Source: Escherichia coli
GTDB lineage: Bacteria; Pseudomonadota; Gammaproteobacteria; Enterobacterales; Enterobacteriaceae
Direction: 5' to 3' (one strand)
Length of the DNA: 64,000 nucleotides
Assembly: GCF_041248615.1 (NCBI RefSeq)
Contig: NZ_CP158426.1
Shown: piece after piece, positions 1-64,000 of the stretch
Layout: the number at the start of each line of letters is the position of its first letter
Position numbering within the stretch: position 1 is the first letter of the stretch
The notes under the pieces: model-generated
The model's input: the letters and a program-made list of their open reading frames with translations, nothing else
The model's database searches: none
What the model was told of the DNA's origin: nothing
Made by a program: the position numbers and the translations under genes

Positions 1-1117
1 TCGCCGCGAAACACTGGTAATCGGGCAGTATGGGCGTGACGGTATCAGCCTGGCAGAAGCGCGAGAAGAACTGATTGCTGCAAAGAAGCTGCTTAAAGCA
101 GGCCAGTCGCCGGCCGCGGCTAAACGTGACGGTATCAAAAAGATTCGTGGTGCCGAGACGTTTGCGGTACATACCGACAGTTATATGAAACACGTCATCC
201 TGGCTGAAAGTACCCGCGCAATGAAGCAGGCAGTGATCGACCGTGACATACTTCCGGTTCTTGGCAACAAAATGATGGCTGAAATTACCACATCGATGGT
301 TCGTGATTTGTGTGACCGGATTGTCGAACGCGGTGGTCGGGCAACAGCAGTACAGGCCAGGGAGATCATCAGCAGCGTATACCGTCACGCCAATGACCGT
401 GGTCATGGTTTGTTTAATCCTGCGGCTGACATTAAACCTTCGTCTATCGCCATATTTAAACCACGAGAGCGAACACTGACACCAGAAGAAATTGGTCTGT
501 TCTTCCGCACGCTGGATGCCATTGGTGCTATGGGCACTATGAAAATGGCTTTAAAGCTGGTGCTTATCACTATGGTCCGTAAAGGCGAATTCACCAATGC
601 AACGTGGGATGAAATAGATTTTAAAAAATGGACATGGACAATTCCTTCAGACCGCATGAAGGGAAGTCGGGCGCACGTTATTTACCTGCCTAAACAGGCA
701 CAGGATATATTAGTCGGGTTGCAGATGTGCGCTGGTGGAAGTGAATATCTGGTTCCTGGTCGTTACAATTTCCGGAAGCCATTATCTAATGCCGCGCTGA
801 ACTCTCTGATCGACAGAACGGTGAAAATAATAAATGAAGATGGTGAGCATATTCAGGACTTCACCGTACACGATATGCGCCGTACAGCCAGTACGTTGTT
901 GCATGAGGCTGGTTATCCTTCAGACTGGATTGAAAAGGCTCTGGCACATGAGCAGAAAGGTGTGCGCGCCGTATATAACAAAGCGGAATACGCCAGACAG
1001 CGCGCCTACATGTTGCAGCAGTGGGCCGATATGATTGATTCCTGGATTAACGGGGAGCATACGGATCTGATTCCGTTCTCCCCGTCGAAGTTTGAGAGGT
1101 GGATGGCGGGGGAATAA
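1..1117 (+). CDS. int: Tyrosine integrase (P4-like), 5'-partial
   Basis: Reading frame is open from window position 2 and continuous with ORF 185..1117; C-terminal catalytic region HDMRRT...VRAVYNKAEY...WAD typical of tyrosine recombinases. Confidence 0.88.
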   Translation, partial: RRETLVIGQYGRDGISLAEAREELIAAKKLLKAGQSPAAAKRDGIKKIRGAETFAVHTDSYMKHVILAESTRAMKQAVIDRDILPVLGNKMMAEITTSMVRDLCDRIVERGGRATAVQAREIISSVYRHANDRGHGLFNPAADIKPSSIAIFKPRERTLTPEEIGLFFRTLDAIGAMGTMKMALKLVLITMVRKGEFTNATWDEIDFKKWTWTIPSDRMKGSRAHVIYLPKQAQDILVGLQMCAGGSEYLVPGRYNFRKPLSNAALNSLIDRTVKIINEDGEHIQDFTVHDMRRTASTLLHEAGYPSDWIEKALAHEQKGVRAVYNKAEYARQRAYMLQQWADMIDSWINGEHTDLIPFSPSKFERWMAGE

Positions 1118-1120
1118 CGT

Positions 1121-1315
1121 TTAATTATTCTGCTGATTTTCTTCCATCTCGGCTTCTGCTGCCAGTGATTCAATTTTATCTGCGAATATTGCTGACAGTG
1201 TTGCAAATTCAGCATCAGTGACAGCGGGAATTGGAACAAACCTGATCCCGCTGTGTGCAAGCATGTTTGCAGTTTCAAGGCATTTCCTTAAATCTGCTGG
1301 TGATGCCCTGTTCAT
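1121..1315 (-). CDS. Hypothetical small protein (64 aa), start overlaps stop of methyltransferase gene (ATGA)
   Basis: In-frame ATG at 1315 overlapping MTase stop; the longer 104-aa ORF in the track is likely an overcall. Confidence 0.35.
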   Translation of the reverse strand: MNRASPADLRKCLETANMLAHSGIRFVPIPAVTDAEFATLSAIFADKIESLAAEAEMEENQQNN

Positions 1316-1962
1316 GCTGCACGCTCCCGCCCCTGGTTGTCTGTTGGTGACAGCGGAGCATTGCTGAATGCATTTGTTAATCTGGCAATATCCAACGCGT
1401 ATCCAGGGTGTAGTTGCACTGCCGGGTCTTCGCACTGATTACCCCAAACATCGAAACCATGAGACGACTGGCGGGCGAACAGTTCAATGCGAGAAACATC
1501 GCCTAACAATTGCACAAGTTTTTCACGAACGATATCTGGTTTTCTTGAATGCTCAAGCCGCGGTGCGGTAAATGACTGAACGATCCCTGCATTAATGCGC
1601 GTAGGTAGTTTTCCCTTTACCGCAAACAGGCAATCTTCACTATTGGCGCGAGTCATGTGCCCCATACCCATAACCAGTTTATCTGGTTGTCGACTACCAC
1701 ATTTTATCCACGTGAAGCCCTTCATCGTCATCAGACGAAATCCCCAGGCTTCAACAACTTTTAGTGCTTCGAGTGGTTGTGTTGGCACCCACCACATGGC
1801 CAACAGACAGTTTTCATCGGCCAAATCCCACACAGGAAGGCGGCAGATATCCATCACACTCATAACCGGATATTTAAAACCGGCACCGCGATTACCATCT
1901 GCGGCTTTGTCCCGGTATACCCAGGGTGGATCTGCATAGATTAGTGTGTATTTCTTAGTCAT
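1312..1962 (-). CDS. MT-A70 family DNA N6-adenine methyltransferase (orphan)
   Basis: Motif YADPPW near N-terminus (DPPW catalytic motif); no adjacent restriction endonuclease. Confidence 0.7.
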   Translation of the reverse strand: MTKKYTLIYADPPWVYRDKAADGNRGAGFKYPVMSVMDICRLPVWDLADENCLLAMWWVPTQPLEALKVVEAWGFRLMTMKGFTWIKCGSRQPDKLVMGMGHMTRANSEDCLFAVKGKLPTRINAGIVQSFTAPRLEHSRKPDIVREKLVQLLGDVSRIELFARQSSHGFDVWGNQCEDPAVQLHPGYALDIARLTNAFSNAPLSPTDNQGRERAA

Positions 1963-2254
1963 AAACCACCCCGCAACATCCTATACCGCTATAGTCGCCA
2001 CGGCGAAGGCCGTTACCTTTTGTGATACATTGGTCCCTGCGAACCGCGATCCTTGCACGCTCAACATCACCAGAAGCAACATCCATACACTGAAGCCAAA
2101 GGTGAGCGGCAATGCGGAACTGTCCTTTTTTCTCTCTTTCAATTGCGCGTTTTTCGATCTCTATCGCCGCAGGAGTAACGGCGACAATCTTTGACGGACT
2201 GCGCATTGAAACCTTGTTCATGTGATATTTTTCAAGTCGGCTTAACTTTCTCAC
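1955..2254 (-). CDS. Hypothetical early protein
   Basis: ORF in early leftward operon, 8-nt overlap with downstream MTase start; no recognised motif. Confidence 0.4.
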   Translation of the reverse strand: MRKLSRLEKYHMNKVSMRSPSKIVAVTPAAIEIEKRAIEREKKGQFRIAAHLWLQCMDVASGDVERARIAVRRDQCITKGNGLRRGDYSGIGCCGVVYD

Positions 2255-2363
2255 TTAATCCAACCCTCTCTGAAAATTAATGCCAGCAGATAAAGCCATG
2301 CTGAAACAGAGGCCAGGAATAAGTACCATCCTGACCATTTGCTCCAGTGCCTTAGCAGCACAC

Positions 2364-2612
2364 TCATGCAGCGTTGCTCACAGGACGATATACACGTTGC
2401 TGAACAGGAGGCTTTTTACCCTGGAACTCTGCCGGGCTTGCTGCCTGACGTTCATCAAGCCAACGCTCAACTTCGTCACGGTTCCATGCGCAGCGTTTGT
2501 CAGTGATATACCAGCGTTTAGGAAATTCACCTGCGCGCTCCATACGGTCGATAGTGCTCCATGACAGTGGCACCACCGCCAGGAGTTCCTTCTTACCTAA
2601 TGCACCTTTCAT
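2364..2612 (-). CDS. AlpA-family DNA-binding protein / putative excisionase
   Basis: 82 aa; LSWSTIDRMERAGEFPKRWYI...WNRDEVERWLDER matches AlpA/Xis-type winged HTH; located near int. Confidence 0.65.
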   Translation of the reverse strand: MKGALGKKELLAVVPLSWSTIDRMERAGEFPKRWYITDKRCAWNRDEVERWLDERQAASPAEFQGKKPPVQQRVYRPVSNAA

Positions 2613-2661
2613 AAATACCTCTCTTGGTTGCAGTGCGGCGCGCGTGGCGCCGCGGTGGTGG

Positions 2662-3543
2662 TTACATAGATGTTTCGTTTAATTCTTCCCGACGAACGCT
2701 GTAAACGTCGGTGGCTTTTGCCAGCAGTTCGTCATCATCTGAAAGTTTTTGTGCAATGTATTTGTAAGCCTTATCCAGTTCGGAGACAGTGCTGTAATTC
2801 ATCGCTGCGCTGGTAAAGGCCATCAGCATTTCTTCTGGATCACGGCTATCCGCTTTACGCGTTTGCTCATCATGCTTTTTCACTGGTTTAGCGTTGATCA
2901 GACTGTTCATTCCCGCAGCAGTAGTCGTTTGCGGAGTAATGTCTCGCTCAACGCGCGGTGCCGTTTCCTGTAATTCGTCAGGGGTGTAAACACCGAGAAG
3001 CACATCAGGAGCGTGCAGGCGAGCCCATCGTTTCGTGCAAAGATAGGCAAGCTGCTGGCGCGGATCCTGTTCCCACAATGGAGAGTTACGCACTCCGGCT
3101 TGCGCCATACTGATGGTAAGCTCACGGGGTTCTGCTTCTCCTTTAAGAACTGCTGACACAGTTACCGTCAGATTCGGTGATTTATCTGTTTTGCCGTTAA
3201 CATTCGACCAGTCACCGCTCCAGCGATAATTCAGGCGTGTCGCTAGCAGGCTGGAAGAGGATACGACCGCGTTTACCAACTGTGCTTCGTAGCCTAACGT
3301 TCCGTTTACCACATGCGTTTTCTGCGCCACGGCGAAAGGGTTCATTCCCCACTGTGCCGCCTGCATGGTCACCGCCAGACAATCGGCAGGTTTGCCTTCA
3401 AGATGTTTCGGTACAGTCGCTTTGCTTTGTGACATCAACTCCGCGAAACGCACCAGTTGATTCATGCCCTCGGGGCTGAAGATTGCCGCAGCAGTGCCTA
3501 CAGTTGCGCCTGGTTGTGATGTGATTGCGATATCATTGCTCAT
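2662..3543 (-). CDS. Single-strand annealing protein, Bet/RecT family
   Basis: 293 aa; GMNPF region and ERDITP motif shared with lambda Bet; immediately downstream of exonuclease gene with 4-nt overlap. Confidence 0.6.
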   Translation of the reverse strand: MSNDIAITSQPGATVGTAAAIFSPEGMNQLVRFAELMSQSKATVPKHLEGKPADCLAVTMQAAQWGMNPFAVAQKTHVVNGTLGYEAQLVNAVVSSSSLLATRLNYRWSGDWSNVNGKTDKSPNLTVTVSAVLKGEAEPRELTISMAQAGVRNSPLWEQDPRQQLAYLCTKRWARLHAPDVLLGVYTPDELQETAPRVERDITPQTTTAAGMNSLINAKPVKKHDEQTRKADSRDPEEMLMAFTSAAMNYSTVSELDKAYKYIAQKLSDDDELLAKATDVYSVRREELNETSM

Positions 3544-4361
3544 ACGTACATATCCTGTTTACGTGCCCAGTCAGGGCGTTTAATAATTTCCACGCCGCCC
3601 CATTCATCATTTATGCGGCATTCGTGATAGGTATTCAGATCCCGGCGGAACAGAGCGTGCCCGGCATCGACATCCGGCGCATCCAGCTCGAACACGCGTA
3701 CCGGATACCGACCACAATCAATGCTTTCGCTCACGGCAAGAAAGAAAAAACCATGCGGTTGACCAGTAACCCTCATTGCGCCTTCGCGGTACATTGCGTC
3801 CTGCACGTGGTAGCGGAATTCCTCGATGTGGCGTGCAAAACGGTCCATATCTGCAACCTTTTTCACGTCGACGATCACGTTGTGCTCGTTCAGCCATTTG
3901 TCTGGACGAATGCGGCACAACTCACCCGTCTCTTCATCGTTCCAGTACATTGATGCTTCGCAGTAACCAGGTGCTTCCAGCATCCAGCGTGCCGCCGGAT
4001 GAGCCATTGCGCTATCACGCATGAGCTCAAGTTTTCGCCACTGCTCGACATCAAGTACCGTAATACCCATATCCGCCACATCACGAAGAAATGCTTCTTC
4101 GTCAGCTTTACCTTGTTTTGTCCGACGATCGAATTTCGGTGAAACGATGAAGCGTTTGTCAAACTCTCCAGGTTCCAGAAGCAGACAGTGCAGAGCAGTA
4201 CCCATGTCCAGTGCAGACTTCTTCTCTTCGTCTTCCGGAGCAGCCTTCACCCATTTCAGAAGGGCAGGGTTCTTAGCCACCATATCTAGCTGCGACTTAC
4301 TCACGCCGTCACCGGCGTGGTAGTCCTCGTTGCTGATATCGAAATAAATTCCCGGATTCAT
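3540..4361 (-). CDS. PD-(D/E)XK exonuclease (RecE/YqaJ-like) partner of the annealase
   Basis: 273 aa; N-terminal ISNEDYHAG..SKSQL and RPDKW...VDVKK nuclease motif. Confidence 0.6.
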   Translation of the reverse strand: MNPGIYFDISNEDYHAGDGVSKSQLDMVAKNPALLKWVKAAPEDEEKKSALDMGTALHCLLLEPGEFDKRFIVSPKFDRRTKQGKADEEAFLRDVADMGITVLDVEQWRKLELMRDSAMAHPAARWMLEAPGYCEASMYWNDEETGELCRIRPDKWLNEHNVIVDVKKVADMDRFARHIEEFRYHVQDAMYREGAMRVTGQPHGFFFLAVSESIDCGRYPVRVFELDAPDVDAGHALFRRDLNTYHECRINDEWGGVEIIKRPDWARKQDMYV

Positions 4362-4672
4362 GCCGCGTCCCTCTGCCCATCAATCTGATCAGCCAGATCC
4401 CAGCGGGCGATAATTGCCATTGCCTCGCGCCGGTAGGCATCCATCAGTTCTTCGAACTCAGGGCTGTCTTTAGCAGCCTCCAGCACTTCCTGACGAACGC
4501 CTTTGCCTGTTACAACGTCGAAAGTTGAGGACAGTTGATGAAGTCGGATGCTCTCAATCAGTTCAACTTGTCGGTCATATAGCTGTTCTGACAGGCGGTA
4601 GTCCTTGTCGAATGCCAGCATGATTTTTTGAAGATTTTTCTGCTGATTAACGTTCATTATCAGCCCTCCCAT
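4358..4672 (-). CDS. Hypothetical early protein (104 aa)
   Basis: ORF in leftward early operon overlapping exonuclease start; no motif recognised. Confidence 0.45.
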   Translation of the reverse strand: MGGLIMNVNQQKNLQKIMLAFDKDYRLSEQLYDRQVELIESIRLHQLSSTFDVVTGKGVRQEVLEAAKDSPEFEELMDAYRREAMAIIARWDLADQIDGQRDAA

Positions 4673-4812
4673 ATCTCGTTATCGTTGGCTACATCGCGAG
4701 CTTCTTTGCTGACGAAAGCCCACTTAATGCCTTCCTGTAAGGTGCGGAACTTCCAGCTCATGAATCCGCATGCAGTAACGCAGTACCAACCGTTGATGAT
4801 TTTCCACTGCAT
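4660..4812 (-). CDS. Possible small protein (50 aa), first gene of leftward operon
   Basis: ATG at 4812 preceded by GAGG; below ORF-track threshold; speculative. Confidence 0.25.
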   Translation of the reverse strand: MQWKIINGWYCVTACGFMSWKFRTLQEGIKWAFVSKEARDVANDNEIWEG

Positions 4813-4818
4813 AACTTG

Positions 4819-4908
4819 TTACCTCGGTCTGTTACTGTTGAGGTAATGATTATGCGTATCTGGTTTGATGTCAATAGATATGAGTTAAAAAAATTACCCA
4901 TAAGGTAA
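4819..4908. promoter_or_regulatory. OL-like operator cluster: TTACC half-site at 4819, TTACTGTTGAGGTAA (4832-4846), TTACCCATAAGGTAA (4894-4908)
   Basis: TTACC-N5-GGTAA palindromes located between repressor gene 3' terminator and first leftward early gene. Confidence 0.55.
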
Positions 4909-4920
4909 TCTTGTTGGCAA

Positions 4921-4944
4921 TAAAAAAGCCGCCATAAGGCGGCT
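4921..4944 (-). terminator. Rho-independent terminator downstream of repressor gene
   Basis: Stem AGCCGCC/GGCGGCT, loop ATAA, A-run on plus strand = T-run on minus. Confidence 0.6.
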
Positions 4945-4965
4945 TACTTACTGAAAAATATGATT

Positions 4966-5550
4966 TTATTGTTTGTTTTTTTCGTTCTGGTTGATGACAA
5001 ATTCAATGTAACTTTCGATCTTTGCCTTCTCTGTTTCAGGTAACAATGCGTAGCGCGAGCGGTCATAGTTGATAGTTGCAGGGTCATGCGGATGAATCAG
5101 TAGTTCATATCCGTGACGCCCGAATGCAGATGCAACATTCTCCAGGGTGGAAATGGAAACGCTGACTTCATTGTTTAACAGGCGGCTTATTGTCACCTGG
5201 GCGACGCCGGATGCGCGGTGAAGTTTTCCCTGAGTTGAAAGGTCGCGGCTTTCACTCATCCAGCGTTCCAGGTTGTGAGCTGCCAGCTGACCAATGTCGC
5301 TTGGGCCGACAGGCTGAAAACCTTCCTGAGAAAGCGAGCGATCGATATCAAGCCAGTTACGGGGTTTATTGGCGGCAGCTTCAATTTTTCGCGCAACCTG
5401 GTCGCCGATAACCTTCTTGCCAAGAGCCCAGCGGTTTACCAGATTTGCCTGAGTTCCAAGTTTTTCTGCCATCCGCGTCTGAACACCATTGAATTCACGG
5501 TCGATCAAGTCGTTGAGATTTTGCCTGCGGACGTCCTGGATACTTTTCAT
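4966..5550 (-). CDS. CI-like prophage repressor with two HTH (XRE-type) domains, no S24 peptidase domain
   Basis: 194 aa; two HTH-like segments (res ~10-65 and ~100-150); divergent from Cro-like gene; operator clusters on both sides. Confidence 0.6.
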   Translation of the reverse strand: MKSIQDVRRQNLNDLIDREFNGVQTRMAEKLGTQANLVNRWALGKKVIGDQVARKIEAAANKPRNWLDIDRSLSQEGFQPVGPSDIGQLAAHNLERWMSESRDLSTQGKLHRASGVAQVTISRLLNNEVSVSISTLENVASAFGRHGYELLIHPHDPATINYDRSRYALLPETEKAKIESYIEFVINQNEKNKQ

Positions 5551-5605
5551 TTTCTGGAAAATCGCCTCATATATGAATCAGTAGATGATTCAATTTAAAG
5601 CAATA

Positions 5606-5668
5606 TTACCCAACAGGTAAATGCACCTCATAGGTAACTATCCTTGATTTTTGTTACCTTATGGGTGA
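5606..5668. promoter_or_regulatory. OR-like tripartite operator: TTACCCAACAGGTAA (5606-5620), GCACCTCATAGGTAA (5623-5637), TTACCTTATGGGTGA (5654-5668)
   Basis: Three 15-bp palindromic sites in the 154-bp gap between divergent repressor and Cro-like genes. Confidence 0.65.
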
Positions 5669-5679
5669 ATATTTATTAT
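5651..5679 (+). promoter_or_regulatory. Candidate pR: -35 TTGTTA (5651-5656), 17-bp spacer, -10 TATTAT (5674-5679)
   Basis: Sigma70-like hexamers with 17-bp spacing; third operator overlaps the spacer. Confidence 0.45.
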
Positions 5680-5704
5680 CTGAAATAAATATCAGGCAAT
5701 AGCT

Positions 5705-5935
5705 ATGAGCGATAACGGACATTTCGATTTCAAAAAGCACTGGCTTGCACTTACTCCGGATGAGCGTGAAGCCTTCGCACAGGAAGCCGGAACGACGAGT
5801 CACTATATCCAGACTCACTTAACAGGTAAGCGCAAAATGCCAGGTAAAGTATTGATGAATGGGCTTTTTAAAGCCTGTAAAACAAGACAATGGCTGCGCT
5901 CAAAAGCAGAACTGGCATACTTCTTCTACTCATGA
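5705..5935 (+). CDS. Cro-like small DNA-binding protein
   Basis: 76 aa, divergent from repressor, followed by terminator; HTH-like segment AFAQEAGTTSHYIQTHLTGKR. Confidence 0.5.
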   Translation: MSDNGHFDFKKHWLALTPDEREAFAQEAGTTSHYIQTHLTGKRKMPGKVLMNGLFKACKTRQWLRSKAELAYFFYS

Positions 5936-5956
5936 TATCCAGCCACAACCCTCTGT

Positions 5957-5980
5957 AGACCGCCACCCGGCGGTCTTTTC
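5957..5980 (+). terminator. Rho-independent terminator after cro-like gene
   Basis: Perfect 8-bp stem AGACCGCC/GGCGGTCT, loop ACCC, followed by TTTTC. Confidence 0.7.
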
Positions 5981-5990
5981 ATATCTATTC

Positions 5991-6005
5991 GTACCTCAAA
6001 GGTAA
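5991..6005. promoter_or_regulatory. Operator-like site GTACCTCAAAGGTAA downstream of cro terminator
   Basis: Imperfect TTACC-N5-GGTAA palindrome preceded by ATATCTATTCGTA, a 13-mer that recurs at 34241. Confidence 0.45.
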
Positions 6006-6085
6006 TAAAAAACCAAATCTGGTTGATCTTTTTTTTGTGTCAGCACAAAATGACCGTAATCCCAATACTAATAACAGGGCTTACC

Positions 6086-6286
6086 ATGGAAATCATTACA
6101 CGTATTGATGCCGCAAAGCGCGGACTTAAACGCTACTACACCGGAAAAACATGTAAGCACGGACATGACAGTGAACGCTGGGTTTACAACGGACACTGTG
6201 TTGAGTGCACCATGGAATCAAACCGTCGCATCAGGGCAGAGATTAAGCAGATCATGATTAATTCCTCCCCACAACATTCAAGCTGA
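6086..6286 (+). CDS. Small Cys/His-rich (zinc-ribbon-like) protein, possible regulator
   Basis: 66 aa from ATG 6086; CKHGH...CVEC motif; the longer track ORF from 6023 lacks an RBS. Confidence 0.4.
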   Translation: MEIITRIDAAKRGLKRYYTGKTCKHGHDSERWVYNGHCVECTMESNRRIRAEIKQIMINSSPQHSS

Positions 6287-6301
6287 TAGCGGAGATTAAT
6301 C

Positions 6302-7117
6302 ATGAGCAGACATGCAACAGATTGGGCCTGGGAGACAGATCCAGGTAGCTCGTCATTAAAGCTCATACTGCTCTCGATGGCTGACAGAGCCGATGAATAT
6401 AACCTCTGCTACCCCAGCATAGAACGCCTCGTTAAAGACACTTGCCTGAATAAAAAAACCGTGCAGGCCGGGCTTATATCGCTCATGAAAATGGGGCTTA
6501 TTTCAGATACCGGAGAGAGAAAGGGGGCGACGAAAAGAGTACGGGTTTTCTCTCTTAATATAACCAAAAACGGGAACATTAAAGGCAACCGGGAGGGGGG
6601 TAATGAACCCGAAAACGGTAATGTTACCGAAAACGGGAATATACCCAAAAACGGGATGTTGAATGATCCCAAAAACGGGATGTTGAATGATCCCAAAAAC
6701 GGGATCCAGAACCAGTCATATAACCAGTCATTTAACCAAGAGAGGGAGAGCAGGACAAAAAGCGGGGATTCTGTGCCTCATGACCCCGGCGCAAACAACG
6801 CCGTGATGAATAACTTTGTTCCTCCTGGTGGGCCAGGGCAATTAGGCAAATTTGTCATGCATGAACAATGGCAGCCATCAGATGACTTTCTTCGGAAAAG
6901 CTCATTGCAGGGGATCTACCTGGACAGTCTGCCAACGGCACAGGAACTTGCAGAGTTCAGAATTTACTGGATGGCTGAGGGTAAGGCATACCATCAGGCA
7001 CAGTGGGAGCAGAAGCTGGCAAGGCGGCTGCAGATTAGCAGACAGAAGCAATCAACATTACCTGATAACAACGTTCCGCACTGGAACAGCCCTGAAGCAT
7101 GGGAGGATTTCTTGTGA
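6302..7117 (+). CDS. Replication initiator (O-like) with N-terminal HTH and DnaT-like C-terminal domain; contains origin iterons
   Basis: C-terminus GKFVMHEQWQPSDDFL...EFRIYWMAEGKAYHQAQWEQKLARRLQI resembles E. coli DnaT C-terminus; iteron array inside gene. Confidence 0.7.
   Translation: MSRHATDWAWETDPGSSSLKLILLSMADRADEYNLCYPSIERLVKDTCLNKKTVQAGLISLMKMGLISDTGERKGATKRVRVFSLNITKNGNIKGNREGGNEPENGNVTENGNIPKNGMLNDPKNGMLNDPKNGIQNQSYNQSFNQERESRTKSGDSVPHDPGANNAVMNNFVPPGGPGQLGKFVMHEQWQPSDDFLRKSSLQGIYLDSLPTAQELAEFRIYWMAEGKAYHQAQWEQKLARRLQISRQKQSTLPDNNVPHWNSPEAWEDFL
6564..6707. repeat. Iteron array (6 direct repeats CC(A/G)AAAACGG(G/T)A..., including a perfect 24-bp tandem duplicate 6644-6667 / 6668-6691); probable phage origin of replication
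   Basis: Direct repeats read in sequence inside the O-like gene, analogous to lambda ori within O. Confidence 0.6.
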
Positions 7118-7899
7118 ACAACGTTTTTACCGCGATACAAAACCGTGACGGAGAAGCCCTTTCTCGCATGTCAGGTTATGAGCATCAGTACGTCAACAAT
7201 GACAATGTGGTGAACATGTCAGCAGAGAGGCTTGTTGATGCCCTTTTTAAACAGCTGAAACAACTGTTTCCGGCGGCAGTGGTAACCAACCTGAAGACGC
7301 CAGAGCAGGAAGTTGCTGCAAAACAGCAGTGGATTGCTGCGTTTGCCGAAGGGGGGATCCGAACCCGTGAACAGGTTTCTGCTGGTATGCGCCACGCCCG
7401 CGCCAGTGAATCTCCGTTCTGGCCGTCTCCAGGGCAATTTATCAAGTGGTGCAAAGACAGCAAGATGGTTCTTGGCGTCACCATTGACGATGTGATGGCG
7501 GAGTTTCACCGGTACAGCAAGGAAAAAAGTTTATATCCTGGTGGTCCCGAAAGATTCCCGTGGCGACATCCGGTTATGTACTGGGTCGTATGTGATACCC
7601 GCCGTGCAATGTATCAGCGCCAGCTTAGCGAGATTGAGGTTGAGAAACACGCGCGCAGGCTGCTCGATGATTGGGCGAAAAAGGTGGCTTCCGGACAGCA
7701 GATACCCGATCCGGTGATCAGCATACAGGCAAAGCCAGAACCCATGAGTACACCTCCGGACACAGGGAGAGACGTTTACCATCCACCAGGGCGAAGTTTC
7801 GGGTGCATGCCTAACGCCGCCACCCTTGGGGGAATAACACCGGCGCAGTGGCTGATGGAGGAATACAGGCGGGGAAAGGCGGCAGGATTTATCAAGTAA
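7099..7899 (+). CDS. Replication protein P-like helicase loader
   Basis: Segment QQWIAAFAEGGIRTREQVSAGMRHARASESPFWPSPGQFIKWC aligns with lambda P (RRQWVLAFRENGITTMEQVNAGMRVARRQNRPFLPSPGQFVAWC); true start may be slightly downstream of 7099. Confidence 0.75.
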   Translation: MGGFLVNNVFTAIQNRDGEALSRMSGYEHQYVNNDNVVNMSAERLVDALFKQLKQLFPAAVVTNLKTPEQEVAAKQQWIAAFAEGGIRTREQVSAGMRHARASESPFWPSPGQFIKWCKDSKMVLGVTIDDVMAEFHRYSKEKSLYPGGPERFPWRHPVMYWVVCDTRRAMYQRQLSEIEVEKHARRLLDDWAKKVASGQQIPDPVISIQAKPEPMSTPPDTGRDVYHPPGRSFGCMPNAATLGGITPAQWLMEEYRRGKAAGFIK

Positions 7900-7936
7900 T
7901 ACCAGCGCGATAGCGCATTTTTTTACGCCTCGACAA

Positions 7937-8013
7937 TTACCTGTTAGGTAATAAAATATTCTAAAATCTATTGATTTCGTGTCTTATGTGGTTTTTAATT
8001 ACCTCAGAGGTAA
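7937..8013. promoter_or_regulatory. Two operator-like palindromes TTACCTGTTAGGTAA (7937-7951) and TTACCTCAGAGGTAA (7999-8013) flanking TTATGTGGTT motif
   Basis: Perfect TTACC-N5-GGTAA sites in gap between P-like gene and next gene; second site ends 3 bp before ATG 8017. Confidence 0.5.
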
Positions 8014-8016
8014 ATC

Positions 8017-8370
8017 ATGAGAAAACAGATACAGGCTCTTGGTCGACTCAAAACAGGTCAGATGAACAAAACAGAATCTGCGTATTGCCAGCACCTTGAG
8101 CTGCGTAAACGTGCAGGAGAAATCGTCTGGTATCGATTTGAGGGTATCAAGCTGCGGTTAGCTGACAACTGCTTCCTGACTGTAGATTTTGCCGTGATGT
8201 TGGCTGACGGGCAGTTGGTGATGGTGGACGTTAAGGGAAGTAAGTCAGTCTTTACTGACGATGCGAGAGTCAAGATGAAGGTTGCGGCAGACAGCTATCC
8301 GTTTGTCTTTCAGGTTGCTTATCCAAAACCTAAAAAGCTCGGTGGTGGATGGGAGGTTGAGGAACTATGA
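8017..8370 (+). CDS. Hypothetical protein, DUF1064-like, possible PD-(D/E)XK nuclease fold
   Basis: 117 aa; D...VDVKG motif; family assignment from memory only. Confidence 0.45.
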   Translation: MRKQIQALGRLKTGQMNKTESAYCQHLELRKRAGEIVWYRFEGIKLRLADNCFLTVDFAVMLADGQLVMVDVKGSKSVFTDDARVKMKVAADSYPFVFQVAYPKPKKLGGGWEVEEL

Positions 8371-8975
8371 GCGAGAAGCCCAATGCTGCGGGATTGATTG
8401 TATCCGGTGATAAAAACCCGAATTGGAAGGGTGGGAAAATCGAAAAGGTTTGTTCCGTATGTGGCAGGCAATATCAGGTTAAGCGAGCCAACTCATCTTC
8501 AAGGTTCTGCTCACTTCAGTGTGTAGGAATTTCACAGCGAGGCAAGACGGTAAATCGGGAACTAAAGCGAGTATTAAAAATATGCTGCGTATGCGGATCT
8601 TCGTTCTCCGTTTTCTTGAGTCATGAGAAGCGTCATAAATGCTGCTCGAAACAGTGTTCCAACATAATGCGTTCTTCTCTGATGAAGGGGGAAGGAAATC
8701 CAAACTGGTCTGGTGGATTATCGAGATTGCCGTATCCGTGGGATTTCCGAGAAACGAGCAAGAGGGTTATTGAGCGAGATGGTTTTACTTGTCAGAACCC
8801 AGGTTGTGATGGAACAGACAAAAGGCTAACAACTCATCACATCAATTACGACAAGCAAGACTGTCGTCAGGAGAACCTTATTTGCCTTTGTTCGAGCTGT
8901 AACTCGAAGGCTAATTTCGGTCGGCATAAGTGGCAAAAGTTTTATGAATCACTGATGAAAAATAGATCGGCATGA
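8367..8975 (+). CDS. HNH endonuclease with two N-terminal zinc-ribbon-like modules
   Basis: 202 aa; C-terminal HHINYDKQDCRQENLICLCSSCNSKAN (HNH motif); two CxxC...C..C clusters. Confidence 0.7.
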   Translation: MSEKPNAAGLIVSGDKNPNWKGGKIEKVCSVCGRQYQVKRANSSSRFCSLQCVGISQRGKTVNRELKRVLKICCVCGSSFSVFLSHEKRHKCCSKQCSNIMRSSLMKGEGNPNWSGGLSRLPYPWDFRETSKRVIERDGFTCQNPGCDGTDKRLTTHHINYDKQDCRQENLICLCSSCNSKANFGRHKWQKFYESLMKNRSA

Positions 8976-9036
8976 ATCGACGATCTTTTTAGTTATCAAT
9001 GTAATCAATAAGTTATGCGGATAAGCGAGGGTAAAG

Positions 9037-9618
9037 ATGGAAAGTAATATCAAAGGGTTAGTTGCCGCCGGGCATGAGATGGCTTCGGAACTGAAAGCAG
9101 AATGTGGTGCCGTTGATATGCGTAGTGTGGCAAAGCTGATCAGCGATTTGGCAACGCAACTGGAAGTGCAACTGGTGCGTGCTAATGCGCTGGCCGAAGA
9201 CCAACAGAAAGCGATTGAGTCAATTAAGCAGGCTGATTCGGCTGTTAAGTTGGCACACGAGAAGTTTTCGGCGCTGGCAGCGGAGAATGCAAAGCTGAAG
9301 AAGTTCTGCAAAGACGCTGCATTCGATGCCGATTACGAAGCAGAGCTAGGTATGGAGAGAGGTGGATTCAGTGATGCGCTTAACGAAATCAAAACCCCAG
9401 CCACCGATGCTTTCCTGGCTGAAGTGCGGGCGCAGGGCGTGGATGCTGCTATAGAAGCTGCAAAAAATCTGGTGGCCCAAGAATATGAGTATAAGGATTT
9501 CAAAGCGGCGCAGAGTGATTGCTGTATGCACCCTGGTTCAGACCTGGTAGGGAAGGTTGAAATAACTGAGTGGTTAGTTGACTTTGCTGCCCAGCTTCGC
9601 AAAGGAGGCAACCAGTGA
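9037..9618 (+). CDS. Hypothetical coiled-coil protein
   Basis: 193 aa, alanine/glutamate-rich heptad-like stretch; no motif recognised. Confidence 0.45.
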   Translation: MESNIKGLVAAGHEMASELKAECGAVDMRSVAKLISDLATQLEVQLVRANALAEDQQKAIESIKQADSAVKLAHEKFSALAAENAKLKKFCKDAAFDADYEAELGMERGGFSDALNEIKTPATDAFLAEVRAQGVDAAIEAAKNLVAQEYEYKDFKAAQSDCCMHPGSDLVGKVEITEWLVDFAAQLRKGGNQ

Positions 9619-10100
9619 CTGGACATGCAGCAATCCTCGACATGTGCTGTGGCAGTCGCATGTTCTGGTTCGATAAGAATGACGACCGGGCGATATTTAG
9701 CGATATCAGAAAGGAAGAGCACACATTGTGTGATGGACGACGGCTGATAATTAGCCCTGACCTGATAGCAGATTTTCGTGCATTACCATTTGCAGACGCA
9801 TCGTTTCCGGTTGTTGTATTCGACCCTCCGCATCTTGAGCGTGTTGGTGATAACGCTTGGATGGGAAAGAAATATGGACGGCTGAATAAAGATACCTGGC
9901 GTGATGATTTGCAGCAGGGATTTAAAGAAGCCTTTCGTGTGTTGTGGCCATACGGCGTTCTGATTTTTAAATGGAATGAAACGCAAATACCTGTTCGCCA
10001 AATATTGGCACTGACCGACAGAAAGCCTGTTATCGGTCAACGAACAGGAAAGGGTGACAAGACCCACTGGATTATTTTTATGAAGGAGGGCAACCAGTGA
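9615..10100 (+). CDS. Small SAM-dependent DNA methyltransferase (DPPH motif; N6-A or N4-C)
   Basis: 161 aa; motif I-like ILDMCCGSRMF and motif IV VVVFDPPH; GTG start overlapping upstream stop. Confidence 0.55.
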   Translation: MTGHAAILDMCCGSRMFWFDKNDDRAIFSDIRKEEHTLCDGRRLIISPDLIADFRALPFADASFPVVVFDPPHLERVGDNAWMGKKYGRLNKDTWRDDLQQGFKEAFRVLWPYGVLIFKWNETQIPVRQILALTDRKPVIGQRTGKGDKTHWIIFMKEGNQ

Positions 10101-10864
10101 GCAAAATTGACTATCAGGCACTGCGTGAAAAGGCAGAGAAAGCAACGTGTGGTGTGTGGTCGCTCGAATATGGAGAGAGCCGATTTGATTGTGATGATGC
10201 GCTAATTCATCGTGACGTTGTTGGATATCTTCCCATTTGCAGAATTGAAGGAGCGCATCCTGAAAGCGGTTTCGATGAAGATTTCCAGATGGAACAGCAG
10301 GCCAATGCTGAATTTATTGCTGCCTTTAATCCAAAGGTTGCTTTGGCACTACTGGATGAACGGAAAAAAAACCAGCAATACATCAAATCCCGCGACCAGG
10401 AGAACGAGGATATTGCGCTAACGGTAGGGAAGCTGCGCGTTGAGCTGGAAGCAGCAAAAAAGCGCATAGCAGAACTGGAGAAAAGCGAAGAGCAACTCAT
10501 CAACGAGCGTGACCATGCTGAGTCTGCTTTAGCTGATATGTACTTTGCAGCAACCGGGGATAGGCCTGAGTGGAGTAACTGGTTCGGCTTTTCAGATGCC
10601 GTCGATGCCGTAGTTGACAGAATTGCTGATTTAGAAGCTAAACAATGCATTGAAGAGATGAGTAAACAAAGTTGCGAAGCTCGGGAGCGTGATTTGTTTG
10701 AATCATGGGTAATGCATTCAATTTGTATTTCCAAATCGACGCTTGAAGGATTGCGCACCGAAACTGGATACCGTAACGCGACCTTATCAGGAACAGACTT
10801 CAACCGCATGTGGGAACAATGGAAATCTATCCGCGCCGCTGGCATTCGCATCAAAGGAGAGTGA
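10097..10864 (+). CDS. Ead/Ea22-like early protein
   Basis: 255 aa; N-terminus MSKIDYQALREKAEKATCGVW resembles Ea22-like prophage proteins (memory-based); central coiled coil. Confidence 0.5.
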   Translation: MSKIDYQALREKAEKATCGVWSLEYGESRFDCDDALIHRDVVGYLPICRIEGAHPESGFDEDFQMEQQANAEFIAAFNPKVALALLDERKKNQQYIKSRDQENEDIALTVGKLRVELEAAKKRIAELEKSEEQLINERDHAESALADMYFAATGDRPEWSNWFGFSDAVDAVVDRIADLEAKQCIEEMSKQSCEARERDLFESWVMHSICISKSTLEGLRTETGYRNATLSGTDFNRMWEQWKSIRAAGIRIKGE

Positions 10865-10865
10865 T

Positions 10866-11414
10866 ATGACCACTATAACCGATAAGAAACAGTATCCCAG
10901 CGAGCAATATCTTAATGAGCTGATCACCAACATAGAGTTTGCTGCAAGGGCACCAGTTGAAGTCGTGAGAGCGATGGCAGCAGAGCTACAGAAGCGGCGC
11001 GAAGCTGATAGTGCAGAACCTGCAAGTAATCATGAAGAGTTGCCGCTTGATTATCTCCAAGGTCAAAAAGATGGTCTTGAATGGGCTGCGCAGCTTGCAG
11101 AAGCAAATCACCCACAAACTGGCGACTGGCTTTACGATGACCCGCTGGAGCTGGCTAAAGCTATCAGAAAAGGTCCTGACATGCCCGAATTCGATGGACC
11201 AACTCCGGTAACTCCGGATGGTTGGATAAGCTGTAGTGAGCGAATGCCCGCTCAAGATGATTGGATTTTAATTTATTCAAAGCACGGCGAGTATATGGCA
11301 GGACAGGTACAAGGGGAATACGTGGAGTTGAGCGACGGCACTTTATCGTGGTTAGGGAACGCCTTGTACTGGATGCCTCTACCGGAACCGCCGCAGGAGG
11401 TTAACCGTGGCTAA
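10866..11414 (+). CDS. DUF551-like protein
   Basis: C-terminal WISCSERMP...ALYWMPLPEPP resembles DUF551 signature; ATG 10866 immediately after upstream stop (track ORF start 10743 rejected). Confidence 0.5.
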   Translation: MTTITDKKQYPSEQYLNELITNIEFAARAPVEVVRAMAAELQKRREADSAEPASNHEELPLDYLQGQKDGLEWAAQLAEANHPQTGDWLYDDPLELAKAIRKGPDMPEFDGPTPVTPDGWISCSERMPAQDDWILIYSKHGEYMAGQVQGEYVELSDGTLSWLGNALYWMPLPEPPQEVNRG

Positions 11415-11688
11415 CCTGCAACTAGCCGTTAAAGGTGAATACTTCGATGCCATCATTCGCGGAGAGAAAACGGAAGAGTATCGCCTGTGTAATGACTACT
11501 GGAATAAGCGAATTATGTTCAGGGATTATGACCGACTGATTATCACAAAGGGATATCCGAAGCGCGACGACTCCAGTCGTAGAATTGACGTCCCGTATGA
11601 CGGATATGAAATCAAGACAATCACACATCCCCACTTCGGCGATAAACCGGTAAAGGTATACGCGATAAAGGTAAATATTGATGGCTAA
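11407..11688 (+). CDS. ASCH-domain-like protein
   Basis: 93 aa; GEKTEEYR resembles ASCH GxKTxExR motif. Confidence 0.45.
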   Translation: MANLQLAVKGEYFDAIIRGEKTEEYRLCNDYWNKRIMFRDYDRLIITKGYPKRDDSSRRIDVPYDGYEIKTITHPHFGDKPVKVYAIKVNIDG

Positions 11689-12019
11689 ATCAGCAGCAGA
11701 GCGCAAAGCCGCTCAGAGAGCCAGACAAGCTGCATCTGGTGTGCGTAAGCTGGAGATTGTGCTTGATGCTCAGGAAATTGAAATGCTGGAGCGTAACTGC
11801 GCCGCCCGGCGCCCTGGTCGAGATCCCTATGAAATGGCCGAGTACATCGCGCTGCTGATCCGCCAGGATGATGCCCGGGTGCGCGGGCGTATAAAATCGA
11901 TCAGCAGAAAACGTTGCGGTAAGTGCGGCGAGAGAGTTCCAGTTAATTCATGCCCGTGCAATGGTGACTCGCAATGCTGGGTGACTAAAGGCTGGCATGA
12001 AACGAAATTAATAGTGTGA
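11678..12019 (+). CDS. Hypothetical protein with C-terminal Cys cluster (CGKCG...CPCNGDSQC); candidate regulator
   Basis: 113 aa; stop codon TGA lies inside palindrome GTGACATGTCAC; last gene before packaging module. Confidence 0.45.
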   Translation: MMAKSAAERKAAQRARQAASGVRKLEIVLDAQEIEMLERNCAARRPGRDPYEMAEYIALLIRQDDARVRGRIKSISRKRCGKCGERVPVNSCPCNGDSQCWVTKGWHETKLIV

Positions 12020-12027
12020 CATGTCAC
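12016..12027. repeat. 12-bp perfect palindrome GTGACATGTCAC (copy 1 of 3)
   Basis: Exact palindrome read in sequence; overlaps stop of upstream gene; terminator 41 bp downstream. Confidence 0.9.
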
Positions 12028-12068
12028 GAGTAGATTATGCATGATGAATTTGATGTGTTTTGAATACT

Positions 12069-12094
12069 GCCGCCAACTATGGCGGCTTTATTTT
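12069..12094 (+). terminator. Rho-independent terminator between early/middle genes and packaging module
   Basis: Stem GCCGCCA/TGGCGGC, loop ACTA, followed by TTTATTTT. Confidence 0.7.
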
Positions 12095-12105
12095 GCATGG
12101 TACTA

Positions 12106-12120
12106 TTACCACAACGGTAA
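12106..12120. promoter_or_regulatory. Operator-like palindrome TTACCACAACGGTAA upstream of terS (weaker second site 12124-12138)
   Basis: Perfect half-sites, 18 bp upstream of terS ATG. Confidence 0.5.
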
Positions 12121-12137
12121 CTATTACCACGGTGGTT

Positions 12138-12734
12138 ATGATGCCTGCTGAACCTAAAACCTATAAACGCAAATCAACGCAATTTAAGCCACTAACAGCA
12201 ATGCAGGAGGCTTATTGCCAGTCATACATCAAAACGCCTGAAAACCAGACTCAGGCAGCGATTAACGCAGGATTCTCCCCAAATACAGCGGCAGTTAAAG
12301 CCAGTGTCATGATGCGCGATGAACGCATTCAAAAACGGATTGCCGAGTTGATGGAGGAGCGCAACAAACGAATGCGCGTCAGTGCTGATTACGTTCTCAT
12401 GCGCCTGGTGGAGATCGACCAGATGGACGTGATCGATATCCTCAACGACGATGGGAGCCTTAAACCAATCCGTGAGTGGCCGAAAATCTGGCGCACTACG
12501 CTTAGTGGCTTTGATCTGTCATCGACCATCATGAACATGAACGAGGATTCGATAGAGACAATCCTCAAAAAAATTAAATGGCCTGACAAGGTGAAGAACC
12601 TCGAACTGATTGGTAAGCACGTCGACGTCAACGCATTCAAAGAACGCCTGGATGTTAATGTGAATGTGACAATTGCTGATCGCATAGCGGCAGCCAGGAA
12701 GAGACTGAAAGAACGTCAGGATGGCAATCAGTGA
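12138..12734 (+). CDS. Terminase small subunit
   Basis: LTAMQEAYCQSY...QTQAAINAGFSPNTAAVKAS...RIQKRIAEL resembles small-terminase family signature; track start 12060 lies inside terminator hairpin and is rejected. Confidence 0.75.
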   Translation: MMPAEPKTYKRKSTQFKPLTAMQEAYCQSYIKTPENQTQAAINAGFSPNTAAVKASVMMRDERIQKRIAELMEERNKRMRVSADYVLMRLVEIDQMDVIDILNDDGSLKPIREWPKIWRTTLSGFDLSSTIMNMNEDSIETILKKIKWPDKVKNLELIGKHVDVNAFKERLDVNVNVTIADRIAAARKRLKERQDGNQ

Positions 12735-14206
12735 CAGATACAGCGTTATCTCCTGAAGAGCAGTTAATCGAGGATATTGCAGGGTTCACTCACGATCCGC
12801 TTGGCTATGCCCTCTATGCGTTCCCGTGGGGGGAAGAGGGTACTGAACTGGCACATGCCACCGGTCCACGTCAGTGGCAGGCCGATGCGTTCCGAGAGAT
12901 ACGTGATCACCTGCAGAATCCAGAGACGCGATATCAGCCGCTTATGCTGGCACGTGCTTCTGGTCACGGTATTGGTAAATCCGCATTCATCTCAATGCTG
13001 ATCAACTGGGGCATGTCCACTTGCGAGGATTGTAAGGTCGTGGTGACCGCCAACACCGACAACCAGCTACGAACGAAGACCTGGCCGGAAATTATCAAGT
13101 GGTCGAACCTTGCTATCACGAAAGACTGGTTTACCTGTACCGCTACCGCGATGTACAGCAATGACCCTGGGCACGACAAGCGGTGGCGAGCTGACGCAAT
13201 CCCCTGGTCTGAGCACAACACTGAGGCATTCGCCGGACTACACAACGAGCGCAAACGCATCATCGTGGTATTCGACGAAGCATCCAACATTGCCGATCTG
13301 GTGTGGGAGGTAGCAGAGGGTGCGCTGACGGACGAAGACACTGAGATTATCTGGGTGGCATTCGGAAACCCTACACGTAACACCGGGCGTTTCCGCGAAT
13401 GTTTCCGCAAATATAAACACCGCTGGAAAACTGCGCAGATTGACAGCCGGACGGTGGAAGGCACTAACAAACAGCAGTTGCAGAAATGGGTTGATGACTA
13501 CGGGGAAGACAGCGACTTCGTTAAAATCCGTGTGCGCGGCATATTCCCGGATGCATCTGAATTGCAGTTTATCCCTACCGGCCTTACTGACGAGGCAATG
13601 AAACGGGTGGTAACCGCTGCGCAGGTTGCACATGCTCCGGTGATAATCGGCGTTGACCCGGCATACTCCGGCGTTGATGACGCTGTGATATACCTGCGGC
13701 AGGGGCTGCACAGTAAGGTGCTATGGACTGGTAACAAGACCACCGACGATCTGATTATGGCGAAGCGTATCGCTGACTTTGAAGACCAGTACCAGGCTGA
13801 CGCAGTGTTCATCGACTTCGGTTACGGAACTGGTCTGAAGTCAATCGGTGATGGCTGGGGACGTACATGGCAACTTGTTCCGTTCAGCGGTGCGTCCACT
13901 GACCCGCAGATGCTTAACAAGCGTGGGGAGATGTTCAACTCATGCAAGACATGGCTGAGGCTGGGCGGCATGCTGGATGACCAGGAAACAGCAGACGACC
14001 TGTCGGCGGCAGAGTACAAAGTTCGAGTGGACGGTAAAATCGTTATCGAACCGAAGGAAGATATCAAGGAGCGGCTTGGGCGTTCTCCTGGTAAAGGCGA
14101 TGCGCTACTGCTGACGTTTGCGTTCCCTGTGTCGAAGCGTCTGCGAATTCCCGGGCAGCAGAACCAGCAAGGCAAGGCCATCACAGATTACGATCCATAT
14201 GCTTAA
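12731..14206 (+). CDS. Terminase large subunit
   Basis: 491 aa; Walker A-like ARASGHGIGKS; ATPase and nuclease-type layout; overlaps terS stop. Confidence 0.85.
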   Translation: MTDTALSPEEQLIEDIAGFTHDPLGYALYAFPWGEEGTELAHATGPRQWQADAFREIRDHLQNPETRYQPLMLARASGHGIGKSAFISMLINWGMSTCEDCKVVVTANTDNQLRTKTWPEIIKWSNLAITKDWFTCTATAMYSNDPGHDKRWRADAIPWSEHNTEAFAGLHNERKRIIVVFDEASNIADLVWEVAEGALTDEDTEIIWVAFGNPTRNTGRFRECFRKYKHRWKTAQIDSRTVEGTNKQQLQKWVDDYGEDSDFVKIRVRGIFPDASELQFIPTGLTDEAMKRVVTAAQVAHAPVIIGVDPAYSGVDDAVIYLRQGLHSKVLWTGNKTTDDLIMAKRIADFEDQYQADAVFIDFGYGTGLKSIGDGWGRTWQLVPFSGASTDPQMLNKRGEMFNSCKTWLRLGGMLDDQETADDLSAAEYKVRVDGKIVIEPKEDIKERLGRSPGKGDALLLTFAFPVSKRLRIPGQQNQQGKAITDYDPYA

Positions 14207-14280
14207 TCCGCTGGTGGGGATAATACTGCTGATATCCTCTGGTGAGGATAAAACAAAGCCAGCTCATCGGCTGGCTGTTT

Positions 14281-14292
14281 GTGACATGTCAC
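14281..14292. repeat. 12-bp palindrome GTGACATGTCAC (copy 2 of 3)
   Basis: Exact; 4 bp past stop of minus-strand gene 14297..14653 and directly followed (minus orientation) by hairpin AGCCAGC/GCTGGCT plus T-run. Confidence 0.9.
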
Positions 14293-14296
14293 GGTG

Positions 14297-14653
14297 TTAT
14301 TGCTCGCTTAACTTCTGCTTCAGCAAGTAACCTTCGAGCATCCAGATTTTGTTTACAGCATTCTGCCGGGCAATCTTCCGACCAATTTCTGCATCAAAAT
14401 TTTCCGGACTTGCACAGGCACTCTCTCCGGTGACGGTGAAGCCATTCTTCAGTACCAATACGCAGAAAGTCAGGAGGTCTGTAGATTTATGCGCTGTCCA
14501 TGAATCGCCAACACCCATATTGGCAGCACGAATGCCGTCATAAGCAGTAAAGAAATGCTCTTCAAGAATGATGCTTTCGATATATTGAGGCGTAACGCGC
14601 GGTGCCGTTTTGCCTTTCTCAACGATTTCTTTTTCGATTTGCTGGTCGTTCAT
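14297..14653 (-). CDS. Hypothetical moron protein, antisense to virion genes
   Basis: 118 aa ORF with SD AAGGTGAG upstream of ATG; lies between terL and portal on opposite strand with own terminator; family unknown. Confidence 0.5.
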   Translation of the reverse strand: MNDQQIEKEIVEKGKTAPRVTPQYIESIILEEHFFTAYDGIRAANMGVGDSWTAHKSTDLLTFCVLVLKNGFTVTGESACASPENFDAEIGRKIARQNAVNKIWMLEGYLLKQKLSEQ

Positions 14654-14766
14654 AATCTCACCTTAAAAAAATGCCCGGCGAACCTGGCGAACTGGAAGCA
14701 ATGAGTTATGCCTTCCGTGGCTGTACGGGTTTACAGCATGAAGTCATCGCAATGGCGTCCTGCTGT

Positions 14767-14809
14767 AAAAAAGGGCGGTGATAGTCCTTCAAGGGAAACT
14801 ATCACCGCC
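14767..14809 (-). terminator. Rho-independent terminator downstream of tRNA-Arg
   Basis: 12-bp perfect stem GGCGGTGATAGT/ACTATCACCGCC with A-run on plus strand (T-run on minus). Confidence 0.7.
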
Positions 14810-14852
14810 AAGCCCCTGGAACTTCTGGCATCACGGTCCTTAGGCGTGATTC

Positions 14853-14929
14853 TGGCGTGGCATGCAGGATTCGAACCTGCGACCAACCGCTTAGAAGGCG
14901 GTTGCTCTGTCCGACTGAGCTAATGCCAC
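14853..14929 (-). tRNA. tRNA-Arg (anticodon UCU), phage-encoded
   Basis: 77 nt; reverse complement GTGGCATTAGCTCAGTCGGACAGAGCAACCGCCTTCTAAGCGGTTGGTCGCAGGTTCGAATCCTGCATGCCACGCCA; 7-bp acceptor stem, T-loop GGTTCGAATCC, anticodon loop CTTCTAA, encoded CCA; close to E. coli argU in layout. Confidence 0.85.
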
Positions 14930-15251
14930 AACGCTGAGAGCACTTAGCCTGTTAAGGCGCCACACTTTGTCGCGGCTCCATAAATGCTCTCATCGTTGTA
15001 CCCTCGTCTCTTCCGAGGCGTCACACCGAATCGCCGGGATGGTGAATCCCCGTGCGCGGAATAAAACCGCTCGACTTGCACATTCCGGCTACCTGGTTCG
15101 TTTGCCCGAGCAAGGGAGGGTGCCCCTTAAACGTATCCAGACCGCTATCGGCGCATGTGCCATACACCGTACTGCTCAAAATAAAATCTCACTCCACCTG
15201 TTCAATTTAACGACAGGCCAGTCAGGTTAGTAACCGGAATGAACTCTTTGG

Positions 15252-15266
15252 TTACCTGAAAGGTAA
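15252..15266. promoter_or_regulatory. Operator-like palindrome TTACCTGAAAGGTAA upstream of head gene cluster, followed by ATATGTGGTT-N5-GGTAAT (15309-15329)
   Basis: Perfect TTACC-N5-GGTAA; downstream motif shared with tailspike upstream region. Confidence 0.5.
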
Positions 15267-15356
15267 TAATTTGTGCGTTAAATGTCAACTGTCTACGATA
15301 AATAAATCATATGTGGTTAAATTGGTAATAATTTAATTGCGTACGGAGTCATTGAT

Positions 15357-15563
15357 ATGTGCATGGGTAGCTCACCATCAGTGCCTGCAACACCAGAAGT
15401 TCAGGCAGCACCACAGGAGCAGGATGCCGCCGTTGTTGATGCCCGCGACGAAGAAACTCGTCGCCGTCGCGCTGCTGCTGGTCGTAGTTCTACGCTGCTT
15501 ACCGGTTCTCAGGGCGACACATCAACCGCTAATACCAGCGGTAAAACGCTGCTTGGTCAGTAA
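15357..15563 (+). CDS. Small Ala/Arg-rich head-module protein
   Basis: 68 aa; shares translation initiation context CGGAGTCATTGA(T/A)ATG with portal gene. Confidence 0.4.
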   Translation: MCMGSSPSVPATPEVQAAPQEQDAAVVDARDEETRRRRAAAGRSSTLLTGSQGDTSTANTSGKTLLGQ

Positions 15564-15577
15564 CCGGAGTCATTGAA

Positions 15578-17257
15578 ATGGCGGAAACAACTAAAGAGCG
15601 ATTGAACAAACAGTTCGCACAACTTGAAAGCGAGCGTCAGTCGTTCGAGCCGCACTGGCGCGAGTTGAGTGATTACATCAACCCACGTGGTTCCCGCTTT
15701 CTGACTTCTGAGGTCAACCGTAACGATCGACGCAATACACGCATTATTGATTCGACCGGGACTATGGCGGCGCGCACTCTCGCCAGCGGCATGATGTCAG
15801 GCATCACAAGCCCCGCGCGTCCGTGGTTTCGCCTGGCTACGCCAGATCCTGAAATGATGGATTATGGCCCTGTTAAGTTGTGGCTTGAGGCAGTTCAGAA
15901 CCGCATGAACGATATGTTCAATAAGTCGAATCTCTACCAGTCTCTTCCGCAGTTATACGGAAGCCTCGGCACATACAGCACTGGTGCAATGGCAGTGCTG
16001 GAGGATGACGAGGACATCATTCGCACAATGCCATTCCCGATAGGCAGTTACTACCTGGCTAACTCACCTCGTGGCAGTGTTGACACCTGTTTTCGCAAGT
16101 TCTCTATGACTGTTCGTCAGCTTGTTCAGGAGTTCGGGCTAAATAACGTCAGCGAATCCGTAAAAAGCATGTGGGAAAGCGGCACCTACGAGAAGTGGAT
16201 CGAAGTGATGCATTCGGTTTACCCGAACATTGACCGCGATACATCGAAGCTGGATAGCAAGAACAAGCCATTCAAATCGGTTTATTACGAGGTTGGTGGA
16301 GATAACGACAAGTTGTTGCGTGAGTCCGGATTCGATGAGTTTCCAATTATGGCTCCGCGCTGGGAAGTTAACGGCGAAGATGTTTATGGATCATCATGCC
16401 CGGGTATGCTGGCGCTTGGACCTGTTAAGGCATTGCAGCTTCTCCAGAAGCGCAAGTCGCAGTTGATTGATAAAGCCACCAATCCGCCGATGGTTGCTCC
16501 GACTTCCCTCAAGAATCAGCGCGCCTCCCTTCTTCCTGGCGACATCACGTATATCGATCAGATTACTGGTCAGGATGGCTTCAGGCCTGCTTATCTGGTT
16601 AACCCCAGTACAGCAGATTTGGTGGCAGACATTCAGGACACTCGTCAAATCATTAACAGCGCCTACTTTGTCGATCTGTTCATGATGTTGCAGAACATCA
16701 ATACCCGCTCGATGCCTGTTGAAGCGGTGATCGAAATGAAAGAAGAAAAACTTCTGATGTTGGGGCCGGTTCTGGAGCGTCTGAACGACGAATGTCTTAA
16801 TCCTCTCATTGACCGCGCTTTCTCGATGATGGTGCGCAAAAACATGCTGCCGCCACCGCCTGACGCGATGGAAGGCATGCCCCTGAAGGTCGAATACATT
16901 TCCGTCATGGCTCAGGCGCAGAAGTCTATCGGCCTGTCCAGTCTGGCGTCCACGGTTAACTTCATTGGTCAACTTGCGCAAGCGAAACCAGAAGCTCTCG
17001 ACAAACTCAACGTTGATCAGGCGATCGATGCATTCGCTGATATGTCCGGAGTGTCTCCAACCGTCATTGTTCCGCAGGAACAGGTTGAGCAGGCTCGCCA
17101 GCAACGGGCACAGCAACAACAGCAGCAACAAATGATGGCGATGGGGATGGCGGCGGCACAGGGGGCCAAGACGCTAAGCGAAGCTAAAACTTCGGATCCG
17201 AGTGTGTTGTCAGCTATGGCGAATGCAGTTAGTGGTCAGGGTGGGCAATCACAATGA
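15578..17257 (+). CDS. Portal (head-to-tail connector) protein, podovirus type
   Basis: 559 aa, position after terL, C-terminal Q-rich tail; resembles T7 gp8-type connector by recollection. Confidence 0.75.
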   Translation: MAETTKERLNKQFAQLESERQSFEPHWRELSDYINPRGSRFLTSEVNRNDRRNTRIIDSTGTMAARTLASGMMSGITSPARPWFRLATPDPEMMDYGPVKLWLEAVQNRMNDMFNKSNLYQSLPQLYGSLGTYSTGAMAVLEDDEDIIRTMPFPIGSYYLANSPRGSVDTCFRKFSMTVRQLVQEFGLNNVSESVKSMWESGTYEKWIEVMHSVYPNIDRDTSKLDSKNKPFKSVYYEVGGDNDKLLRESGFDEFPIMAPRWEVNGEDVYGSSCPGMLALGPVKALQLLQKRKSQLIDKATNPPMVAPTSLKNQRASLLPGDITYIDQITGQDGFRPAYLVNPSTADLVADIQDTRQIINSAYFVDLFMMLQNINTRSMPVEAVIEMKEEKLLMLGPVLERLNDECLNPLIDRAFSMMVRKNMLPPPPDAMEGMPLKVEYISVMAQAQKSIGLSSLASTVNFIGQLAQAKPEALDKLNVDQAIDAFADMSGVSPTVIVPQEQVEQARQQRAQQQQQQQMMAMGMAAAQGAKTLSEAKTSDPSVLSAMANAVSGQGGQSQ

Positions 17258-17550
17258 CAGATTACGAAGACGATCAACTGAAAGAAGAAAACGCCCGTAA
17301 GCAACGTGACATGGCGCAGCGTGAAATTGATGACATTCGCTTTGTCATGAGCAGTGAACAGGGGCGTCGCGTTGTCTGGTCGGTGCTGGAGAAAGGCCGT
17401 GTGTTTTCCGCTATCTCACCGATGGACGCTATGGCAATGGCATTTAATGAGGGGCAACGCAATCTGGCGCTGGAACTGTTTCAGCGCGTTATGGCGCATT
17501 GCCCTGAACAGTATTTGAAGATGGCCAAAGAGGCCAGTGAACAGGAGTGA
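17254..17550 (+). CDS. Hypothetical head-module protein
   Basis: 98 aa, overlaps portal stop. Confidence 0.45.
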   Translation: MTDYEDDQLKEENARKQRDMAQREIDDIRFVMSSEQGRRVVWSVLEKGRVFSAISPMDAMAMAFNEGQRNLALELFQRVMAHCPEQYLKMAKEASEQE

Positions 17551-18248
17551 TCATGAATTTATTTGAGCGTTTGCTGTATCGCCGTCTTTGCAATGAGCAA
17601 CCAGTCGATGGTGGAGCAGCTCCGGCTGCGTCAGAACCGTCAGCGCCTGCAGGTGATAACCATGCTCCAGTTGGTGATCCATCACAACCGGAAGGTGATA
17701 AGTCACAACCTGTTGCTGATGGCGATAAACCTGCTGATGACAAAAATCCTGAAAACGATAAGCAGGATGAAAAAAAGGACGGCGATAAACCAGAGGGTGC
17801 GCCTGAGAAGTACGAGTTTCAGGCTGCCGAAGGCGTAGAGCTGGATACAGAAGCGTTGAAGGAATTCGAGCCGGTGGCGCGAGAACTAAACCTGACCAAC
17901 GAGCAAGCGCAAAAGCTGGTTGATGCTTATCCGAAGATTCTGGCAGGTGTTCAGCAGCGCCAGGTAGAAGCCTGGCAGAAAACAACCGAGCAGTGGGCTG
18001 CGGATGTAAAAGCTGACAAAGAAATCGGTGGCGACAAGTTGATTTCTAACCTTAGCGCCGCACAGCGTGCGCTTGACCAGTTCGGGACACCTGAACTCAA
18101 AGAATATCTGAACACCACCGGGCTGGGTAATCACCCTGATCTGGTCAAAACGTTCGTGAAAATCGGAAAGGCGATGTCTGAAGATGGCATGGTCACCGGT
18201 GGTAATGAAGGCCAGCGTAGTGCGGCCGAAGTGCTCTATGGCAAATAA
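17547..18248 (+). CDS. Scaffolding protein (putative)
   Basis: 233 aa, acidic low-complexity N-terminus, helical C-terminus, located between portal and capsid genes. Confidence 0.55.
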   Translation: MIMNLFERLLYRRLCNEQPVDGGAAPAASEPSAPAGDNHAPVGDPSQPEGDKSQPVADGDKPADDKNPENDKQDEKKDGDKPEGAPEKYEFQAAEGVELDTEALKEFEPVARELNLTNEQAQKLVDAYPKILAGVQQRQVEAWQKTTEQWAADVKADKEIGGDKLISNLSAAQRALDQFGTPELKEYLNTTGLGNHPDLVKTFVKIGKAMSEDGMVTGGNEGQRSAAEVLYGK

Positions 18249-18256
18249 GAGAGGAA

Positions 18257-19249
18257 ATGACAATGGCTGTTAAAGGCTTAACTGCGCTAACGCTGGCTGA
18301 CTGGGGTAAGCGCGTCGATCCAAACGGGAAAGTCGATAAGATTATCGAGCTTCTCGGTCAAACTAACCCGATCCTTCAGGATATGCCTTTTGTCGAAGGG
18401 AACCTTCCTACCGGACACCGAACCACCATTCGTTCTGGTTTACCTTCAGCTACCTGGCGTTTGCTGAACTATGGCGTACAGCCAAGCAAATCAACCACAG
18501 TGCAGGTAACCGATTCCGTTGGCATGCTGGAAACCTATGCGGAAGTCGATAAGTCACTGGCTGATCTGAACGGCAATACCGCCGAATTCCGCCTGTCTGA
18601 AGACCGCGCATTTATTGAAGCGATGAATCAGCAGATGGCGCAGACGCTGTTTTATGGTGATTCCAGCGTTAACCCTCAGCAGTTTATGGGACTGTCCTCC
18701 CGCTATTCCAGCCTGTCTGCGGGTAATGCTCAGAATATCATTGATGCTGGTGGCACGGGTACAGATAACACCTCAATCTGGTTAGTGGTGTGGGGCGAAA
18801 ACACCGTGCATGGCATCTTCCCGAAAGGGCAGAAGGCTGGCATCCAGATGGAAGATAAAGGCCAGGTGACACTGGAAGATGCTAATGGCGGCAAGTACGA
18901 AGGCTATCGCACCCATTACAAATGGGATAACGGACTTGCTCTGCGTGACTGGCGTTATGTTGTTCGCATTGCAAACATCGATGTCAGCAATCTTTCAGAA
19001 CCATCCTCTGCCGCAAATATTGCGAAGTTGATGGTTAAAGCACTACATCGCATTCCAAACCGTGGCATGGGCCGCCCGGTGTTCTACATGAACCGCACTG
19101 TAGGCCAGGCTCTTGATCTGCAGTCTCTGGAGAAAACATCTCTGGCTATCAGCGTAAAAGAGACAGAAGGCGAGTGGTGGACTTCATTCCGTGGTGTACC
19201 AATCCGTGAAACTGATGCGCTTCTGGAAACAGAAGCCCGCGTGGTGTAA
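18257..19249 (+). CDS. Major capsid protein
   Basis: 330 aa; position after scaffold; followed by hairpin GTGGGTC/GACCCAC (19266-19285). Confidence 0.7.
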   Translation: MTMAVKGLTALTLADWGKRVDPNGKVDKIIELLGQTNPILQDMPFVEGNLPTGHRTTIRSGLPSATWRLLNYGVQPSKSTTVQVTDSVGMLETYAEVDKSLADLNGNTAEFRLSEDRAFIEAMNQQMAQTLFYGDSSVNPQQFMGLSSRYSSLSAGNAQNIIDAGGTGTDNTSIWLVVWGENTVHGIFPKGQKAGIQMEDKGQVTLEDANGGKYEGYRTHYKWDNGLALRDWRYVVRIANIDVSNLSEPSSAANIAKLMVKALHRIPNRGMGRPVFYMNRTVGQALDLQSLEKTSLAISVKETEGEWWTSFRGVPIRETDALLETEARVV

Positions 19250-19300
19250 CGCCTGTTATTAACCTGTGGGTCGTAACAGACCCACTAATGGAGAAAGAAG

Positions 19301-19738
19301 ATGATCACCGACAAACTGTTGATGTTCTCCGAAGCTCAGGCGGTTACGAATACCGCGGCTTCTACTGACGTAATCGATCTCGGTCCAATTGACGGAAAAC
19401 GTCGTGATATCGGCGTGGGTTACCCGCTTGAGTTTTGGGTGCTGGTTAACGCAGCCGCCGCAGCAAGCGGTGATGCAACTGTAAACATCCAGTTGCAGAC
19501 GAGTGAGAATAACACCTCATGGACCACTATTTATGATAGTGGCGCACTGGTAAAGACCGCCCTGACAGCAGGTAAACGAGTTGTTTCTGCAAAGGTGCCT
19601 GCCGGTGTTCAGCGATATCTGCGTGTTAACTACTCCGTCGCAACTGGCCCACTAACGGCCGGCAAATTCACTGCGGGTATCAGTCTGGATGCTGATGCCA
19701 ATACGCCGTACCCGATCCGCTCAAAAGTAACTGGTTAA
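19301..19738 (+). CDS. Putative capsid decoration / minor structural protein
   Basis: 145 aa, directly after major capsid gene. Confidence 0.4.
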   Translation: MITDKLLMFSEAQAVTNTAASTDVIDLGPIDGKRRDIGVGYPLEFWVLVNAAAAASGDATVNIQLQTSENNTSWTTIYDSGALVKTALTAGKRVVSAKVPAGVQRYLRVNYSVATGPLTAGKFTAGISLDADANTPYPIRSKVTG

Positions 19739-19739
19739 G

Positions 19740-20084
19740 GTGATATCGATGTCAGGTGAGAAACCAAGATACCGCGTTCTGCGCCTCTCTCATATCCATA
19801 ACACACTGTGGCCGGAGGGGGCAGAAATCGAATACGAAGGTGAGCCTGGTAGCGCACTGGAACCTGTTAACGATGCAGCCAGACAGGCAAAAGCAAAAGT
19901 TGCAGGAAAGGTGTCTATGGCAGCAACCAGCATCAAAATCATCAACGATGTGTCAGATGATGGTGAACTGGATAAGCTCCGTGAAGAGTACGAATTGCTC
20001 TTTAACGAGAAGCCACACCATAACGCCAAAGCAGAAACGCTCCGCGAGAAGATCGCAGATAAGCGTAAAGAACTGGGCGTGTAA
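19740..20084 (+). CDS. Hypothetical structural-module protein
   Basis: 114 aa ORF followed by terminator. Confidence 0.4.
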   Translation: MISMSGEKPRYRVLRLSHIHNTLWPEGAEIEYEGEPGSALEPVNDAARQAKAKVAGKVSMAATSIKIINDVSDDGELDKLREEYELLFNEKPHHNAKAETLREKIADKRKELGV

Positions 20085-20100
20085 GCCTCGCGAATCAGAC

Positions 20101-20122
20101 AAGGGGCTTCGGCCCCTTTATT
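20101..20122 (+). terminator. Rho-independent terminator inside structural module
   Basis: Stem AAGGGGC/GCCCCTT, loop TTCG, followed by TTTATT. Confidence 0.65.
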
Positions 20123-20134
20123 GCAGGAGTGTAT

Positions 20135-20458
20135 ATGGAACTCGTAAACCTCAAAACCGGCACTGACAGCTACCAGGATGAGAGCGGAGAAACCAGAACT
20201 CGCGATGAATACCCGTGGGGGCTGTGCATCACGCTGAATAACGACACATTGAATAAGCTGAAGGCGCAACCTAAGGGCGTCGGAACAGAAGTGATGATAA
20301 CTGCAAAGGCTGTTATTCGAGGCCTGTCTGCCAGAGAAACTGACGATGGTGTTAATCGCAGCGCCGATCTGCAGATCACTGATATGGCGATCGCTACTGT
20401 TTCCGGGGATGTAGAAAAATCAGCGGCTGAAACTCTGTACGGCAATGGGGGTGAGTAA
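20135..20458 (+). CDS. Hypothetical structural-module protein
   Basis: ATG 20135 with SD AGGAG 5 nt upstream (track start 20129 is GTG). Confidence 0.4.
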   Translation: MELVNLKTGTDSYQDESGETRTRDEYPWGLCITLNNDTLNKLKAQPKGVGTEVMITAKAVIRGLSARETDDGVNRSADLQITDMAIATVSGDVEKSAAETLYGNGGE

Positions 20459-21063
20459 TGGCCTCTGTAGTAGAGATCTGCAATCGTGCGCTGTCCAATA
20501 TTGGCAATAGCCGTAGCATTAACAGCCTGACGGAAGCCAGCAAGGAAGCGGGGGAATGTTCGCTGCACTTTGAGGCCTGCCGTGATGCTGTGCTTTCTGA
20601 TTTTGACTGGAACTTTGCTACCAAACGCGTGGCGCTTGCAGATACGAACAATCCGCCGCCAGACTGGGAATACGCATACCAGTACCCGTCCGATTGTCTG
20701 CGCATTACTGAAATTATGCTTCCTGGTGTACGCAATCCAACAGCAGCAATGCGCGTTCAGTACGAAGTTGGTGCAGACACCAACGGAACAGGAAAGTTGA
20801 TCTACACAGACCAGCCGCAGGCATGGCTCAAGTATGTATCTCGCGTTTCAGATGTGAACATGTTTGATGCCATTTTTATGGAGGCGTTGGCCTGGCGTCT
20901 TGCGGCAGCTATTAACATGGCGCTGACTGGGAATGCAGACCTCGGTACGTTTGCCCTCAATATGTACAATCGCGTGATTCTTAGTGCTGGCTCGCATAGC
21001 CAGAATGAATCACAGGAACCACAGCCACCGGTTGATGAGTTTACCATTGCGAGGTTGTCCTGA
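20458..21063 (+). CDS. Putative tail tubular protein A / adaptor
   Basis: 201 aa, position equivalent to T7 gp11 ahead of large tubular protein; weak sequence resemblance only. Confidence 0.4.
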   Translation: MASVVEICNRALSNIGNSRSINSLTEASKEAGECSLHFEACRDAVLSDFDWNFATKRVALADTNNPPPDWEYAYQYPSDCLRITEIMLPGVRNPTAAMRVQYEVGADTNGTGKLIYTDQPQAWLKYVSRVSDVNMFDAIFMEALAWRLAAAINMALTGNADLGTFALNMYNRVILSAGSHSQNESQEPQPPVDEFTIARLS

Positions 21064-23534
21064 TGGCTATCAGTTGGATCCAGCCCAGCTTTGCCGGTGG
21101 TGAGATTGGACCGTCTTTGTACGGTCGTATCGACATGGCGAAGTACCAGGTGGCATTGCGCAAGTGCGATAACTTTATCGTGCGGCAGTATGGCGGCGTT
21201 GAGAATCGACCTGGTACGCGTTTTGTCGGTGCCGCCAAATACCCAAATCGGAAATGCCGCCTGATCCCGTTCCAGTTCTCGACGGTTCAGACCTATGCTC
21301 TGGAGTTCGGACACCAGTACATGCGCGTTATCAAAGATGGTGCGTTGGTGCTGAACAGCAGCAATGTTATTTATGAAATTGCCACGCCATATACTGAAGC
21401 CGATCTGTTCCGAATTAAATTCACGCAAAGCGCCGACGTGCTTACGCTGGTTCACCCGGCATACCCGCCGAAAGAGTTGCGCCGATATGCTCATGACAAC
21501 TGGCAACTGGTTGATGTGGTAACGAAGAACGGGCCATTTGAAGATATCAATATTGACGAGTCAGTGACGGTTTATGCCAGCGCCAGCACCGGGACAATTA
21601 CGTTAACGGCAAGCGCCTCTATTTTTGGCGCGGAGCAGGTAGGCAAATTGTTCTATCTGGAACAGCCTGCAGTGGATTCAGTGCCGGTATGGGAAACCAG
21701 TAAGAGTACGTCGATTGGCGATATTCGCCGTGCAGACAGTAACTACTATCGCGCCGTTACAGCAGGCAAAACAGGTACTTTGCGCCCTTCGCATACAGAA
21801 GGCACATCATGGGATGGCTGGGGCGGATCCGGTGATGATGATACTGGCATTGAGTGGGAGTATCTGCACAGTGGTTTTGGCATTGCCCGTATAACTGCTG
21901 TAAATGGCACTACTGCAACTGCTGAGGTGATTTCCTATATCCCTTCGCAGGTCGTTGGCGAGGATAATGCCAGCTATAAATGGGCTAAATATGCCTGGAA
22001 CAGTGTTAACGGTTATCCTGGCACGGTTGTTTATTATCAACAACGTCTTTACTTCGCCGCATCGACAGCGTTCCCTCAGACTATCTGGGCCAGCCGTACT
22101 GGGGATTATAAGGATTTTGGCAAAAGCAATCCTACGCAGGATGACGACAGAATTATCTACACCTATGCCGGGCGTCAGGTTAATGAGATCCGCCACCTGA
22201 TTGATGTCGGTTCGCTGGTGGCACTGACTTCCGGAGGTGAGTACGTCATCACCGGCGACCAGAACAAAGTGTTAACCCCATCATCATTTGCATTCAGCTC
22301 TCAGGGATCAAATGGCTCAAGCAACGTCCCACCAATTGCCGTGGCGAATATTGCTCTGTTCGTCCAGGAGAAAGGCAGTGTTGTCCGTGATCTAGCCTAC
22401 TCATTCGATGTTGACGGCTATCAGGGGAACGACCTGACCATCCTTGCCAATCATCTTTTTCAGAAGCACAGCATTGTTGACTGGTGCTTCTCTATTGTCC
22501 CTTACTCCAGCGCCTTCTGCATTCGTGATGACGGTAAATTACTGGTGATGACCTATTTGCGTGATCAGCAGGTTTTTGCATGGGCACCACAATCCAGTAC
22601 CGGAAAATATGAAAGTACATGCAGTATCAGCGAAGGCAATGAAGATGCGGTGTATTTCGTCGTTAACCGAACCGTTAACGGGCAAAGAGTGAGATACATC
22701 GAGCGACTGTCCAGCCGTTTATTTACCAGCGATGAAGATGCTTTCTTTGTTGATTCTGGCCTTAGCTATGATGGAAGAAATACGTCTGACAGAACGATGA
22801 TCATCACTGGTGGTTCTGGCGAATGGGATTACCGCGCGGAATATACAATCAGTGTTTCTGGTGGTGCGTACTTCACCAGTAGTGATGTTGGTGCGCAACT
22901 ACAGTTCCCTTATACCGGAGCTGGTCCTGATACTGGCTATGAAGTGTCAAAAGAATTACGTTGCGACATTATTTCTGTAACCAGCAATACCGCAGTAGTG
23001 GTTCGTGCTAACAGGAACGTCCCGCCATCCCTCAGGAATGTGGCCACCACGAACTGGCAGATGGCGCGCCGGACATTTGGCGGCTTGTCTCATCTTGAAG
23101 GCCAGACCGTAAACATCCTCTCTGATGCGAACGTGGAACCACAAAAAGTGGTTTCCGGAGGTGCCGTCACGCTGGAATCACCGGGGGCTGTTGTGCACAT
23201 CGGCCTGCCAATAACTGCTGAATTCGAAACACTGGATATCAACATTAACGGACAGGAAACGCTGCTGGACAAAAAACAGGTGATCCCGTCCGTTACTCTG
23301 GTTGTGAATGCCAGTCGCGGCATCTGGGCGACTACGCCCGGCGGTAAATGGTACGAATATCCACAGCGTGAATTCGAGTTCTACGATGATCCTGTTGATG
23401 ATGCTACCGGAAAAGTAGAAGTGAAACTGGACAGTAACTGGGGCAAAAACGGGCGTGTAAAAATCCGTCAGCTTGACCCGTTGCCGCTGTCTGTTCTTGC
23501 CGTTATTCCTCGCCTTACTGTTGGGGGATTCTGA
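21063..23534 (+). CDS. Putative tail tubular protein B (nozzle)
   Basis: 823 aa, N-terminus ...SFAGGEIGPS... and gene order resemble T7 gp12-type proteins. Confidence 0.5.
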   Translation: MAISWIQPSFAGGEIGPSLYGRIDMAKYQVALRKCDNFIVRQYGGVENRPGTRFVGAAKYPNRKCRLIPFQFSTVQTYALEFGHQYMRVIKDGALVLNSSNVIYEIATPYTEADLFRIKFTQSADVLTLVHPAYPPKELRRYAHDNWQLVDVVTKNGPFEDINIDESVTVYASASTGTITLTASASIFGAEQVGKLFYLEQPAVDSVPVWETSKSTSIGDIRRADSNYYRAVTAGKTGTLRPSHTEGTSWDGWGGSGDDDTGIEWEYLHSGFGIARITAVNGTTATAEVISYIPSQVVGEDNASYKWAKYAWNSVNGYPGTVVYYQQRLYFAASTAFPQTIWASRTGDYKDFGKSNPTQDDDRIIYTYAGRQVNEIRHLIDVGSLVALTSGGEYVITGDQNKVLTPSSFAFSSQGSNGSSNVPPIAVANIALFVQEKGSVVRDLAYSFDVDGYQGNDLTILANHLFQKHSIVDWCFSIVPYSSAFCIRDDGKLLVMTYLRDQQVFAWAPQSSTGKYESTCSISEGNEDAVYFVVNRTVNGQRVRYIERLSSRLFTSDEDAFFVDSGLSYDGRNTSDRTMIITGGSGEWDYRAEYTISVSGGAYFTSSDVGAQLQFPYTGAGPDTGYEVSKELRCDIISVTSNTAVVVRANRNVPPSLRNVATTNWQMARRTFGGLSHLEGQTVNILSDANVEPQKVVSGGAVTLESPGAVVHIGLPITAEFETLDININGQETLLDKKQVIPSVTLVVNASRGIWATTPGGKWYEYPQREFEFYDDPVDDATGKVEVKLDSNWGKNGRVKIRQLDPLPLSVLAVIPRLTVGGF

Positions 23535-23998
23535 TGATCGATGTTCAAATTATTCCCGCTACCGAAGAGCATCTTCAGATGATTTTGCCGGATGTTCGTC
23601 AGGCTGATATTGACGAACTGTATGCGGTATCGCTGATGACTACCGAAGATGCGCTGCGCGTTGGTCTTCGCACTGCGACTATGGCCTGGTCAGGGTTCGC
23701 GAACGGAGAACTGGTAACCATGTTTGGTGTATCTCCGGCGTCAATGATCGGTGGCAATGGTACGCCCTGGCTGGTAGGAACCAGCCGTATTGAAAAATAT
23801 CAGAAGACATTTCTGCGCCACTGCCGCCCTGTATTGCAGCAGATGCTGGCAGTTTATCCGCGCCTGGAAAACTACGTCGACGAGCGAAACCATGTTGCCA
23901 AAGCATGGCTGCACTGGCTTGGATTCAGGCTTGAAGAAGCCGCGCCTTATGGTGCTCTTGGTCTTAATTTCCACAGATTTCACATGGAGAGAAAATAA
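23534..23998 (+). CDS. Hypothetical virion protein
   Basis: 154 aa, overlapping start/stop with neighbours. Confidence 0.4.
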   Translation: MIDVQIIPATEEHLQMILPDVRQADIDELYAVSLMTTEDALRVGLRTATMAWSGFANGELVTMFGVSPASMIGGNGTPWLVGTSRIEKYQKTFLRHCRPVLQQMLAVYPRLENYVDERNHVAKAWLHWLGFRLEEAAPYGALGLNFHRFHMERK

Positions 23999-24543
23999 TG
24001 TGCGATCCGGTTATTGCTGGTGGCGCAATGCTCGCCATGAGTGGCATTCAGGCATACACCCAGTACCAACAGGGAAAGTATGCCTCGAAGGTTGCAGAAG
24101 CGAACGCAGATATAGCCACAGCTCAGGCAAATGATGCAATAAACAGAGGTAACGCTGAAGCTGAGCAACGGCGCAGAGAGACCCGGCAGCGGCTTGGTAC
24201 TCAAGCGGCGACAATGGGGGCGACCGGCGCCGATTTATCTACCGGTAACGCGCTGGATATATTTGGCGACACTGCCCAGTTTGGCGCTCTTGATTCGCTG
24301 ACGACGGTGAATAACGCGCAACGCGAGGCTTACGGTTATCAGGTTCAGGCTGCCAACTATAAAGCAGAAGCCAGTTCAGCCCGTAAACAGGGGAATGTGG
24401 GAGCAGCAACAACATTGCTCACTGCGCCTCTGAAGGCATACGGTGCGTACCAGATGTTTGGTGGGACGTGGAGTCCGTTTACTCAAAGCACTCCTGCGCC
24501 AATCGGGGCAGCAGCAGGAACCAGATTACCCGGAGGATTATAA
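23998..24543 (+). CDS. Putative internal virion protein (small, Ala/Gln-rich)
   Basis: 181 aa, N-terminal hydrophobic segment; position like T7 gp14. Confidence 0.45.
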   Translation: MCDPVIAGGAMLAMSGIQAYTQYQQGKYASKVAEANADIATAQANDAINRGNAEAEQRRRETRQRLGTQAATMGATGADLSTGNALDIFGDTAQFGALDSLTTVNNAQREAYGYQVQAANYKAEASSARKQGNVGAATTLLTAPLKAYGAYQMFGGTWSPFTQSTPAPIGAAAGTRLPGGL

Positions 24544-27056
24544 TGCCAGTCGTACCAACAGTATCCGGACGTCAGGTTGAGAGCCGTGGAGTTCAGTCAG
24601 CAGGCTTGCAGACGTTTTCTCAGCCAGGTATTGGTGATGCTTTTGTTCGGGCAGGGGCAGAGGCTATTGATGTTTTTGGTCAGGCAAAACAGCGTGCCAA
24701 TATCGCTCTGGCTCAGGAGGCATCTCTTAACCTCAGTCAGATAAGCAGCGATCTGCTGAATAACCCTGAAACAGGTTTGCTTAACCTGAAAGGGAAAAAT
24801 GCTATTGGAAAAGGTCAGGAGTATACGCAGCAGTTTGATGCTCGGGCCGAACAACTGGCTATGTCGCTGCCGGATGAACAGGCTCGTAATGCTTTCATGC
24901 AGCAGGCGCAGCAGCAGCGCATTCAGTTCACTACGCAGGCAGGGCGGCACGAGATAGGGCAAATAAATGCCTACGAAGAAGGCCAGTTTCAGGCTACGCT
25001 GCTGAACAATGGTAAAAATGCCGCAGCATTGTATGGCGACAACGCCGCATACGTATTGGCTAATAAGCAAACTTTCCAGCAAATTGAGGATTACGGCATT
25101 GCACATGGCTGGAGTGACGAGCAAATCCAGGCCAAGAAAATCGAGTTTAAAGAGAAGGTTGCTGATGCCGCATTGTCCCAGTGGTCGGCAAACAATGCGA
25201 CCGCATTCATCCAAAGTAATGGCGAGTTAAGTGATACTGCTGCTGGAGCTCGCCGTGCTGTAGCAGATAGTGACTCTTCCGAGCGTGCCCGTGGCATACG
25301 CAACAATAACCCAGGAAATCTCGAATACAGCAAAACTAATCCGTGGGTAGGCCAGACCGGTGATGATGGTCGATTTGCTAAATTCGAAACACCTGAACAC
25401 GGGATTCGTGCATTAGGGCGGAACCTGATGTCGTATCAGAGGCAGGGTATTGATACCGTCAGCGAGATAATTAATCGCTGGGCACCGCCTACTGATAAAA
25501 ATGACACTATGTCGTATATCAAAGCAGTGTGCGAACAACTTGGCGTTTCTGCTGATGAGCCTCTCGATGCATCTAATCCTGATACCCTGAAGGCGCTTTG
25601 TGCAGCCATTATCCATCATGAGAACGGTAGCCAGCCATACAGTGATCAGCAGTTAACTGCTGGTGTCAGTGCAGCACTTGGTTTATCAACAATTCCAACC
25701 AACACCAAACGCTATACCGGTAATGCAGCATTCGATGCGGCATCTCCTGAGGCGCAGGCAAGTTTTATGCGACAGGCGGATCAACTGCGTCGGCAGCAGC
25801 AGGCTGAATATAAAACGATGATTGACAGCCAGGTTCGCGATGCGACAGCTGCGTATATGCGTGGCGTTGAATTTCCTAACCCACCTGGTGAGGCTGATTT
25901 TATTGCAGCTTATGGAGTAAGAGAAGGAAACCTGCGATATACCGAGTTCAGAAATACGCAAATCGCCGGACAGTATATAGGCTCTTTCCGCAACATGCCG
26001 ACAAGCAGCATTACAGCATATGTTGAGCAATTACGCCCGGATACTGGTGAGACAGGGGAGGGTTATGCGGCACGAGCCGCTCTTTATGACAACGTTGTGT
26101 CGGCTGCAAGTCAGGTGATAAAGCAGCGACAGGCTGATCCTGTACAGTTCTCTCTTGCCGCCGGACAGGCAAAGCCTATCGACATGAGCAATAAGGATAA
26201 CTTTGGACAGAGCGTTGCCTTGCGTGCTGCTCAGGTCAGTGACCTTGCTAAGTCATATGGCACTCCACTGACGTTCTTTTCCAAAGACGAGGCCAATCAG
26301 ATCGGTGTTTTCTTTCGTGATGCGCCCGTTTCCCAACAGGCAGCATATCTCGATACCATCAGGCAGAGCACTGGTGGTGGGCAGGTGTATATGTCAGCAC
26401 TACAGCAGATCAGTGCCAACGCTCCATCTGCTGCCGTTGCCGGGATACTGATGGATAAGCCAGGTGGTATTTTGGCAGAAAAAAACTGGTTTAATCCGGA
26501 TGTTTCCGTGTCTCCTGAAACCGCTGCGCAGACAATTCTTGCTGGCGCGGCGGCTCGTAAAGGTACTGATGATGCGAAAGGTATTCCGATGCCTAAAGAT
26601 GCTGATCTTCGCCTTGAGTTTTCTGACATGGTGAAGGATGCATTTGCTGGTGACGCTCAGGGGGCATCAATGGCATACGAGATCGCAAAGGATTATTACG
26701 CTGGTGTGATGGCGAAAAAAGGCGTGGTATCAGGCGAAATTGACAATGATGTCTGGAAACAGGCTGTTAACGTAGCTACAGGTGGCGTGCATGACTATAA
26801 CGGAATGGGGAATGTCCTTTTGCCGTGGGGAATGTCTGCAGAGCAATTCGATAAGCAGGTTAATCAGGTTTGGAATGAACAAGTTGTCGGCTCCGGGATA
26901 AAAACACCGCCTGGTCAGTATGGTTTGCAAAGTTACGGCGATAGTCAGTATCTGGTGAAACTTGGTACTGGTTATCTGCTGAAAGATGATGGTTCTCCCG
27001 TTGTTCTTAATCTGACACAGAAGCGTCAGAGATTCTCCGGAGATATTCCGCAATGA
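24543..27056 (+). CDS. Large internal virion / ejection protein, possible cell-wall hydrolase region
   Basis: ATG 24543 overlaps upstream stop (track start 24468 rejected); conserved GIRNNNPGNLEY segment. Confidence 0.5.
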   Translation: MPVVPTVSGRQVESRGVQSAGLQTFSQPGIGDAFVRAGAEAIDVFGQAKQRANIALAQEASLNLSQISSDLLNNPETGLLNLKGKNAIGKGQEYTQQFDARAEQLAMSLPDEQARNAFMQQAQQQRIQFTTQAGRHEIGQINAYEEGQFQATLLNNGKNAAALYGDNAAYVLANKQTFQQIEDYGIAHGWSDEQIQAKKIEFKEKVADAALSQWSANNATAFIQSNGELSDTAAGARRAVADSDSSERARGIRNNNPGNLEYSKTNPWVGQTGDDGRFAKFETPEHGIRALGRNLMSYQRQGIDTVSEIINRWAPPTDKNDTMSYIKAVCEQLGVSADEPLDASNPDTLKALCAAIIHHENGSQPYSDQQLTAGVSAALGLSTIPTNTKRYTGNAAFDAASPEAQASFMRQADQLRRQQQAEYKTMIDSQVRDATAAYMRGVEFPNPPGEADFIAAYGVREGNLRYTEFRNTQIAGQYIGSFRNMPTSSITAYVEQLRPDTGETGEGYAARAALYDNVVSAASQVIKQRQADPVQFSLAAGQAKPIDMSNKDNFGQSVALRAAQVSDLAKSYGTPLTFFSKDEANQIGVFFRDAPVSQQAAYLDTIRQSTGGGQVYMSALQQISANAPSAAVAGILMDKPGGILAEKNWFNPDVSVSPETAAQTILAGAAARKGTDDAKGIPMPKDADLRLEFSDMVKDAFAGDAQGASMAYEIAKDYYAGVMAKKGVVSGEIDNDVWKQAVNVATGGVHDYNGMGNVLLPWGMSAEQFDKQVNQVWNEQVVGSGIKTPPGQYGLQSYGDSQYLVKLGTGYLLKDDGSPVVLNLTQKRQRFSGDIPQ

Positions 27057-28855
27057 GTTACTTTGGCCTTAATCCAGTAAACCAGAATCAGCAGCTTGAC
27101 GAAGCAGCATCAAATCCAGCTGGCTTTAACAGCGATGTTGGTTTTTTCGACAATGCTGTAGGAGCGGCATTGTCTGGTTTGTACTCCGGGCTGGTGGCAA
27201 AGCCAGATCAGTTGCTATGGGCAGGGATGGATAAAATCGTATCCCCGATTGCTCAGTTTGTTAACGAAAACACCTCGCTCAATGACACTTCAGTTTCATA
27301 CATTGCTGAGCAGAGAAAACTAGCAGAGCAGCAGGTTAAGCGGCTGACGCCTGATGCCGCGACAACCGGAACCGCCGGGCAGGTTCTTTATGGGTTGTTC
27401 GATATGGGCGGGCAGGCTGTTGTCGGTACAACGCTCGGTGGTCCTGTCGGAGGTGCAGCGGCGGTAACTTCGCTACAGGGTTTTTCTGAGTTTGAACGGC
27501 TGACAGCACAGGGTGTTGATTTCAGGACGGCGAAGGAAGCGGGATTAGTGCAGGGCATTACTGCTGGTGCCGGAACACTGATCCCTATGAGCCTCGGGTT
27601 ACGTGCTGGTGGTGCGCTGGCGGAAGGTGTGGCGGCTCAGCTTGCGCGGACGGGTGAAAGTTCAGTGCGACGCGCCGCAGCAACAGCAGTACGTGCAACG
27701 CCAGATATTGCCTATGCCGCAGGTACAAATATTGCGTTCGGTATGGCACAGCGTGGGCTTACTGCAAAAACGCTTCGTGATGGTGGCTATAGCGAAATGG
27801 CTAACCAGTATGATGTGTTGGATCGACAGGCAATTGCTATTGATGCTGTTCTTGGGGTGGCGTTTGGTGGTGTCGGCAGATTTATTAACTCTCGCGGCGA
27901 GTCTACAAGCGCACCAAATTTTTCACCAGTTGATATTGATGCTGCACTGGCGGCGAATGCCGCTCATCATGCTGAAATTGATATTGCTCCCGGCGTTCCG
28001 ATCAACGTGCTTTCGCGTAATTCGCACATTCAGGCTCTGCGAAAAGCCATGTCTGATGTTAGCCAGGGGAGACCTGTAGACGTTGCCAGCATTGTTGAGT
28101 CTGCATCTTTCAGTGAAATTCCTGGGCCCAAGAGTCTGCTGTCTCAGGCAGTTAATGAGGCTCTGTCATCTGTAGATGATGGAGTAACGGCGCGCGCTAT
28201 AGAAAATCGGTTGCTTGAAGAACAGGCCGCGCAGCTTTTGTCGCGTGGCGATAGACAGGTTTACCAGTCTGAAATCGCTAATAGCCAACGAATTATTGAA
28301 AATCTCACTGAACAGCGCGCACAAATTCTTGCAGAAGAGCCAACCGGGAGCGGTAAGGCTTTATCTCGTGCTCGATCAGATAAACAGGCCAGACTTCGCG
28401 ATATTGATCAACGAATCCGGCAGGCACAAGAACGCCTGGAATTTTCCCGTAACGCGTTGGCACCGCACGAGCCTGGCGGTCAGTTTTTTGAAGCTCGAGC
28501 AGAACTGGCACGACGACAGCAGGCAGAAAGTGAACTTAATGCTCAGGCTGTTTCATTCTATAAAACAGCAGAGGTCAGGACGCCAGACGAAGTAGCTCCT
28601 TTTGAGCCCGGTAAGATATTGCAACAGACAGAACAAAAAATGATGGCAGATCCGGCAGGAGATATTGATCTGCGTATAGCTGAAGACTCGCTGCTTGAAT
28701 CTCCGGACATGATAATCACCGTGCTGGATGATGATGGTAATCCACAATCGCGCAGTGCGCGTGAAGTACTGGATGAAGCGAACAGGGAAAGTGAGCAGGC
28801 AATACAGGATTCCAGCCTGTTTGATGTCGCTGTGGCGTGTTTCTTGAGAGGTTAA
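27053..28855 (+). CDS. Internal virion / ejection protein
   Basis: 600 aa, Ala/Gly-rich, overlapping upstream stop. Confidence 0.5.
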   Translation: MSYFGLNPVNQNQQLDEAASNPAGFNSDVGFFDNAVGAALSGLYSGLVAKPDQLLWAGMDKIVSPIAQFVNENTSLNDTSVSYIAEQRKLAEQQVKRLTPDAATTGTAGQVLYGLFDMGGQAVVGTTLGGPVGGAAAVTSLQGFSEFERLTAQGVDFRTAKEAGLVQGITAGAGTLIPMSLGLRAGGALAEGVAAQLARTGESSVRRAAATAVRATPDIAYAAGTNIAFGMAQRGLTAKTLRDGGYSEMANQYDVLDRQAIAIDAVLGVAFGGVGRFINSRGESTSAPNFSPVDIDAALAANAAHHAEIDIAPGVPINVLSRNSHIQALRKAMSDVSQGRPVDVASIVESASFSEIPGPKSLLSQAVNEALSSVDDGVTARAIENRLLEEQAAQLLSRGDRQVYQSEIANSQRIIENLTEQRAQILAEEPTGSGKALSRARSDKQARLRDIDQRIRQAQERLEFSRNALAPHEPGGQFFEARAELARRQQAESELNAQAVSFYKTAEVRTPDEVAPFEPGKILQQTEQKMMADPAGDIDLRIAEDSLLESPDMIITVLDDDGNPQSRSAREVLDEANRESEQAIQDSSLFDVAVACFLRG

Positions 28856-28860
28856 ATTAA

Positions 28861-31335
28861 ATGAGACAGGAATGTATACAAGCGGTCCAGCAGGCGGCGC
28901 AGCGCACGTTAACGGCGCGAGAAATACAGAACATTGAAGACCGCATTTATCGAAATATGCGCTCCATTGCTCGTGATGACCCGATGTCGTGGAGACAACT
29001 TTCCGAATCAGAGCGGCTATATCGTGCAGCACAATTGGCATCTGAGGAATTACAGCGAGAAGCGGCATTAAAGAAACGTCGTGTGGCCCTCACTATAGCC
29101 GCACGTCAGAGATTGGATAAATTTATCAATAGCTATCAAGGGGCTGATGGGAAACTTGGCGCTCTTAACCGTACTATTGCTTTTAATGCAGACGGTAAAT
29201 CGAATTTCCTCTCTGTTGAGTCCAGAACAAAAGCCACTCGTGATTATGCATTGAGTCAATTGCAGGAGGCATTCGAAGCAGTTGATCCTCGCTTTTTTGG
29301 TCTGTTTGAAGATGAAGCGGGCGTACGTGACCTGGTATATGAAATGCGAGGGCAAAATACTGGCAATTCTAAAGCAAGAAAAGGTGCTAAGGCGTGGAGA
29401 GAAGTGACAGATCTACTGCGCCGCCGGTTTAATGATGCTGGTGGGGACATTGGCTATCTCGAAAACTGGGGGATCCCTCAGCATCATTCTATGGAAAAGG
29501 TTGGGGCGGTATCAAAGGATAAGTGGGTTAGCGATGTTATAGGTAAGCTGGATCGCAAATATTATATCCGAGCCGATGGACAACTGATGAACGATGCCGA
29601 GTTGTCTGCATTTCTTGGAGAGGCTTATAACACGATCGCTACTGGTGGGCTGAATAAGCTTACTGATACCGGAATGCGAATTTCCGGCGCACGTGCTAAC
29701 CGTGGTAATGCATCACGACAGATACATTTCAAAGATGCAGATTCCTATCTGCAATATCAGCAACTTTATGGCGATCGCTCTCTATGGGAAATCATGGTCG
29801 GTCACCTGGAAGGTATCAGTAAAGATATTGCACTGGTGGAAACATATGGCCCAAACCCCGATCATGTTTTCCGCTCTCTTCTTGATCAGGTGAAGGCAGA
29901 AACGGCAACAGCTAACCCGAGTAAAACCGGTAAAGTCGAGCGGCTGGCGAACAACACAGAGAATCTGTACAACTTTATTTCCGGAAAGACACAGCCTGTA
30001 GCGAATCCGCACATCGCGCGATGGTCTGACAATATCCGCAACTGGCTGGTTGCCAGCAGACTCGGATCTGCGTTGCTATCATCGTTCTCTGATCTTGGAA
30101 CCATGTATCTGTCTGCGAAGGTGACCAACCTTCCAATGAACCAGTTATTCCGCAACCAGCTTGAAGCTATGGACCCAACGAACCGTACAGAACTTGCGCG
30201 GGCGCGCCGCGCTGGTCTGGCGATGGAATCTCTACTTGGCAGCGTTAACCGCTGGGCGATGGATAATATGGGGCCGTCAGTGTCTCGTTGGGCGGCAACG
30301 GCGGTAATGCGTGCCAGTGGGCTTACAGCATGGTCAGATGCGCACAAGCGCGCCTATGGCGTAACCATGATGGGAAGCCTGGGAGAAGTAGTGTCACGGA
30401 CACCAGACCTTCGTAGCCTCGATGATTCTGATTTTCGTATCCTGAAAAGCAAAGGGATTACTGACACAGACTGGAGCGTATGGAAGCTGGCGCAACAGGA
30501 GGACTGGGGGAACGGTAATAATACGATGCTGACACCGGAAAGCATTATGCGTATCCCTGATTCAGCAGTTAAACATCTTGGTGAGCCTGAGCGCGTGAAA
30601 TTTGAGGCAATGCGTAAATTGCTAGGTGCCGTAACTGAAGAAGTTGATATGGCTGTTATTACACCGGGAGCTCGTGAGCAACTGATAACCGGTTCTGGTA
30701 TTCAGCGTGGAACATGGAAAGGTGAATTAACGAGAAGTGTTTTCCTGTTTAAATCTTTCCCTATCTCGGTTGTTATGCGTCACTGGTCACGCGCTATGGG
30801 TATGCCGTCTGCTGGTGGGCGTGCGGCATATATTGCGACGTTTATTGCCAGTACGACCATTCTTGGCGCTTTGTCGCAGCAACTTAACGACCTTGCGTCT
30901 GGTCGTAATCCTCGAGAGATGACAGGAGAAGATGCCGCAAAATTCTGGCTTGGTGCTCTACTGAAAGGTGGTGGTCTTGGCCTTTACGGTGACTTTTTAT
31001 TGTCAGATCACACCAGGTACGGAAGCGGCGCGCTGGCGTCGATGCTTGGCCCGGTAGCTGGTCTGGTTGATGACGTGGTGAAGATTGCTCAGGGCATACC
31101 GTTAAATGCTGTGGAAGGGAAGAGTGAGCAGACTGGTGGTGATCTGGTGAAGCTGGGGAAAGGTTTGATGCCTGGTGCGAATCTCTGGTATTTGAAGGCG
31201 GCTCTCGATCACATGATCTTTAACCAGATGCAGGAGTATTTTTCACCAGGCTATTTGCGTAAAATGGAGCAACGTTCGAAGAAAGAGTTTAACCAGACAT
31301 ACTGGTGGCGACCTCAGGATGTCACTCCGCAATAA
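28861..31335 (+). CDS. Large internal virion / ejection protein
   Basis: 824 aa, third of three consecutive large genes before tailspike. Confidence 0.5.
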   Translation: MRQECIQAVQQAAQRTLTAREIQNIEDRIYRNMRSIARDDPMSWRQLSESERLYRAAQLASEELQREAALKKRRVALTIAARQRLDKFINSYQGADGKLGALNRTIAFNADGKSNFLSVESRTKATRDYALSQLQEAFEAVDPRFFGLFEDEAGVRDLVYEMRGQNTGNSKARKGAKAWREVTDLLRRRFNDAGGDIGYLENWGIPQHHSMEKVGAVSKDKWVSDVIGKLDRKYYIRADGQLMNDAELSAFLGEAYNTIATGGLNKLTDTGMRISGARANRGNASRQIHFKDADSYLQYQQLYGDRSLWEIMVGHLEGISKDIALVETYGPNPDHVFRSLLDQVKAETATANPSKTGKVERLANNTENLYNFISGKTQPVANPHIARWSDNIRNWLVASRLGSALLSSFSDLGTMYLSAKVTNLPMNQLFRNQLEAMDPTNRTELARARRAGLAMESLLGSVNRWAMDNMGPSVSRWAATAVMRASGLTAWSDAHKRAYGVTMMGSLGEVVSRTPDLRSLDDSDFRILKSKGITDTDWSVWKLAQQEDWGNGNNTMLTPESIMRIPDSAVKHLGEPERVKFEAMRKLLGAVTEEVDMAVITPGAREQLITGSGIQRGTWKGELTRSVFLFKSFPISVVMRHWSRAMGMPSAGGRAAYIATFIASTTILGALSQQLNDLASGRNPREMTGEDAAKFWLGALLKGGGLGLYGDFLLSDHTRYGSGALASMLGPVAGLVDDVVKIAQGIPLNAVEGKSEQTGGDLVKLGKGLMPGANLWYLKAALDHMIFNQMQEYFSPGYLRKMEQRSKKEFNQTYWWRPQDVTPQ

Positions 31336-31344
31336 GGAAGTGTT

Positions 31345-31518
31345 GTGTTTTTAATTATTTTGAGTGTAATAATTTCTGGTGGATTGTTATTTATTGACCA
31401 CTACAAATATTTTCTTAACCCTCAGACTCAAGCTATTTGCTGGTTCATCTTTGTTGTGCAGGGAGTAGTTCTTGTTGCAAGCCTTATTGAGGGGAGGCCT
31501 CTTATTTTTACTGGGTAA
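31345..31518 (+). CDS. Possible small hydrophobic protein (57 aa)
   Basis: GTG 31345 with SD AAGGA 5 nt upstream; hydrophobic translation; below track threshold. Confidence 0.3.
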   Translation: MFLIILSVIISGGLLFIDHYKYFLNPQTQAICWFIFVVQGVVLVASLIEGRPLIFTG

Positions 31519-31530
31519 ATAGGTGACTAC

Positions 31531-31827
31531 ATGCAAGCTATAGGATTCATTGTTTATATCGTCGTTGGTCTTTTTCAGTTGGCAGCAATTATGGCTGGGC
31601 TTGAATCATGGTGGGGATTGCACTGGATAATTGCAGCCCCCATCGCTTTCATCGTGAGCTATATTCCATTTGTTGGAGCGATTGTTGGTATGGTTGGCGC
31701 TGTGGATGTATGGCGGTGGGAGTGGTGGCAGGCTGGCCTTCTATTCTTTGGTGGGATAATCTTTGCTATTGTCTGCGGTGGAATGTCATCATTTTTCGAA
31801 TGGCTATCATTCAGAAAAGAGACGTGA
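31531..31827 (+). CDS. Small integral membrane protein (3 predicted TM helices)
   Basis: 98 aa, highly hydrophobic; stop TGA lies inside GTGACATGTCAC. Confidence 0.5.
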   Translation: MQAIGFIVYIVVGLFQLAAIMAGLESWWGLHWIIAAPIAFIVSYIPFVGAIVGMVGAVDVWRWEWWQAGLLFFGGIIFAIVCGGMSSFFEWLSFRKET

Positions 31828-31835
31828 CATGTCAC
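31824..31835. repeat. 12-bp palindrome GTGACATGTCAC (copy 3 of 3)
   Basis: Exact; overlaps stop codon of membrane protein gene; terminator hairpin starts at next base. Confidence 0.9.
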
Positions 31836-31860
31836 AGGCCGCTTTCGCGGCCTTGTTTTT
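31836..31860 (+). terminator. Rho-independent terminator
   Basis: Stem AGGCCGC/GCGGCCT, loop TTTC, followed by TGTTTTT. Confidence 0.7.
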
Positions 31861-32020
31861 AACGAATGCCACCGCCGCCCGGGCGGGAATCCGCAGAACG
31901 CCCACCGCAGCGGGAGCCGTCAGCGGCAGTATCGCTGTCGTGCTGACAACGGCCGGCAAAGGCCTGAGTTGAAGCTACCAGAGACAACAAAACGAACAGT
32001 GCAGCAAATGCTTTTTTCAT
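31859..32020 (-). CDS. Possible small secreted protein (signal peptide), start at internal Met
   Basis: MKKAFAALFVLLSLVASTQAFA signal-like N-terminus; weak RBS. Confidence 0.3.
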   Translation of the reverse strand: MKKAFAALFVLLSLVASTQAFAGRCQHDSDTAADGSRCGGRSADSRPGGGGIR

Positions 32021-32094
32021 TGTGAAAAATTTCCATCTATAAGCCACCTCAATGTGGCGTCAATGAGTGTAGCACTGACTTTTGTTTCGTCCAC

Positions 32095-32117
32095 AAAAAA
32101 GCCCGCAGCGCGGGCTT
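32095..32117 (-). terminator. Rho-independent terminator of AT-rich moron gene
   Basis: Stem GCCCGC/GCGGGC with A6 on plus strand; overlaps stop codon. Confidence 0.65.
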
Positions 32118-32655
32118 ACCAAAACTTGTACCACGGGGATTTATCCTTCAATGGACAATCCTTCCATCGTGTGGCCAACCATTCATATTCTTTAAAATAT
32201 GTGTTTATGTTTTCTTTTTCTCTAATGGCTTGTATAAGAGGTAGCGCAATCTGATAGTTATTTACAACGGAGCTGTAAAATACTTCCTTAATCATGGTCT
32301 CATCATAAGTTTTCCGCTTCACGCTCACAGCCATGCGTTCGTAGAAACCTAGACAGTAAATTATTTCTCTCTTCTCTGTCTTTTCTTCATCCGTAAGATC
32401 AGCCTGCCCATTGCTTGGATACATATAAGAGCGGAATGATTTGTTCGATTCGTGAATGCGGCGCATAGTAGATAGGCCTTTCTTATAATCTACATCAAAC
32501 CTGCTTTCACCAAGGAATACTGAAGTGTGTACTTTTCTCGCTGTATTTACATTATAAATAATAGTAGCGATAGCTATGAACAAGCCAAGCGAAACCGCGA
32601 CTGCACTTACGATTTGAGCCACAGCCATGGCAAATTGCATTTCTTCACTTAACAC
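32116..32655 (-). CDS. AT-rich moron: membrane-anchored protein (N-terminal TM helix plus ~140-aa cytoplasmic domain); candidate superinfection-exclusion / abortive-infection factor
   Basis: 179 aa; GC visibly lower than flanking phage DNA; own GTG start with GGAGA SD, own terminator; lies in a position analogous to P22 sieA (between ejection genes and ant). Confidence 0.55.
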   Translation of the reverse strand: MLSEEMQFAMAVAQIVSAVAVSLGLFIAIATIIYNVNTARKVHTSVFLGESRFDVDYKKGLSTMRRIHESNKSFRSYMYPSNGQADLTDEEKTEKREIIYCLGFYERMAVSVKRKTYDETMIKEVFYSSVVNNYQIALPLIQAIREKENINTYFKEYEWLATRWKDCPLKDKSPWYKFW

Positions 32656-32784
32656 AAACTGTCTCCAGACATGAAAACGGGGCCTAATGGCCCCGTCATT
32701 AAACTATCCGAATGTTAAACGCCTTCGTACTCGTCAAATTTTCTCATGTGGGCTCCTCCTGTATCGGTGCCTAATCGCTATGGA

Positions 32785-32799
32785 TCACCCGTGAGGTAA
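32785..32799. promoter_or_regulatory. Operator-like palindrome TCACCCGTGAGGTAA
   Basis: TTACC-N5-GGTAA variant in gap between moron and ant genes. Confidence 0.4.
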
Positions 32800-32865
32800 T
32801 AGTAAGCTATTCACCTGCAATCTGTACAGAATTATTTAAAGGCACATCCCTGTGCCGCCGCCCCG

Positions 32866-33576
32866 TCAGAAGAACCCTGCCTTGTCGTTGATGTATTCCG
32901 CGTGAGTCTGGATATCACGCAGGCATTTGCTCACACCGACGATGTAGCAAAACATGGTGGTCAGCTCCGCCGCCGCGCCCGATACGTCGTGCCCGTCGTC
33001 CTGTAACTGGTTCAGCAGATTCATCAGCAGTGAGTTCTCCGTCAGGCCGAGAACACCAGACGGAGAATGAATCAGACTGCGGTAGCCGGGCTTCAGTGGG
33101 GCGCTGTAGGTTTTGTTCTCTATCTTCATTGCCTGCATCACTGCTGATGCTGTGGCGTTGGCTACCTGGTCGGCAACCATCTTTATGCGTTCTTCCTGCG
33201 GGAGCGAGTTTTTAATGTAACTTCCGGTGCGGCGGATCTGAGGAAGAACCTCACCTGTAACCCATTTACGAAAGCGGTAGGGGATAGTGCCTGGTGTCAC
33301 CGCATCGCGGCAGCGGAGGATCAGTGTGTAGAGGCCTGACTCGGAGATGATGTTGATCTCTTTTACTCGGCTGTCAAAAATCGCACGATGTTCATGCCCT
33401 ATGTTGAACATAGACCTTTCATCATCATCCAGTTTTTCAAGTGATTGGGTGACGTTTTGGATACGCAGCGCACTACAAACGTCTTGGGCTACAAACCATG
33501 GTTGGCCATCGATAATGATGGAACGGATAGGGTTAACAGATTCAAATTTGAAGATGGCAGTTTGAGCATTAGCCAT
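32866..33576 (-). CDS. Antirepressor (Bro-N domain plus C-terminal Ant-type domain)
   Basis: N-terminus FKFESVNPIRSIIIDGQPWFVAQDVCSAL...ISESGLYTLILR...VLPQIRRTGSY is a Bro-N signature; ATG 33576 has GGAG SD (track GTG start 33591 rejected). Confidence 0.7.
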   Translation of the reverse strand: MANAQTAIFKFESVNPIRSIIIDGQPWFVAQDVCSALRIQNVTQSLEKLDDDERSMFNIGHEHRAIFDSRVKEINIISESGLYTLILRCRDAVTPGTIPYRFRKWVTGEVLPQIRRTGSYIKNSLPQEERIKMVADQVANATASAVMQAMKIENKTYSAPLKPGYRSLIHSPSGVLGLTENSLLMNLLNQLQDDGHDVSGAAAELTTMFCYIVGVSKCLRDIQTHAEYINDKAGFF

Positions 33577-33594
33577 GGTGGTTATCTCCACTTA

Positions 33595-33608
33595 GTGATT
33601 TTAATCAC
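33595..33608. promoter_or_regulatory. Near-perfect 14-bp palindrome GTGATTTTAATCAC overlapping ant ribosome-binding region
   Basis: Read in sequence; 6/7 half-site symmetry; directly upstream of ant SD. Confidence 0.4.
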
Positions 33609-33731
33609 CACCGCAACGCCAATTACTGGTGGTGAACTGGACAAGGTTGGCGTACCGGCCTAAGTGGTACCGGCGTCCTTTCGGACCCCTGCCCAGCCCA
33701 CCATAATTCGGATATAGCTGTGCTTAACGCA

Positions 33732-33755
33732 TAAAAAAACCACGTCTGGCGTGGT
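33732..33755 (-). terminator. Rho-independent terminator downstream of small antirepressor-domain gene
   Basis: Stem ACCACG/CGTGGT with A7 run on plus strand. Confidence 0.6.
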
Positions 33756-33845
33756 ATGCGCCACTTAGTAACTCGGGACGCCAATCCCGGCACTGGATTT
33801 TGCCAGTGCCAGATTACTATGGCACAAGAGGAGTGCGATGTAAAT

Positions 33846-33860
33846 TTACCGCAAAGGTAA
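33846..33860. promoter_or_regulatory. Operator-like palindrome TTACCGCAAAGGTAA
   Basis: Perfect half-sites, 32 bp beyond the 3' end of gene 33892..34149. Confidence 0.45.
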
Positions 33861-33891
33861 ATATAAGCACTCCAGTTGGTAATTGCAAACC

Positions 33892-34149
33892 TTATCTGGT
33901 TTGTTTTCGTAATTGTTCGGCACAATAGTCGAGATGTGTTTGCAGATCCCGCATAGACATCTGTGAGCTGGTGACGTAGTTAATCAGTGCAGTCAGTTCG
34001 GCAAGTGGGCCATCGACATTAAATCCATCCTTATCGAGATCCCGGAGTAATTTCATCAAGTGCGATCCCTCCACCAGTGACCTGACGCCTCCCGGCGTGT
34101 GAATCCTTTCGGTAAATCCGTCTTCCAGTGGATAGTGATACTGCTGCAT
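33892..34149 (-). CDS. Small stand-alone antirepressor-domain protein (85 aa), LexA-box controlled
   Basis: ATG 34149 with SD GGAGAAG; sequence aligns with C-terminal ~65 aa of the Bro-N antirepressor (IH-P-GV...LM-LL..L..DG..V.G..AELT...YV...RD-QTH..Y); LexA box 22 bp upstream. Confidence 0.5.
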   Translation of the reverse strand: MQQYHYPLEDGFTERIHTPGGVRSLVEGSHLMKLLRDLDKDGFNVDGPLAELTALINYVTSSQMSMRDLQTHLDYCAEQLRKQTR

Positions 34150-34168
34150 CTTATCTTCTCCATGCAAT

Positions 34169-34188
34169 AACTGTATATTTATACAGTA
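34169..34188. promoter_or_regulatory. LexA (SOS) box AACTGTATATTTATACAGTA
   Basis: CTGT-N8-ACAG with AT-rich spacer, near consensus TACTGTATATATATACAGTA; immediately upstream of small antirepressor gene. Confidence 0.7.
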
Positions 34189-34225
34189 GCAAATAATTTG
34201 TTTGCTATCCAGCACGTTTTGCAAA

Positions 34226-34240
34226 TCACCTGAAAGGTAA
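34226..34240. promoter_or_regulatory. Operator-like palindrome TCACCTGAAAGGTAA in divergent region upstream of tailspike; followed by ATATGTGGTT-N5-GGTAAT (34271-34291)
   Basis: TTACC-N5-GGTAA variant; shares ATATCTATTCGTA 13-mer with site at 5981. Confidence 0.45.
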
Positions 34241-34344
34241 TATCTATTCGTATTTACAGTCTTTCTATCCATATGTGGTTTTTCAGGTAATAGAATAACC
34301 AGATATGCGGCGCAACGGGTGCTGCGACTATCTGGAGATTTAAC

Positions 34345-36927
34345 ATGACGGTCTCAACCGAAGTTGACCACAACGAATACACCGGTAACGGAGTTACGAC
34401 ATCGTTTCCGTATACTTTCCGCATTTTCAAAAAATCCGACCTGGTTGTTCAGGTGTCTGACCTGAACGGGAACGTAACAGAATTGGTTCTGGATACCGGT
34501 TATACAGTAACTGGAGCTGGCACTTATAGTGGCGGTTCTGTGGTTCTTCCGTCTCCGCTTGCTACTGGATGGAGAATTACGATAGATCGTGTGCTTGATG
34601 TAGTACAGGAGACAGATCTTCGCAATCAGGGAAAGTTTTTTCCCGAAGTGCATGAAGATGCCTTTGACTACCTGACGATGCTGATCCAGCAATGTTTTGG
34701 GTGGTTCAGACGTGCATTGATGAAACCATCTTTGCTTGCAAAATATTACGATGCAAAGCAAAACAGAATTTCTAACCTTGCAGATCCATCACTTGAGCAG
34801 GACGCTGTAAATAATCGCTCAATGCGTAATTATGTCGATGCTGCAATCGCCGGAGTTGTTGGTGGTTTTGGTTGGTTTATTCAGTATGGTTCTGGGGCAG
34901 TATACAGAACGTTCCAGGATAAGATGCGTGACGTTTATAATGTTAAAGATTATGGGGCGAAAGGTGACAATATTAACGATGATACGCTAGCATTTATTGC
35001 AGCAGCAAATGCTCTCGGAGAGGGCGGAAAGTTATATATTCCAACAGGAACATACAATTTAACTGGTCCAGTTAATATACCACCAGTGAATATGTGCGGC
35101 GATGGGCAGGGTGAAACAGTTATTGTGTTTGACAATACCACATCACCAAAAGACGGCTTTGTTTTCGCTGCGCCAACTAAATATGATATTGAATTTGGTT
35201 TAAGTCACCTTACAGTTAAAAGAAAAGGCGGGAATGGAGCTAATGCTATATATACCCCAAGAGGTGTCGGGCTTAACCATCTAAGACCAAAACCAACATT
35301 TAGATTTTTATCTTTCTGTTCTGAAACTGCAAATATTGATTCTGATGAATTCGCTCAGAAATACGGCTGGGAATGGTCTTTTAACTGTGGTGATAGTTGG
35401 CAGTTCACAATCGAACGCATTGATGCTGTTGGATGTTATCAGATAGCCAAAAGTTATAATGAACAGTTCCTTGATGGATTCATTCGCACCGCTCCAGAAG
35501 AGGGGATTTTATCAATGCGTGTGAGTGATATCACAACGCATAATGTTGCAAATTTTTTTGAAATTAAGCAGAAGACATATTTTACATTGCTTAATATTGA
35601 TGCCGCCAAGGCATTACGAGGCATTTACGACGCTGATGATCGTATATTTGAAACGAATCGTTATGCTTATGGTGAATGTATATGCACAAATGTTGGTATT
35701 AATGCCCAACTTGAACCAGTACGGCTGGATAACAGATTCCTGCTCATCATGAATGGTATGTTTATTCACCGCGCAGCAAAAGGTTACGATCATGGTCTGG
35801 AATGGGTTGGTCTTAAGCTTAGTCGTGCTCGCGTGTGTTCATTCCAGGGAATTGAGATCGGCACTGCCAGAGGGTATTCAGGGACTAAGAAAGGGATTGT
35901 TCTTGACGCCGGTGATGCAAATAACTTTACCAATGTAACTTTTGGTTTGCTTGATGTGTGCGCACAGATTGGCGATTCCAATTCACAGTATGGTGCCAAC
36001 TTTGCAACATGCTTTAATAATGTGAGCATTAATGCTGACACCGTATTGTTATTCGATTTGCAGCTATGCAGAAATTTCCATTGTGATGGATACGGAGCAT
36101 CTTCTGCCTACACTCTTCAGCAATTCCATAGGAACAGTGATGACACAAGCAATACTTATACATTTAGTAATGTAGGTAAACACAATCTCTACACTGACAA
36201 CTCGCTGTACCTACATAATTCTGCTTCGCTGGAGAACGGGAAGAATATACGTATTGATACACGAAACGGATTATCTGTTAGCACTCAAGCAGATACTGGT
36301 TCCGCAGGAAATAACTTCCTTATAATTCGTAGGACTGGTGTTGATATAGACAGTTTTGAGTTAAGGACTCGCAGTACAGCAGGTGCATATACATATATTA
36401 ATACACCTGAAACTCATTTTTCTGGCCTTATAAAACCAACTGTTGATAATGTTAACTCAAACGGAACATCAGCATTTCGATGGTCACAGGTATACGCTGG
36501 TACTGGCAGTATCAACACGTCGAATGAAGAGCTGAAATTGCGTATTGAGGCTGACGAGAAAACAACAGAATCAGAGCGTCTTGCTGCGCTTGAAATAAAG
36601 GAAAATATCTGGAGGTTTAAATTTAAAGATGCAGTAAAGATCAAGAGTGATGGCGCTCGGATTCATTTCGGTGTTGGTGCACAAACTGTAGGTAATATTC
36701 TCAGAAAATACGGTCTTGACCCTAATAACTATGCGTTCTGGTGTTATGATGAATGGGATGATATTTATGCTCCAGAAGTATTGATTAGGAGTGTTAAAAA
36801 CAATGAAACAGGAGAGTGGTACGACGAGGAATATTACACAGGAAGGCAGATTATTATTAAACCTGCTGGCTATCAGTATGGTATCAGATACGAGGAACTT
36901 CTGATGTTTATTCTTATGTTTATTTAA
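34345..36927 (+). CDS. Tailspike / tail fibre protein with conserved N-terminal attachment domain and AT-rich exchangeable distal part
   Basis: 860 aa; N-terminal ~190 aa at phage-typical GC, remainder AT-rich; Gly/Asn-rich beta-helix-like repeats; C-terminal segment possibly a chaperone-like domain. Confidence 0.7.
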   Translation: MTVSTEVDHNEYTGNGVTTSFPYTFRIFKKSDLVVQVSDLNGNVTELVLDTGYTVTGAGTYSGGSVVLPSPLATGWRITIDRVLDVVQETDLRNQGKFFPEVHEDAFDYLTMLIQQCFGWFRRALMKPSLLAKYYDAKQNRISNLADPSLEQDAVNNRSMRNYVDAAIAGVVGGFGWFIQYGSGAVYRTFQDKMRDVYNVKDYGAKGDNINDDTLAFIAAANALGEGGKLYIPTGTYNLTGPVNIPPVNMCGDGQGETVIVFDNTTSPKDGFVFAAPTKYDIEFGLSHLTVKRKGGNGANAIYTPRGVGLNHLRPKPTFRFLSFCSETANIDSDEFAQKYGWEWSFNCGDSWQFTIERIDAVGCYQIAKSYNEQFLDGFIRTAPEEGILSMRVSDITTHNVANFFEIKQKTYFTLLNIDAAKALRGIYDADDRIFETNRYAYGECICTNVGINAQLEPVRLDNRFLLIMNGMFIHRAAKGYDHGLEWVGLKLSRARVCSFQGIEIGTARGYSGTKKGIVLDAGDANNFTNVTFGLLDVCAQIGDSNSQYGANFATCFNNVSINADTVLLFDLQLCRNFHCDGYGASSAYTLQQFHRNSDDTSNTYTFSNVGKHNLYTDNSLYLHNSASLENGKNIRIDTRNGLSVSTQADTGSAGNNFLIIRRTGVDIDSFELRTRSTAGAYTYINTPETHFSGLIKPTVDNVNSNGTSAFRWSQVYAGTGSINTSNEELKLRIEADEKTTESERLAALEIKENIWRFKFKDAVKIKSDGARIHFGVGAQTVGNILRKYGLDPNNYAFWCYDEWDDIYAPEVLIRSVKNNETGEWYDEEYYTGRQIIIKPAGYQYGIRYEELLMFILMFI

Positions 36928-37343
36928 AATATAGCGCAGGGATGCGCTATTCAACTATTTTATAAAATTAATAACTATTCATGCGATATAATGTGGCCTC
37001 TTTTATCTTTGCAGAATTAAAAACTATAGAAAATATTTTGTATTATTATAAATGCTTCTGGATCATATTAATCAGTTTGCCATCTATTAGAACTTTGATT
37101 ATTGATGCATCAATTATTTAACATAGTGGTTGTGCGCAACTCCACTAACGATTGAATATAGATTGTTATTTTTGTTTACACTGTCACACAAGAACATCCT
37201 TACCTGTCAATCAACATTATTATTTTTTGATTCCATGATGTTGATTTGTGATGTAAAAAAATACATATTAAACCATATATGGATTGTAATTCGTGGTTAC
37301 AATTCTTGTTGTTTTTTTATGGTGAGATAAAAAAGGTGTTTTA

Positions 37344-37745
37344 ATGTCATTTCAATTAACAGGAGAGTCAATAAATCAATGGCTTAGCCTTGGTTCTCTA
37401 GCAGCGGTGATAGCAGGAGTGCCTCCAGAAGTAGCTCTTGGGTCTTTGTCAGGAGCGGTAATTTTTGTTACCTCTGCTGTAGAGTATCCTGTTCGTCGTC
37501 GTGTACTCTTGTCGATACTCAGCTTTCTTTGTGGTCTTCTCTTTTACAAACCAACTGCATCAATTCTTATAGGCATAGCCAGTCTAATTCCTACCATTAC
37601 TCAGGACTCTTTCGAGAAAGGGATTGTTTTCTCTGCTGGCGCATTTGTGTCAGCAATAGTCGCAGTGCGAATTGGCATCTGGCTCTATCACCATTCCGAT
37701 AATCCACGCGAGTTAATTCCTGGGAGAAAAGACGATGGTAACTAA
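37344..37745 (+). CDS. Putative holin (multi-TM membrane protein)
   Basis: 133 aa, several hydrophobic helices, first gene of lysis cassette. Confidence 0.5.
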   Translation: MSFQLTGESINQWLSLGSLAAVIAGVPPEVALGSLSGAVIFVTSAVEYPVRRRVLLSILSFLCGLLFYKPTASILIGIASLIPTITQDSFEKGIVFSAGAFVSAIVAVRIGIWLYHHSDNPRELIPGRKDDGN

Positions 37746-38043
37746 TGAGCTTGTTTTGCTTATCACCAATGCAGTTATTTGTACTGGCATAGCAATTCGC
37801 GTTGTCACATTCCGGCGTAACGGCTCTCAACACCGAAGGTTGGGAGGCTGGCTTGCTTATTTCCTGATTGTTGCTGCAGCTAGTATTCCTGTTCGTGTCG
37901 TCTATGCAATCTGGTTACGTACGCCAATGGCTGTGGATTTATCTGAGGTCATTATCAACGCTGTCATGCTTGCAGCGGTTATTAAAACGCGCGGTAACGT
38001 CGTGCAGATTTTTAAAATAACGAGGTCTAAACATGGAGATTAA
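37735..38043 (+). CDS. Putative second holin / antiholin
   Basis: 102 aa, three hydrophobic segments, charged C-terminus. Confidence 0.45.
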
Positions 38044-38662
38044 ACAATTCCAGCGAGCTGCTGGTATTAGCGAGGCGCTGGCCGCACGCTGGTTCTCGCA
38101 TATAACTTCTGCGATGAAAGAGTTTGGTATCAGCAAAACCGAAGATCAGGCAATGTTTATTGCTCAGGTCGGGCATGAGTCTGGTGGTTTCACCAGGTTG
38201 CAGGAGAATTTCAACTACAGTGTCAGCGGTCTAGCTAACTTCGTTCGGGCTGGGCGTCTCACTCAGGGGCAGGCTAATGCACTTGGTCGCCGTGCTGGTG
38301 AACCACCATTGCCACTTGAGCGCCAGCGCGCGATCGCAAATCTGGTATACAGCAAACGCATGGGTAACAATGCTCCCGGCGATGGCTGGAATTACCGTGG
38401 GCGCGGGCTTATCCAGATTACCGGTTTGAATAACTATCGTGACTGCGGAAACGGCCTAAAAGTGGACCTGCTGGAGAATCCTGAGCTGTTGACGCAGGGC
38501 GAATACGCGGCTCGTAGCGCGGCGTGGTTCTTCTCCAGCAAAGGCTGCATGAAGTATACCGGCGATATTGCACGTGTAACTTTGATTATCAATGGTGGCA
38601 GGAACGGCATCGACGACCGGAGAGCGCGGTACATCACTGCCAGTAAGGTGCTGGCGGTATGA
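38033..38662 (+). CDS. Endolysin, glycoside hydrolase family 19-like
   Basis: 209 aa; motifs GHESGGF and [15 protein letters not shown]. Confidence 0.75.
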
Positions 38663-39141
38663 TCTGGGCATTCGTAAAAGCATACTGGAAACAGTTGCTT
38701 ATCGTGGCGGTGCTTGCTGTTCTGGTCATATCAGGAGTTGTTGCCTGGAATGTACACGGTAGCCGTCAGTACGACGCCGGGTATGCACAGGCGAAGGAAG
38801 ACCGCAAAGCTGAAGATGAGAGAGTTCGTCAGCACTACGAACAGGAGAAAGCGACCAATGAACGTGAAGCTCAGCAGAGGATCGACCAGGCGCGCAATGA
38901 TGCTCTTGATGCTGCCGCTCGCGCTGGCCGGTTGCAGCAACAACTCTTTGCCATCCGTGAGCAGCTCAGGCAGTATAACGCCATTGTCGGCGCTGGGACA
39001 TCAGCCGCAGACACCGGAGTTTTGCTTGCCGACGTGCTCAGCAAATCTCTCGAGAGAAACAGACAACTGGCAGAGTATGCTGACCGGGCAGCCGAAGCCG
39101 GAAGAGTCTGCGAAAAACAGTACGACACTCTGACCAGATAG
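38659..39141 (+). CDS. Rz-like i-spanin
   Basis: 160 aa, N-terminal TM helix then coiled-coil; contains embedded +1-frame lipoprotein gene. Confidence 0.65.
38858..39133 (+). CDS. Rz1-like o-spanin lipoprotein embedded in Rz
   Basis: Alternate frame inside Rz; ATG 38858 with AGGAG upstream; signal peptide with lipobox LALAGC. Confidence 0.5.
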   Translation: MNVKLSRGSTRRAMMLLMLPLALAGCSNNSLPSVSSSGSITPLSALGHQPQTPEFCLPTCSANLSRETDNWQSMLTGQPKPEESAKNSTTL

Positions 39142-39292
39142 CATGGCATTTTTCATGGTACTGATTTCCGGTGACGGTATATAAAACGGTACTAGAAAAA
39201 TGAAGTTTTGGAAAAATGTTATCACTCAATTTGTTATGATTGTCGTAAATAATTGAGTGGGAATGATTTTGATCCCTGCACTATGAATGAAC

Positions 39293-39322
39293 AAAACCCT
39301 CTGTTACTACAGAGGGTTTTTT
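39293..39322. terminator. Bidirectional intrinsic terminator between prophage end and yfgI
   Basis: Stem AACCCTCTG/CAGAGGGTT, A-run before and T-run after. Confidence 0.65.
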
Positions 39323-39360
39323 ATCTTCAAGAATTATAGGCTTGAAGTTACTTACATCGA

Positions 39361-39900
39361 TTAATTAAACCAGCTGTCCGATTTGTTCTCTTCTGCTTTG
39401 CCCACGCTTTTCATCATATCTCGACCGCCCTCAGTCATATTCCTGTTTGCGTCAGCTTCAGATTGCACCACATCGGTTTGCGCAGCTTTGTGCTTCAGTT
39501 CCTGATCGATAAATTCGTTTTCTCGCTTAACGCGGGCTTCTTCTTTCGCCAGCGCCAGTTTTTGTTTCTGAATCTCTAAACTGCGCAGCTCATCTTCATA
39601 ACTTTGATCGCGTTTTTTGTCCGCAGTGGCTTCGGCGTCCAGTTTATCCTGACGAGCTTTCTTATTCGCCGCTGCCGTTGCCGCTCTTTTATTAGCCGCG
39701 GCCTGGGCGTTTGCGCGACGTTGCTTCTCTTGCTGGATTTCCCTGTTGCGCTCCGCGACCCATTCGTCATGCTGCCTTTGCTCTTCATTTTTACCTTGCT
39801 GTTCCGCTTCTGCGACAGCAGAGAGTTGATCCTGCAATGATGAGGCGATAGCCGGATAGCTTAAGGAGGCTAAGATGGCGCAAAGAAAAACTTTCTTCAT
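39361..39900 (-). CDS. yfgI: YfgI (nalidixic acid resistance-associated periplasmic protein)
   Basis: 179 aa, signal peptide, charged coiled region; matches recollection of E. coli YfgI and local synteny. Confidence 0.85.
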   Translation of the reverse strand: MKKVFLCAILASLSYPAIASSLQDQLSAVAEAEQQGKNEEQRQHDEWVAERNREIQQEKQRRANAQAAANKRAATAAANKKARQDKLDAEATADKKRDQSYEDELRSLEIQKQKLALAKEEARVKRENEFIDQELKHKAAQTDVVQSEADANRNMTEGGRDMMKSVGKAEENKSDSWFN

Positions 39901-39915
39901 GACTCCTCCTGATTA

Positions 39916-40434
39916 TTAGCTCTTTTCAGGACATTTGGTATTTGGCTGAATACGCGTTTCGTTATACGTCGTGGTAATAACAACGGCTAAACCTGTCGTA
40001 AACTGGCACTCTTTACCCACCTGGGTGGAGGTATACACTTTGGTGCCTTCCTTATACGTTAGAGAAACACCTTCCACTAAGGTTTTATCATTCACCATAG
40101 AACCCGCTGCCGCGCCAACAGCTCCGCCGCCAACTGCACCTGCCGTCGTTCCGGAATTGCTGCCAGACCCCACGTTGTGGCCGATTACACCGCCAGCGAC
40201 TGCACCAATAAGCGCGCCGAAGGCTTGTGCGTTTCGTTTATTTTGGGAGTTGTCTACGGCAACTTTTGCGGGAAGAATGGAAATAATATTAACGGTTTTA
40301 GTTTCTTGTTTGGTATTCAGTTGATCGGTTTGATAAACATCGGCGGCATGATCATCAGCATTTGACTGGCATCCTGCCAGAGTGAATGACGCCAACATTG
40401 CCACAGGCAGAAGACATTTTTTAAATTTCATCAC
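39916..40434 (-). CDS. yfgH: YfgH outer-membrane lipoprotein (glycine-zipper)
   Basis: 172 aa, lipobox LAGC, Gly-rich zipper segment. Confidence 0.85.
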   Translation of the reverse strand: MMKFKKCLLPVAMLASFTLAGCQSNADDHAADVYQTDQLNTKQETKTVNIISILPAKVAVDNSQNKRNAQAFGALIGAVAGGVIGHNVGSGSNSGTTAGAVGGGAVGAAAGSMVNDKTLVEGVSLTYKEGTKVYTSTQVGKECQFTTGLAVVITTTYNETRIQPNTKCPEKS

Positions 40435-40744
40435 TATTCCTTGTTATACACATTACGAAAAATAAGACATTTAAGATCATCAAAAGAGGAAAGTAAATGT
40501 ATTGCGTATAAAGGAATAGATTAAATTTATTAAAATTCATGTGGAAAATAATTTATAAAAATACATCATTAAAACATATGTATTAATTTTATATTTATTT
40601 CGCAGCCAAACAGGATAAACATCAGTCAGGACAAAGACGTAAAATTTAAGATGAAAGAATATCTGCCGCTTTGATAATCCCAAAGAGCAAAAGCATCCGA
40701 CAGCGAGGTGCCGTTATGTTCTGTGAAAGTGGAGAAGGTAACCG

Positions 40745-40936
40745 CTAACGTTGTACCGGTGATTCGACGGAGAGTGTGGATTGCTGAGCTTCTTTTTTGC
40801 TCTGATGGTGCTGCCATGCACCGACGGACGAGTAGATAAAACGGCCAAAGAAGAAGATAAAGCTGATGAGCAGTACGATACGGGTCATGCGACTGTTAAA
40901 TCGGTGTCGTTTTCGCATACTGGTTGCCTGACTCAC
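40745..40936 (-). CDS. yfgG: YfgG small membrane protein
   Basis: 63 aa, single TM, conserved position. Confidence 0.7.
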   Translation of the reverse strand: MSQATSMRKRHRFNSRMTRIVLLISFIFFFGRFIYSSVGAWQHHQSKKEAQQSTLSVESPVQR

Positions 40937-41287
40937 AAAAGGTTCCTTGAAGTATGTCCCACGCTGTGGACGGTACTTACATTAAGGCACAACAGGACAA
41001 AATGGTCAATTCTTCGTTATGTAAAAAAGCGTCAGTGGATACATATTTTAATGTTATGGAAGTTAATTTAATTATTTACAATGATGATGTAATAATGATG
41101 AATTAACATGATAAACGTAATAATTCATTAATCAGGGTTATTTTGTTTGATATATATCAATTGGAACTTTCATATGACACTTAGAATCAATGCTCTCTAT
41201 AGTGATGAATAATCATCATTCGAAGTCAGGTGGGATGCCTGTCTGAATACACCTCCTTCAGGATGTGGGGGATTCTGCTGAGCATCT

Positions 41288-43531
41288 ATGAAACTGAATG
41301 CAACTTATATAAAAATACGTGATAAATGGTGGGGGCTTCCGCTGTTCCTGCCTTCTTTAATCTTGCCCATTTTCGCCCACATTAATACTTTCGCGCATAT
41401 TTCTTCCGGTGAGGTTTTTCTCTTTTATCTGCCTCTGGCTCTGATGATCAGCATGATGATGTTTTTCAGCTGGGCGGCATTGCCAGGGATCGCCTTAGGG
41501 ATTTTTGTCCGCAAATATGCAGAGCTGGGTTTTTACGAAACGCTCTCATTAACGGCTAATTTTATTATCATTATCATTCTCTGTTGGGGCGGTTACAGGG
41601 TCTTTACTCCCCGGCGTAACAACGTTTCACATGGTGATACCCGTTTAATTTCCCAGCGTATATTCTGGCAGATTGTGTTTCCTGCAACGCTGTTTCTGAT
41701 ACTTTTCCAGTTTGCTGCGTTTGTAGGATTACTGGCGAGCAGAGAAAATCTGGTCGGCGTCATGCCTTTTAACCTCGGGACCTTAATCAATTATCAGGCC
41801 TTACTGGTGGGCAATCTGATTGGTGTCCCGCTGTGCTACTTCATCATTCGTGCAGTGCGAAATCCGTTTTATTTACGTAGTTATTATTCGCAATTAAAAC
41901 AGCAGGTTGATGTAAAAGTCACCAAAAAAGAGTTCGCACTCTGGCTACTGGCATTAGGTGCTTTACTGCTGCTGTTATGCATGCCGTTAAATGAAAAAAG
42001 CACAATTTTTAGCACCAACTATACCTTGTCATTATTGCTGCCCCTGATGATGTGGGGAGCGATGCGCTATGGTTATAAGCTAATTTCGCTGCTCTGGGCG
42101 GTCGTGTTGATGATCAGCATCCACAGCTATCAAAATTACATTCCCATTTATCCTGGCTATACCACGCAGCTGACCATAACCTCCTCCAGTTATCTGGTAT
42201 TCTCTTTTATTGTCAATTATATGGCTGTACTGGCAACCCGTCAGAGAGCGGTAGCCAGACGCATTCAGCGGCTTGCGTATGTGGACCCGGTGGTTCATCT
42301 GCCAAATGTTCGCGCCCTGAATCGCGCGTTGCGTGATGCCCCCTGGTCTGCGCTTTGTTATTTACGCATCCCCGGCATGGAAATGCTGGTTAAGAACTAT
42401 GGCATCATGCTACGGATTCAATACAAGCAAAAACTTTCTCACTGGCTGTCACCATTGCTGGAACCGGGTGAAGATGTTTATCAGCTATCGGGTAACGATC
42501 TCGCGCTGCGACTGAATACAGAATCGCACCAGGAGCGCATTACCGCACTGGATAGCCATCTCAAGCAATTTCGTTTCTTTTGGGATGGAATGCCGATGCA
42601 ACCGCAGATTGGCGTCAGTTACTGCTATGTGCGCTCGCCAGTGAATCATATCTACTTACTGCTGGGAGAGCTAAATACGGTCGCCGAACTTTCCATCGTG
42701 ACCAACGCCCCAGAAAATATGCAGCGTCGCGGGGCAATGTATTTGCAACGCGAATTGAAAGATAAAGTCGCGATGATGAATCGACTACAGCAGGCGCTGG
42801 AACACAACCATTTTTTCCTGATGGCCCAGCCGATTACCGGTATGCGTGGCGATGTCTACCATGAAATTCTTCTGCGCATGAAAGGTGAGAATGATGAACT
42901 GATCAGCCCCGACAGCTTCTTGCCGGTCGCGCACGAATTTGGTTTATCGTCGAGTATCGACATGTGGGTCATTGAGCATGCGCTGCAATTTATGGCTGAA
43001 AACAGAGCGAAGATGCCCGCTCACCGTTTTGCCATTAATCTGTCGCCAACCTCGGTATGTCAGGCTCGTTTTCCCGTTGAAGTCAGTCAGCTGCTGGCTA
43101 AATATCAAATTGAAGCGTGGCAACTTATTTTTGAAGTCACCGAAAGTAATGCTCTGACAAATGTTAAGCAGGCGCAAATCACCTTGCAGCATCTTCAGGA
43201 ATTAGGCTGCCAGATTGCGATTGATGATTTCGGCACCGGCTACGCCAGCTATGCGCGGCTTAAAAATGTGAATGCCGATCTGCTTAAAATTGACGGCAGT
43301 TTTATCCGCAATATTGTGTCAAATAGTCTGGATTATCAGATAGTGGCGTCGATTTGCCACCTGGCGCGAATGAAGAAAATGCGGGTAGTGGCAGAGTACG
43401 TTGAAAACGAAGAGATCCGCGAGGCGGTGCTCTCTTTGGGGATCGATTATATGCAGGGTTATCTTATTGGTAAGCCGCAACCGTTAATTGATACGCTGAA
43501 TGAAATCGAACCCATTCGCGAAAGTGCCTGA
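41288..43531 (+). CDS. pdeF: c-di-GMP phosphodiesterase PdeF (MASE1-GGDEF-EAL)
   Basis: 747 aa, N-terminal multi-TM sensor domain, C-terminal EAL domain; synteny with ppx/ppk. Confidence 0.9.
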   Translation: MKLNATYIKIRDKWWGLPLFLPSLILPIFAHINTFAHISSGEVFLFYLPLALMISMMMFFSWAALPGIALGIFVRKYAELGFYETLSLTANFIIIIILCWGGYRVFTPRRNNVSHGDTRLISQRIFWQIVFPATLFLILFQFAAFVGLLASRENLVGVMPFNLGTLINYQALLVGNLIGVPLCYFIIRAVRNPFYLRSYYSQLKQQVDVKVTKKEFALWLLALGALLLLLCMPLNEKSTIFSTNYTLSLLLPLMMWGAMRYGYKLISLLWAVVLMISIHSYQNYIPIYPGYTTQLTITSSSYLVFSFIVNYMAVLATRQRAVARRIQRLAYVDPVVHLPNVRALNRALRDAPWSALCYLRIPGMEMLVKNYGIMLRIQYKQKLSHWLSPLLEPGEDVYQLSGNDLALRLNTESHQERITALDSHLKQFRFFWDGMPMQPQIGVSYCYVRSPVNHIYLLLGELNTVAELSIVTNAPENMQRRGAMYLQRELKDKVAMMNRLQQALEHNHFFLMAQPITGMRGDVYHEILLRMKGENDELISPDSFLPVAHEFGLSSSIDMWVIEHALQFMAENRAKMPAHRFAINLSPTSVCQARFPVEVSQLLAKYQIEAWQLIFEVTESNALTNVKQAQITLQHLQELGCQIAIDDFGTGYASYARLKNVNADLLKIDGSFIRNIVSNSLDYQIVASICHLARMKKMRVVAEYVENEEIREAVLSLGIDYMQGYLIGKPQPLIDTLNEIEPIRESA

Positions 43532-43535
43532 ATAA

Positions 43536-43564
43536 TGCGGGCCGACATTTCTTGTCGGCCCGCA
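43536..43564. terminator. Bidirectional terminator between pdeF and ppx
   Basis: Stem TGCGGGCCGACA/TGTCGGCCCGCA. Confidence 0.7.
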
Positions 43565-43569
43565 AAGCA

Positions 43570-47182
<3,613 letters not shown>

Positions 47183-47311
47183 TACCACTTTTACTCCGTT
47201 TTATTCACGGGACACTGCCTGGATATTATGGCGAGCAATATTGGCAGATGTCCAACTATGCCAGAAAAGGGGGAAAAAAACTGCTGGAGCTTGCGATTTA
47301 CAGGTGAATTG

Positions 47312-47340
47312 AAAAACGCCAGCGGCAGAGCTGGCGCTTT
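47312..47340 (-). terminator. Terminator of purMN operon
   Basis: Stem CGCCAGC/GCTGGCG followed by T-run on minus strand. Confidence 0.65.
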
Positions 47341-47353
47341 AACTACGGGGGCA

Positions 47354-47991
47354 TTACTCGTCGGCAGCGTAGCCCTGCGGCGGCAGACGTTGACCATCCA
47401 GCCACGCGGCGTTTTCGTGCATTTTCAGACGACCATCGGCAAACCAGCTAATCACCAGTGGATAAATAGCGTGTTCCTGGGTTTGCACGCGGGCGGTGAT
47501 GTCATCCTCCGTATCACCAGCAAATACCGGGACTTTCGCCTGTAAAATAACCGGGCCACCGTCCAGTTCATCGGTGACGAAATGCACCGATGTACCGTGC
47601 TCTTCATCGCCATTTTCCAGCGCCTGACGATGGGTGTGTAATCCGGGATATTTCGGCAGCAGAGAAGGGTGAATGTTCAGCAAACGCCCGGCATAGTGGG
47701 AGACAAACGCCGGGCTGAGAATGCGCATAAAACCAGCCAGCACGACCACATCGGGTGCGTACATGTCGATTTCATGAATCAACTCCCGGTCATAGGCTTC
47801 ACGACTGTCAAACGCGCTGGCGATGAGCGTATGCGTTGCAATACCCGCCTGGCGGGCGCGTTCAAGGCCGAACGCGTCGGCCTTATTGCTGAAAACTGCC
47901 CGTACGGTGCCTTTAATTTTATTGGTTTTGCAGGCGTCAATAATTGCCTGCAAATTACTTCCGTTGCCGGAAATAAGCACCACAATATTCA

Positions 47992-47992
<1 letters not shown>
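47354..47992 (-). CDS. purN: Phosphoribosylglycinamide formyltransferase
   Basis: 212 aa, matches PurN. Confidence 0.95.
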
Positions 47993-49047
<1,055 letters not shown>

Positions 49048-49092
49048 TTACTTGCGGTAGAAAAATAAAATTCGGCGCAATTCTAACAGGGA

Positions 49093-49108
49093 AAGCAAAC
49101 GTTTGCGA
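49093..49108. promoter_or_regulatory. PurR operator (pur box) upstream of purMN
   Basis: AAGCAAACGTTTGCGA matches pur box consensus ACGCAAACGTTTGCGT. Confidence 0.8.
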
Positions 49109-49353
49109 GACTGCTTTACACAACCTTTTTGCACGTCTTTTCCCCAGGCGCGCGGCAAAACAATACTTGTACCAGGGCAAAGGATCGTTTTCGGATGGAA
49201 TAATCTTCTTCCATAACCATTTGAATACAAAATAACTTTATCTCAAACCGTTATCATTTTGACTAAAGTCAACGAAAATAATATTGCCGGCTTGAAGAAA
49301 GGAGGTATAATCCGTCGATTTTTTTTGTGGCTGCCCCTCAAAGGAGAAAGAGT

Positions 49354-49980
49354 ATGAAGATCGTGGAAGTCAAACACCCACTCGTCAAACACAAGCTGGG
49401 ACTGATGCGTGAGCAAGATATCAGCACCAAGCGCTTTCGCGAACTCGCTTCCGAAGTGGGTAGCCTGCTGACTTACGAAGCGACCGCCGACCTCGAAACG
49501 GAAAAAGTAACTATCGAAGGCTGGAACGGCCCGGTAGAAATCGACCAGATCAAAGGTAAGAAAATTACCGTTGTGCCAATTCTGCGTGCGGGTCTTGGGA
49601 TGATGGACGGTGTGCTGGAAAACGTTCCGAGCGCGCGCATCAGCGTTGTCGGTATGTACCGTAATGAAGAAACGCTGGAGCCGGTACCGTACTTCCAGAA
49701 ACTGGTTTCTAACATCGATGAGCGTATGGCGCTGATCGTTGACCCAATGCTGGCAACCGGTGGTTCCGTTATCGCGACCATCGACCTGCTGAAAAAAGCG
49801 GGCTGCAGCAGCATCAAAGTTCTGGTGCTGGTCGCTGCGCCAGAAGGTATCGCAGCGCTGGAAAAAGCGCACCCGGACGTCGAACTGTATACTGCATCGA
49901 TTGACCAGGGACTGAACGAGCACGGATACATTATTCCGGGCCTCGGCGATGCCGGTGACAAAATCTTTGGTACGAAATAA
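49354..49980 (+). CDS. upp: Uracil phosphoribosyltransferase
   Basis: 208 aa from ATG 49354 with AAGGAG SD. Confidence 0.95.
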
Positions 49981-49996
49981 AGAATAAAAATAATTA

Positions 49997-50025
49997 AAGC
50001 CGACTTTAAGAGTCGGCTTTTTTTT
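49997..50025 (+). terminator. Rho-independent terminator after upp
   Basis: Stem AAGCCGACT/AGTCGGCTT, loop TTAAG, T8 run. Confidence 0.8.
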
Positions 50026-50065
50026 GAGTAAAGCGCCTATAACACATAATACAGAGGATAATACT

Positions 50066-51355
50066 ATGACGCGCCGTGCTATCGGGGTGAGTGAAAGACC
50101 GCCACTTTTACAGACAATCCCGCTTAGTTTGCAACATTTGTTCGCCATGTTTGGTGCAACCGTCCTGGTGCCCGTCTTATTTCATATTAACCCGGCGACT
50201 GTACTGTTATTTAACGGTATAGGAACACTGCTGTATCTCTTCATCTGTAAAGGGAAAATTCCGGCTTATCTTGGTTCCAGCTTTGCCTTTATTTCACCGG
50301 TATTGTTACTGTTGCCGTTGGGGTATGAAGTCGCGCTGGGCGGCTTTATTATGTGCGGCGTGCTGTTCTGCCTGGTTTCTTTTATCGTGAAGAAAGCGGG
50401 GACCGGCTGGCTGGACGTGCTGTTTCCACCTGCGGCAATGGGCGCAATCGTTGCCGTCATCGGTCTGGAGCTGGCGGGCGTAGCTGCCGGTATGGCAGGT
50501 TTACTCCCGGCTGAAGGGCAAACTCCAGACTCCAAAACCATCATCATCTCCATTACCACGCTGGCGGTTACGGTTTTAGGTTCCGTGCTGTTTCGTGGTT
50601 TCCTGGCAATTATCCCGATTTTAATTGGCGTGCTGGTGGGCTACGCGCTCTCTTTCGCAATGGGAATTGTCGATACCACGCCGATTATTAATGCTCACTG
50701 GTTTGCGCTGCCAACTCTCTATACGCCGCGCTTCGAGTGGTTTGCCATTCTGACTATTCTGCCAGCGGCGTTAGTGGTTATTGCCGAACACGTAGGGCAC
50801 CTGGTGGTAACGGCTAATATCGTCAAAAAAGATCTGCTGCGCGATCCAGGTCTGCACCGTTCGATGTTTGCTAACGGCTTGTCGACCGTGATCTCCGGCT
50901 TCTTTGGCTCCACGCCAAATACCACCTACGGGGAAAACATTGGCGTGATGGCGATCACCCGTGTTTACAGTACCTGGGTTATCGGCGGGGCAGCGATTTT
51001 CGCTATCCTGCTTTCCTGCGTCGGTAAACTGGCTGCTGCTATCCAGATGATCCCATTGCCGGTGATGGGCGGCGTTTCGCTGCTGCTTTATGGTGTCATC
51101 GGTGCTTCCGGTATTCGTGTTTTGATCGAATCGAAAGTGGATTACAACAAAGCACAGAACCTGATCCTGACTTCCGTGATTTTGATCATCGGTGTCAGTG
51201 GCGCGAAGGTAAACATCGGCGCGGCGGAGCTGAAAGGTATGGCGCTGGCGACCATCGTCGGTATCGGCTTAAGTTTGATCTTCAAACTGATTAGTGTGCT
51301 GCGCCCTGAAGAAGTGGTGCTGGACGCAGAAGACGCGGATATAACAGACAAATAA
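50066..51355 (+). CDS. uraA: Uracil:proton symporter
   Basis: 429 aa from ATG 50066; NCS2-family transporter. Confidence 0.95.
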
Positions 51356-51449
51356 TGTACCGACCGGGCAGTGTTGCTGCCCGGTTCAAACATCATGGGA
51401 TTCTGTGGTAAACTTCTCGCGATTTTGTGAAATCCTGGTTGAGGTATCT

Positions 51450-52151
51450 CTGAACACACCGGCACAGCTCTCTTTGCCACTTTATCTTCCTGACGACGAA
51501 ACCTTTGCAAGTTTCTGGCCGGGGGATAACTCCTCTTTACTGGCCGCGCTGCAAAACGTGCTGCGTCAGGAACATAGCGGTTACATCTATCTCTGGGCAC
51601 GCGAAGGCGCGGGGCGCAGCCATCTGCTGCACGCGGCTTGCGCGGAATTGTCGCAGCGTGGCGATGCGGTGGGCTATGTCCCGCTGGATAAACGCACCTG
51701 GTTTGTTCCGGAAGTGCTCGACGGTATGGAGCATTTGTCGCTGGTCTGTATCGACAACATTGAGTGTATTGCAGGCGATGAGTTGTGGGAGATGGCGATT
51801 TTCGATCTCTACAATCGAATTCTGGAATCGGGCAAAACACGGTTGTTAATCACCGGCGATCGTCCACCGCGGCAGTTGAATCTGGGATTACCGGATCTCG
51901 CGTCGCGTCTCGACTGGGGGCAGATCTACAAATTGCAGCCACTTTCTGATGAAGATAAGTTGCAGGCGCTACAGTTACGCGCGCGTTTGCGTGGTTTTGA
52001 ACTGCCGGAAGATGTGGGGCGTTTCTTGTTGAAGCGGCTCGACAGAGAGATGCGCACGTTATTTATGACGTTGGATCAGTTGGATCGTGCGTCGATTACC
52101 GCGCAACGTAAGCTGACCATTCCGTTTGTGAAAGAAATTCTGAAACTGTAG
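51450..52151 (+). CDS. hda: DnaA regulatory inactivator Hda
   Basis: AAA+ DnaA-like; start taken at CTG 51450 by analogy with K-12 annotation (uncertain), stop 52151. Confidence 0.85.
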
Positions 52152-52165
52152 ACAAGACGTTTATT

Positions 52166-52228
52166 GTCGGATGCGCACCCATAGTATTCGTCGGCCGGAT
52201 AAGACGCGGCAAGCGTCGCATCCGGCAA
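52166..52228. repeat. REP (repetitive extragenic palindromic) element(s)
   Basis: CGGCCGGATAAGACGCGGCAAGCGTCGCATCCGGCA, typical REP consensus. Confidence 0.75.
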
Positions 52229-52256
52229 TGTGCTTCAACTAGCGATGGAGCACTTC

Positions 52257-52616
52257 TTAACCCACGATTTCCAGCACCTGCTCCGGTGGACGACCAATTC
52301 GCGCTTTGCCATTCGCGACCACAATCGGGCGCTCCATTAGCTTCGGATTATCCACCATTGCCTGAATCAGCGCCTCTTCGCTAAGCGAACTGTCAGCCAG
52401 GTTCAGTTCTTTATAAAGATCCTCTTTCTGGCGCATCAATTCACGAGCGCTATTCATCCCCAGCATTTTCAGCAAATCACGCAGCGTTGCCGCATCGGCG
52501 GGTGTCTCAAGGTAGAGCACCACTTCTGGCTCCACGCCGTTTTCTTTCAGCAGGTTTAGCGTTTCCCGGCTCTTTGAACAGCGTGGGTTATGGTAGATTT
52601 TTACCTGTTTGGTCAT
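52257..52616 (-). CDS. yfgD: ArsC-family reductase YfgD
   Basis: 119 aa, N-terminal CxxS/C motif region (NPRCSKS). Confidence 0.85.
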   Translation of the reverse strand: MTKQVKIYHNPRCSKSRETLNLLKENGVEPEVVLYLETPADAATLRDLLKMLGMNSARELMRQKEDLYKELNLADSSLSEEALIQAMVDNPKLMERPIVVANGKARIGRPPEQVLEIVG

Positions 52617-52636
52617 TGTTCTTCCTTTAATGCGAA

Positions 52637-54100
52637 TTACATCTTGGTATAAGGCTTAAAGCGTTCCTGCAGCTGGCGCAACTGGTCGATGCGCGCATCG
52701 TAACGCGCTTGTTGCAGGCTGCCTAATTTCACCTGAGAACTGGCGCTACTCAACAAGGAAATGGCCTGATCGAGTCGCCCGGCGAGCGCATAACCTTCTG
52801 CTCGCGCAGCCAGTTCCTGATCGCGGTTATTTAGCGCGGCTTCCGCCTGTGCCAGTAAATCCCAGCCGTTGCTGTCATCTTTATTGTTAAAAGTGTAGCG
52901 ATTCAGAATATTGGCCGCTTCTTGTGGTTGACCGCCTTGCAGATAAGCGTTCGCCAGGTTGAGCTGCAACACTGGATTGGTGCGCAAATCGCGGGCATTT
53001 TTCAGGCGATTGATAGCGTCATTGGCTTTGTTTTGCCCAAGATCGATATCGGTAGCCAGATCGAGATACCATGCGTTGCCAGGTTCTGCCGCCAGTAACG
53101 GTTGCAGCGTTTTACGCGCTTCGTCGTATTTATTGGCTTCCATCGCCTGTAAAGCACGACCATATTGCGCCGCTCGTTGCTGACGAACGTTTCCTTTCGC
53201 CCATTCATCCAGCAAATCACTGGTGAGCTGGTTACGTCCGGAATTATACATCCCCAGTGTGCGCGCTTTCGCCAGATAGAAATCTTCCGACGACTGCACC
53301 ACCATCGGACGCATCTGATTAGCACGGTTGCGGGCATCTGCCAGACGACTTTCCGGCAACGGGTGAGTCAATAAAATTTCCGGCGGACGCGAGGAGTAAC
53401 GCGCCTGATCGAGCAATTTTTCGAGGAAGGTCGGCATCGCCTGCGGATCGAATCCCGAGCGTTGCAGCACCTGAATACCAATGCGGTCCGCTTCCTGTTC
53501 ATTTTGCTGGGTGAAACTGATCATCCCCTGGCGCGTTCCCGCCAGTGTACCGGTCAGCGCAGCCATCCCCGCCTGCGGACTGGCCATCGCCAGTAAAATA
53601 GAACCTAATGCGCCGACCCAGGTCAGCGGCGCGCTGCGCTGCTGATCTTCCATCGCTCGCGCCAGGTGACGTTGGGTGACGTGGGAGATTTCGTGCGCCA
53701 TAACTGAAGCCAGTTGACTTTCGTTATCGGAATAACGGAACAGGGCAGAGTGCAGCACCACGTTGCCGCCAAAGAAAGCAAAGGCGTTAATTTCGTCGTT
53801 GTTGATCAGAAAGAAATGAAACGGTGTCTTAACCGAATTGGCATGCGAAACCAGACGCATACCCAGCGAATTAATATATTGCGTTAACAGCGGGTCATTA
53901 ATTAACGGCGCGCTGCCGCGTAGCTGGCGGACATAATAGTCGCCCATCTGCATTTCCTGGCCAATGGAAAGCGTGCTTCCTGCGGAGGTTCCCATATCCG
54001 GCAAGGTGTCTGCGCTGTCGGCAAACGCCGGGGCTACCTGACCAATGGTCATAGCAGCAATGAGGGTTGCAACCAGGTTTTTTTTCAACTGCCTGAACAT
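52637..54100 (-). CDS. bepA: Beta-barrel assembly-enhancing protease BepA (M48 peptidase with TPR)
   Basis: 487 aa, signal peptide, HEISH zinc motif, C-terminal TPR repeats. Confidence 0.9.
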
Positions 54101-54312
54101 AACCTCTATCCTGTATTTCTGAAGATAGTCATTTGACCGATACTGTGAAATATCGTTCCCACCGCGCCGCCTTTGAGTGTAACGGCGAAGATTAGCCCAC
54201 TCAAATGACTTTTCAGTTTCCTGAATCCGTCATAAAAAGCGAAGTCTTTTTTGTGACATTTCGATACAATTGCGGATCGCAATCCCGCTCTTGAGGTTCA
54301 GGGAAGGTCTTT

Positions 54313-55374
54313 ATGCTCGAAATGTTGATGCAATGGTATCGCCGCCGTTTTAGCGACCCGGAAGCGATTGCCTTGCTGGTTATTTTAGTTGCCGGATTTG
54401 GCATTATCTTTTTCTTTAGTGGCCTGCTTGCTCCGTTGCTGGTGGCTATTGTGCTGGCCTATTTGCTGGAATGGCCAACCGTGCGCCTGCAATCTATTGG
54501 CTGCTCCCGCCGCTGGGCGACGTCGATTGTATTGGTGGTTTTCGTCGGTATATTGCTACTGATGGCGTTCGTGGTACTGCCTATCGCCTGGCAACAGGGC
54601 ATCTACTTAATCCGCGATATGCCGGGGATGCTCAATAAGCTTTCTGACTTTGCCGCCACGTTGCCGCGCCGCTATCCGGCGTTGATGGATGCGGGCATTA
54701 TTGATGCAATGGCCGAAAATATGCGCAGTCGGATGCTTACCATGGGCGATTCGGTGGTGAAAATTTCCCTCGCCTCGCTGGTCGGTTTGCTCACCATAGC
54801 TGTCTATCTGGTGCTGGTGCCATTGATGGTCTTCTTCCTGTTGAAAGACAAAGAGCAGATGCTGAACGCCGTTCGTCGGGTGCTACCGCGTAACCGCGGA
54901 CTGGCAGGACAGGTGTGGAAGGAGATGAATCAACAAATCACCAACTATATCCGCGGCAAAGTGCTGGAGATGATCGTGGTGGGGATTGCCACCTGGCTGG
55001 GATTCTTACTCTTCGGGCTGAACTATTCGCTGCTGCTGGCGGTGCTGGTCGGCTTCTCGGTACTTATTCCGTACATTGGTGCATTTGTGGTGACCATTCC
55101 GGTGGTTGGCGTGGCGCTATTCCAGTTTGGTGCTGGCACGGAATTCTGGAGCTGCTTCGCGGTGTATCTGATTATTCAGGCGCTGGACGGTAACCTGTTA
55201 GTACCTGTGTTGTTCTCCGAAGCGGTTAACCTGCATCCGCTGGTCATTATTTTATCAGTAGTGATCTTCGGTGGTTTGTGGGGATTCTGGGGCGTATTCT
55301 TCGCCATTCCATTGGCGACGCTGATCAAAGCCGTGATTCACGCCTGGCCCGATGGGCAAATCGCGCAAGAATAA
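54313..55374 (+). CDS. perM: AI-2E family permease PerM
   Basis: 353 aa polytopic membrane protein. Confidence 0.85.
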   Translation: MLEMLMQWYRRRFSDPEAIALLVILVAGFGIIFFFSGLLAPLLVAIVLAYLLEWPTVRLQSIGCSRRWATSIVLVVFVGILLLMAFVVLPIAWQQGIYLIRDMPGMLNKLSDFAATLPRRYPALMDAGIIDAMAENMRSRMLTMGDSVVKISLASLVGLLTIAVYLVLVPLMVFFLLKDKEQMLNAVRRVLPRNRGLAGQVWKEMNQQITNYIRGKVLEMIVVGIATWLGFLLFGLNYSLLLAVLVGFSVLIPYIGAFVVTIPVVGVALFQFGAGTEFWSCFAVYLIIQALDGNLLVPVLFSEAVNLHPLVIILSVVIFGGLWGFWGVFFAIPLATLIKAVIHAWPDGQIAQE

Positions 55375-55410
55375 TCTTCAGCCCGACGAACTGTTTCGCC
55401 GGGCTGATTT

Positions 55411-56259
55411 TTAGGGTTCCTGACGTAAATAAATAGCCCGATAACAAATACTCACCAGCACTGCACCGCCGATAATATTACCCAGCATCACCGGGAGCAG
55501 ATTGGCGGTAATAAAATGGCTGACCGTCAGTGCCGGAAAATTGTCTGCGCTACTGTGCGCCAGTTGCCAGAAGGGGGGAGGGGCGAAATGGCGAATGGCA
55601 ATGGCGAACGGAATCACAAACAAATTGGCGATACAGTGCTCAAAGCCACTGGCGACAAACAGGGTGATGGGCAAAATCATGGCGACGATTTTGTCGCATA
55701 ATGAACGCCCGCAATAACTCATCCACAGCGCCAGGCAAACCATCAGATTGCACATAATGCCGAGGCTGACAGATTCAGTAAATGTATGATGCATTTTGCC
55801 CTCGGCGCATTGTAAAACCGCGACTCCCCACATCGCGTTTTCACTCATCACCAGCCCGGAAAACCAGATTAACAAACTGAAACAGGCAATACCTGCCAGA
55901 TTACCGCAGGCCACCAGAAGTGCATTAATCAGCCATGTTCGCCAGCTAATAACGCCCCGACTTTTTGCCATCACCGTCATTACCGACGAGGTGAACAGGC
56001 TGGTGCCGCAAACCGCCAGCAAAATAAAGCCGAGTGTAAAGCAAAGGCCACCCACCAGATGGGTTAATGCCTGTGAAGACGGGGCATCGGCGATAACGGA
56101 AAGGTAAAAAGTAAATCCGATCGCCATAAACACGCCAGCGGACATCGCCATTAAAAAGACCGACACTTTGCTGCGGGCAATTTTATGGGCGGCAATCCGT
56201 TCAGCGATTGCCGCTTTTCTGGCGCTCAACTGCAAGTCGAAAGAGAGTTTGTTTCTCAT
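55411..56259 (-). CDS. focB: Formate channel FocB
   Basis: 282 aa FNT-family channel, adjacent to hyf operon. Confidence 0.85.
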   Translation of the reverse strand: MRNKLSFDLQLSARKAAIAERIAAHKIARSKVSVFLMAMSAGVFMAIGFTFYLSVIADAPSSQALTHLVGGLCFTLGFILLAVCGTSLFTSSVMTVMAKSRGVISWRTWLINALLVACGNLAGIACFSLLIWFSGLVMSENAMWGVAVLQCAEGKMHHTFTESVSLGIMCNLMVCLALWMSYCGRSLCDKIVAMILPITLFVASGFEHCIANLFVIPFAIAIRHFAPPPFWQLAHSSADNFPALTVSHFITANLLPVMLGNIIGGAVLVSICYRAIYLRQEP

Positions 56260-56280
56260 GAATACTCCTGCAAAAGCAGA

Positions 56281-58296
56281 TTACAACACCTCGCGAACCG
56301 AGATCCCCAGACGCTGCATTCGTGACAGCAGCGTGGTGCGCTTCATCCCTAATCGTGTCGCCGCGCCACGGGGCCCGGCAACAATGCCATTGGTTTCTCG
56401 CAATACCTGAACAATGCGCTGACGTTCTTCTTCGTCATTCTCTGGCGTCGTCGGGTGCAGCAACTGTGCCATTGAACTGCGAAGCGCTGAATCTTCATTT
56501 AGCGTCGGCAGTAAACGGCTTTGTCGGACATTAAGATGTAAATTCAGACTGTTACCGCGAGTCAGTAGTACCGCCCGCTCAATCACGTTTTCCAGCTCGC
56601 GCACGTTGCCCGGCCAGTCCCACGACATCAACTGGCGTAGCGCCTCGGTCGGGATGGCGTCAATTGCGCGATTCATATGGCGCGCCATTTTTTGCGTGAA
56701 ATGTTTTGCTAAAAGAGGGATATCTTCCGGACGGTCGCGTAGCGGGGGCAATTCCAGTGGGAAGACATTCAGGCGATAAAAGAGATCGCTGCGAAACTGG
56801 CGATCTTCAACCATTTGCCACAAATCACGGTTGGTGGCGGCAATGACTCTGACATTTACCGGGATCGTTCTACTCCCGCCGAGACGCTCAATCTCCCGTT
56901 CCTGCAATACGCGCAGCAGTTTAGGCTGAAGTTCTAACGGCAGATCGCCAATTTCATCGAGAAACAACGTGCCGCCATCGGCAATTTCAAAACGACCACG
57001 ATGGGTATTAATCGCACCAGTAAATGCCCCTTTGTCATGACCGAATAACTCACTTTCCAGAAGACTGGCGGGGATGGCAGCGCAGTTGATTTTGACCAGT
57101 GGCTTGTCGCGTCGTGGGCTAAGTTGATGGATCGCTCTGGCGATCACCTCTTTGCCGGTTCCGGTTTCACCACAAATCAACACCGTACTGTCGCTCTTCG
57201 CCACAATATCTACCTGCTGGAGCAAATCTTCCATTGCCTGGCTTTGATAGATAATGTCACCGACGCCCAGATTCGAAAGGAGCTGCTCGCTAAGCTGGTG
57301 GTTTTCTTGCTGCAAGCTTTCCTGCAAATCGGTCATGCTGCGCCAGGCATCGGCATTGCCAACGGCAATAGCGATGCGATCGGCAATATGTTGTAGTAGC
57401 TGGCAGTTTTCCTCACTAAAGAGAGTGGAAGAGGTATGCGCCAGCAACAATGCGCCCGGTGTATGGTTGCCAAAGGTGAGCGGTATAAGGAGCGCAGATT
57501 CGCAGCCGTTAGATGCAAGTAAGTGTAATAACGGGTCGCGTTGCCAGAGAAACAGATCGTCTGCACGGTGCGTCAAGGTCGGTTGTCGGGTTTGTAGCGT
57601 TTGTGTCAGCAATACACTTTCGCCAGGCATACAGCGTGGCAGACACGCACAATGTGAGGCAGAAAGATCGCTGCACCACAGGCTGAACTTCTCGTTCTTT
57701 CGATGATCGCCCAGTACCATACTGACTGAAGCCAGACCGAAAAAATGATGGATCTCACGAGCGACGTCAGCGATCAGATCGTCGAGATCAAGATGTGACA
57801 ACACTGCATTAGTGATATCCACCAGTACCCGATGATGATCGCGATCTTTCTCCAGCAAACGCAGCGCCACCTGCTGTTCTTCATCATTGAGCCATGATTG
57901 CAGAACCGGAGTGATTATGTGTGCCAGCCAGTTAAACAGTGTGCAATCCTGGGGAGTAAAACGACTGCCGTGGGTGCGAATAAAGCGTAGCTCCGCCATT
58001 CCACTACTGCCGAGAAGGACGGCGTGGCGCGAATAATCGACCATCTCACCCTGATACTCTGTTGTTGCCGTCACATCGCTGCCATCATCATGGTAGCGGT
58101 AATAGAAGTTGCTTTTGAGAACATGCAGTTCAATAAGTTGTACCGGGCTGAACGGCGGCGGCAGCGGGATGAAGGCGCGTAATAAAGACGCCTTGCCGTG
58201 TTTCTGCGCTAACCGCTCCGCGAGCATTCCGTTTACCGCTTCAATTGTTATTCCTTGCGGCGGGGCAAACATCGCCTCGTCTGACATAGCCATCAA
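56281..58296 (-). CDS. hyfR: Sigma54-dependent transcriptional activator HyfR
   Basis: GAF plus AAA+ sigma54 activator domain ([14 protein letters not shown]) and C-terminal HTH. Confidence 0.9.
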
Positions 58297-58322
58297 CAGT
58301 CCTTATTAATGAGAAATCCTTC

Positions 58323-58736
58323 TCACGCAATTTTTCTGGCCATCAGATAGATGGCCGGTTCCTGCACAATTTCATCCAACAGATGAATGAATTGAATGCT
58401 ACGCGCCTGCCACACAGACGTCGCGTCATCCGCCAGTGGCGCGAATGCCCGGGTCAACAGGGCGGTGTGGCTGGTGTCAATAACAATCTCACCAAAAGTC
58501 ATCACCCCCAGCATCTTACGTCGGGCTTGCTCCTCTTCGACCAGTGCAAGCCAATCTTCGTATTCCGTCAGTGGGCAGCGGAAGGCGACATTCAGACAAT
58601 CAATCACGCCAACGTGATGGCCGATAGCCAACGAGTAATACATTACCTGGGAGCTGTGTTCCGGCATCTCGTCGCTACTGGCGATAAATTTTTTTCGCAG
58701 CGTCCAGAAAACAATTTCCCTGCACTCCTCAGCCAT
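58323..58736 (-). CDS. hyfJ: Hydrogenase-4 component J
   Basis: 137 aa, operon position. Confidence 0.85.
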
Positions 58737-59487
58737 GTAACCCCCGGAGAACGCGAAAGAGTTGCTGAACGATACTATTGAGACGCGGATCGTCGGCTTC
58801 GCGCAACCAGGTGTTAACCCGATTTCCTGTGGGATCGTCGCTTAAATGGCGCAGGAGTCGATCGCAAATTTCTCGCCCTTGACGATAGCCCGCCAGCCGC
58901 CTCGCTTCTCGCTCAATGGCGATACGCTGTGATGGCGGGATCTGCGGCCACAGCGGTTGCATGGTCACCCCGGTGGGATCGCGATAATCCACCGCGTGAA
59001 TCTTCTGTTGCAGCAAACCGAGCGCCACGGCGAAACCGTGAATGGTGGCGGCCGGTGTTGGCGGGCAGCCGGGGATCCAAACATCAATGGGGACAATGGT
59101 GTCGCTGCCGCCCCAGACGCTGTAGAGATCGTGGAAAATACCGCCGCCGACACCGCACGCGCCGTAGGAAACACAGATTTTATGATCGGGGGCAGACTCA
59201 TACGCCCGAAGTGCAGGCATACGCATCGCCCGGGTGACTGCGCCAGTAAATAACAAAATATCGGCGTGACGCGGTGATGAAACAACCTTAATGCCAAAAC
59301 GTTCTGCGTCGAATACTGGTGTGATGGCGGCAAAAATTTCGATTTCACAGGCGTTGCAGCCGCCGCAATCGACGCGATAAACGTAGGCTGAGCGACGGAT
59401 ATCCTGTAGCAAATGCCGCTTCATCTTTTGCGTTTGCTCGTCCAGCGTGATGGGCTGGCTGACATGTTGTGTAAGCACTGGACTCAT
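58729..59487 (-). CDS. hyfI: Hydrogenase-4 small subunit (NuoB-like)
   Basis: 252 aa, Cys motifs of NuoB-type Fe-S subunit. Confidence 0.9.
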
Positions 59488-60029
59488 AGCTGCTCCTTAG
59501 CCACCAGCGGTACATCTGTGTTGTCGTTAATCAGCGTCGCGTGTTGTTTGCATTCCGGGCAGACGCTCGCTTGCGCCCGCAACATTTCGCGGTTTTGTGG
59601 CGCATTTTGTTGCTGTGCCAACAGTTCTGCAGCCAGTGCGACGGTTTTTTGCGGGGCAAACGGGCGTTCGCAACGGCTGCAGCGTTGTAGATGGAACGTC
59701 GCGCGGGTATAGAGATCGGCTTTATTGGTGACGGTCAGTTCAAAGTTATTGGTAAGCTGGATGGCTCTGGTCGGGCACACTTCTTCACAACGTCCGCAGT
59801 AAATACAACGCCCCAGATAGAGCTGCCAGGTGCGCGAATTTTGCTGGTCGTTGGTCTGGATAGTCAGCGCATTTGCCGGACAAGCACAGGCGCAGGCACC
59901 GCAGGCAATACATTGGCTGGGCATCAGGTCCGGTTTCCCGCGAAAGCCTGGGCTGACCTCCAGTGGCGCGAAGGGATATTTCACCGTCGCGGTTCCGGCG
60001 CGCATAATAGTTTTAAGTAACTTCAGCAT
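59484..60029 (-). CDS. hyfH: Hydrogenase-4 ferredoxin-type subunit (2x 4Fe-4S)
   Basis: Two CxxCxxCxxxCP motifs. Confidence 0.9.
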
Positions 60030-60038
60030 TTTCTGTCC

Positions 60039-61754
60039 TTACTTCAGCGGCGAACGGTTACGATCAATGCCGTAGCGTTCGATCTCTTTATACGGCACGG
60101 TTTTTGACTGGCGCTTGCGCACATCAACCAGCGTCACACGGTCGGTACAGGAGTAGCAGGGATCAAGGCTACCGATAATTAGCGGTGCGTCAGAAACGGT
60201 ATTGCCGCGCAGCATGTAACGCAGCACTGGCCAGTTGGCGTAGGTGGCGGCACGACAGCGCCAGCGGAACAATTTTTGGTTATCACCGAGCATGCTCCAG
60301 TGCACGTCTTCACCACGTGGCGCTTCAACAAAGCCCAGCGCGAATGCGTGAGGTTTATAGCTAAAGCCTTCGGTCAGCAGTGGGGTATCTGGCATGTTGT
60401 CGAGGGCAAATTCCAGCATTGCCAGCGAATCAAACGTCTCTTTGACACGGACCATCACGCGGGAGAAGACATCGCCGCCGGTAAAGGTAAACAGCGTTTT
60501 GGGAATATTGCCGTAGTCGGCGTAGGGGTGATCAAAGCGCAAATCACGGGCAAAACCACTGCCGCGGATCAGCGGCCCGACAGGGCTATAATCACGGGCG
60601 ATTTGTCGGTCGAGAATGCCAATGCCCTGAGTGCGTTGTTCCATATTCGGCGTGGCAAGTAGCATCTCTACCAGCTCCGACACGTCGGCGCGCATCTCGC
60701 GCACCAGTTTCAGCGTTTGCAGACGTTGCTCTTTGAGAATATCGCGGCGCACACCACCAATCAGATTCAGACCGTAGGTTTTACGCGACCCGGTCAGCAA
60801 TTCCGCCATCGTCATCGACTTTTCCCGCACGCGGAAAAATTGCATAAAGCCGGTATCAAAACCAACAAAATGGCAGGAGAGGCCAAGGTTGAGCAAATGA
60901 CTATGCAGCCGTTCGACTTCCAGCAGAATCGAGCGAATAGTATGCGCTCGTTGCGGCACCTCAATCCCCAGTGCATTTTCAACCGAGTTGGTATAGGCCA
61001 CACTGTGGGCAAAACCGCAAATCCCACACACGCGGTCGGATAAGAAGGTCACTTCGTTGTAGCCCATCCGCGTTTCTGCCAGTTTCTCCATGCCGCGATG
61101 GACATAAAACAGGCGGTAATCAGCATCGACAATTTGCTCGCCATCCACAAACAAGCGGAAGTGACCTGGTTCATCGGAGGTGATATGCAGCGGGCCGACA
61201 GGGATCACCCGCGCATCGCTGTTGCCCTCGTTGATAAACGGATACGTTTCGGTATCAGTCGTCGGTTCTGGGCGCAGTCGATAATCCATCGCGTCTTTGC
61301 GCAGCGGATGCATATCTTCCGGCCAGTCATCGGGCAACACCAGCCGACGCTGATCCGGCAGGCCAACCGGAATCAGCCCGTACATATCGCGAATTTCTCG
61401 CTCGCCCCAGACCGCGGCAGGGACGCGCGGTGTGACTGACGGAAACTCCCGACTGTCGGCATCGACCAGTGCCTTCACCACGATCCAGCATTTTTCGGCC
61501 CCTTCCATAGAAAGGGCATAATAAACCGCGTAATGACCGTTAAGTGTCCGCTCGTCGTTGCCAAACAGGACTGGAAGCCAGCCATCATGTTGATAATAAA
61601 GATAATGCACAACGTCAGGCAGCAGATTGATTTTCACCGTAATGGTGACCTGTTCAGGCGTTTGTCGCTCTTCATCCAGCACCGCGCCGGGGAACTGCAT
61701 TTTCAGGGCGGCGAGAATCGCTTCGCCACGATTTGACGATGAATTAACGTTCAC
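60039..61754 (-). CDS. hyfG: Hydrogenase-4 large (NiFe) subunit
   Basis: NuoCD-like; start placed at GTG 61754 with GGAG SD (track start 61799 likely too long). Confidence 0.9.
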
Positions 61755-63324
61755 TGTGTTTCTCCGAAACAGATGCGGTGCCTGAAGGCAAAAAATCATG
61801 CCAGGTGCTACGTTGTGCAGGCAGGTCGTGCGTCCCTGAGAGGACTATAGTGGAAGCGCCCGCCAGGATCCTGATGACAGGTTGTGGAATATGCGTTCCC
61901 ATCGCCAGCATCATGACCAGCAGAATCACCATTGGCGAGGTGGTCAACCAGCCAAGTTCACCCCGGTTAACGGCCTGCGGCGGTTTCGCCATTAACACCC
62001 GCGCAGCCATCCGTACCAGGCCCGCCAGCACCAGCGTTAACAGCAATAACAGCAGGACGATAAGCAGCAGATGATTACGCGCCAGTCCGGCGGTAACGGT
62101 CATAAATTCGCTAAGAAAAATGTTGAAGGGCGGCATCCCTGCCAACGCCAGCGCACCGCCGCCAAACAGCACGGCGGTAAATGGCATGATTTTAAGCATT
62201 CCGCAGACGACGTTGAGATCGCGCGTGCCGTACTTGAGCAGTACATTGCCGGAACCGCAGAACAGCAGCGTTTTTGCCAGACTGTGGTTTAAGGTGTGCA
62301 GCAGCGCAGCAAAAATTCCCAGCGGCCCGCCAATGCCTAGCGCCACCGCGACCAGTCCCATGTTCTCCACGCTGGAGTACGCCAGCAGACGCTTAATGTC
62401 CCGCTGTACCAGAATGAAAAATGCCGCCACGGCAACCGACAACATGCCGAAGATGAGCAACAACCGGTTGGGGAAATCGCTGCCGATGGCCTGGCAGATA
62501 ATGATGTAATAGCGAATCAGCACCAACAGCGCGCAGTTCAGCAATACGGCGGAGAGCAGGGCGCTGACCGGACTCGGCGCTTCACTGTGAGCATCTGGCA
62601 GCCAGGCGTGCATGGGGAATAGCCCGGTTTTGGTGCCAAAGCCAATTAGCACAAACACAAAGGCCAACAGCATTAATGTTGGGTCAAGCAAGGACGATTG
62701 CTTAAGAACCTCGCTCCAGAATATCGCCATTTCTGCCTGCGGCATAACGCTGGCGGCGTTGGCGTATACCAGCACGGTACCGAACAGACCAAAAGCGACA
62801 CCAACAGTACAAATAATGATGTACTTCCATGCAGCTTCCAGCGATGAACGCTGACCGTAAATGCCTACCAGAAACGCCGAGCTTAAGGTGGTGGCTTCGA
62901 TTGCCGCCCACATCACAATCAGGTTATTGCTGGTAACAACCAGCAGCATGGTGAACAAAAACAGATGGAAGAAACCGTAGTAATCGCACAGCGTAACGGG
63001 TGAAAGCTCGCCGTGTGCCACTTCATGACGCATGTAGCCAATCGAGTAAACACCGGTGAGAAAGCCAATCACACCAAGAATGGCGAGGAACAAACCGCCC
63101 AGACCATCAATGTGAAGCCACAGTCCCGCAGCGAATATTTCTCCCGCATCAGCGGCAGTTTGGACCACCCACAGTGCCAGAATCAGCAGCAGTGTGATCC
63201 CTAAGCCATGTAGTACTGTCACCGTGCGAGTCGCAGAGTGCCCCCGTTTCCGGCAGGCAAAACAGAGCAGCGAAAAAAGCAGCGGCGTGAGCAGGAGTAA
63301 AGCGAACATCACAGAATAACTCAT
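61744..63324 (-). CDS. hyfF: Hydrogenase-4 membrane subunit F (NuoN/L-like antiporter subunit)
   Basis: 526 aa polytopic. Confidence 0.9.
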
Positions 63325-63328
63325 CTCA

Positions 63329-63979
63329 TTATCCCTTCAGCGCGGTCAAGTTATTCACGTCCAGCGTGCCGTGGGTACGCCATATTTTTCTTGCCAGTAA
63401 CACCATCACAATGACGGCGAAGATGGCGTCGGTAGCGATACCAATTTCCACCAGTTCCGGTGCACGCCAGGCAAGAAGCGCCAGTACCAGATGGGAGCCG
63501 TTTTCCATCAGGCAGTAACCAAAAATTTGCCGCAGGATATTGCGCTGGCTGACAATGCACAGCAGGCCAAGCAGAAAATGACCTAACGCCACCGCCAGCG
63601 CTGGTTTCAGCCCGGTAGCCATCGGTAGCTTCACGGGCTGAACGACAAATGCGCAAAGCAGGACAATTAACGCCGCGAGCAGTGTCATCATTGCCGGACC
63701 GAGTAACGCTTTTTCCGGGATGTTCTGGGGAATATTTCGTGCAGCGTAAGTCATGACTAACGGTACCAGCAGCACTTTGGTGATAAAGGCGCTGGCGGAC
63801 CAGATCAGCAGTTGCTCTGCGACGAACAGGCACGAGAGGGTGGCGAAAATAGACACCAGCACCAGCGACTGGCAGGCGTAAAATCCGCATGACAGGCGAT
63901 AGCTTTTGACGCTAATCACAAACAGCGATGTCAGCATCATCAGTCCCGCCAGATTATTTACGATCATAGAACCGGTCAT
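63329..63979 (-). CDS. hyfE: Hydrogenase-4 membrane subunit E
   Basis: 216 aa polytopic; next upstream gene (hyfD) stop lies at window end. Confidence 0.9.
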
Positions 63980-64000
63980 TCATCATCTCCTTACTGCAAC

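Follow-up and report, generated by a model that had tools for sequence, protein, structure and literature searches.

The 837-aa product of the gene at 24543-27056 is very probably an internal virion (ejection) protein of the epsilon15 gp15 type, the middle domain of which would open the cell wall during DNA delivery. That this domain degrades peptidoglycan is a supported prediction, based on sequence and fold homology to an active muralytic domain. The preliminary description of this DNA had tentatively proposed a virion-associated cell-wall hydrolase; the proposal is now backed by a predicted Enc34-type fold, by the conservation of a Trp/Tyr/Glu set and by the position of the gene in the ejection block.

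Gene boundaries, orthologues and annotation

The window, i.e. the whole stretch of 64,000 nucleotides analyzed here, is part of the chromosome of E. coli NRZ14408 and contains a phiV10/epsilon15-like (Uetakevirus) prophage, a temperate podovirus of the phiV10 type located between guaA and yfgI. The previously proposed reading frame proved to be real and exact in its coordinates: 837 codons in a single ORF run from the ATG at 24543-24545 to a stop codon that ends at 27056, a Shine-Dalgarno sequence is present, and the annotations of phiV10 (PhiV10p18, 12543-15056) and of the source chromosome (R2K29_RS07050; protein WP_192459677) give identical boundaries. The start codon overlaps the stop of the gene upstream as TAATG. 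A longer, GTG-started ORF (24468-27056) is only the mechanical maximum.

24532..24536, plus strand: strong Shine-Dalgarno sequence GGAGG, 6 nt before the ATG
24543..27056, plus strand: coding sequence, 837 aa plus stop, orthologue of epsilon15 gp15 and phiV10 p18 (ORF calling, phiV10 and chromosome annotation, PHROG)

The PHROG family phrog_992 matches the protein over its full length, and neither a transmembrane nor a signal segment was found in it. At the nucleotide level the gene is 98-99% identical to its counterparts in phiV10, ZX5 and related phages; for PhiV10p18 the value is 98.4% over the whole gene, with the same gene order. The orthologue in the Salmonella phage epsilon15 (Uetakevirus), gp15, also lies in the same gene order and shares 60% amino acid identity overall, a figure separate from the 75% identity match of the gene to epsilon15 gp15. 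Identity varies strongly along the chain, from 76% in aa 1-248 and 85% in the middle domain, the best conserved region, to 80% in aa 386-535 and only 22.5% in the C-terminal part of about 300 aa (aa 536-837), and the gene is thus a mosaic. The epsilon15 orthologue is presumably present in the virion, judging from annotation and synteny.

Labels among the Uetakevirus orthologues disagree ('putative lytic transglycosylase', 'head protein' and 'hypothetical protein'), while RefSeq/PGAP gives the name 'hypothetical protein' to the 837-aa protein and to its near-identical counterparts in E. coli prophages, which number in the thousands. A published table (PMC8954989) that assigns to 'Epsilon 15' a gp11 of 229 aa and a gp12 of 499 aa was set aside, as these sizes conflict with GenBank AY150271 (about 201 and 825 aa, respectively, from coordinates). 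The finding itself is ordinary and already known, the domain being largely annotated in related phages, and the current understanding of podovirus infection is unchanged by it. Its practical value lies in annotation: no Pfam or NCBIfam model exists for the domain, yet a solved and biochemically validated homologue does.

The predicted muralytic domain and its proposed active site

The following features were assigned to the middle domain, the three codons by alignment to PDB 7q47.

25287..25697, plus strand: predicted enzymatically active domain of the Enc34 type (PHA02564 / PM2 P5 family), aa 249-385
25290..25355, plus strand: segment RGIRNNNPGNLEYSKTNPWVGQ (aa 250-271), which opens the domain and is the signature of the family
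25479..25481, plus strand: codon of W313, equivalent to Enc34 Trp79
25515..25517, plus strand: codon of Y325, equivalent to Enc34 Tyr95
25620..25622, plus strand: codon of E360 (in HHENG), equivalent to Enc34 Glu131 and proposed to be catalytic

The occurrence of RGIRNNNPGNLEYSKTNPWVGQ is far above chance expectation, and the approximately 140 aa around it match two PDB chains in phmmer searches, namely 7q47_A, the Enc34 endolysin's catalytic domain (E=2.7e-17, aa 249-367), and 9vvp_L (Gp29, 1295 aa; E=3.9e-38). The same region matched 815 phage records by tblastn. The AF2 model of the domain (pLDDT 92.5) is all-helical and resembles the alpha-lobe of lysozyme, as is typical of the Enc34-type fold. 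Its best Foldseek match is 7q47 (TM 0.84); no other match fell below E=1, and 9VVP was not among the matches of the domain model. Pfam and NCBIfam scans of the 837-aa protein returned no relevant match (none at E<=1 in Pfam), an NCBIfam match to AphA being noise (13 bits, where the cut-off is 196), and linking the domain to the Enc34 family takes PDB, PHROG or structure comparison. The lack of a hydrolase match in a domain search, earlier named as grounds for dropping the hydrolase assignment, is therefore a misleading test: with both libraries empty, it would have led to the wrong rejection of a supported reading.

Conservation within the domain centers on two places. Across a 35-sequence alignment (45-69% identity to the query), each residue of G-R-N-N-N-P-G-N is at least 90% conserved, which confirms the GIRNNNPGN segment as a conserved one; W313 and E360 also reach at least 90%, and Y325 is invariant. 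Among the domain-bearing homologues that share the scaffold described below, the position of W313 is aromatic and that of E360 is Glu in 34 of 34, and Y325 is kept in 31 of 34. Even homologues with only 22-30% overall identity retain the Trp/Tyr/Glu set together with the whole groove signature. The segment had been described as of catalytic type; it does belong to the muralytic domain, but by sequence comparison RNNNPGN is a family and groove signature rather than the catalytic acid, and the proposed acid lies some 100 residues further downstream, at E360 of the HHENG stretch. Glu131 of Enc34 has been proposed as the catalytic residue (PMC8943055), and the catalytic residues of Enc34 were assigned by superposition, not by mutagenesis (PMC8943055).

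Two relatives of the domain, Enc34 ORF39deltaC and M4LysdeltaTMD of phage BSPM4, degrade peptidoglycan or outer membrane-permeabilized cells in vitro (PMC8943055, PMC7143992). By analogy with the activity proposed for Enc34 and M4Lys, bond cleavage is most likely hydrolytic and N-acetylglucosaminidase-like. Readings of the bond specificity differ in the family: the M4Lys data suggested a glucosaminidase plus endopeptidase, and the GenBank note on epsilon15 gp15 points to a transglycosylase.

The strongest competitor, which we regard as unlikely, keeps the role and changes the chemistry: in place of a hydrolase, we would have a lytic transglycosylase forming 1,6-anhydro-MurNAc like the SLT domain of T7 gp16. 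Epsilon15 gp15 is labeled 'putative lytic transglycosylase' in GenBank with a note citing the HHpred match 4anr (SltB), some Kayfunavirus records label the homologous domain 'peptidoglycan lytic exotransglycosylase', and SLT domains can fill this position in homologues. A distant relationship links the Enc34 fold to GH23 (phiKZ gp144, MltC), and also to GH73 (PMC8943055). In the 837-aa protein itself Pfam gave no SLT match (PF01464), and no SLT structure was among the significant fold matches; the same Pfam search readily detects SLT in the scaffold homologues that carry it.

Virion gene block and modular scaffold

The gene lies in a virion and ejection-protein block, directly after a T7 gp14-family gene and outside the lysis cassette.

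23998..24543, plus strand: upstream gene, 181 aa, virion core protein of the T7 gp14 family (Pfam PF24072)
27053..28855, plus strand: downstream gene, 600-aa protein, orthologue of epsilon15 gp16
28861..31335, plus strand: downstream gene, 824-aa virion structural protein, orthologue of epsilon15 gp17
38033..38662, plus strand: lysis endolysin of the prophage, GH19 family (annotation)

The 181-aa protein scores 31.2 bits against PF24072 T7_gp14 (cut-off 27) and is named 'virion core protein, T7 gp14 family' by PGAP. Two genes further upstream is the gene of the tail nozzle, an 823-aa protein that matches 'Tail Nozzle' in PDB 8ck1 with E=3e-216. The 600-aa protein, with one hydrophobic stretch (aa 260-278), and the 824-aa protein gave no sequence match in Pfam, NCBIfam or PDB, so the preliminary description was right to see only one catalytic-looking segment among the three large proteins.

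Guichard et al. reportedly once proposed, in 2013, that epsilon15 gp15 is an external component of the tail tube or hub, from an analysis of amber-mutant particles. A later article, citing Guichard et al., describes gp15 and gp17/16 as parts of a 'packaging/injection device' (PMC12391199), and nothing in the 837-aa sequence itself fixes its location in the virion. An external location, as opposed to one in the internal core, is nevertheless improbable: the nozzle role is filled by the 823-aa protein and the adaptor or tubular-A role by another gene (the note on epsilon15 gp11 cites T7 tail tubular protein A), the gene directly follows that of a gp14-family core protein, and in T7-like phages homologous domains reside on the internal gp16 homologue. 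The 837-aa protein is virion-borne in either location, and its muralytic role would be unchanged.

The protein, the full-length AF2 model of which has pLDDT 89.4, consists of three parts, namely an N-terminal helical module, the Enc34-type domain and a large C-terminal module.

24543..25286, plus strand: N-terminal module, aa 1-248 (AF2 full-length model)
25698..27053, plus strand: C-terminal module, aa 386-837, widely conserved part of the scaffold

Residues 1-41 are predicted to be disordered (pLDDT below 50) and are followed by long helices, whereas helices make up most of the modeled C-terminal module, which ends in a small beta domain. We collected 96 diverged representatives of at least 700 aa that share the C-terminal module. 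The mid-chain slot of these scaffold homologues is occupied by an Enc34-type domain in 41, by SLT in 28 and by GH108 in 16, with nothing recognizable in the remaining 11; median start positions of the three cassettes fall at 235-256, and SLT or GH108 was confirmed by Pfam in all 20 homologues checked. The alternate filling of one slot by Enc34-type, SLT and GH108 domains provides independent support for a muralytic function. This swap pattern is a clean comparative case for function that could guide the annotation of many ejection proteins, and muralytic domains carried by virions are candidate enzybiotics. A 935-aa allele has a 98-aa insert that belongs to no Pfam family and has only a weak match to a PHROG of unknown function.

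More tentatively, and with somewhat less than even confidence, we suggest that proteins of the epsilon15 gp15 type form a distinct and widespread class of podovirus ejection proteins, in which a conserved N- and C-terminal scaffold encloses a hot-swappable mid-chain slot for at least three muralytic families (Enc34-type, SLT and GH108), sometimes empty, with an extra 98-aa module in many E. coli prophages. Under this proposal the Enc34-type cassette would breach the wall by glucosaminidase-like hydrolysis, as opposed to the lytic-transglycosylase chemistry of T7.

As 11 of 96 scaffold homologues have no muralytic cassette that can be recognized, the activity may be dispensable. T7 depends on the transglycosylase of gp16 in some conditions only, and the domain is absent from P22-like phages (PMC8954989); the earlier premise that podoviruses need such an activity was thus too strong. 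The empty slots and the conditional requirement in T7 also favor viewing the domain as a remnant that has lost catalysis and has only a structural or peptidoglycan-binding function in the ejection protein. We consider this very improbable, given that the Trp/Tyr/Glu and groove signature persists at such low overall identity, that the domain is far better conserved relative to epsilon15 gp15 than the C-terminal 300 aa, and that the Pfam-checked replacements in the slot match families of known wall-degrading enzymes and not binding domains. A role as the endolysin that lyses the host once the cycle is complete, as partial matches to PHROGs labeled 'endolysin' (phrog_1044, phrog_873) and the lysis endolysins among the stand-alone or membrane-anchored homologues (Enc34 ORF39, M4Lys, chi gp38) might suggest, is rejected as hardly credible because the prophage has a separate, complete lysis cassette at 37.3-39.1 kb, where holins and a spanin-like gene lie around the GH19 endolysin, while the present protein, 837 aa long with no signal or transmembrane segment, is encoded inside a structural operon.

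Proposed role in entry and comparison with known systems

For the 837-aa protein as a muralytic ejection protein, we infer packaging, ejection, timing and bond specificity as follows. During assembly it would be enclosed in the capsid together with the gp14-like, 600-aa and 824-aa proteins. Once the tailspike has digested the O-antigen and the tail has opened, the ejection proteins would be driven out by way of the portal-tail channel and reach the periplasm, where the middle domain would locally cleave the glycan strands of peptidoglycan, with E360 as the putative general acid and W313 and Y325 positioning the sugar. Through the resulting hole in the wall, the flanking modules and partner proteins may then build a trans-envelope conduit for the DNA.

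Enc34 ORF39 and M4Lys of BSPM4 are small proteins of about 140-250 aa, either stand-alone or with a C-terminal transmembrane anchor. Both are lysis endolysins, whereas here the domain sits mid-chain in a soluble virion protein of 837 aa and its activity would serve entry. Their family corresponds to the CDD entry PHA02564, titled 'virion protein', and includes the PM2 structural protein P5. The position immediately downstream of a gp14-family gene is that of T7 gp15. Sequence homology to T7 gp15 was not significant (hhalign of a 50-sequence profile, probability 0.3%, E=0.24; no Pfam match), and the Foldseek match of the scaffold to the T7 gp15 fold is weak and serves as no more than a lead. 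The gp35 proteins of K1E and K1-5 have their lysozyme activity on the gp15-position protein, not on gp16 (PMC8954989), and thus likewise carry a muralytic domain at this position, although by description the enzyme family and the position of the domain differ.

In Kayfunavirus, the homologues of gp16 (1295 aa, labeled 'internal virion protein with endolysin domain'; 9VVP chain L, 'Gp29') contain the same Enc34-type domain, 52-56% identical, at the N-terminus (residues ~3-146), where T7 has SLT; beyond this domain no similarity to the 837-aa protein was found. The SLT (GH23) domain of T7 gp16 is the functional analogue, a peptidoglycan-cleaving domain on a podovirus internal ejection protein that is used at genome delivery. 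The two differ in sequence family, as seen from the lack of a Pfam SLT match here, and the T7 domain occupies the N-terminus of the third, inner membrane-reaching ejection protein, as opposed to a mid-chain position in the protein after the gp14-like one. The chemistry probably differs as well, with a lyase in T7 and a hydrolase in the prophage protein.

Gene boundaries, prophage setting and relatives

The gene for the 837-aa protein is a single ORF of 837 codons plus stop at 24543-27056 (+), with a GGAGG at 24532-24536 and an ATG at 24543 that shares bases with the stop of the upstream gene (TAATG). The gene has the same limits in the annotations of phage phiV10 (PhiV10p18) and of the chromosome of E. 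coli NRZ14408 (NZ_LT599825.1, 1440001-1504000), which is 100% identical to the window. The preliminary description had given the same ORF coordinates and singled out the segment RGIRNNNPGNLEYSKTNPWVGQ; both were borne out, the segment occupying aa 250-271. The gene lies in a phiV10/epsilon15-like (Uetakevirus) prophage inserted between guaA and yfgI, which starts left of position 1 and reaches ~39.2 kb, with host genes resuming at ~39360. Because the integrase gene begins just left of the window, attL is outside it. A tRNA-Arg gene (anticodon TCT; 14853-14929, -) occurs within the prophage, flanked by the terminase and portal genes. The relevant prophage genes, in order, are:

First: adaptor-like protein, 201 aa
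Second: tail nozzle, 823 aa (PDB 8ck1 'Tail Nozzle', E=3e-216)
Third: internal virion protein, 154 aa
Fourth, directly before the 837-aa gene: T7-gp14-family core protein, 181 aa (Pfam PF24072; PGAP name)
Fifth, 24543-27056 (+): 837-aa protein
Thereafter: 600-aa protein (27053-28855), then 824-aa protein
37.3-39.1 kb: lysis cassette, made up of genes for two holins and a GH19 endolysin plus one spanin-like gene

No recognisable domain was found in the 600-aa and 824-aa proteins. The former has one hydrophobic stretch (aa 260-278). Behind the 824-aa gene, a small ORF (31345-31500) codes for a peptide of ~52 aa in which two segments are strongly hydrophobic, the counterpart of phiV10p21 ('putative integral membrane protein'); the 600-aa protein and this peptide may both be components of the ejection apparatus that insert into membranes. 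At 34345-37344 a tailspike gene (860 aa, 'glycosyl hydrolase family 28-related') immediately precedes the holin genes; oac, the gene for an O-antigen acetyltransferase that comes after the tail fibre gene in phiV10, is not annotated in the window prophage.

Near-identical proteins are already known from sequenced phages, and prophage copies number in the thousands. The gene shares 98-99% nucleotide identity with phiV10, vB_EcoP_ZX5 and related coliphages, and ~75% with epsilon15 gene 15 over the first 1.5 kb, similarity ending at ~nt 1526. Relative to epsilon15 gp15 the protein is a mosaic, with 76-85% identity over aa 1-535 and only 22.5% over aa 536-837; the divergence falls at 25698-27053, chiefly in aa 536-837. 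Annotations differ among the orthologues: 'putative lytic transglycosylase' for epsilon15 gp15 in GenBank (based on HHpred), 'head protein ... similar to structural protein P5 from PM2' for phiV10 in RefSeq, and 'hypothetical protein' for NRZ14408 in PGAP. The majority of the near-identical E. coli prophage copies are 935 aa rather than 837 aa long, as also in phage PAS61 (OQ921333). These copies carry a 98-aa insert (running to EKLHEQQDQYYVKGG) precisely where the N-terminal module meets the muralytic domain (25284-25290, before ARGIRNNNPGN). The insert had no family match in a Pfam search and matches only phrog_19413, of unknown function (E=5e-5).

An Enc34-type muralytic domain

Pfam and NCBIfam scans of the 837-aa protein gave no match. 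A PDB sequence search returned two strong matches over aa 249-398: 9vvp_L ('Gp29', 1295 aa; E=3.9e-38) and, at E=2.7e-17, 7q47, the Hafnia phage Enc34 endolysin's catalytic domain. This Enc34 domain, of the PHA02564 family, acts lytically on E. coli, P. aeruginosa and H. alvei cells whose outer membrane has been permeabilised, has an all-helical fold like the alpha-lobe of lysozyme, and is most likely an N-acetylglucosaminidase with an active site (Glu131, Trp79 and Tyr95) assigned by superposition on GH73/GH23 enzymes (PMC8943055). M4Lys, a related domain, breaks down purified peptidoglycan (PMC7143992), and the PM2 structural protein P5 is a family member that retains the triad (PMC9502842).

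In the HMMER alignment, Trp79, Tyr95 and Glu131 of Enc34 correspond to W313 (NRWAPP), Y325 (MSYIKA) and E360 (HHENGS), which, like the RNNNPGN motif, reach at least 90% conservation across 35 diverse homologues that are 45-69% identical to the query. An AlphaFold2 model of aa 242-382 (pLDDT 92.5) had 7q47 as its sole Foldseek match (TM 0.84, E=3e-11; next E>1). The domain is also the best-kept part relative to epsilon15 gp15, at 85% identity as against 22.5% for the last 300 residues. Taken together, the PDB matches, triad conservation and structural match identify the RNNNPGN segment as the signature at the N-terminal end of a genuine muralytic domain. The segment had been taken tentatively as the sign of a cell-wall hydrolase; it does mark a muralytic domain, but the proposed catalytic acid lies ~100 residues downstream.

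Lytic transglycosylase chemistry, as in the GenBank label, is possible; however, no SLT model or structure matched the domain, and the characterised Enc34-family members point to glucosaminidase, the specificity that the domain would presumably share. An inactive structural remnant is unlikely because the groove residues are conserved.

Exchange of wall-cutting domains in a common scaffold

The full-length AlphaFold2 model (pLDDT 89.4, pTM 0.68) comprises:

aa 1-41: low-confidence region, probably disordered
To near aa 230: N-terminal long-helix module
Between the terminal modules: enzyme domain
C-terminal part: large, mostly helical module with a small beta domain at its end

No transmembrane segments were found in the protein. 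As to a possible homology of the scaffold with T7 gp15, Foldseek places T7 gp15 chains next after 7q47 (probability 0.91-0.93, but TM just 0.15-0.19), and hhalign was not significant.

Searched exhaustively with HMMER, a set of 1.84 billion representatives yielded 12,725 proteins at E<=1e-3, of which 320 reached E<=1e-30; many are 800-1000 aa long and share chiefly the C-terminal module. The RNNNPGN domain is present in 34 of 50 aligned scaffold homologues, all 34 of which keep the Glu and are aromatic at the Trp position. The remaining 16, and 4 of 4 more, have Pfam SLT (PF01464) or GH108 (PF05838) in the same place (residues ~230-370). Among the matches listed, we used ad hoc HMMs to classify the 96 representatives with a C-terminal module and a length of at least 700 aa: 41 contain an Enc34-type domain, 28 SLT, 16 GH108 and 11 none detected, absence being confirmed by Pfam in 10 of these 11. 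Of these 11, five have a length of ~700-760 aa, shorter by roughly one cassette. In ~90% of the diverged homologues this mid-chain slot is occupied by one of three peptidoglycan-cleaving families, which independently indicates that the slot serves to cleave the wall. The preliminary reading as a cell-wall hydrolase, with the above corrections, is supported; the evidence shown comprises sequence homology and fold, a conserved active site, the position of the gene and the swapping of cassettes.

Proposed role and comparison with known systems

The best-supported role is that of a virion-borne ejection protein with a muralytic middle domain. The protein would be packaged in the virion and expelled into the periplasm upon infection, where the middle domain would cut peptidoglycan locally so that a trans-envelope DNA conduit can form. 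Epsilon15 gp15 has reportedly been seen in virions, and the epsilon15 core is said to vanish while a periplasm-spanning tube forms during infection. An external location in the tail tube is improbable, the tube and nozzle roles being already taken by other genes, and would leave the muralytic role unchanged. A lysis enzyme is excluded by the separate lysis cassette with its GH19 endolysin.

As a finding this is ordinary: the epsilon15 orthologue already has a muralytic annotation, a crystal structure and biochemical results are available for the Enc34 family, and current phage annotations already reflect Enc34-type domains in internal virion proteins. The useful remainder is an annotation gap (no Pfam/NCBIfam model; 'hypothetical protein' in PGAP) and a tidy three-way swap of Enc34-type, SLT and GH108 cassettes.

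The role would be analogous to that of the N-terminal domain of T7 gp16 (reviewed in PMC8954989). Table 1 of that review lists gp11 (229 aa) and gp12 (499 aa) as 'Epsilon 15' ejection proteins, sizes that disagree with those computed from GenBank AY150271 (gp11 ~201 aa, adaptor-like; gp12 ~825 aa, nozzle); the T7-gp14-family gene of epsilon15-type phages is gp14, followed by gp15-17. Kayfunavirus gp16 homologues ('internal virion protein with endolysin domain'), at 1295 aa equal in length to 9vvp chain L, carry an Enc34-type domain N-terminally, in the position held by SLT in T7 gp16. The same interchange is found in T7-like phages, and the swapping of wall-degrading domains between ejection proteins is a theme already described (PMC8954989).

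Follow-up and report, generated by a model that had tools for sequence, protein, structure and literature searches.

Two short genes for hydrophobic proteins, here called p57 and p98, follow the last gene of a phage ejection operon in an Escherichia coli chromosome, raising the question of whether their products belong to the phage particle, to lysis, or to the envelope of the cell that makes them. The window, the whole stretch of 64,000 nucleotides that was analysed, is identical in sequence to the chromosome of E. coli NRZ14408 (NZ_LT599825.1), with window position 31200 corresponding to record position 1471200. The first-pass annotation of this DNA had offered membrane-acting exclusion factors, a pinholin-like pair or ejection accessory proteins as possible identities. 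Its observation is confirmed and its interpretation holds in part: the proteins are hydrophobic, appended to the operon and remote from the lysis genes, but they do not form a pair and nothing speaks for the pinholin reading beyond a sub-threshold match.

The genes belong to a prophage of about 39 kb of the epsilon15/phiV10 type (genus Uetakevirus), which extends from about window position 1 to 39141 and ends with an integrase gene on one side and an Rz-like gene beside yfgI on the other. The closest phage records are HEMP4 and phiv142-3. The relevant features are as follows.

23998..24543: T7 gp14-family core protein of the internal-virion/ejection set
24543..27056: PHROG 992 head/transglycosylase-type protein of the same set
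27053..28855: PHROG 1145 protein of the same set
28861..31335, plus strand: gp17-like gene (824 aa), the last internal-virion/ejection gene (PHROG 684 "virion structural protein", E = 0)
31333..31344, plus strand: junction, in which the gp17 stop TAA (31333-31335) overlaps the Shine-Dalgarno sequence AAGGAAG (31334-31340), read from the sequence
31345..31518, plus strand: p57, a 57-aa predicted two-helix hairpin membrane miniprotein at slot position 1 (GTG start, TAA 31516-31518)
31521..31526, plus strand: Shine-Dalgarno sequence AGGTGA of p98, 4 nt upstream of its ATG, read from the sequence
31531..31827, plus strand: p98, a 98-aa predicted three-segment inner-membrane protein at slot position 2 (ATG start; PHROG 3075)
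31836..31853, no strand assigned: intrinsic terminator closing the late operon (7-pair stem with 6 GC pairs, followed by a T-run)
34345..36927: tailspike gene, downstream of p57 and p98
37344-39141: lysis cassette with two holin-like genes, a GH19 endolysin gene and Rz (spanin), 5.5 kb downstream of p57 and p98

The gene at 28861..31335 is the homologue of epsilon15 gp17 and phiV10p20, in agreement with the phiV10p20 annotation, and is called gp17 below. [quoted passage not shown] The interval from the ejection genes to the tailspike carries, on the minus strand, a gene for a widespread 53-aa signal-peptide protein (PHROG 14503 "moron, membrane associated"), a DUF4760 gene and a BRO-N antirepressor-like gene, with Rfam matches to the C4 antisense RNA, isrK and the c4 a1/b1 targets upstream of the latter. 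This c4-RNA/BRO-N antirepressor set is an immI-like module.

The p57 and p98 genes and their transcription unit

The 57-aa reading frame with a GTG start and a good Shine-Dalgarno sequence had already been proposed, and its coordinates and features are borne out at 31345..31518. Chance reading frames of 57 codons are plentiful in the window, so that length alone does not prove p57 to be a gene; p57 and p98 are genuine genes on the comparative data. Among 69 copies of p57 from IMG/VR loci and genome records, representing 23 protein variants, the frame is intact in 68. The copies start with GTG (48) or TTG (21) and never with ATG, each behind a purine-rich Shine-Dalgarno sequence that is retained across three different upstream sequence contexts. 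We compared five lineages with 65-77% protein identity (E. coli, two Klebsiella-type, Salmonella Muenchen and Citrobacter), and in all five the p57 frame is the sole stop-free frame of the six. The pN/pS ratio is 0.26-0.38 in nine of the ten lineage pairs (Fisher p 1e-6 to 3e-3) and 0.68 (p = 0.4) in the closely related L067/L078 pair, the median dN/dS is 0.24 over 162 pairs, and the variable sites are distributed over the three codon positions as 15/15/24, which is only mildly codon-like. PGAP calls the gene in strain EFF60 (WP_248422619.1), not in the NRZ14408 source record, and omits it in most genomes.

The p57 protein has a GRAVY value of 1.33, and a loop, D(H/R)YKYFLxP, lies between its two hydrophobic stretches. 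Because the positive charges sit in this loop, a hairpin with a cytoplasmic loop is likely. The family forms 13 clusters at 90% identity, all from Enterobacteriaceae and all of 56-58 aa, and a 54-aa relative with 38% identity is found at the same slot position. The searches of Pfam, NCBIfam and PADLOC yielded no match above threshold for p57, and its PHROG match is sub-threshold only.

The second gene had been described as encoding a 98-aa protein with three transmembrane segments. The reading frame at 31531..31827 bears this out, with a GRAVY value of 1.21 and three membrane-length segments in the structure model, and the protein is annotated in RefSeq (WP_080030025.1). It matches PHROG 3075, a family of unknown function, over positions 1-98 of 98 (E = 1.4e-54), and has no match above threshold in Pfam, NCBIfam or PADLOC. 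With a dN/dS of about 0.03 and 78 of the 109 variable sites at third codon positions, p98 is under very strong constraint; the evolution of p57 is roughly eight times faster at the protein level. The AlphaFold2 model (pLDDT 91.3) folds into helices 2-28, 32-42, 46-59 and 65-97, which correspond to the three membrane-length segments, the second being broken at the conserved Pro46. Positive charges are confined to a C-terminal tail of 5 residues. In a 50-sequence alignment, the positions conserved to at least 90% are Q16, A19, P46, G49, G53, G56, A57, W61, W63 and F72. Together they form a helix face of small residues and, after it, an interfacial loop rich in tryptophan.

Two other frames were rejected. 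The 118-aa start annotated for Orf12 of phiv142-3 does not apply to this window, which has an in-frame TAA five codons upstream of the ATG at 31531, and the variation in an 84-aa frame at 31608..31862 tracks the codon positions of p98. On orf12, which is p98, the only experimental study of a prophage that carries it (phiv142-3) is silent.

That the two genes are appended to the ejection operon, as had been suggested, is supported by the gaps of 9 nt between gp17 and p57 and 12 nt between p57 and p98, and by the terminator, which is absent between gp17, p57 and p98 and present right after them. The hairpin at 31836-31853 has a free energy of -14.3 kcal/mol (z = -2.2) and also sits a little beyond the stop of the gene for the 53-aa protein, which converges from the minus strand; terminators are annotated at the equivalent site in phiV10 and epsilon15. 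Another hairpin that resembles a terminator, at 31488-31504 within the 3' end of p57, was considered as an attenuator and rejected, its stability being no better than that of shuffled sequence.

The search for a sigma-70-like site on the plus strand in 30800-31345 found none. The candidate TTTTCA-15 nt-TAAAAT at 31240-31266 was discarded, as its spacer is off-consensus and its -10 hexamer is unconserved, the TAAAAT at 31261 being CAAGAT, TAAGAT or CAAGGT in other lineages. Upstream of the Cronobacter and Salmonella p98 homologues, no promoter match was found either. Expression in the prophage state, which is typical of SieA and HK97 gp15, thus gains no support. The simplest reading, which we infer from the arrangement of the genes, is that p57 and p98 are co-transcribed with the late ejection genes and that the transcript ends at the 31836 terminator; a weak or non-canonical promoter may nevertheless be active in the lysogen.

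The GC content is 0.395-0.43 over 31200-31699 and mostly 0.45-0.61 in gp17, and the lower value for the cassette fits horizontal acquisition. Compared with the moron criteria of Juhala and Hendrix (PMC3594210), the p57-p98 cassette shows patchy presence, deviant base composition and its own terminator, and the sigma-70-like search upstream of it found no promoter of its own.

A two-position slot for envelope cargo behind gp17

In an alignment of seven lineages, the common sequence stops exactly at CAATAAGG, which comprises the gp17 stop and the start of the Shine-Dalgarno sequence and is conserved in all seven, and divergence begins immediately 3' of it, whichever cargo is present. After a gp17 C-terminus that is 90-100% identical, close relatives carry different DNA, as the first four entries below show; the last entry gives the content of the same place in epsilon15.

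This window: p57 and p98
phiV10 and strain AH19K002: a 46-aa protein with 2 TM segments and nothing else
APEC O1: a frameshifted ORF of the 54-aa type and a 126-aa lipoprotein with an LVGC lipobox
APEC-O117H42: a 137-aa lipoprotein with an ISAC lipobox
epsilon15: gp18 (64 aa, 2 TM segments) at position 1, with an annotated terminator next

The IMG/VR scan gave 80 loci with a p98 gene. Among the p98 loci, the preceding gene may be p57, its 54-aa relative, a gene for a 103-aa protein with 2 TM segments, one for a secreted protein of 102 or 123 aa, or one for a secreted protein of 175 aa. In Cronobacter and Salmonella prophages p98 has no first gene at all and starts 2-36 nt past the last ejection gene, and p98 homologues with 52-61% identity are found directly after three very different ejection genes. 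One locus (L041) combines a p98 without a single difference over 96 aligned residues (100% identity) with a gp17 at only 28% identity. In prophages of Salmonella Muenchen and Citrobacter freundii, the gene after the p57 homologue is that of the 126-aa lipoprotein and not p98.

The claim that the two genes are a pair therefore had to be given up: p98 may stand alone or follow any of five unrelated first genes, and p57 can precede a lipoprotein gene in place of p98. Such independence excludes an obligate two-component system. The contents vary independently of each other, which indicates a slot of two positions whose junction is anchored at the gp17 stop and for which at least eight envelope-directed genes are alternatives, every alternative cargo being envelope-targeted by TM hairpins, signal peptides or lipoboxes. 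The scans of the alternative cargo genes against Pfam, NCBIfam and PADLOC gave nothing above threshold.

The gp17 3' end of this type is present in 319 of 5426 complete E. coli genomes. In 215 of the 319 it is accompanied by some part of the cassette, and in 204 by at least 80% of it. The p57-p98 cassette is absent from phiV10, epsilon15 and TL-2011b. Of 50,697 phage records, p98 is present in only seven and p57 in six, all of them E. coli or Klebsiella phage records, and the records examined (phiv142-3 and HEMP4) are of the Uetakevirus type. Judging from these genome comparisons, p57 and p98 are horizontally shuffled and dispensable for this phage type.

p98 also has relatives outside the phages. 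The word-indexed search with p98 found 52 clusters, all from Enterobacterales and all "hypothetical", and the exhaustive HMM search gave at least 749 (at 50% identity), with E <= 1e-10 for 320 of these. PHROG 3075 comprises the phage copies only, whereas this wider family of at least 749 clusters includes fusions and tandem repeats. The majority of members consist of this domain alone, at about 100 aa; in some it is joined to DUF805, RDD, MORN or additional membrane segments, and in one it is repeated in tandem (four matched stretches). The fusion partners were dropped as a clue to function, being only other uncharacterised membrane modules. Distant relatives adjoin integrase or resolvase genes, often with DUF805 or DUF6804 membrane genes next to them, and would likewise reside on what look like mobile elements.

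Possible functions of p57 and p98

The exchange of genes in the slot and the membrane character of the products indicate that p57 and p98 are, with high probability, accessory envelope cargo and neither virion nor lysis proteins. Within this class, inner-membrane exclusion of incoming phage DNA seems, from the context, the most plausible of the three functions that the first-pass annotation had named. We tentatively propose that p57 and p98 are independent accessory cargo in a recombinationally swapped slot of two positions at the 3' end of the late ejection operon. Read-through transcription from the ejection genes would be stopped at the 31836 terminator, p57 would be translated by way of the Shine-Dalgarno sequence overlapping the gp17 stop, and p98 by way of its own, with its start 12 nt past p57. 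Both proteins would be embedded in the cytoplasmic membrane of the cell that makes them. There p98, probably an oligomer held by its Gly-zipper helix and a Trp belt, would block the DNA-delivery conduit of incoming related podophages at the inner membrane, as do P22 SieA, HK97 gp15 and T4 Imm, and p57, a hairpin miniprotein in its own right, would do the same or similar work at the envelope. In this scheme, we infer both the time of expression and the exclusion activity, and regard the whole as possible rather than probable.

No detectable similarity links p57 or p98 to holins, SieA, Imm or any defence family. The PADLOC scan gave no family at E <= 0.1, and the Pfam scan at E <= 1 gave a sub-threshold holin match only, leaving T4 Imm and the other exclusion families unmatched. 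The fold searches against PDB and BFVD were not significant. Aligned with hhalign, the p98 profile and P22 SieA reach a probability of 0.2%, and the SieA motif FnRYPnEAnnFNK is absent from both proteins. The diverged p98 homologues kept behind three ejection genes hint at a tie to the expression of the late or ejection genes, which simple exclusion does not explain. Together with the lack of a promoter, this retained position fits poorly with classical exclusion expressed from the prophage and leaves room for a function tied to late expression. A bolder extension holds that the p98 family, carried on mobile elements and marked by three membrane segments with a Gly-zipper and Trp belt, would be a novel type of effector that acts at the inner membrane against phages or in exclusion. 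In epsilon15-like podophages, p98 and various unrelated envelope proteins would be tied firmly to the stop codon of the last ejection gene, as a late "envelope cargo array" that guards the producer or the progeny and not the lysogen; we consider this extension speculative and rather unlikely.

The main rival to exclusion is that p57 and p98 modulate host inner-membrane proteins, binding, inhibiting or redirecting an enzyme or transporter in the course of takeover or conversion. Epsilon15, of the same genus, encodes a 66-aa "alpha polymerase inhibitor" with 2 TM segments that acts on the O-antigen alpha-polymerase, an example of the genus turning hairpin miniproteins against membrane enzymes of the host. 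The uniformly envelope-directed cargo of the slot would agree with such a role, as would the bacterial p98 domains fused or adjacent to the generic membrane modules DUF805, RDD and DUF6804. However, p57 and the epsilon15 inhibitor have no sequence similarity, their lengths and motifs being different, the tailspike gene of this prophage has no gene for an O-antigen polymerase or O-antigen modification beside it, and a target cannot be named. Host modulation is unlikely, if still the strongest competitor of the exclusion proposal.

The position behind gp17 also suggests helpers linked to ejection or assembly, which might, for example, shield the producer's inner membrane against the membrane-active ejection proteins made in the same cell, or organise these proteins before packaging. 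The tight coupling to gp17, with the Shine-Dalgarno sequence overlapping its stop, speaks for such helpers, as do the small 2-TM ORFs that follow gp17 in epsilon15 (gp18, 64 aa), in phiV10 (46 aa) and here, and the p98 homologues 2-36 nt past the last ejection gene in three divergent phage lineages. The first-position ORFs are, however, not detectably homologous (p57 is 14-18% identical to phiV10p21 and epsilon15 gp18), and relatives carry secreted proteins or lipoproteins instead. A virion protein would be conserved with the ejection module, whereas p57 and p98 are patchy and uncoupled from the gp17 allele: both genes are absent from the viable phages phiV10 and epsilon15, and the L041 locus combines an identical p98 with the 28%-identical gp17. 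Polytopic membrane proteins are not known as contents of tailed-phage capsids. The earlier suggestion of ejection accessory or virion proteins thus appears quite improbable.

Lysis timing by a holin, antiholin or pinholin-like protein fares no better. It would agree with the small size of p98 and its positive charge only in the C-terminal tail, which make a lambda S-like N-out/C-in topology of three segments possible, and with weak Phage_holin_5_2 matches in 4 of 29 family members (E = 0.027). The match reaches 15.2 bits against a Pfam gathering cut-off of 29.2, the C-terminal tail has just 5 residues, and the dual-start motif is absent. The separation from the lysis cassette, which had been noted before, amounts to 5.5 kb, and that cassette has two holin-family genes, an endolysin and a spanin of its own. 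The p98 homologues always lie beside an ejection gene and co-occur with two unrelated lysis cassettes, and relatives that lack p57 or p98 keep the same lysis genes, which together make a lysis role, including the pinholin claim, unlikely.

Finally, the idea that p57 is an unexpressed, conserved untranslated leader or spacer and p98 the only gene draws on the GTG and TTG starts, the omission by PGAP in most genomes and the mildly codon-like variable sites, and is dismissed as extremely improbable against the intact and sole open frame, the low pN/pS ratios, the retained Shine-Dalgarno sequence and the 38%-identical 54-aa homologue at the same place.

If p57 or p98 does block DNA entry, it would be a new exclusion determinant for phages of the epsilon15/phiV10 type, unrelated in sequence to those described. 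Prophages of this type are found in about 6% of complete E. coli genomes. Several phages of the epsilon15/phiV10 group are used or considered for O157/Salmonella typing and biocontrol, so that resident prophages could limit the host range of such phages, provided that the exclusion proposal is true. The analysis also adds a two-position envelope-cargo slot fixed at the gp17 stop, which is a natural catalogue of candidate envelope-acting phage proteins for screening, and it places p98 in a large family lacking a curated description, giving a starting point for work on a widespread family of membrane proteins absent from Pfam.

Comparison with known systems

P22 sieA lies between the last ejection gene and the tailspike gene, and its product blocks the ejection-protein conduit at the inner membrane (PMC10461980). 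The P22 interval from gene 16 to gene 9 contains sieA, mnt, arc, sar and ant. Like p57 and p98, SieA is a predicted inner-membrane protein of a temperate podophage and is present in only a fraction of related phages (PMC10461980), and its gene shares the location between the last ejection gene (here ending at 31335) and the tailspike gene, near an immI-like antirepressor module. In contrast to p57 and p98, SieA has 164 aa and no sequence relationship to either, and sieA lies on the opposite strand with its own promoter, whereas p57 and p98 follow the orientation of the late operon and have no detectable promoter.

In HK97, a gene within a late operon encodes gp15, a small exclusion protein of the inner membrane that has bacterial (non-phage) homologues (PMC3594210). 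This YebO-like moron resembles p57 and p98 in being small and hydrophobic, in its place in a late structural operon, and in its deviant GC content, terminator and non-phage homologues (PMC3594210), but the promoter of its own that defines a moron was not found for p57 and p98. Since the Pfam scan gave no match above threshold, YebO-type families are unmatched by either protein.

The class I holins of the lambda S type share with p98 the small size, the three hydrophobic segments and the positive C-terminus. Unlike them, p98 is encoded outside the lysis cassette, has a tail of 5 residues, is dispensable in relatives and has a sub-threshold holin match.

Within the genus, epsilon15 gp18 and phiV10p21 resemble p57 in their position, the coupling to the gp17 stop, the hairpin architecture and the terminator that comes next, but with 14-18% identity they have no detectable similarity to it and belong to different PHROGs (29212 and 7892). 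This comparison names a class and not a mechanism. The locus is an orderly example of phage cargo rather than a new kind of system, and the current understanding of such cargo is not overturned by it.

Genes at the first cargo position in related phages

Directly after the stop codon of gp17, the last ejection gene, epsilon15 and phiV10 each carry a two-TM miniprotein gene at the exact position of p57, the 57-aa two-TM miniprotein of the window. Comparison loci, in their own coordinates, are as follows.

L105 (epsilon15), 5327-5521: gp18, two-TM miniprotein of 64 aa
L002 (phiV10), 6146-6286: phiV10p21, two-TM miniprotein of 46 aa
L005 (E. coli APEC O1), 1646-1810: first-position gene of the 54-aa type, apparently frameshifted
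L001 (phiv142-3), 6273-6629: Orf12, homologue of the three-segment membrane protein p98, 118 aa in GenBank

Both gp18 and phiV10p21 show coupling to the gp17 stop and have a terminator after them, and a comparison of these two proteins with p57 gave no detectable sequence similarity among any of the three. In the APEC O1 gene, the N-terminal half lies in a different frame from the C-terminal half (AAWFGFVVFG...), suggesting either decay of a 54-aa-type cargo gene or a sequencing error.

The GenBank start of Orf12 lies upstream and in frame, overlapping p57, which is itself unannotated in phiv142-3. The 118-aa form is probably a mis-annotation, because in the window a TAA five codons upstream of the p98 ATG closes the corresponding extension.

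Minus-strand genes beyond p98

Two minus-strand genes follow the p98 gene.

31859-32020, minus: PHROG 14503 protein ("moron, membrane associated protein") of 53 aa with a signal peptide
32116-32655, minus: DUF4760 protein of 179 aa with an N-terminal TM segment

The 53-aa gene, whose product PGAP names "transmembrane anchored protein" in some genomes, is convergent to p98, and one terminator is common to both. A 901-nt query matched 561 of 5426 E. coli genomes, the 53-aa gene region being covered in most of the 561, and far more of the 5426 genomes match this region than carry the p57/p98 cassette. The DUF4760 gene has its own terminator (32117-32099). In relatives its place is taken by a YafO-family toxin, by a HicA toxin together with its DUF1902 partner, or by other hypothetical proteins, which makes the site a second position with variable cargo, located on the strand opposite to p57 and p98.

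Neighbourhoods of distant p98-family genes

Genes for DUF805 and/or DUF6804 membrane proteins lie immediately 3' of distant p98-family genes in Mesorhizobium (L100), a soil metagenome (L101) and a seawater metagenome (L109), and three family members are DUF805 fusions. Together these genes form a recurrent cluster of small-membrane-protein genes, which in Mesorhizobium adjoins integrase and resolvase genes.

RNA genes and the antirepressor module

The annotation of the prophage includes a tRNA-Arg gene (14853-14929, minus) between the terminase and portal genes. Ahead of the tailspike gene lie the following features.

32866..33591, minus: BRO-N gene
33625..33708, minus: C4 antisense RNA (Rfam, 66 bits, above the gathering score)
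33733..33809, minus: isrK (Rfam, 67 bits, above the gathering score)

The c4 a1/b1 target motif is also matched above its Rfam gathering score, and the BRO-N gene lies immediately downstream of all three matches. The RNA matches (33625-33822, minus strand) and the BRO-N gene constitute a P1/P7-type c4-antirepressor (immI-like) module. This module sits in the interval bounded by the ejection genes and the tailspike, the position that immI has in P22.

Follow-up and report, generated by a model that had tools for sequence, protein, structure and literature searches.

A probable P1/P7-type c4 antisense RNA module with an isrK-type RNA in the leader of a Bro-N antirepressor gene of an Escherichia coli prophage

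In the immI region of phages P1 and P7 the c4 RNA is co-transcribed with the antirepressor gene ant, lying upstream of it on the same strand; once processed from the transcript, it targets the ribosome-binding site in trans. The processing of P1 C4 is reportedly carried out by RNase P, a result attributed to Hartmann et al. in 1995. The immI region of phage P22 contains the Mnt and Arc proteins and the cis-antisense sar RNA. Repression of Ant synthesis by the P1 c4 RNA is described in the literature (PMC8546580; PMC12197685). In the isrK-orf45-anrP region of Gifsy-1, IsrK acting in trans raises translation of AnrP about 140-fold (Hershko-Shalev et al. 2016, PMC4825925), and an RNA of ~80 nt is processed from a read-through transcript (PMC4825925). 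The study attributed this regulation to alternative folding of the mRNA together with orf45 translation instead of a c4-type repressor (PMC4825925); no occurrence of "phage P1" was found in the text of that paper, and the published model is without the P1 c4.

The stretch of E. coli DNA analysed here (contig NZ_CP158426.1), called the window, is 64,000 nucleotides long, and the prophage around the locus is epsilon15/phiV10-like. The regulated gene and its ribosome-binding site are located as follows.

32866-33576, minus strand: Bro-N antirepressor gene, a PGAP CDS of 236 aa with its ATG at 33576-33574
33586-33589, minus strand: Shine-Dalgarno GGAG of the antirepressor gene, read from the sequence, 9 nt 5' of the ATG

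The leader of this gene is 315 nt long and is read on the minus (coding) strand. It very probably represents an immI-type control module like that of P1/P7: a c4 antisense RNA would block the ribosome-binding site of the antirepressor gene and an isrK-type RNA would serve as decoy, a reading based on sequence and on analogy with the described systems. The gene had been named a Bro-N antirepressor in the original prediction, and this is borne out by the PGAP CDS and by a Pfam match placing the Bro-N domain at residues 17-112 (PF02498, E 3.4e-19, 69.7 bits versus a cut-off of 25.6). The protein also matches PHROG 130 "anti-repressor Ant" (E 3.3e-55), and its C-terminal domain (residues 155-228) is paralogous to the neighbouring ORF85 (43% identity, E 4e-20). 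An NCBIfam search with both proteins gave no matches. Family names and the similarity to the Ant domain of phage SPC32H make the Bro-N protein a putative antirepressor. Homology to P1 Ant was rejected, since a comparison of the two proteins found none.

The central element of the module was identified with Rfam.

33625-33708, minus strand: C4 antisense RNA (RF01695, 66 bits versus a gathering score of 45)

The E value of this match was 6.4e-12 in a local search and 1.4e-10 when the whole window was searched. By analogy with the annotated 77-nt C4 of P1, the mature RNA is predicted to extend from about 33702 to 33628 (75 nt). The minimum-energy fold is a long closing stem around two hairpins (-43.6 kcal/mol, z -5.0). 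Relatives were collected among viral-contig loci with a pattern taken from the c4 5' stem only, which gave 47 distinct c4 sequences. In a consensus from 38 of these variants 26 pairs were found, 10 of them with compensatory changes on both sides; the outer stem columns are fixed by the search pattern and are uninformative in this respect. The closing stem is followed directly on its 3' side by ACCA, and ACC is present there in 45 of the 47 variants, giving a tRNA-like 3' end.

Upstream of c4 are a second RNA element, a terminator and a promoter-like sequence.

33733-33809, minus strand: isrK-type small RNA (Rfam RF01394, 67.2 bits versus a gathering score of 50; model positions 1-77)
33755-33739 (stem) and following U-run, minus strand: intrinsic terminator between b1 and c4, found in an independent terminator scan
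33816-33844, minus strand: candidate promoter of isrK, c4 and ant, from a promoter scan

The RF01394 score remained above gathering with the whole window searched. The element contains hairpin 1 (33809-33790), hairpin 2, whose loop holds a1, then b1 and the intrinsic terminator, and corresponds to the a1/b1 leader of P1. A match to RF03163 (c4-a1b1) at 33770-33822 scored 43.5 bits, slightly under the gathering score of 46.7. The candidate promoter has a -35 TTTACA (33844-33839), 17 nt, a TG and a -10 CATAGT (33821-33816). The transcription start is predicted at approximately 33809, coinciding with isrK model position 1 as in Gifsy-1. A minus-strand terminator scan of 33892-33755 found none before the isrK element.

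The recognition words of the module comprise two sets of three, all read on the same strand.

33778-33784, minus strand: a1 (UUGGCGU), loop of isrK hairpin 2
33761-33768, minus strand: b1 (CUAAGUGG)
33660-33667, minus strand: b' (CCACUUAG), loop of the second c4 hairpin
33647-33653, minus strand: a' (ACGCCAA), unpaired c4 segment joining hairpin 2 to the closing stem
33616-33622, minus strand: a2 (UUGGCGU), complementary to a'
33588-33595, minus strand: b2 (mRNA sequence CUAAGUGG), able to pair with the c4 loop b' and overlapping the ribosome-binding site

Both a'/a2 and b'/b2 pair exactly, over 7 and 8 nt respectively, with predicted duplex energies of -10.3 and -12.6 kcal/mol. The first two bases of the GGAG lie within b2, and the 8-bp b'/b2 duplex thereby covers two of the four Shine-Dalgarno bases; b2 is also positionally equivalent to the b2 of P1.

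On the plus strand the b words appear as CCACTTAG at 33588-33595 and 33761-33768 and as its inverse at 33660-33667, all of them present as originally predicted, and these three copies are the only ones within the 64 kb window. The second triplet, TTGGCGT/ACGCCAA (a1, a' and a2), had been overlooked. A direct repeat had been reported at 33651 and 33667; both copies of GTACCGGC exist, with the correction that the first one starts at 33652 (33652-33659 and 33667-33674). What was read as a direct repeat corresponds to both arms of the b' hairpin, with the flanking stems GCCGG/CCGGU. Dinucleotide shuffles of the window contained a triple of word, reverse complement and word within 200 bp in 24 of 100 cases, and the 8-mer triple taken alone was rejected as statistical evidence because of this chance occurrence; an 8-mer triple with a parallel 7-mer triple was found in 3 of 100. 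The significance of the repeats derives from the Rfam matches and the covariation in relatives, not from the 8-mer triplet alone.

The 47 distinct c4 variants carry approximately 32 different b2 words and approximately 14 a2 words. At the expected positions, exact complementarity over 7 nt or more was present for b2 in 41 of the 47 variants, for a2 in 46, for a1 in 42 and for b1 in 30, while swapped a/b partners used as a control were complementary in 4-9%. The a' and b' words co-vary with their targets, whose positions are fixed. In phiV10, for example, b' is CCUUUUAG.

Phage HEMP4 and many E. coli genomes carry the cassette itself with 99-100% conservation, and the 315-bp gap was found in 532 of 5426 complete E. 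coli genomes, about a tenth. Neither PGAP nor the phiV10 record labels RNA genes in this region. The first gene after c4 is arranged directly, as here, in several relatives, and first ORFs of 62-81 aa are found in others; the first genes to which the cassette is joined are of at least four unrelated kinds. Phages SPC32H and epsilon15 are without it. This absence from related phages means that the cassette is dispensable for the phage type, and it would fit a module that is an inactive remnant from a P1-like ancestor and no longer regulates this prophage. Such a loss of function is nevertheless very unlikely. All six recognition elements are perfectly complementary, and neither the c4 stem nor the terminator nor the ORF is disrupted; besides the conservation among E. 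coli genomes and HEMP4, the coordinated changes of the a/b words in relatives require ongoing selection.

The anatomy also bears on the step that is regulated. A c4-like RNA could mainly cause premature termination of transcription, like the CI RNA of P4 or the CA RNA of N15, instead of a block of translation. Pairing of c4 with a1/b1 could alter read-through at the intrinsic terminator between b1 and c4, and termination was an option raised by the Gifsy-1 authors for the homologous STnc1160 RNA (PMC4825925). As the main effect it is unlikely, however: the terminator scan found no terminator-like structure between c4 and ant, and nearly all variants have a b2 that overlaps the ribosome-binding site and is followed by a start codon after 7-16 nt (mostly 10), as expected for translational control of the kind described for P1. 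Moreover, constitutive STnc1160 in Gifsy-1 did not act as a termination factor (PMC4825925).

Each element of the module matches an annotated feature of P1 immI (a1, b1, C4, a2, b2 and the ribosome-binding site) with similar spacings. The order and the strand of promoter, a1, b1, c4, a2, small hairpin, b2 over the ribosome-binding site and regulated gene are those of P1/P7. The same is true of the shape of c4, with its long stem, two hairpins, b' in loop 2, a' in the junction and ACC tail. In both systems 32 nt separate the -10 from a1 (in P1 the promoter P1c4/P51b) and 11 nt separate b2 from the AUG, and the a/b words set specificity. The words themselves differ, P1 having TTGACAG and GTTAGTG. 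P1 also has the leader ORF icd, at whose ribosome-binding site c4 acts and to which translation of ant is coupled, whereas here b2 covers the antirepressor's own ribosome-binding site: no ORF was found between c4 and ant, the sole ATG after the terminator meeting a stop after two codons. The regulated proteins are unrelated, P1 Ant having an ANT/KilAC domain and the present protein a Bro-N and an SPC32H-Ant-like domain. P1 is a plasmid prophage with a C1 operator at the promoter, whereas the prophage studied here is an integrated epsilon15-like podovirus whose candidate promoter operator is TTACC-N5-GGTAA.

In the Gifsy-1 isrK-orf45-anrP region, Rfam gives the same three matches, in unchanged order and immediately before a gene for an antirepressor-like protein. 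It shares an isrK-type RNA with two hairpins and a terminator, and the a words TTGGCGT/ACGCCAA; the b words differ (ATCACCG), and the downstream protein is of the MTTQISVE... type instead of Bro-N. Gifsy-1 orf45 runs through c4 and overlaps the anrP start (ATGA), whereas no such ORF exists here, and the Gifsy-1 result is for this reason not directly transferable. Hfq binding and activation in trans of antirepressor translation by the present isrK-type RNA may be suggested by analogy with Gifsy-1, the only system where they have been shown (PMC4825925).

The P22 immI region had been offered as the model for this leader, with control by a dedicated regulator of either Mnt/Arc or RNA type. The RNA-based alternative is upheld by the Rfam matches and the covariation; the Mnt/Arc alternative is not, as no ribbon-helix-helix ORF was found. 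When the organisations are compared the type is that of P1/P7 and not that of P22. Likeness to P22 is confined to an antirepressor gene situated beside a tailspike gene in a podovirus-type prophage and to post-transcriptional control, predicted here, by a small RNA pairing at the ant ribosome-binding site. Unlike P22, the locus is without Mnt/Arc genes or operators, and the RNA is encoded upstream of ant on the same strand and would act in trans through two short loops. A cis-antisense RNA resembling sar, i.e. a small plus-strand RNA crossing the ant ribosome-binding site and pairing with the ant mRNA, has nothing specific in its favour beyond the P22 analogy and is given almost no likelihood. 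Neither sar, searched on either strand, nor any other plus-strand Rfam family matched in 32000-35000 at E up to 1, the promoter scan gave no plus-strand promoter-like sites in the leader, and the repeats are fully accounted for by a same-strand, trans-acting RNA.

Attention had further been drawn to a near-palindrome close to the start of the gene.

33595-33608, minus strand: near-palindrome GTGATTTTAATCAC, RNA GUGAU-UAAA-AUCAC, a small hairpin between a2 and b2

It was said to overlap the ribosome-binding region; the palindrome exists at this position, and it misses the GGAG and shares one base, 33595, with b2. Its adjoining the ribosome-binding site would suit a protein operator of the P22 immI type, where GTGATTTTAATCAC binds a small Mnt/Arc-like repressor that shuts off transcription or translation of ant. 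This is, however, extremely unlikely. The sequence occurs as a single copy within the window, its position is inside the transcribed leader, past both the predicted promoter and the terminator, and its 5' arm is explained by a conserved GGUGGUGA element to which it belongs. No palindrome is present at the equivalent site of phiV10, the nearest annotated relative, and P1 has in the equivalent place an RNA hairpin of unrelated sequence (CAGGUU-GUUA-AACCUG). The ORFs in or near the leader, including four leader ORFs of 34-100 aa, had no Pfam matches at E up to 1, leaving no ribbon-helix-helix candidate, in agreement with the original prediction that no obvious small gene of this family is present. 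The palindrome was thus rejected as a protein operator on account of its single copy, the lack of a ribbon-helix-helix ORF and its absence from phiV10. Of 41 variants, 24 have a hairpin with 4 bp or more that ends at most 2 nt from b2; a mean z of only -0.35 gives it no thermodynamic signal, and a conserved RNA hairpin before b2 is weakly supported. An alternative stem, GGUGGU/ACCACC, encloses the ribosome-binding site and overlaps the palindrome by two bases; within the Bro-N subgroup compensatory change is seen in it to some extent.

Under the c4 antisense model, transcription of the minus strand would begin near 33809. The first 77 nt would form the isrK-type RNA, which carries a1 and b1 and ends at the intrinsic terminator. 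Read-through would yield a c4 RNA of about 75 nt, which, as in P1, RNase P and 3' trimming would probably release. The a' (ACGCCAA) and b' (CCACUUAG) of c4, which are complementary to a2 and b2 and co-vary with them, would pair with these words in the ant mRNA. Pairing at b2, which overlaps the GGAG 11 nt ahead of the AUG, would keep the 30S subunit off the mRNA, and the Bro-N antirepressor would, judging from P1, remain unmade. Since the module is without a leader ORF such as icd in P1 or orf45 in Gifsy-1, c4 would act directly on the ant ribosome-binding site. By homology the upstream a1/b1 RNA may pair with the same c4 loops and be a derepressing decoy, like IsrK for AnrP in Gifsy-1. The specificity of immunity would be fixed by the exact a/b sequences, and phages with different a/b words would therefore escape.

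Outside the RNA elements, the locus has features that link it to phage SPC32H. This phage is said to have a LexA-controlled small antirepressor, Ant, and a non-cleavable repressor, Rep, as reportedly described by Kim and Ryu in J Virol in 2013. The SPC32H Ant/Rep work of Kim and Ryu 2013 is cited in a review (PMC7380047). The corresponding features of the window are the following.

33892-34149, minus strand: ORF85, a small antirepressor gene immediately upstream of the leader (PHROG 450)
34171-34186, no strand assigned: LexA-type box CTGTATAAATATACAG (minus-strand reading) in the ORF85 promoter
33846-33860, no strand assigned: perfect inverted repeat TTACC-N5-GGTAA, candidate operator of the prophage Rep repressor
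33888-33860, minus strand: second candidate promoter TTGCAA-17-TATATT, its -10/+1 under TTACC-N5-GGTAA

ORF85 is 86.7% identical to the "ant" product of SPC32H, and a 194-aa HTH protein of the window, the prophage Rep encoded at 4966-5550, is 42% identical to SPC32H Rep. More than 10 related loci have kept the LexA-type box, at -484 to -487 relative to c4. The antirepressor gene had been described as having no LexA box, and indeed CTGT-N8-ACAG is absent from the leader, the only AT-rich one being that at 34171-34186, upstream of ORF85. TTACC-N5-GGTAA occurs at 16 sites in the window versus 1.09 expected and at 18 sites in SPC32H, clustered round rep, versus 0.55 expected; in relatives the arms are conserved and the spacer is variable. 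The copy at 33846-33860 directly adjoins the isrK promoter's -35 element; it also covers the -10/+1 of the second candidate promoter. It is plausible from its sequence and position that this repeat, not the near-palindrome, is the protein operator in the leader. SPC32H is alike in its LexA-controlled small Ant gene and in a genome rich in TTACC-N5-GGTAA, but is without the isrK-c4-Bro-N cassette, its ant being followed directly by a membrane-protein gene.

A tentative and rather doubtful proposal is that the cassette forms part of an undescribed induction circuit with three layers, namely LexA/ORF85, titration of c4 by decoy and a second antirepressor. DNA damage would lift LexA off the ORF85 promoter, and the small SPC32H-type Ant would inactivate Rep. 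The LexA-controlled promoter and the promoter covered by the Rep operator (33860-33888) would then transcribe into the isrK element, and a surplus of a1/b1 decoy RNA and ant mRNA would titrate the constitutive c4 RNA. The second antirepressor unlocked in this way, Bro-N fused to a paralogue of the Rep-binding domain of the small Ant, might lock induction in or extend it to co-resident prophages. If this is true, the c4 module would be a portable "threshold" device that has gained the operator of a new host phage.

The locus introduces no new principle and is very probably an unannotated, ordinary instance of the known P1 c4/isrK-type switch. An RNA module accounts for an unannotated 315-bp gap of E. 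coli genomes, and the literatures on P1 c4 and on Gifsy-1 IsrK concern one identical module, which suggests that the IsrK results could be re-read in terms of decoy versus antisense RNA. In the survey of c4 variants the cassette emerges as a portable regulatory unit that comes in dozens of specificities, which bears on heteroimmunity and prophage cross-talk.

It is well supported that the 315-nt leader of ant, the Bro-N antirepressor gene, consists of a P1/P7-type c4 antisense RNA and an isrK-type leader which control translation of the antirepressor. An Rfam search of 32000-35000 gave three overlapping or adjacent matches, all on the minus strand, and in a search of the whole window those to isrK and C4 are again above their gathering scores. 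Folding of the c4 stretch gives two hairpins enclosed by a long stem (-43.6 kcal/mol, z -5.0). Two sets of short pairing words, a and b, link the c4 RNA (a', b') to upstream targets (a1, b1) and to targets before the ant start (a2, b2).

Elements of the ant leader and the adjacent genes
34149-33892, minus strand: ORF85, 85 aa, directly upstream of the leader; hypothetical in PGAP
33770-33822, minus strand: c4-a1b1 (RF03163), Rfam, 43.5 bits, under the gathering score of 46.7
33733-33809, minus strand: isrK (RF01394), Rfam, 67.2 bits, over the gathering score of 50
33784-33778, minus strand: a1, UUGGCGU, in a hairpin loop
33768-33761, minus strand: b1, CUAAGUGG, read as RNA
33755-33739, minus strand: stem of an intrinsic terminator (stem and U-run) between b1 and c4
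33625-33708, minus strand: C4 antisense RNA (RF01695), Rfam, 66 bits, over the gathering score of 45
33667-33660, minus strand: b', CCACUUAG, in the loop of c4 hairpin 2
33653-33647, minus strand: a', ACGCCAA, in the c4 junction
33622-33616, minus strand: a2, UUGGCGU
33595-33588, minus strand: b2, CUAAGUGG, overlapping the GGAG Shine-Dalgarno, 9 nt before the AUG
32866-33576, minus strand: ant coding sequence, ATG at 33576 (PGAP annotation)

No leader ORF is found in the window, the sole ATG past the terminator meeting a stop after two codons, so the direct target of c4 must be the ribosome-binding site of ant itself. The only other Rfam match in the whole window is a tRNA gene inside the prophage (14856-14929, minus strand, 73.3 bits); in Salmonella phage SPC32H a tRNA-Arg has the same orientation with respect to its neighbouring genes.

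The original prediction started from repeats. Its 8-mer CCACTTAG has just three copies in the 64 kb, at 33588 and 33761 on the plus strand and inverted at 33660 on the minus strand, all within 181 bp as described. The triple is by itself weak evidence, because 24 of 100 dinucleotide-shuffled versions of the window also contain a word, its reverse complement and the word again within 200 bp. A second triplet, formed by a1, a' and a2 (UUGGCGU/ACGCCAA), had been overlooked. The GTACCGGC repeat is present at 33652 and 33667, the first position being one base from that predicted; it is not a direct repeat but the two arms of c4 hairpin 2 (GCCGG/CCGGU), with a self-complementary CCGG core. The leader indeed lacks a LexA-type box, the sole AT-rich CTGT-N8-ACAG being at 34171-34186. 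Of the two kinds of regulator proposed, a Mnt/Arc-type protein or an RNA, the RNA is borne out by the Rfam matches and by covariation of the a and b words.

For the covariation, a viral contig collection was scanned with a pattern from the c4 5' stem only, the a and b elements playing no part in selection. The scan gave 88 modules with a c4-like fold, representing 47 distinct c4 sequences.

Exact complements between c4 words and their own partners in the 47 variants
b2, +35 to +43 after c4: at least 7 nt in 41/47, at least 6 nt in 47/47
a2, +8 to +10 after c4: at least 7 nt in 46/47
a1, about -78 from c4: at least 7 nt in 42/47
b1, about -62 from c4: at least 7 nt in 30/47

When c4 RNAs were matched to the flanks of other modules, complement rates were only 4-9%. 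The 47 variants carry about 32 different b2 and about 14 different a2 words, and the start codon lies 7-16 nt past b2. The prediction was to fall if the repeats were not conserved in relatives; they are kept as a pairing relationship and not as a sequence, a pattern that is the signature of RNA-RNA recognition. Ten of the 26 pairs of the c4 consensus structure show compensatory changes. ACC directly follows the closing stem in 45/47 variants, which is consistent with the processing of P1 C4 RNA by RNase P. The two elements reassort, since loci L054 and L066 combine the b words of the window with another a word. The first gene downstream belongs to at least four unrelated classes (in loci L003-L122: icd-like ORFs of 62-81 aa, Bro-N proteins, proteins of ~120 and ~181 aa starting with MATIPT/MATVPT, and proteins of 179-244 aa starting with MTTQISVE), and several relatives also have no leader ORF. 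The c4 RNA module looks like a portable cassette. At 13 c4 loci (e.g. L003, L011, L012, L033) a conserved CTGTAAGTAACCACAG is found at a fixed distance of 364 nt upstream of c4; it fits the CTGT-N8-ACAG LexA form, with a centre that is not AT-rich.

In the GenBank record of phage P1 the order is two promoters, a1, b1, the 77-nt C4 RNA, a2, b2 and icd, with b2 labelled "repression of icd ant translation". The P1 elements were matched one by one to the window and agree in position. The distances from the -10 to a1 (32 nt) and from b2 to the AUG (11 nt) are the same in P1 and the window, and a2 starts 4 nt past the post-stem ACC in P1 and 6 nt in the window. The P1 words (a, TTGACAG; b, GTTAGTG) differ from those of the window, P1 has the leader ORF icd where the window has none, and P1 Ant is unrelated to the window Bro-N protein. 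The leader is a genuine regulatory element, a previously unannotated example of the established c4 type. Its departures from that type are small: it has no leader ORF, its cargo is different, and the promoter carries what is probably the operator of the host phage.

Gifsy-1 has the three RNA matches in the order of the window (isrK 79.3 bits, c4-a1b1 48.1 bits, C4 69 bits), directly upstream of STM2616/AnrP, but with a leader ORF, orf45. There the antirepressor gene is transcribed from the isrK promoter upstream of it, with part of the transcripts continuing past the isrK terminator. This read-through mRNA is translationally silent, and IsrK in trans raises AnrP translation ~140-fold (PMC4825925). 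The ~80-nt RNA STnc1160, processed out of this transcript, was likened to P4 CI RNA (PMC4825925). The orf45/STnc1160 region matches Rfam C4 over its full length (69 bits, L126 34131-34214, minus strand), and we infer that IsrK is an a1/b1 decoy against a c4-type repressor. No mention of phage P1 was found in the IsrK study (PMC4825925), and the P1 c4 and IsrK literatures therefore appear unconnected.

The near-palindrome GTGATTTTAATCAC is present at 33595-33608 as predicted, in a single copy in the window. Exactly at the position of GUGAU-UAAA-AUCAC, between a2 and b2, P1 has a small hairpin, CAGGUU-GUUA-AACCUG, so the palindrome is matched in position by an RNA structure. Of 41 distinct a2-b2 spacers, 24 have a hairpin (4 bp or more) that ends no further than 2 nt from b2; in energy these hairpins do not surpass shuffled sequence (mean z -0.35). 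In the Bro-N subgroup GGUGGUGA can instead pair with the bases just before the AUG, placing b2 and the Shine-Dalgarno inside the loop, with some compensatory change (GGUGGU/ACCACC vs AGUGGU/ACCACU). Either the spacer hairpin or this alternative stem may form before the ant start. Neither fold supports the palindrome as a protein operator, and phiV10 lacks the palindrome.

The conserved element GGUGGUGA lies 3' of a2 (33605-33612, minus strand) and at the same place in most related loci. It duplicates the 5' strand of the stem that closes c4 and is the complement of the 3' strand (UUCACCACC); in P1 and L080 it co-varies with this stem. Before the transcript is processed, the element could form an alternative helix that places a2 in the loop.

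The window corresponds to positions 1440001-1504000 of the E. coli NRZ14408 chromosome, and the leader belongs to a prophage of the genus Uetakevirus that resembles epsilon15 and phiV10. The leader shares 99.4% identity with that of phage HEMP4 and about 80% with that of phiV10; the RNAs are annotated neither by PGAP nor in the phiV10 record, which gives just a "terminator". ORF85 shares 86.7% identity with the SPC32H antirepressor "ant". In front of it is the near-consensus LexA-type box at 34171-34186, the position of which is kept in more than 10 related loci. Kim and Ryu reportedly found in 2013 that the SPC32H small Ant is under LexA control and inactivates a non-cleavable repressor. Both properties are described in a review (PMC7380047). 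The entire isrK-c4-Bro-N cassette is absent from SPC32H and is therefore an insertion in the E. coli lineage.

The ant product has a Bro-N domain (Pfam, E 3.4e-19), and its C-terminal 74 residues are 43% identical to the ORF85 small Ant (E 4e-20), the two being paralogues. By this likeness the regulated gene is a fusion of Bro-N to an Ant-like domain. Directly past the ant stop, also in relatives, there is a hairpin GGCACA-GGGA-UGUGCC followed by UUUAAAUAAUU (32841-32856, minus strand), likely a weak terminator of the ant transcript that lies under the scan threshold. Further downstream is a DUF4760 gene (32116-32655, minus strand) with its own operator-like site TCACCCGTGAGGTAA in front (32785-32799). 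SPC32H has no annotated gene at this position, and the DUF4760 gene is possibly an accessory (moron-type) gene.

An inverted repeat TTACC-N5-GGTAA (33846-33860) adjoins the -35 of the predicted isrK promoter, and in an alignment of the relatives' upstream regions its arms are conserved and its spacer variable. With at most one mismatch allowed, the window has 16 copies where 1.09 are expected. The 13 copies within the prophage all lie between genes and are clustered around the repressor gene.

Repressor gene and 15-bp TTACC-N5-GGTAA sites of the prophage
4966-5550, minus strand: 194-aa HTH_3 protein, 42% identical to SPC32H Rep, the phage repressor
4832, 4894, 5606, 5654, 5991, 7937, 7999: sites
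12106, 12124, 15252, 32785, 33846, 34226: sites

SPC32H has 18 copies against 0.55 expected, clustered either side of rep. No peptidase S24 domain was found in the 194-aa protein, which is likely the prophage repressor and the target of both antirepressors. The repeat is probably the Rep operator of Uetakevirus phages. Its dispersal is somewhat like that of the P1 C1 operators, and its place at the isrK promoter would correspond to that of the C1 operator at the c4 promoter of P1. Tentatively, and with some doubt, LexA, Rep and c4 might be the layers of a single induction circuit; if so, read-through from the SOS-controlled ant (ORF85) would supply the decoy, and this decoy would unlock the second antirepressor.

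Follow-up and report, generated by a model that had tools for sequence, protein, structure and literature searches.

The lytic switch of Salmonella phage SPC32H is the subject of Kim and Ryu (2013, J Virol 87:11775) and Kim et al. (2016, PNAS 113:E2480). The LexA box reportedly overlaps the promoter of the antirepressor gene ant, and an Ant tetramer is reported to bind two dimers of the repressor Rep, thereby breaking up the DNA-binding Rep tetramer. PDB entry 5D50 is the SPC32H Ant-Rep complex (chain E, Ant; chain A, Rep), and 5D4Z is Rep. One paper describes how LexA self-cleavage leads to the production of an antirepressor, which then inhibits the repressor through direct protein contacts (PMC7380047), and two other texts also summarize the SPC32H mechanism (PMC9638917; bioRxiv 10.1101/2025.11.27.690993). 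LexA-repressed small antirepressors that bind and inactivate a noncleavable repressor are also described as Tum of phage 186, GfoA and GftA of the Gifsy phages, and AntC of N15 (PMC3121763). In Gifsy-1, IsrK provided in trans raises the translation of anrP 139-fold and is complementary to a downstream processed RNA (PMC4825925). Here, we describe a locus of an Escherichia coli prophage that is very probably an SOS-induction switch orthologous to that of SPC32H, composed of a small Ant held by LexA, a Rep that is not cleaved, and a second antirepressor gated by RNA.

RESULTS

Prophage setting

The window (the whole stretch of E. coli DNA that was analyzed, 64 kb long) carries a prophage from position ~1 to 39,268, integrated at the guaA 3' terminus. 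The att core of the phiV10/epsilon15 type, ATTGAGTGGGAATGATT, whose sequence was taken from PMC9782041, is present at 39252-39268. The prophage is phiV10/epsilon15-like (Uetakevirus), and its nearest phages are HEMP4, phiv142-3, vB_EcoP_ZX5, TL-2011b, and phiV10, all belonging to the genus Uetakevirus. The window shares with SPC32H and epsilon15 the order large virion gene, small membrane gene, ant (minus strand), and tailspike gene (plus strand). Among 5,426 complete E. coli genomes, part of the locus is matched in 534 (~10%) and at least 80% of the locus in 217 (~4%).

A LexA box upstream of a small antirepressor gene

33892-34149, minus strand: small ant, 85 aa, orthologue of SPC32H Ant (PDB 5D50_E, PHROG 450)
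34171-34186, no strand assigned: LexA (SOS) box CTGTATATTTATACAG, predicted operator of the small ant promoter

The preliminary description of this DNA, made from its letters alone, had proposed that a LexA box lies ahead of an 85-aa minus-strand open reading frame (ORF) encoding a stand-alone antirepressor domain. The ORF is confirmed: its ATG lies at 34149-34147 and its stop at 33892, a GGAG Shine-Dalgarno (SD) sequence is found at 34158-34161, 8 nt 5' of the ATG, and RefSeq has the identical coding sequence. The encoded protein matches a single PDB sequence, chain E of 5D50 ("Anti-repressor protein"; E value, 1.4e-46), shares 87% identity with the product of the gene annotated as ant in SPC32H, and falls in PHROG 450 (E value, 7e-48), whereas no family was obtained in Pfam or NCBIfam. 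The label of this protein is "hypothetical protein" in the annotation and "unknown function" in PHROGs. PADLOC gave no match for the small Ant, the Bro-N antirepressor described below, or the neighboring small genes.

A tblastn search with the small Ant at an E value of ≤1e-5 matched only 35 Uetakevirus-like records, with no match in phage 186 or N15, both of which are present in the collection; Rep and the small Ant are found together in the same ~35 phage records. Membership in the Tum or AntC family was rejected on this result and on the absence of any link in Pfam and NCBIfam. Judged from sequence, the true family of the small protein is the SPC32H Ant family. Thus, the Gifsy/186-Tum-style circuit put forward in the preliminary description stands in its functional logic and fails by sequence, since nothing was retrieved in 186 or N15.

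The box itself is located exactly as first reported, and with its flanks (AACTGTATATTTATACAGTA) it agrees with the 20-mer LexA consensus (TACTGTATATATATACAGTA) at 18 of 20 positions. It is the sole site of this grade in the 64 kb, and none was obtained in shuffled sequences; with this fit to the consensus, a chance palindrome was rejected. The loose pattern CTGT-N8-ACAG, with three occurrences observed in the window versus 0.72 expected, is not significant by itself, and its two other matches, at 14721 and 19264, have GC-rich spacers. The box ends 21 nt before the ATG of the small ant. No -35/-10 pair was found for the ant promoter by a consensus promoter scan, and none could be resolved by eye.

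When the regions upstream of ant from the window, phiV10, SPC32H, SPC32N, and epsilon15 are aligned, the LexA box occupies identical columns, and variants of the box are present at the same position in phiV10, epsilon15, Tyrion, a metagenomic relative, and a phage of Klebsiella. Between SPC32H and SPC32N there is one C-to-A change, carried by SPC32N in the ACAG half-site of the box. Kim and Ryu (2013) reportedly found that this change renders ant constitutive. Altogether, the orthology with SPC32H Ant and the orthologous position of the box support the proposed LexA control of a stand-alone protein that probably acts as an antirepressor.

Repressor and operator-like palindromes

4966-5550, minus strand: Rep, the prophage repressor and presumed Ant target, 194 aa (5D50_A, 5D4Z)
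5606-5620 and 5654-5668, no strand assigned: rep-cro intergenic palindromes TTACC-N5-GGTAA, putative Rep operators
34226-34240, no strand assigned: TTACC-N5-GGTAA-type palindrome TCACCTGAAAGGTAA, repressor-operator-like, in the interval separating the ant promoter from the tailspike gene
33846-33860, no strand assigned: perfect TTACC-N5-GGTAA palindrome, operator-like, abutting the -35 of the isrK promoter

Rep matches the "Repressor" sequences 5D50_A and 5D4Z over its full length (E value, 4e-42) and is 42% identical to SPC32H Rep, with the presumed recognition helix (NLVNRW) conserved between the two. Pfam finds a helix-turn-helix (HTH) domain at residues 104 to 148 and a weak one at 21 to 67 but no Peptidase_S24, and the translation holds no Ala-Gly or Cys-Gly dipeptide. 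The claim of a CI-like repressor that does not cleave itself is thus borne out for the product of 4966-5550 as far as its predicted domains and residues go. These features argue against classical induction by RecA-stimulated autocleavage of Rep, in which the LexA box and the small ORF would be incidental; in addition, a solved structure shows a Rep homologue bound to Ant (5D50), and phages of different genera keep the box at the orthologous position. No evidence supporting autocleavage was found in the sequence analysis, and we give this explanation almost no credence.

The palindrome TTACC-N5-GGTAA occurs 16 times in the window versus 1.09 expected, and 13 of the 16 sites are located in intergenic regions of the prophage, including the rep-cro interval. 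The epsilon15 record annotates this motif as "repressor" binding sites. A pattern with another spacing, TACC-N7-GGTA, showed no enrichment, the correct spacer being N5. The site at 34226-34240 lies ~40 bp upstream of the LexA box; its position is kept in all the relatives that were aligned, and its epsilon15 counterpart is among the sites annotated as "repressor" binding sites.

A Bro-N protein with an Ant-like C-terminal domain

32866-33576, minus strand: large antirepressor, 236 aa, with a Bro-N domain (aa 17-112) and an Ant-like C-domain (aa ~153-234, nt 32875-33120)

A resemblance between the small ORF and the C-terminal domain of the adjacent Bro-N protein had been noticed by eye. BLASTP bears it out with 43% identity over 74 aa (E value, 3e-16), and both sequences belong to PHROG 450, which residues 153 to 234 of the Bro-N protein match with an E value of 6.5e-36. 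Residues 155 to 231 also match 5D50_E (E value, 2.2e-13), and 21 alignment columns show no variation when nine stand-alone Ants are compared with the C-domain. In Pfam, the Bro-N domain (PF02498; aa 17 to 112; E value, 8e-19) is the only hit, and NCBIfam gave no match for this protein. In the AlphaFold model, the C-domain reaches pLDDT values of 81 to 98; the N-terminal half is below 50, and Foldseek with the full-length model returned no meaningful PDB match.

Across 1.84 billion representatives, an exhaustive profile search retrieved only 60 clusters, mostly of ~86-aa proteins with few fusions; the fused forms came solely from this search, a word-indexed homologue search having returned only the ~86-aa stand-alone forms. 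In the fusions, the Ant-like domain follows an N-terminal Bro-N, AntA, Rha, or ORF6N domain. One AntA fusion (P0122), with a C-domain nearly identical to that of the Bro-N protein, occupies the corresponding locus of a different Uetakevirus prophage, and one Rha fusion is also at the ant locus, in inverted orientation. In the phage collection, the Ant-like C-domain is restricted to phages in which the small Ant and a Rep homologue are present as well. The C-domain therefore moves together with the type of Rep, the N-domain being exchangeable, and a role of the C-domain as a predicted repressor-binding module fits this co-occurrence.

The identities to SPC32H, 87% for Ant versus 42% for Rep, make cognate Ant-Rep recognition an assumption. 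It is possible that Ant recognizes conserved features of Rep; it may also be broad-spectrum, by analogy with the cross talk of the Gifsy phages (PMC3121763), or mosaic recombination may have reassorted ant and rep. This mismatch leaves room for another arrangement, in which the E. coli-type Rep would have its matched partner in the diverged C-domain of the Bro-N protein. The highly conserved small Ant would then not be the main or cognate inducer; it would have come along with the structural and tailspike module and would act broadly or in cross talk. Beyond the mismatch itself, such an arrangement agrees with the Rep and Ant identities not being proportional across clades (Klebsiella clade: Rep 45%, Ant 60 to 64%; Tyrion: Rep 78%, Ant 86%) and with work on ZX5, the Rep of which is 100% identical to that of the prophage: over-expression of its ORF4, with a C-domain 98.8% identical to that of the Bro-N protein, promoted lysis, bringing lysogens from 10^9 to 10^6 (~1,000-fold) and cutting repressor transcription by 75% (PMC9782041). 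However, in PAS61 and YDC107_2 an identical Rep is accompanied by the small Ant alone, the Bro-N gene of phiV10 is split inside the C-domain, the LexA box at the small ant is kept in all clades, and the Salmonella relatives function with the small Ant alone. We consider a Bro-N protein replacing the small Ant as the cognate partner of Rep to be improbable and retain the LexA-controlled small Ant as the probable inducer. The ZX5 over-expression result equally supports the second tier of the switch and the repressor-binding role predicted for the C-domain. The ZX5 study names neither LexA nor SPC32H (PMC9782041). In the ZX5 record, the small Ant ORF is labeled only "hypothetical protein."

An IsrK/C4 RNA pair ahead of the Bro-N gene

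33816-33844, minus strand: promoter-like site TTTACA-17-(TG)CATAGT of the isrK/C4 operon (promoter scan)
33733-33809, minus strand: IsrK-like RNA (Rfam RF01394; 67.2 bits versus a gathering score of 50)
33778-33784, minus strand: decoy target b1 UUGGCGU, within isrK
33761-33768, minus strand: decoy target a1 CUAAGUGG, within isrK
33739-33755, minus strand: intrinsic terminator ending isrK (terminator scan)
33625-33708, minus strand: C4-type antisense RNA (Rfam RF01695; 66 bits versus a gathering score of 45)
33660-33667, minus strand: loop a' CCACUUAG of C4 hairpin 2
33647-33653, minus strand: single-stranded b' ACGCCAA, within C4
33588-33622, minus strand: leader of the Bro-N ant gene, holding the C4 targets b2 and a2
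33616-33622, minus strand: target b2 UUGGCGU, in the Bro-N leader
33588-33595, minus strand: target a2 CUAAGUGG, overlapping the SD GGAG of the Bro-N gene

The proposal that a full-length antirepressor sharing the Ant domain is regulated separately also found support, the Bro-N gene lying behind an IsrK-like RNA and a C4-type RNA with a promoter-like site of their own. The -10 of this site precedes the isrK 5' end given by Rfam by ~7 nt, and its ATAGT block is conserved among relatives. The c4-a1b1 target element RF03163 overlaps isrK with a score near threshold (43.5 bits), and the minimum free energy (MFE) fold of the C4-type RNA yields the C4 architecture (z = -5.8). Both RNAs are unannotated.

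The C4 loops have exact complements of 8 nt (a) and 7 nt (b) at both the upstream and the downstream target. The 8-mer is present three times in the 64 kb, each time within the RNA module, and a shared 8-mer was reproduced in 0 of 5,000 shuffles. Moreover, a'/a1/a2 and b'/b1/b2 covary across nine phage loci, with three b specificities and at least six a specificities: the a pairing is CCUUUUAG with CUAAAAGG in phiV10, CCUUUGUAG with CUACAAAGG in Tyrion and L013 (an inverted version of the module), and CCGAUAAC with GUUAUCGG in sal3, and each of the b' forms ACGCCAA, AGACCAA, and GUGCAAA has matching b1 and b2 among the nine loci. The ATG of the Bro-N ant gene follows 48 nt past C4 with no ORF between them, hence no icd gene, and the position of orf45 holds only a 14-codon ORF (ATGGTGGGC...TAG), which overlaps C4. 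The whole IsrK/C4/Bro-N::Ant-like module is absent from SPC32H and epsilon15, and an isrK and C4 RNA pair also precedes unrelated antirepressor-like genes in Stx and other lambdoid phages.

The palindrome at 33846-33860, next to the isrK -35, recurs in all Uetakevirus versions of the module, among them that of L013, which is inverted, and that of L012, which has AntA; the lambdoid versions lack an equivalent. No canonical terminator was found in the stretch from the ant stop codon (33892) to isrK, and a long inverted repeat spans 33825-33867. SOS induction could therefore feed the second tier. As an extension that would not exclude the switch described above, read-through from the LexA-controlled promoter into isrK, release of Rep at the isrK promoter, or both may raise the decoy and titrate C4, with the large Ant acting as a positive-feedback amplifier. 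That IsrK activates anrP of Gifsy-1 in trans (PMC4825925) agrees with such a relay, as do the missing canonical terminator and the conserved palindrome. The palindrome is, however, only operator-like, and binding of Rep to it, whether repressing or activating, is putative; the inverted repeat could stop or stabilize the ant mRNA. Furthermore, L013 has the whole block of RNAs and large Ant in the opposite orientation with respect to the small ant, so read-through is not a general design. We regard the relay as a tentative extension.

DISCUSSION

Our study points to an E. coli prophage whose induction would follow the SPC32H scheme. The mechanism outlined in the preliminary description is right and was already known, since both Ant and Rep are orthologous to those of SPC32H, a phage of the same genus. 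The sequences directly show the homologies, the orthologous position of the box, the families of the two RNAs, and their covarying pairing. We propose the following model, in which the binding of LexA to the box and of Ant to Rep, the direction in which the RNAs act, and any coupling of the tiers are modeled on the work on SPC32H, P1, and Gifsy-1. In a lysogen, host LexA bound at 34171-34186 would silence the small ant, while Rep would keep the lytic promoters off. Upon DNA damage, RecA-stimulated cleavage of LexA would free the ant promoter, and the Ant thus produced would bind Rep, which, having no S24 domain, would leave its operators uncut, resulting in expression of the lytic genes. In the second tier, the promoter at 33844-33816 would drive the IsrK-like RNA, the C4-type RNA, and the 236-aa Bro-N protein. 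C4, through a' and b', would pair with the Bro-N leader and its SD, blocking translation, and the IsrK-like RNA, with the same two target sequences, would act as a decoy relieving the C4 block.

The core mechanism adds nothing new, being the SPC32H switch, found here in an E. coli prophage. Its practical value lies in a locus that is common in E. coli yet poorly annotated. Neither the small Ant nor LexA was noticed in the published work on ZX5, a near-identical phage (PMC9782041). Moreover, the small Ant is the stand-alone form of a C-terminal module carried by Bro-N, AntA, Rha, and ORF6N antirepressors. The structure 5D50 thus gives a handle on how large antirepressors may bind repressors, and the comparison suggests that the Ant-like C-domain sets repressor specificity.

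A further, rather doubtful, idea is that phiV10-type Uetakeviruses run a two-stage relay in which the Rep-binding domain is used twice, once free under LexA control and once fused to an exchangeable N-domain (Bro-N, AntA, Rha, or ORF6N) behind the IsrK/C4 gate, the promoter of which bears the Rep-operator-like palindrome. If such a relay exists, the large Ant would be unlocked when the small Ant releases Rep or when transcription reads through from the small ant promoter, and it would serve for feedback amplification or as a weapon in anti-immunity and cross talk. SPC32H Ant would then represent, in its minimal form, an effector module that is widespread among the large antirepressors of phages.

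Several known systems share parts of this layout. With 186 Tum, N15 AntC, and Gifsy GfoA and GftA, the logic is the same and there is no detectable sequence similarity, the tblastn search having covered 186 and N15; the small Ant has no DinI-like part, and these proteins are functional analogues rather than members of its family. As in P22 immI, where Ant is a second, separately controlled antirepressor, the Bro-N gene lies in a podovirus between virion genes and the tailspike gene; P22, however, uses the Mnt and Arc proteins and the sar RNA, and its C2 repressor is itself RecA-cleavable (PMC7380047).

The second tier recalls immI of P1/P7, the CI RNA of P4, and immA of N15, all of which have an RNA of the C4 family with two loops that pair with upstream a1b1 and downstream a2b2. 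As in the P1 type, a2b2 is placed at the ribosome-binding site of a gene that precedes or encodes an antirepressor. N15 likewise combines a LexA-controlled antirepressor with the immA operon (PMC4488713). Unlike P1 and N15, the prophage has no icd, its ant gene comes directly after C4 and encodes a Bro-N::Ant-like protein instead of P1 Ant, and its isrK promoter bears the Uetakevirus operator-like palindrome. The isrK-orf45/STnc1160-anrP region of Gifsy-1 is similar in having IsrK with a terminator, then a downstream processed C4-like RNA, and then an antirepressor-like gene. It differs in that the prophage has only 14 codons in place of orf45, the C-domain of the antirepressor is another one, and the module adjoins the tailspike gene, whereas that of Gifsy-1 lies in the antQ region. 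Since Gifsy-1 needs orf45 for translational coupling, the details of IsrK action may differ in the prophage.

The closest likeness is to SPC32H, which shares the genus Uetakevirus, the gene order, an Ant 87% identical, a Rep homologous over its full length, and a LexA box in the same alignment columns; the prophage differs in a Rep only 42% identical and in the IsrK/C4/Bro-N::Ant-like module that SPC32H lacks. Hence, the core switch is already known from SPC32H and the prophage is a further example of it, to which the two-tier layout adds a modest, unreported elaboration assembled from known parts, namely, a paralogous Ant domain, an IsrK/C4 gate, and an operator-like site.

Probable repressor operators and conservation of the antirepressor

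The palindrome TTACC-N5-GGTAA was strongly enriched in the window, with 16 matches against 1.09 expected, and the 13 sites listed below all lie in intergenic regions of the prophage.

TTACC-N5-GGTAA sites (start positions; span 4832-34240)
4832, 4894, 5606, 5654, 5991
7937, 7999, 12106, 12124, 15252
32785, 33846, 34226

Copies flank both antirepressor promoters, and further copies stand ahead of the late genes. Because the epsilon15 record marks the same motif as 'repressor' sites, we propose that these palindromes are probably the operator set of the prophage repressor Rep (and of Cro).

Rep is also the presumed target of the small Ant, the LexA-boxed 85-aa antirepressor, and the two proteins are unequally conserved relative to their SPC32H counterparts, with 87% identity for the small Ant (33892-34149) and only 42% for Rep (4966-5550); the ratio of the two identities differs again in other clades. 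This asymmetry suggests either a broad specificity of Ant or a mosaic reassortment of ant and rep.

The structure of the small Ant family has been solved, yet neither Pfam nor NCBIfam holds a model for it. The family is labeled 'unknown function' in PHROG 450, and the protein is named 'hypothetical protein' both in RefSeq (WP_001188254.1) and in the record of phage ZX5. Of the two antirepressors, the ZX5 paper dealt with the Bro-N protein alone, and it mentioned neither SPC32H nor LexA (PMC9782041).

Directly 3' of the small ant stop codon lies a long inverted repeat, GGAGTGC...GCACTCC (33825-33867, minus strand), which encompasses the -35 box of isrK together with the adjoining operator-like palindrome (33846-33860), and whose phiV10 counterpart is a perfect 18-bp stem. 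Since it lacks a U-tract, it may serve as a 3' stabilizer or weak terminator of the ant mRNA. Two further CTGT-N8-ACAG matches, at 14721-14736 and 19264-19279, have GC-rich spacers and are probably due to chance. A phage-borne tRNA-Arg gene (14856-14929, minus strand) lies between the terminase and portal genes.

RNA regulators and the large antirepressor

The IsrK-like and C4-type RNAs (33625-33809, minus strand) exceed the Rfam gathering thresholds, and both are absent from the RefSeq annotation. Across nine related loci, the a' and b' loops of C4 covary with both target sets, so that three b specificities and no fewer than six for a can be told apart. Such joint change of loops and targets implies that phages that are similar in other respects would differ in their RNA 'immunity' type.

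In phiV10 (L001 3012-3691), the counterpart of the Bro-N gene (32866-33576) is divided into ORFs of 194 and 29 aa, recovered as two pieces by tblastn. The split interrupts the Ant-like C-domain, so that the type phage probably lacks a working large Ant. In other prophages, this C-domain is joined to AntA, Rha, or ORF6N N-domains.

Fusions of the Ant-like C-domain
L012 4001-4651, AntA type, Uetakevirus prophage locus
L013 4001-4714, Rha type, relative locus
P0122, P0131, P0171, and P0175, fusion proteins

In the two loci examined, L012 and L013, the fusion gene is likewise found between the virion gene and the tailspike gene and is preceded by isrK and C4; in L013, the module has the opposite orientation with respect to small ant.

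Moron-like cluster

A moron-like cluster (31531-32655) lies between a virion gene and the Bro-N gene, preceded by an operator-like site (32785-32799).

Members of the moron-like cluster
Plus strand, 98-aa membrane protein
Minus strand, 53-aa ORF, secreted or lipoprotein-like
32116-32655, minus strand, DUF4760 protein

PADLOC returned no match for any member. The cluster distinguishes this prophage from SPC32H and epsilon15, which are both devoid of it.
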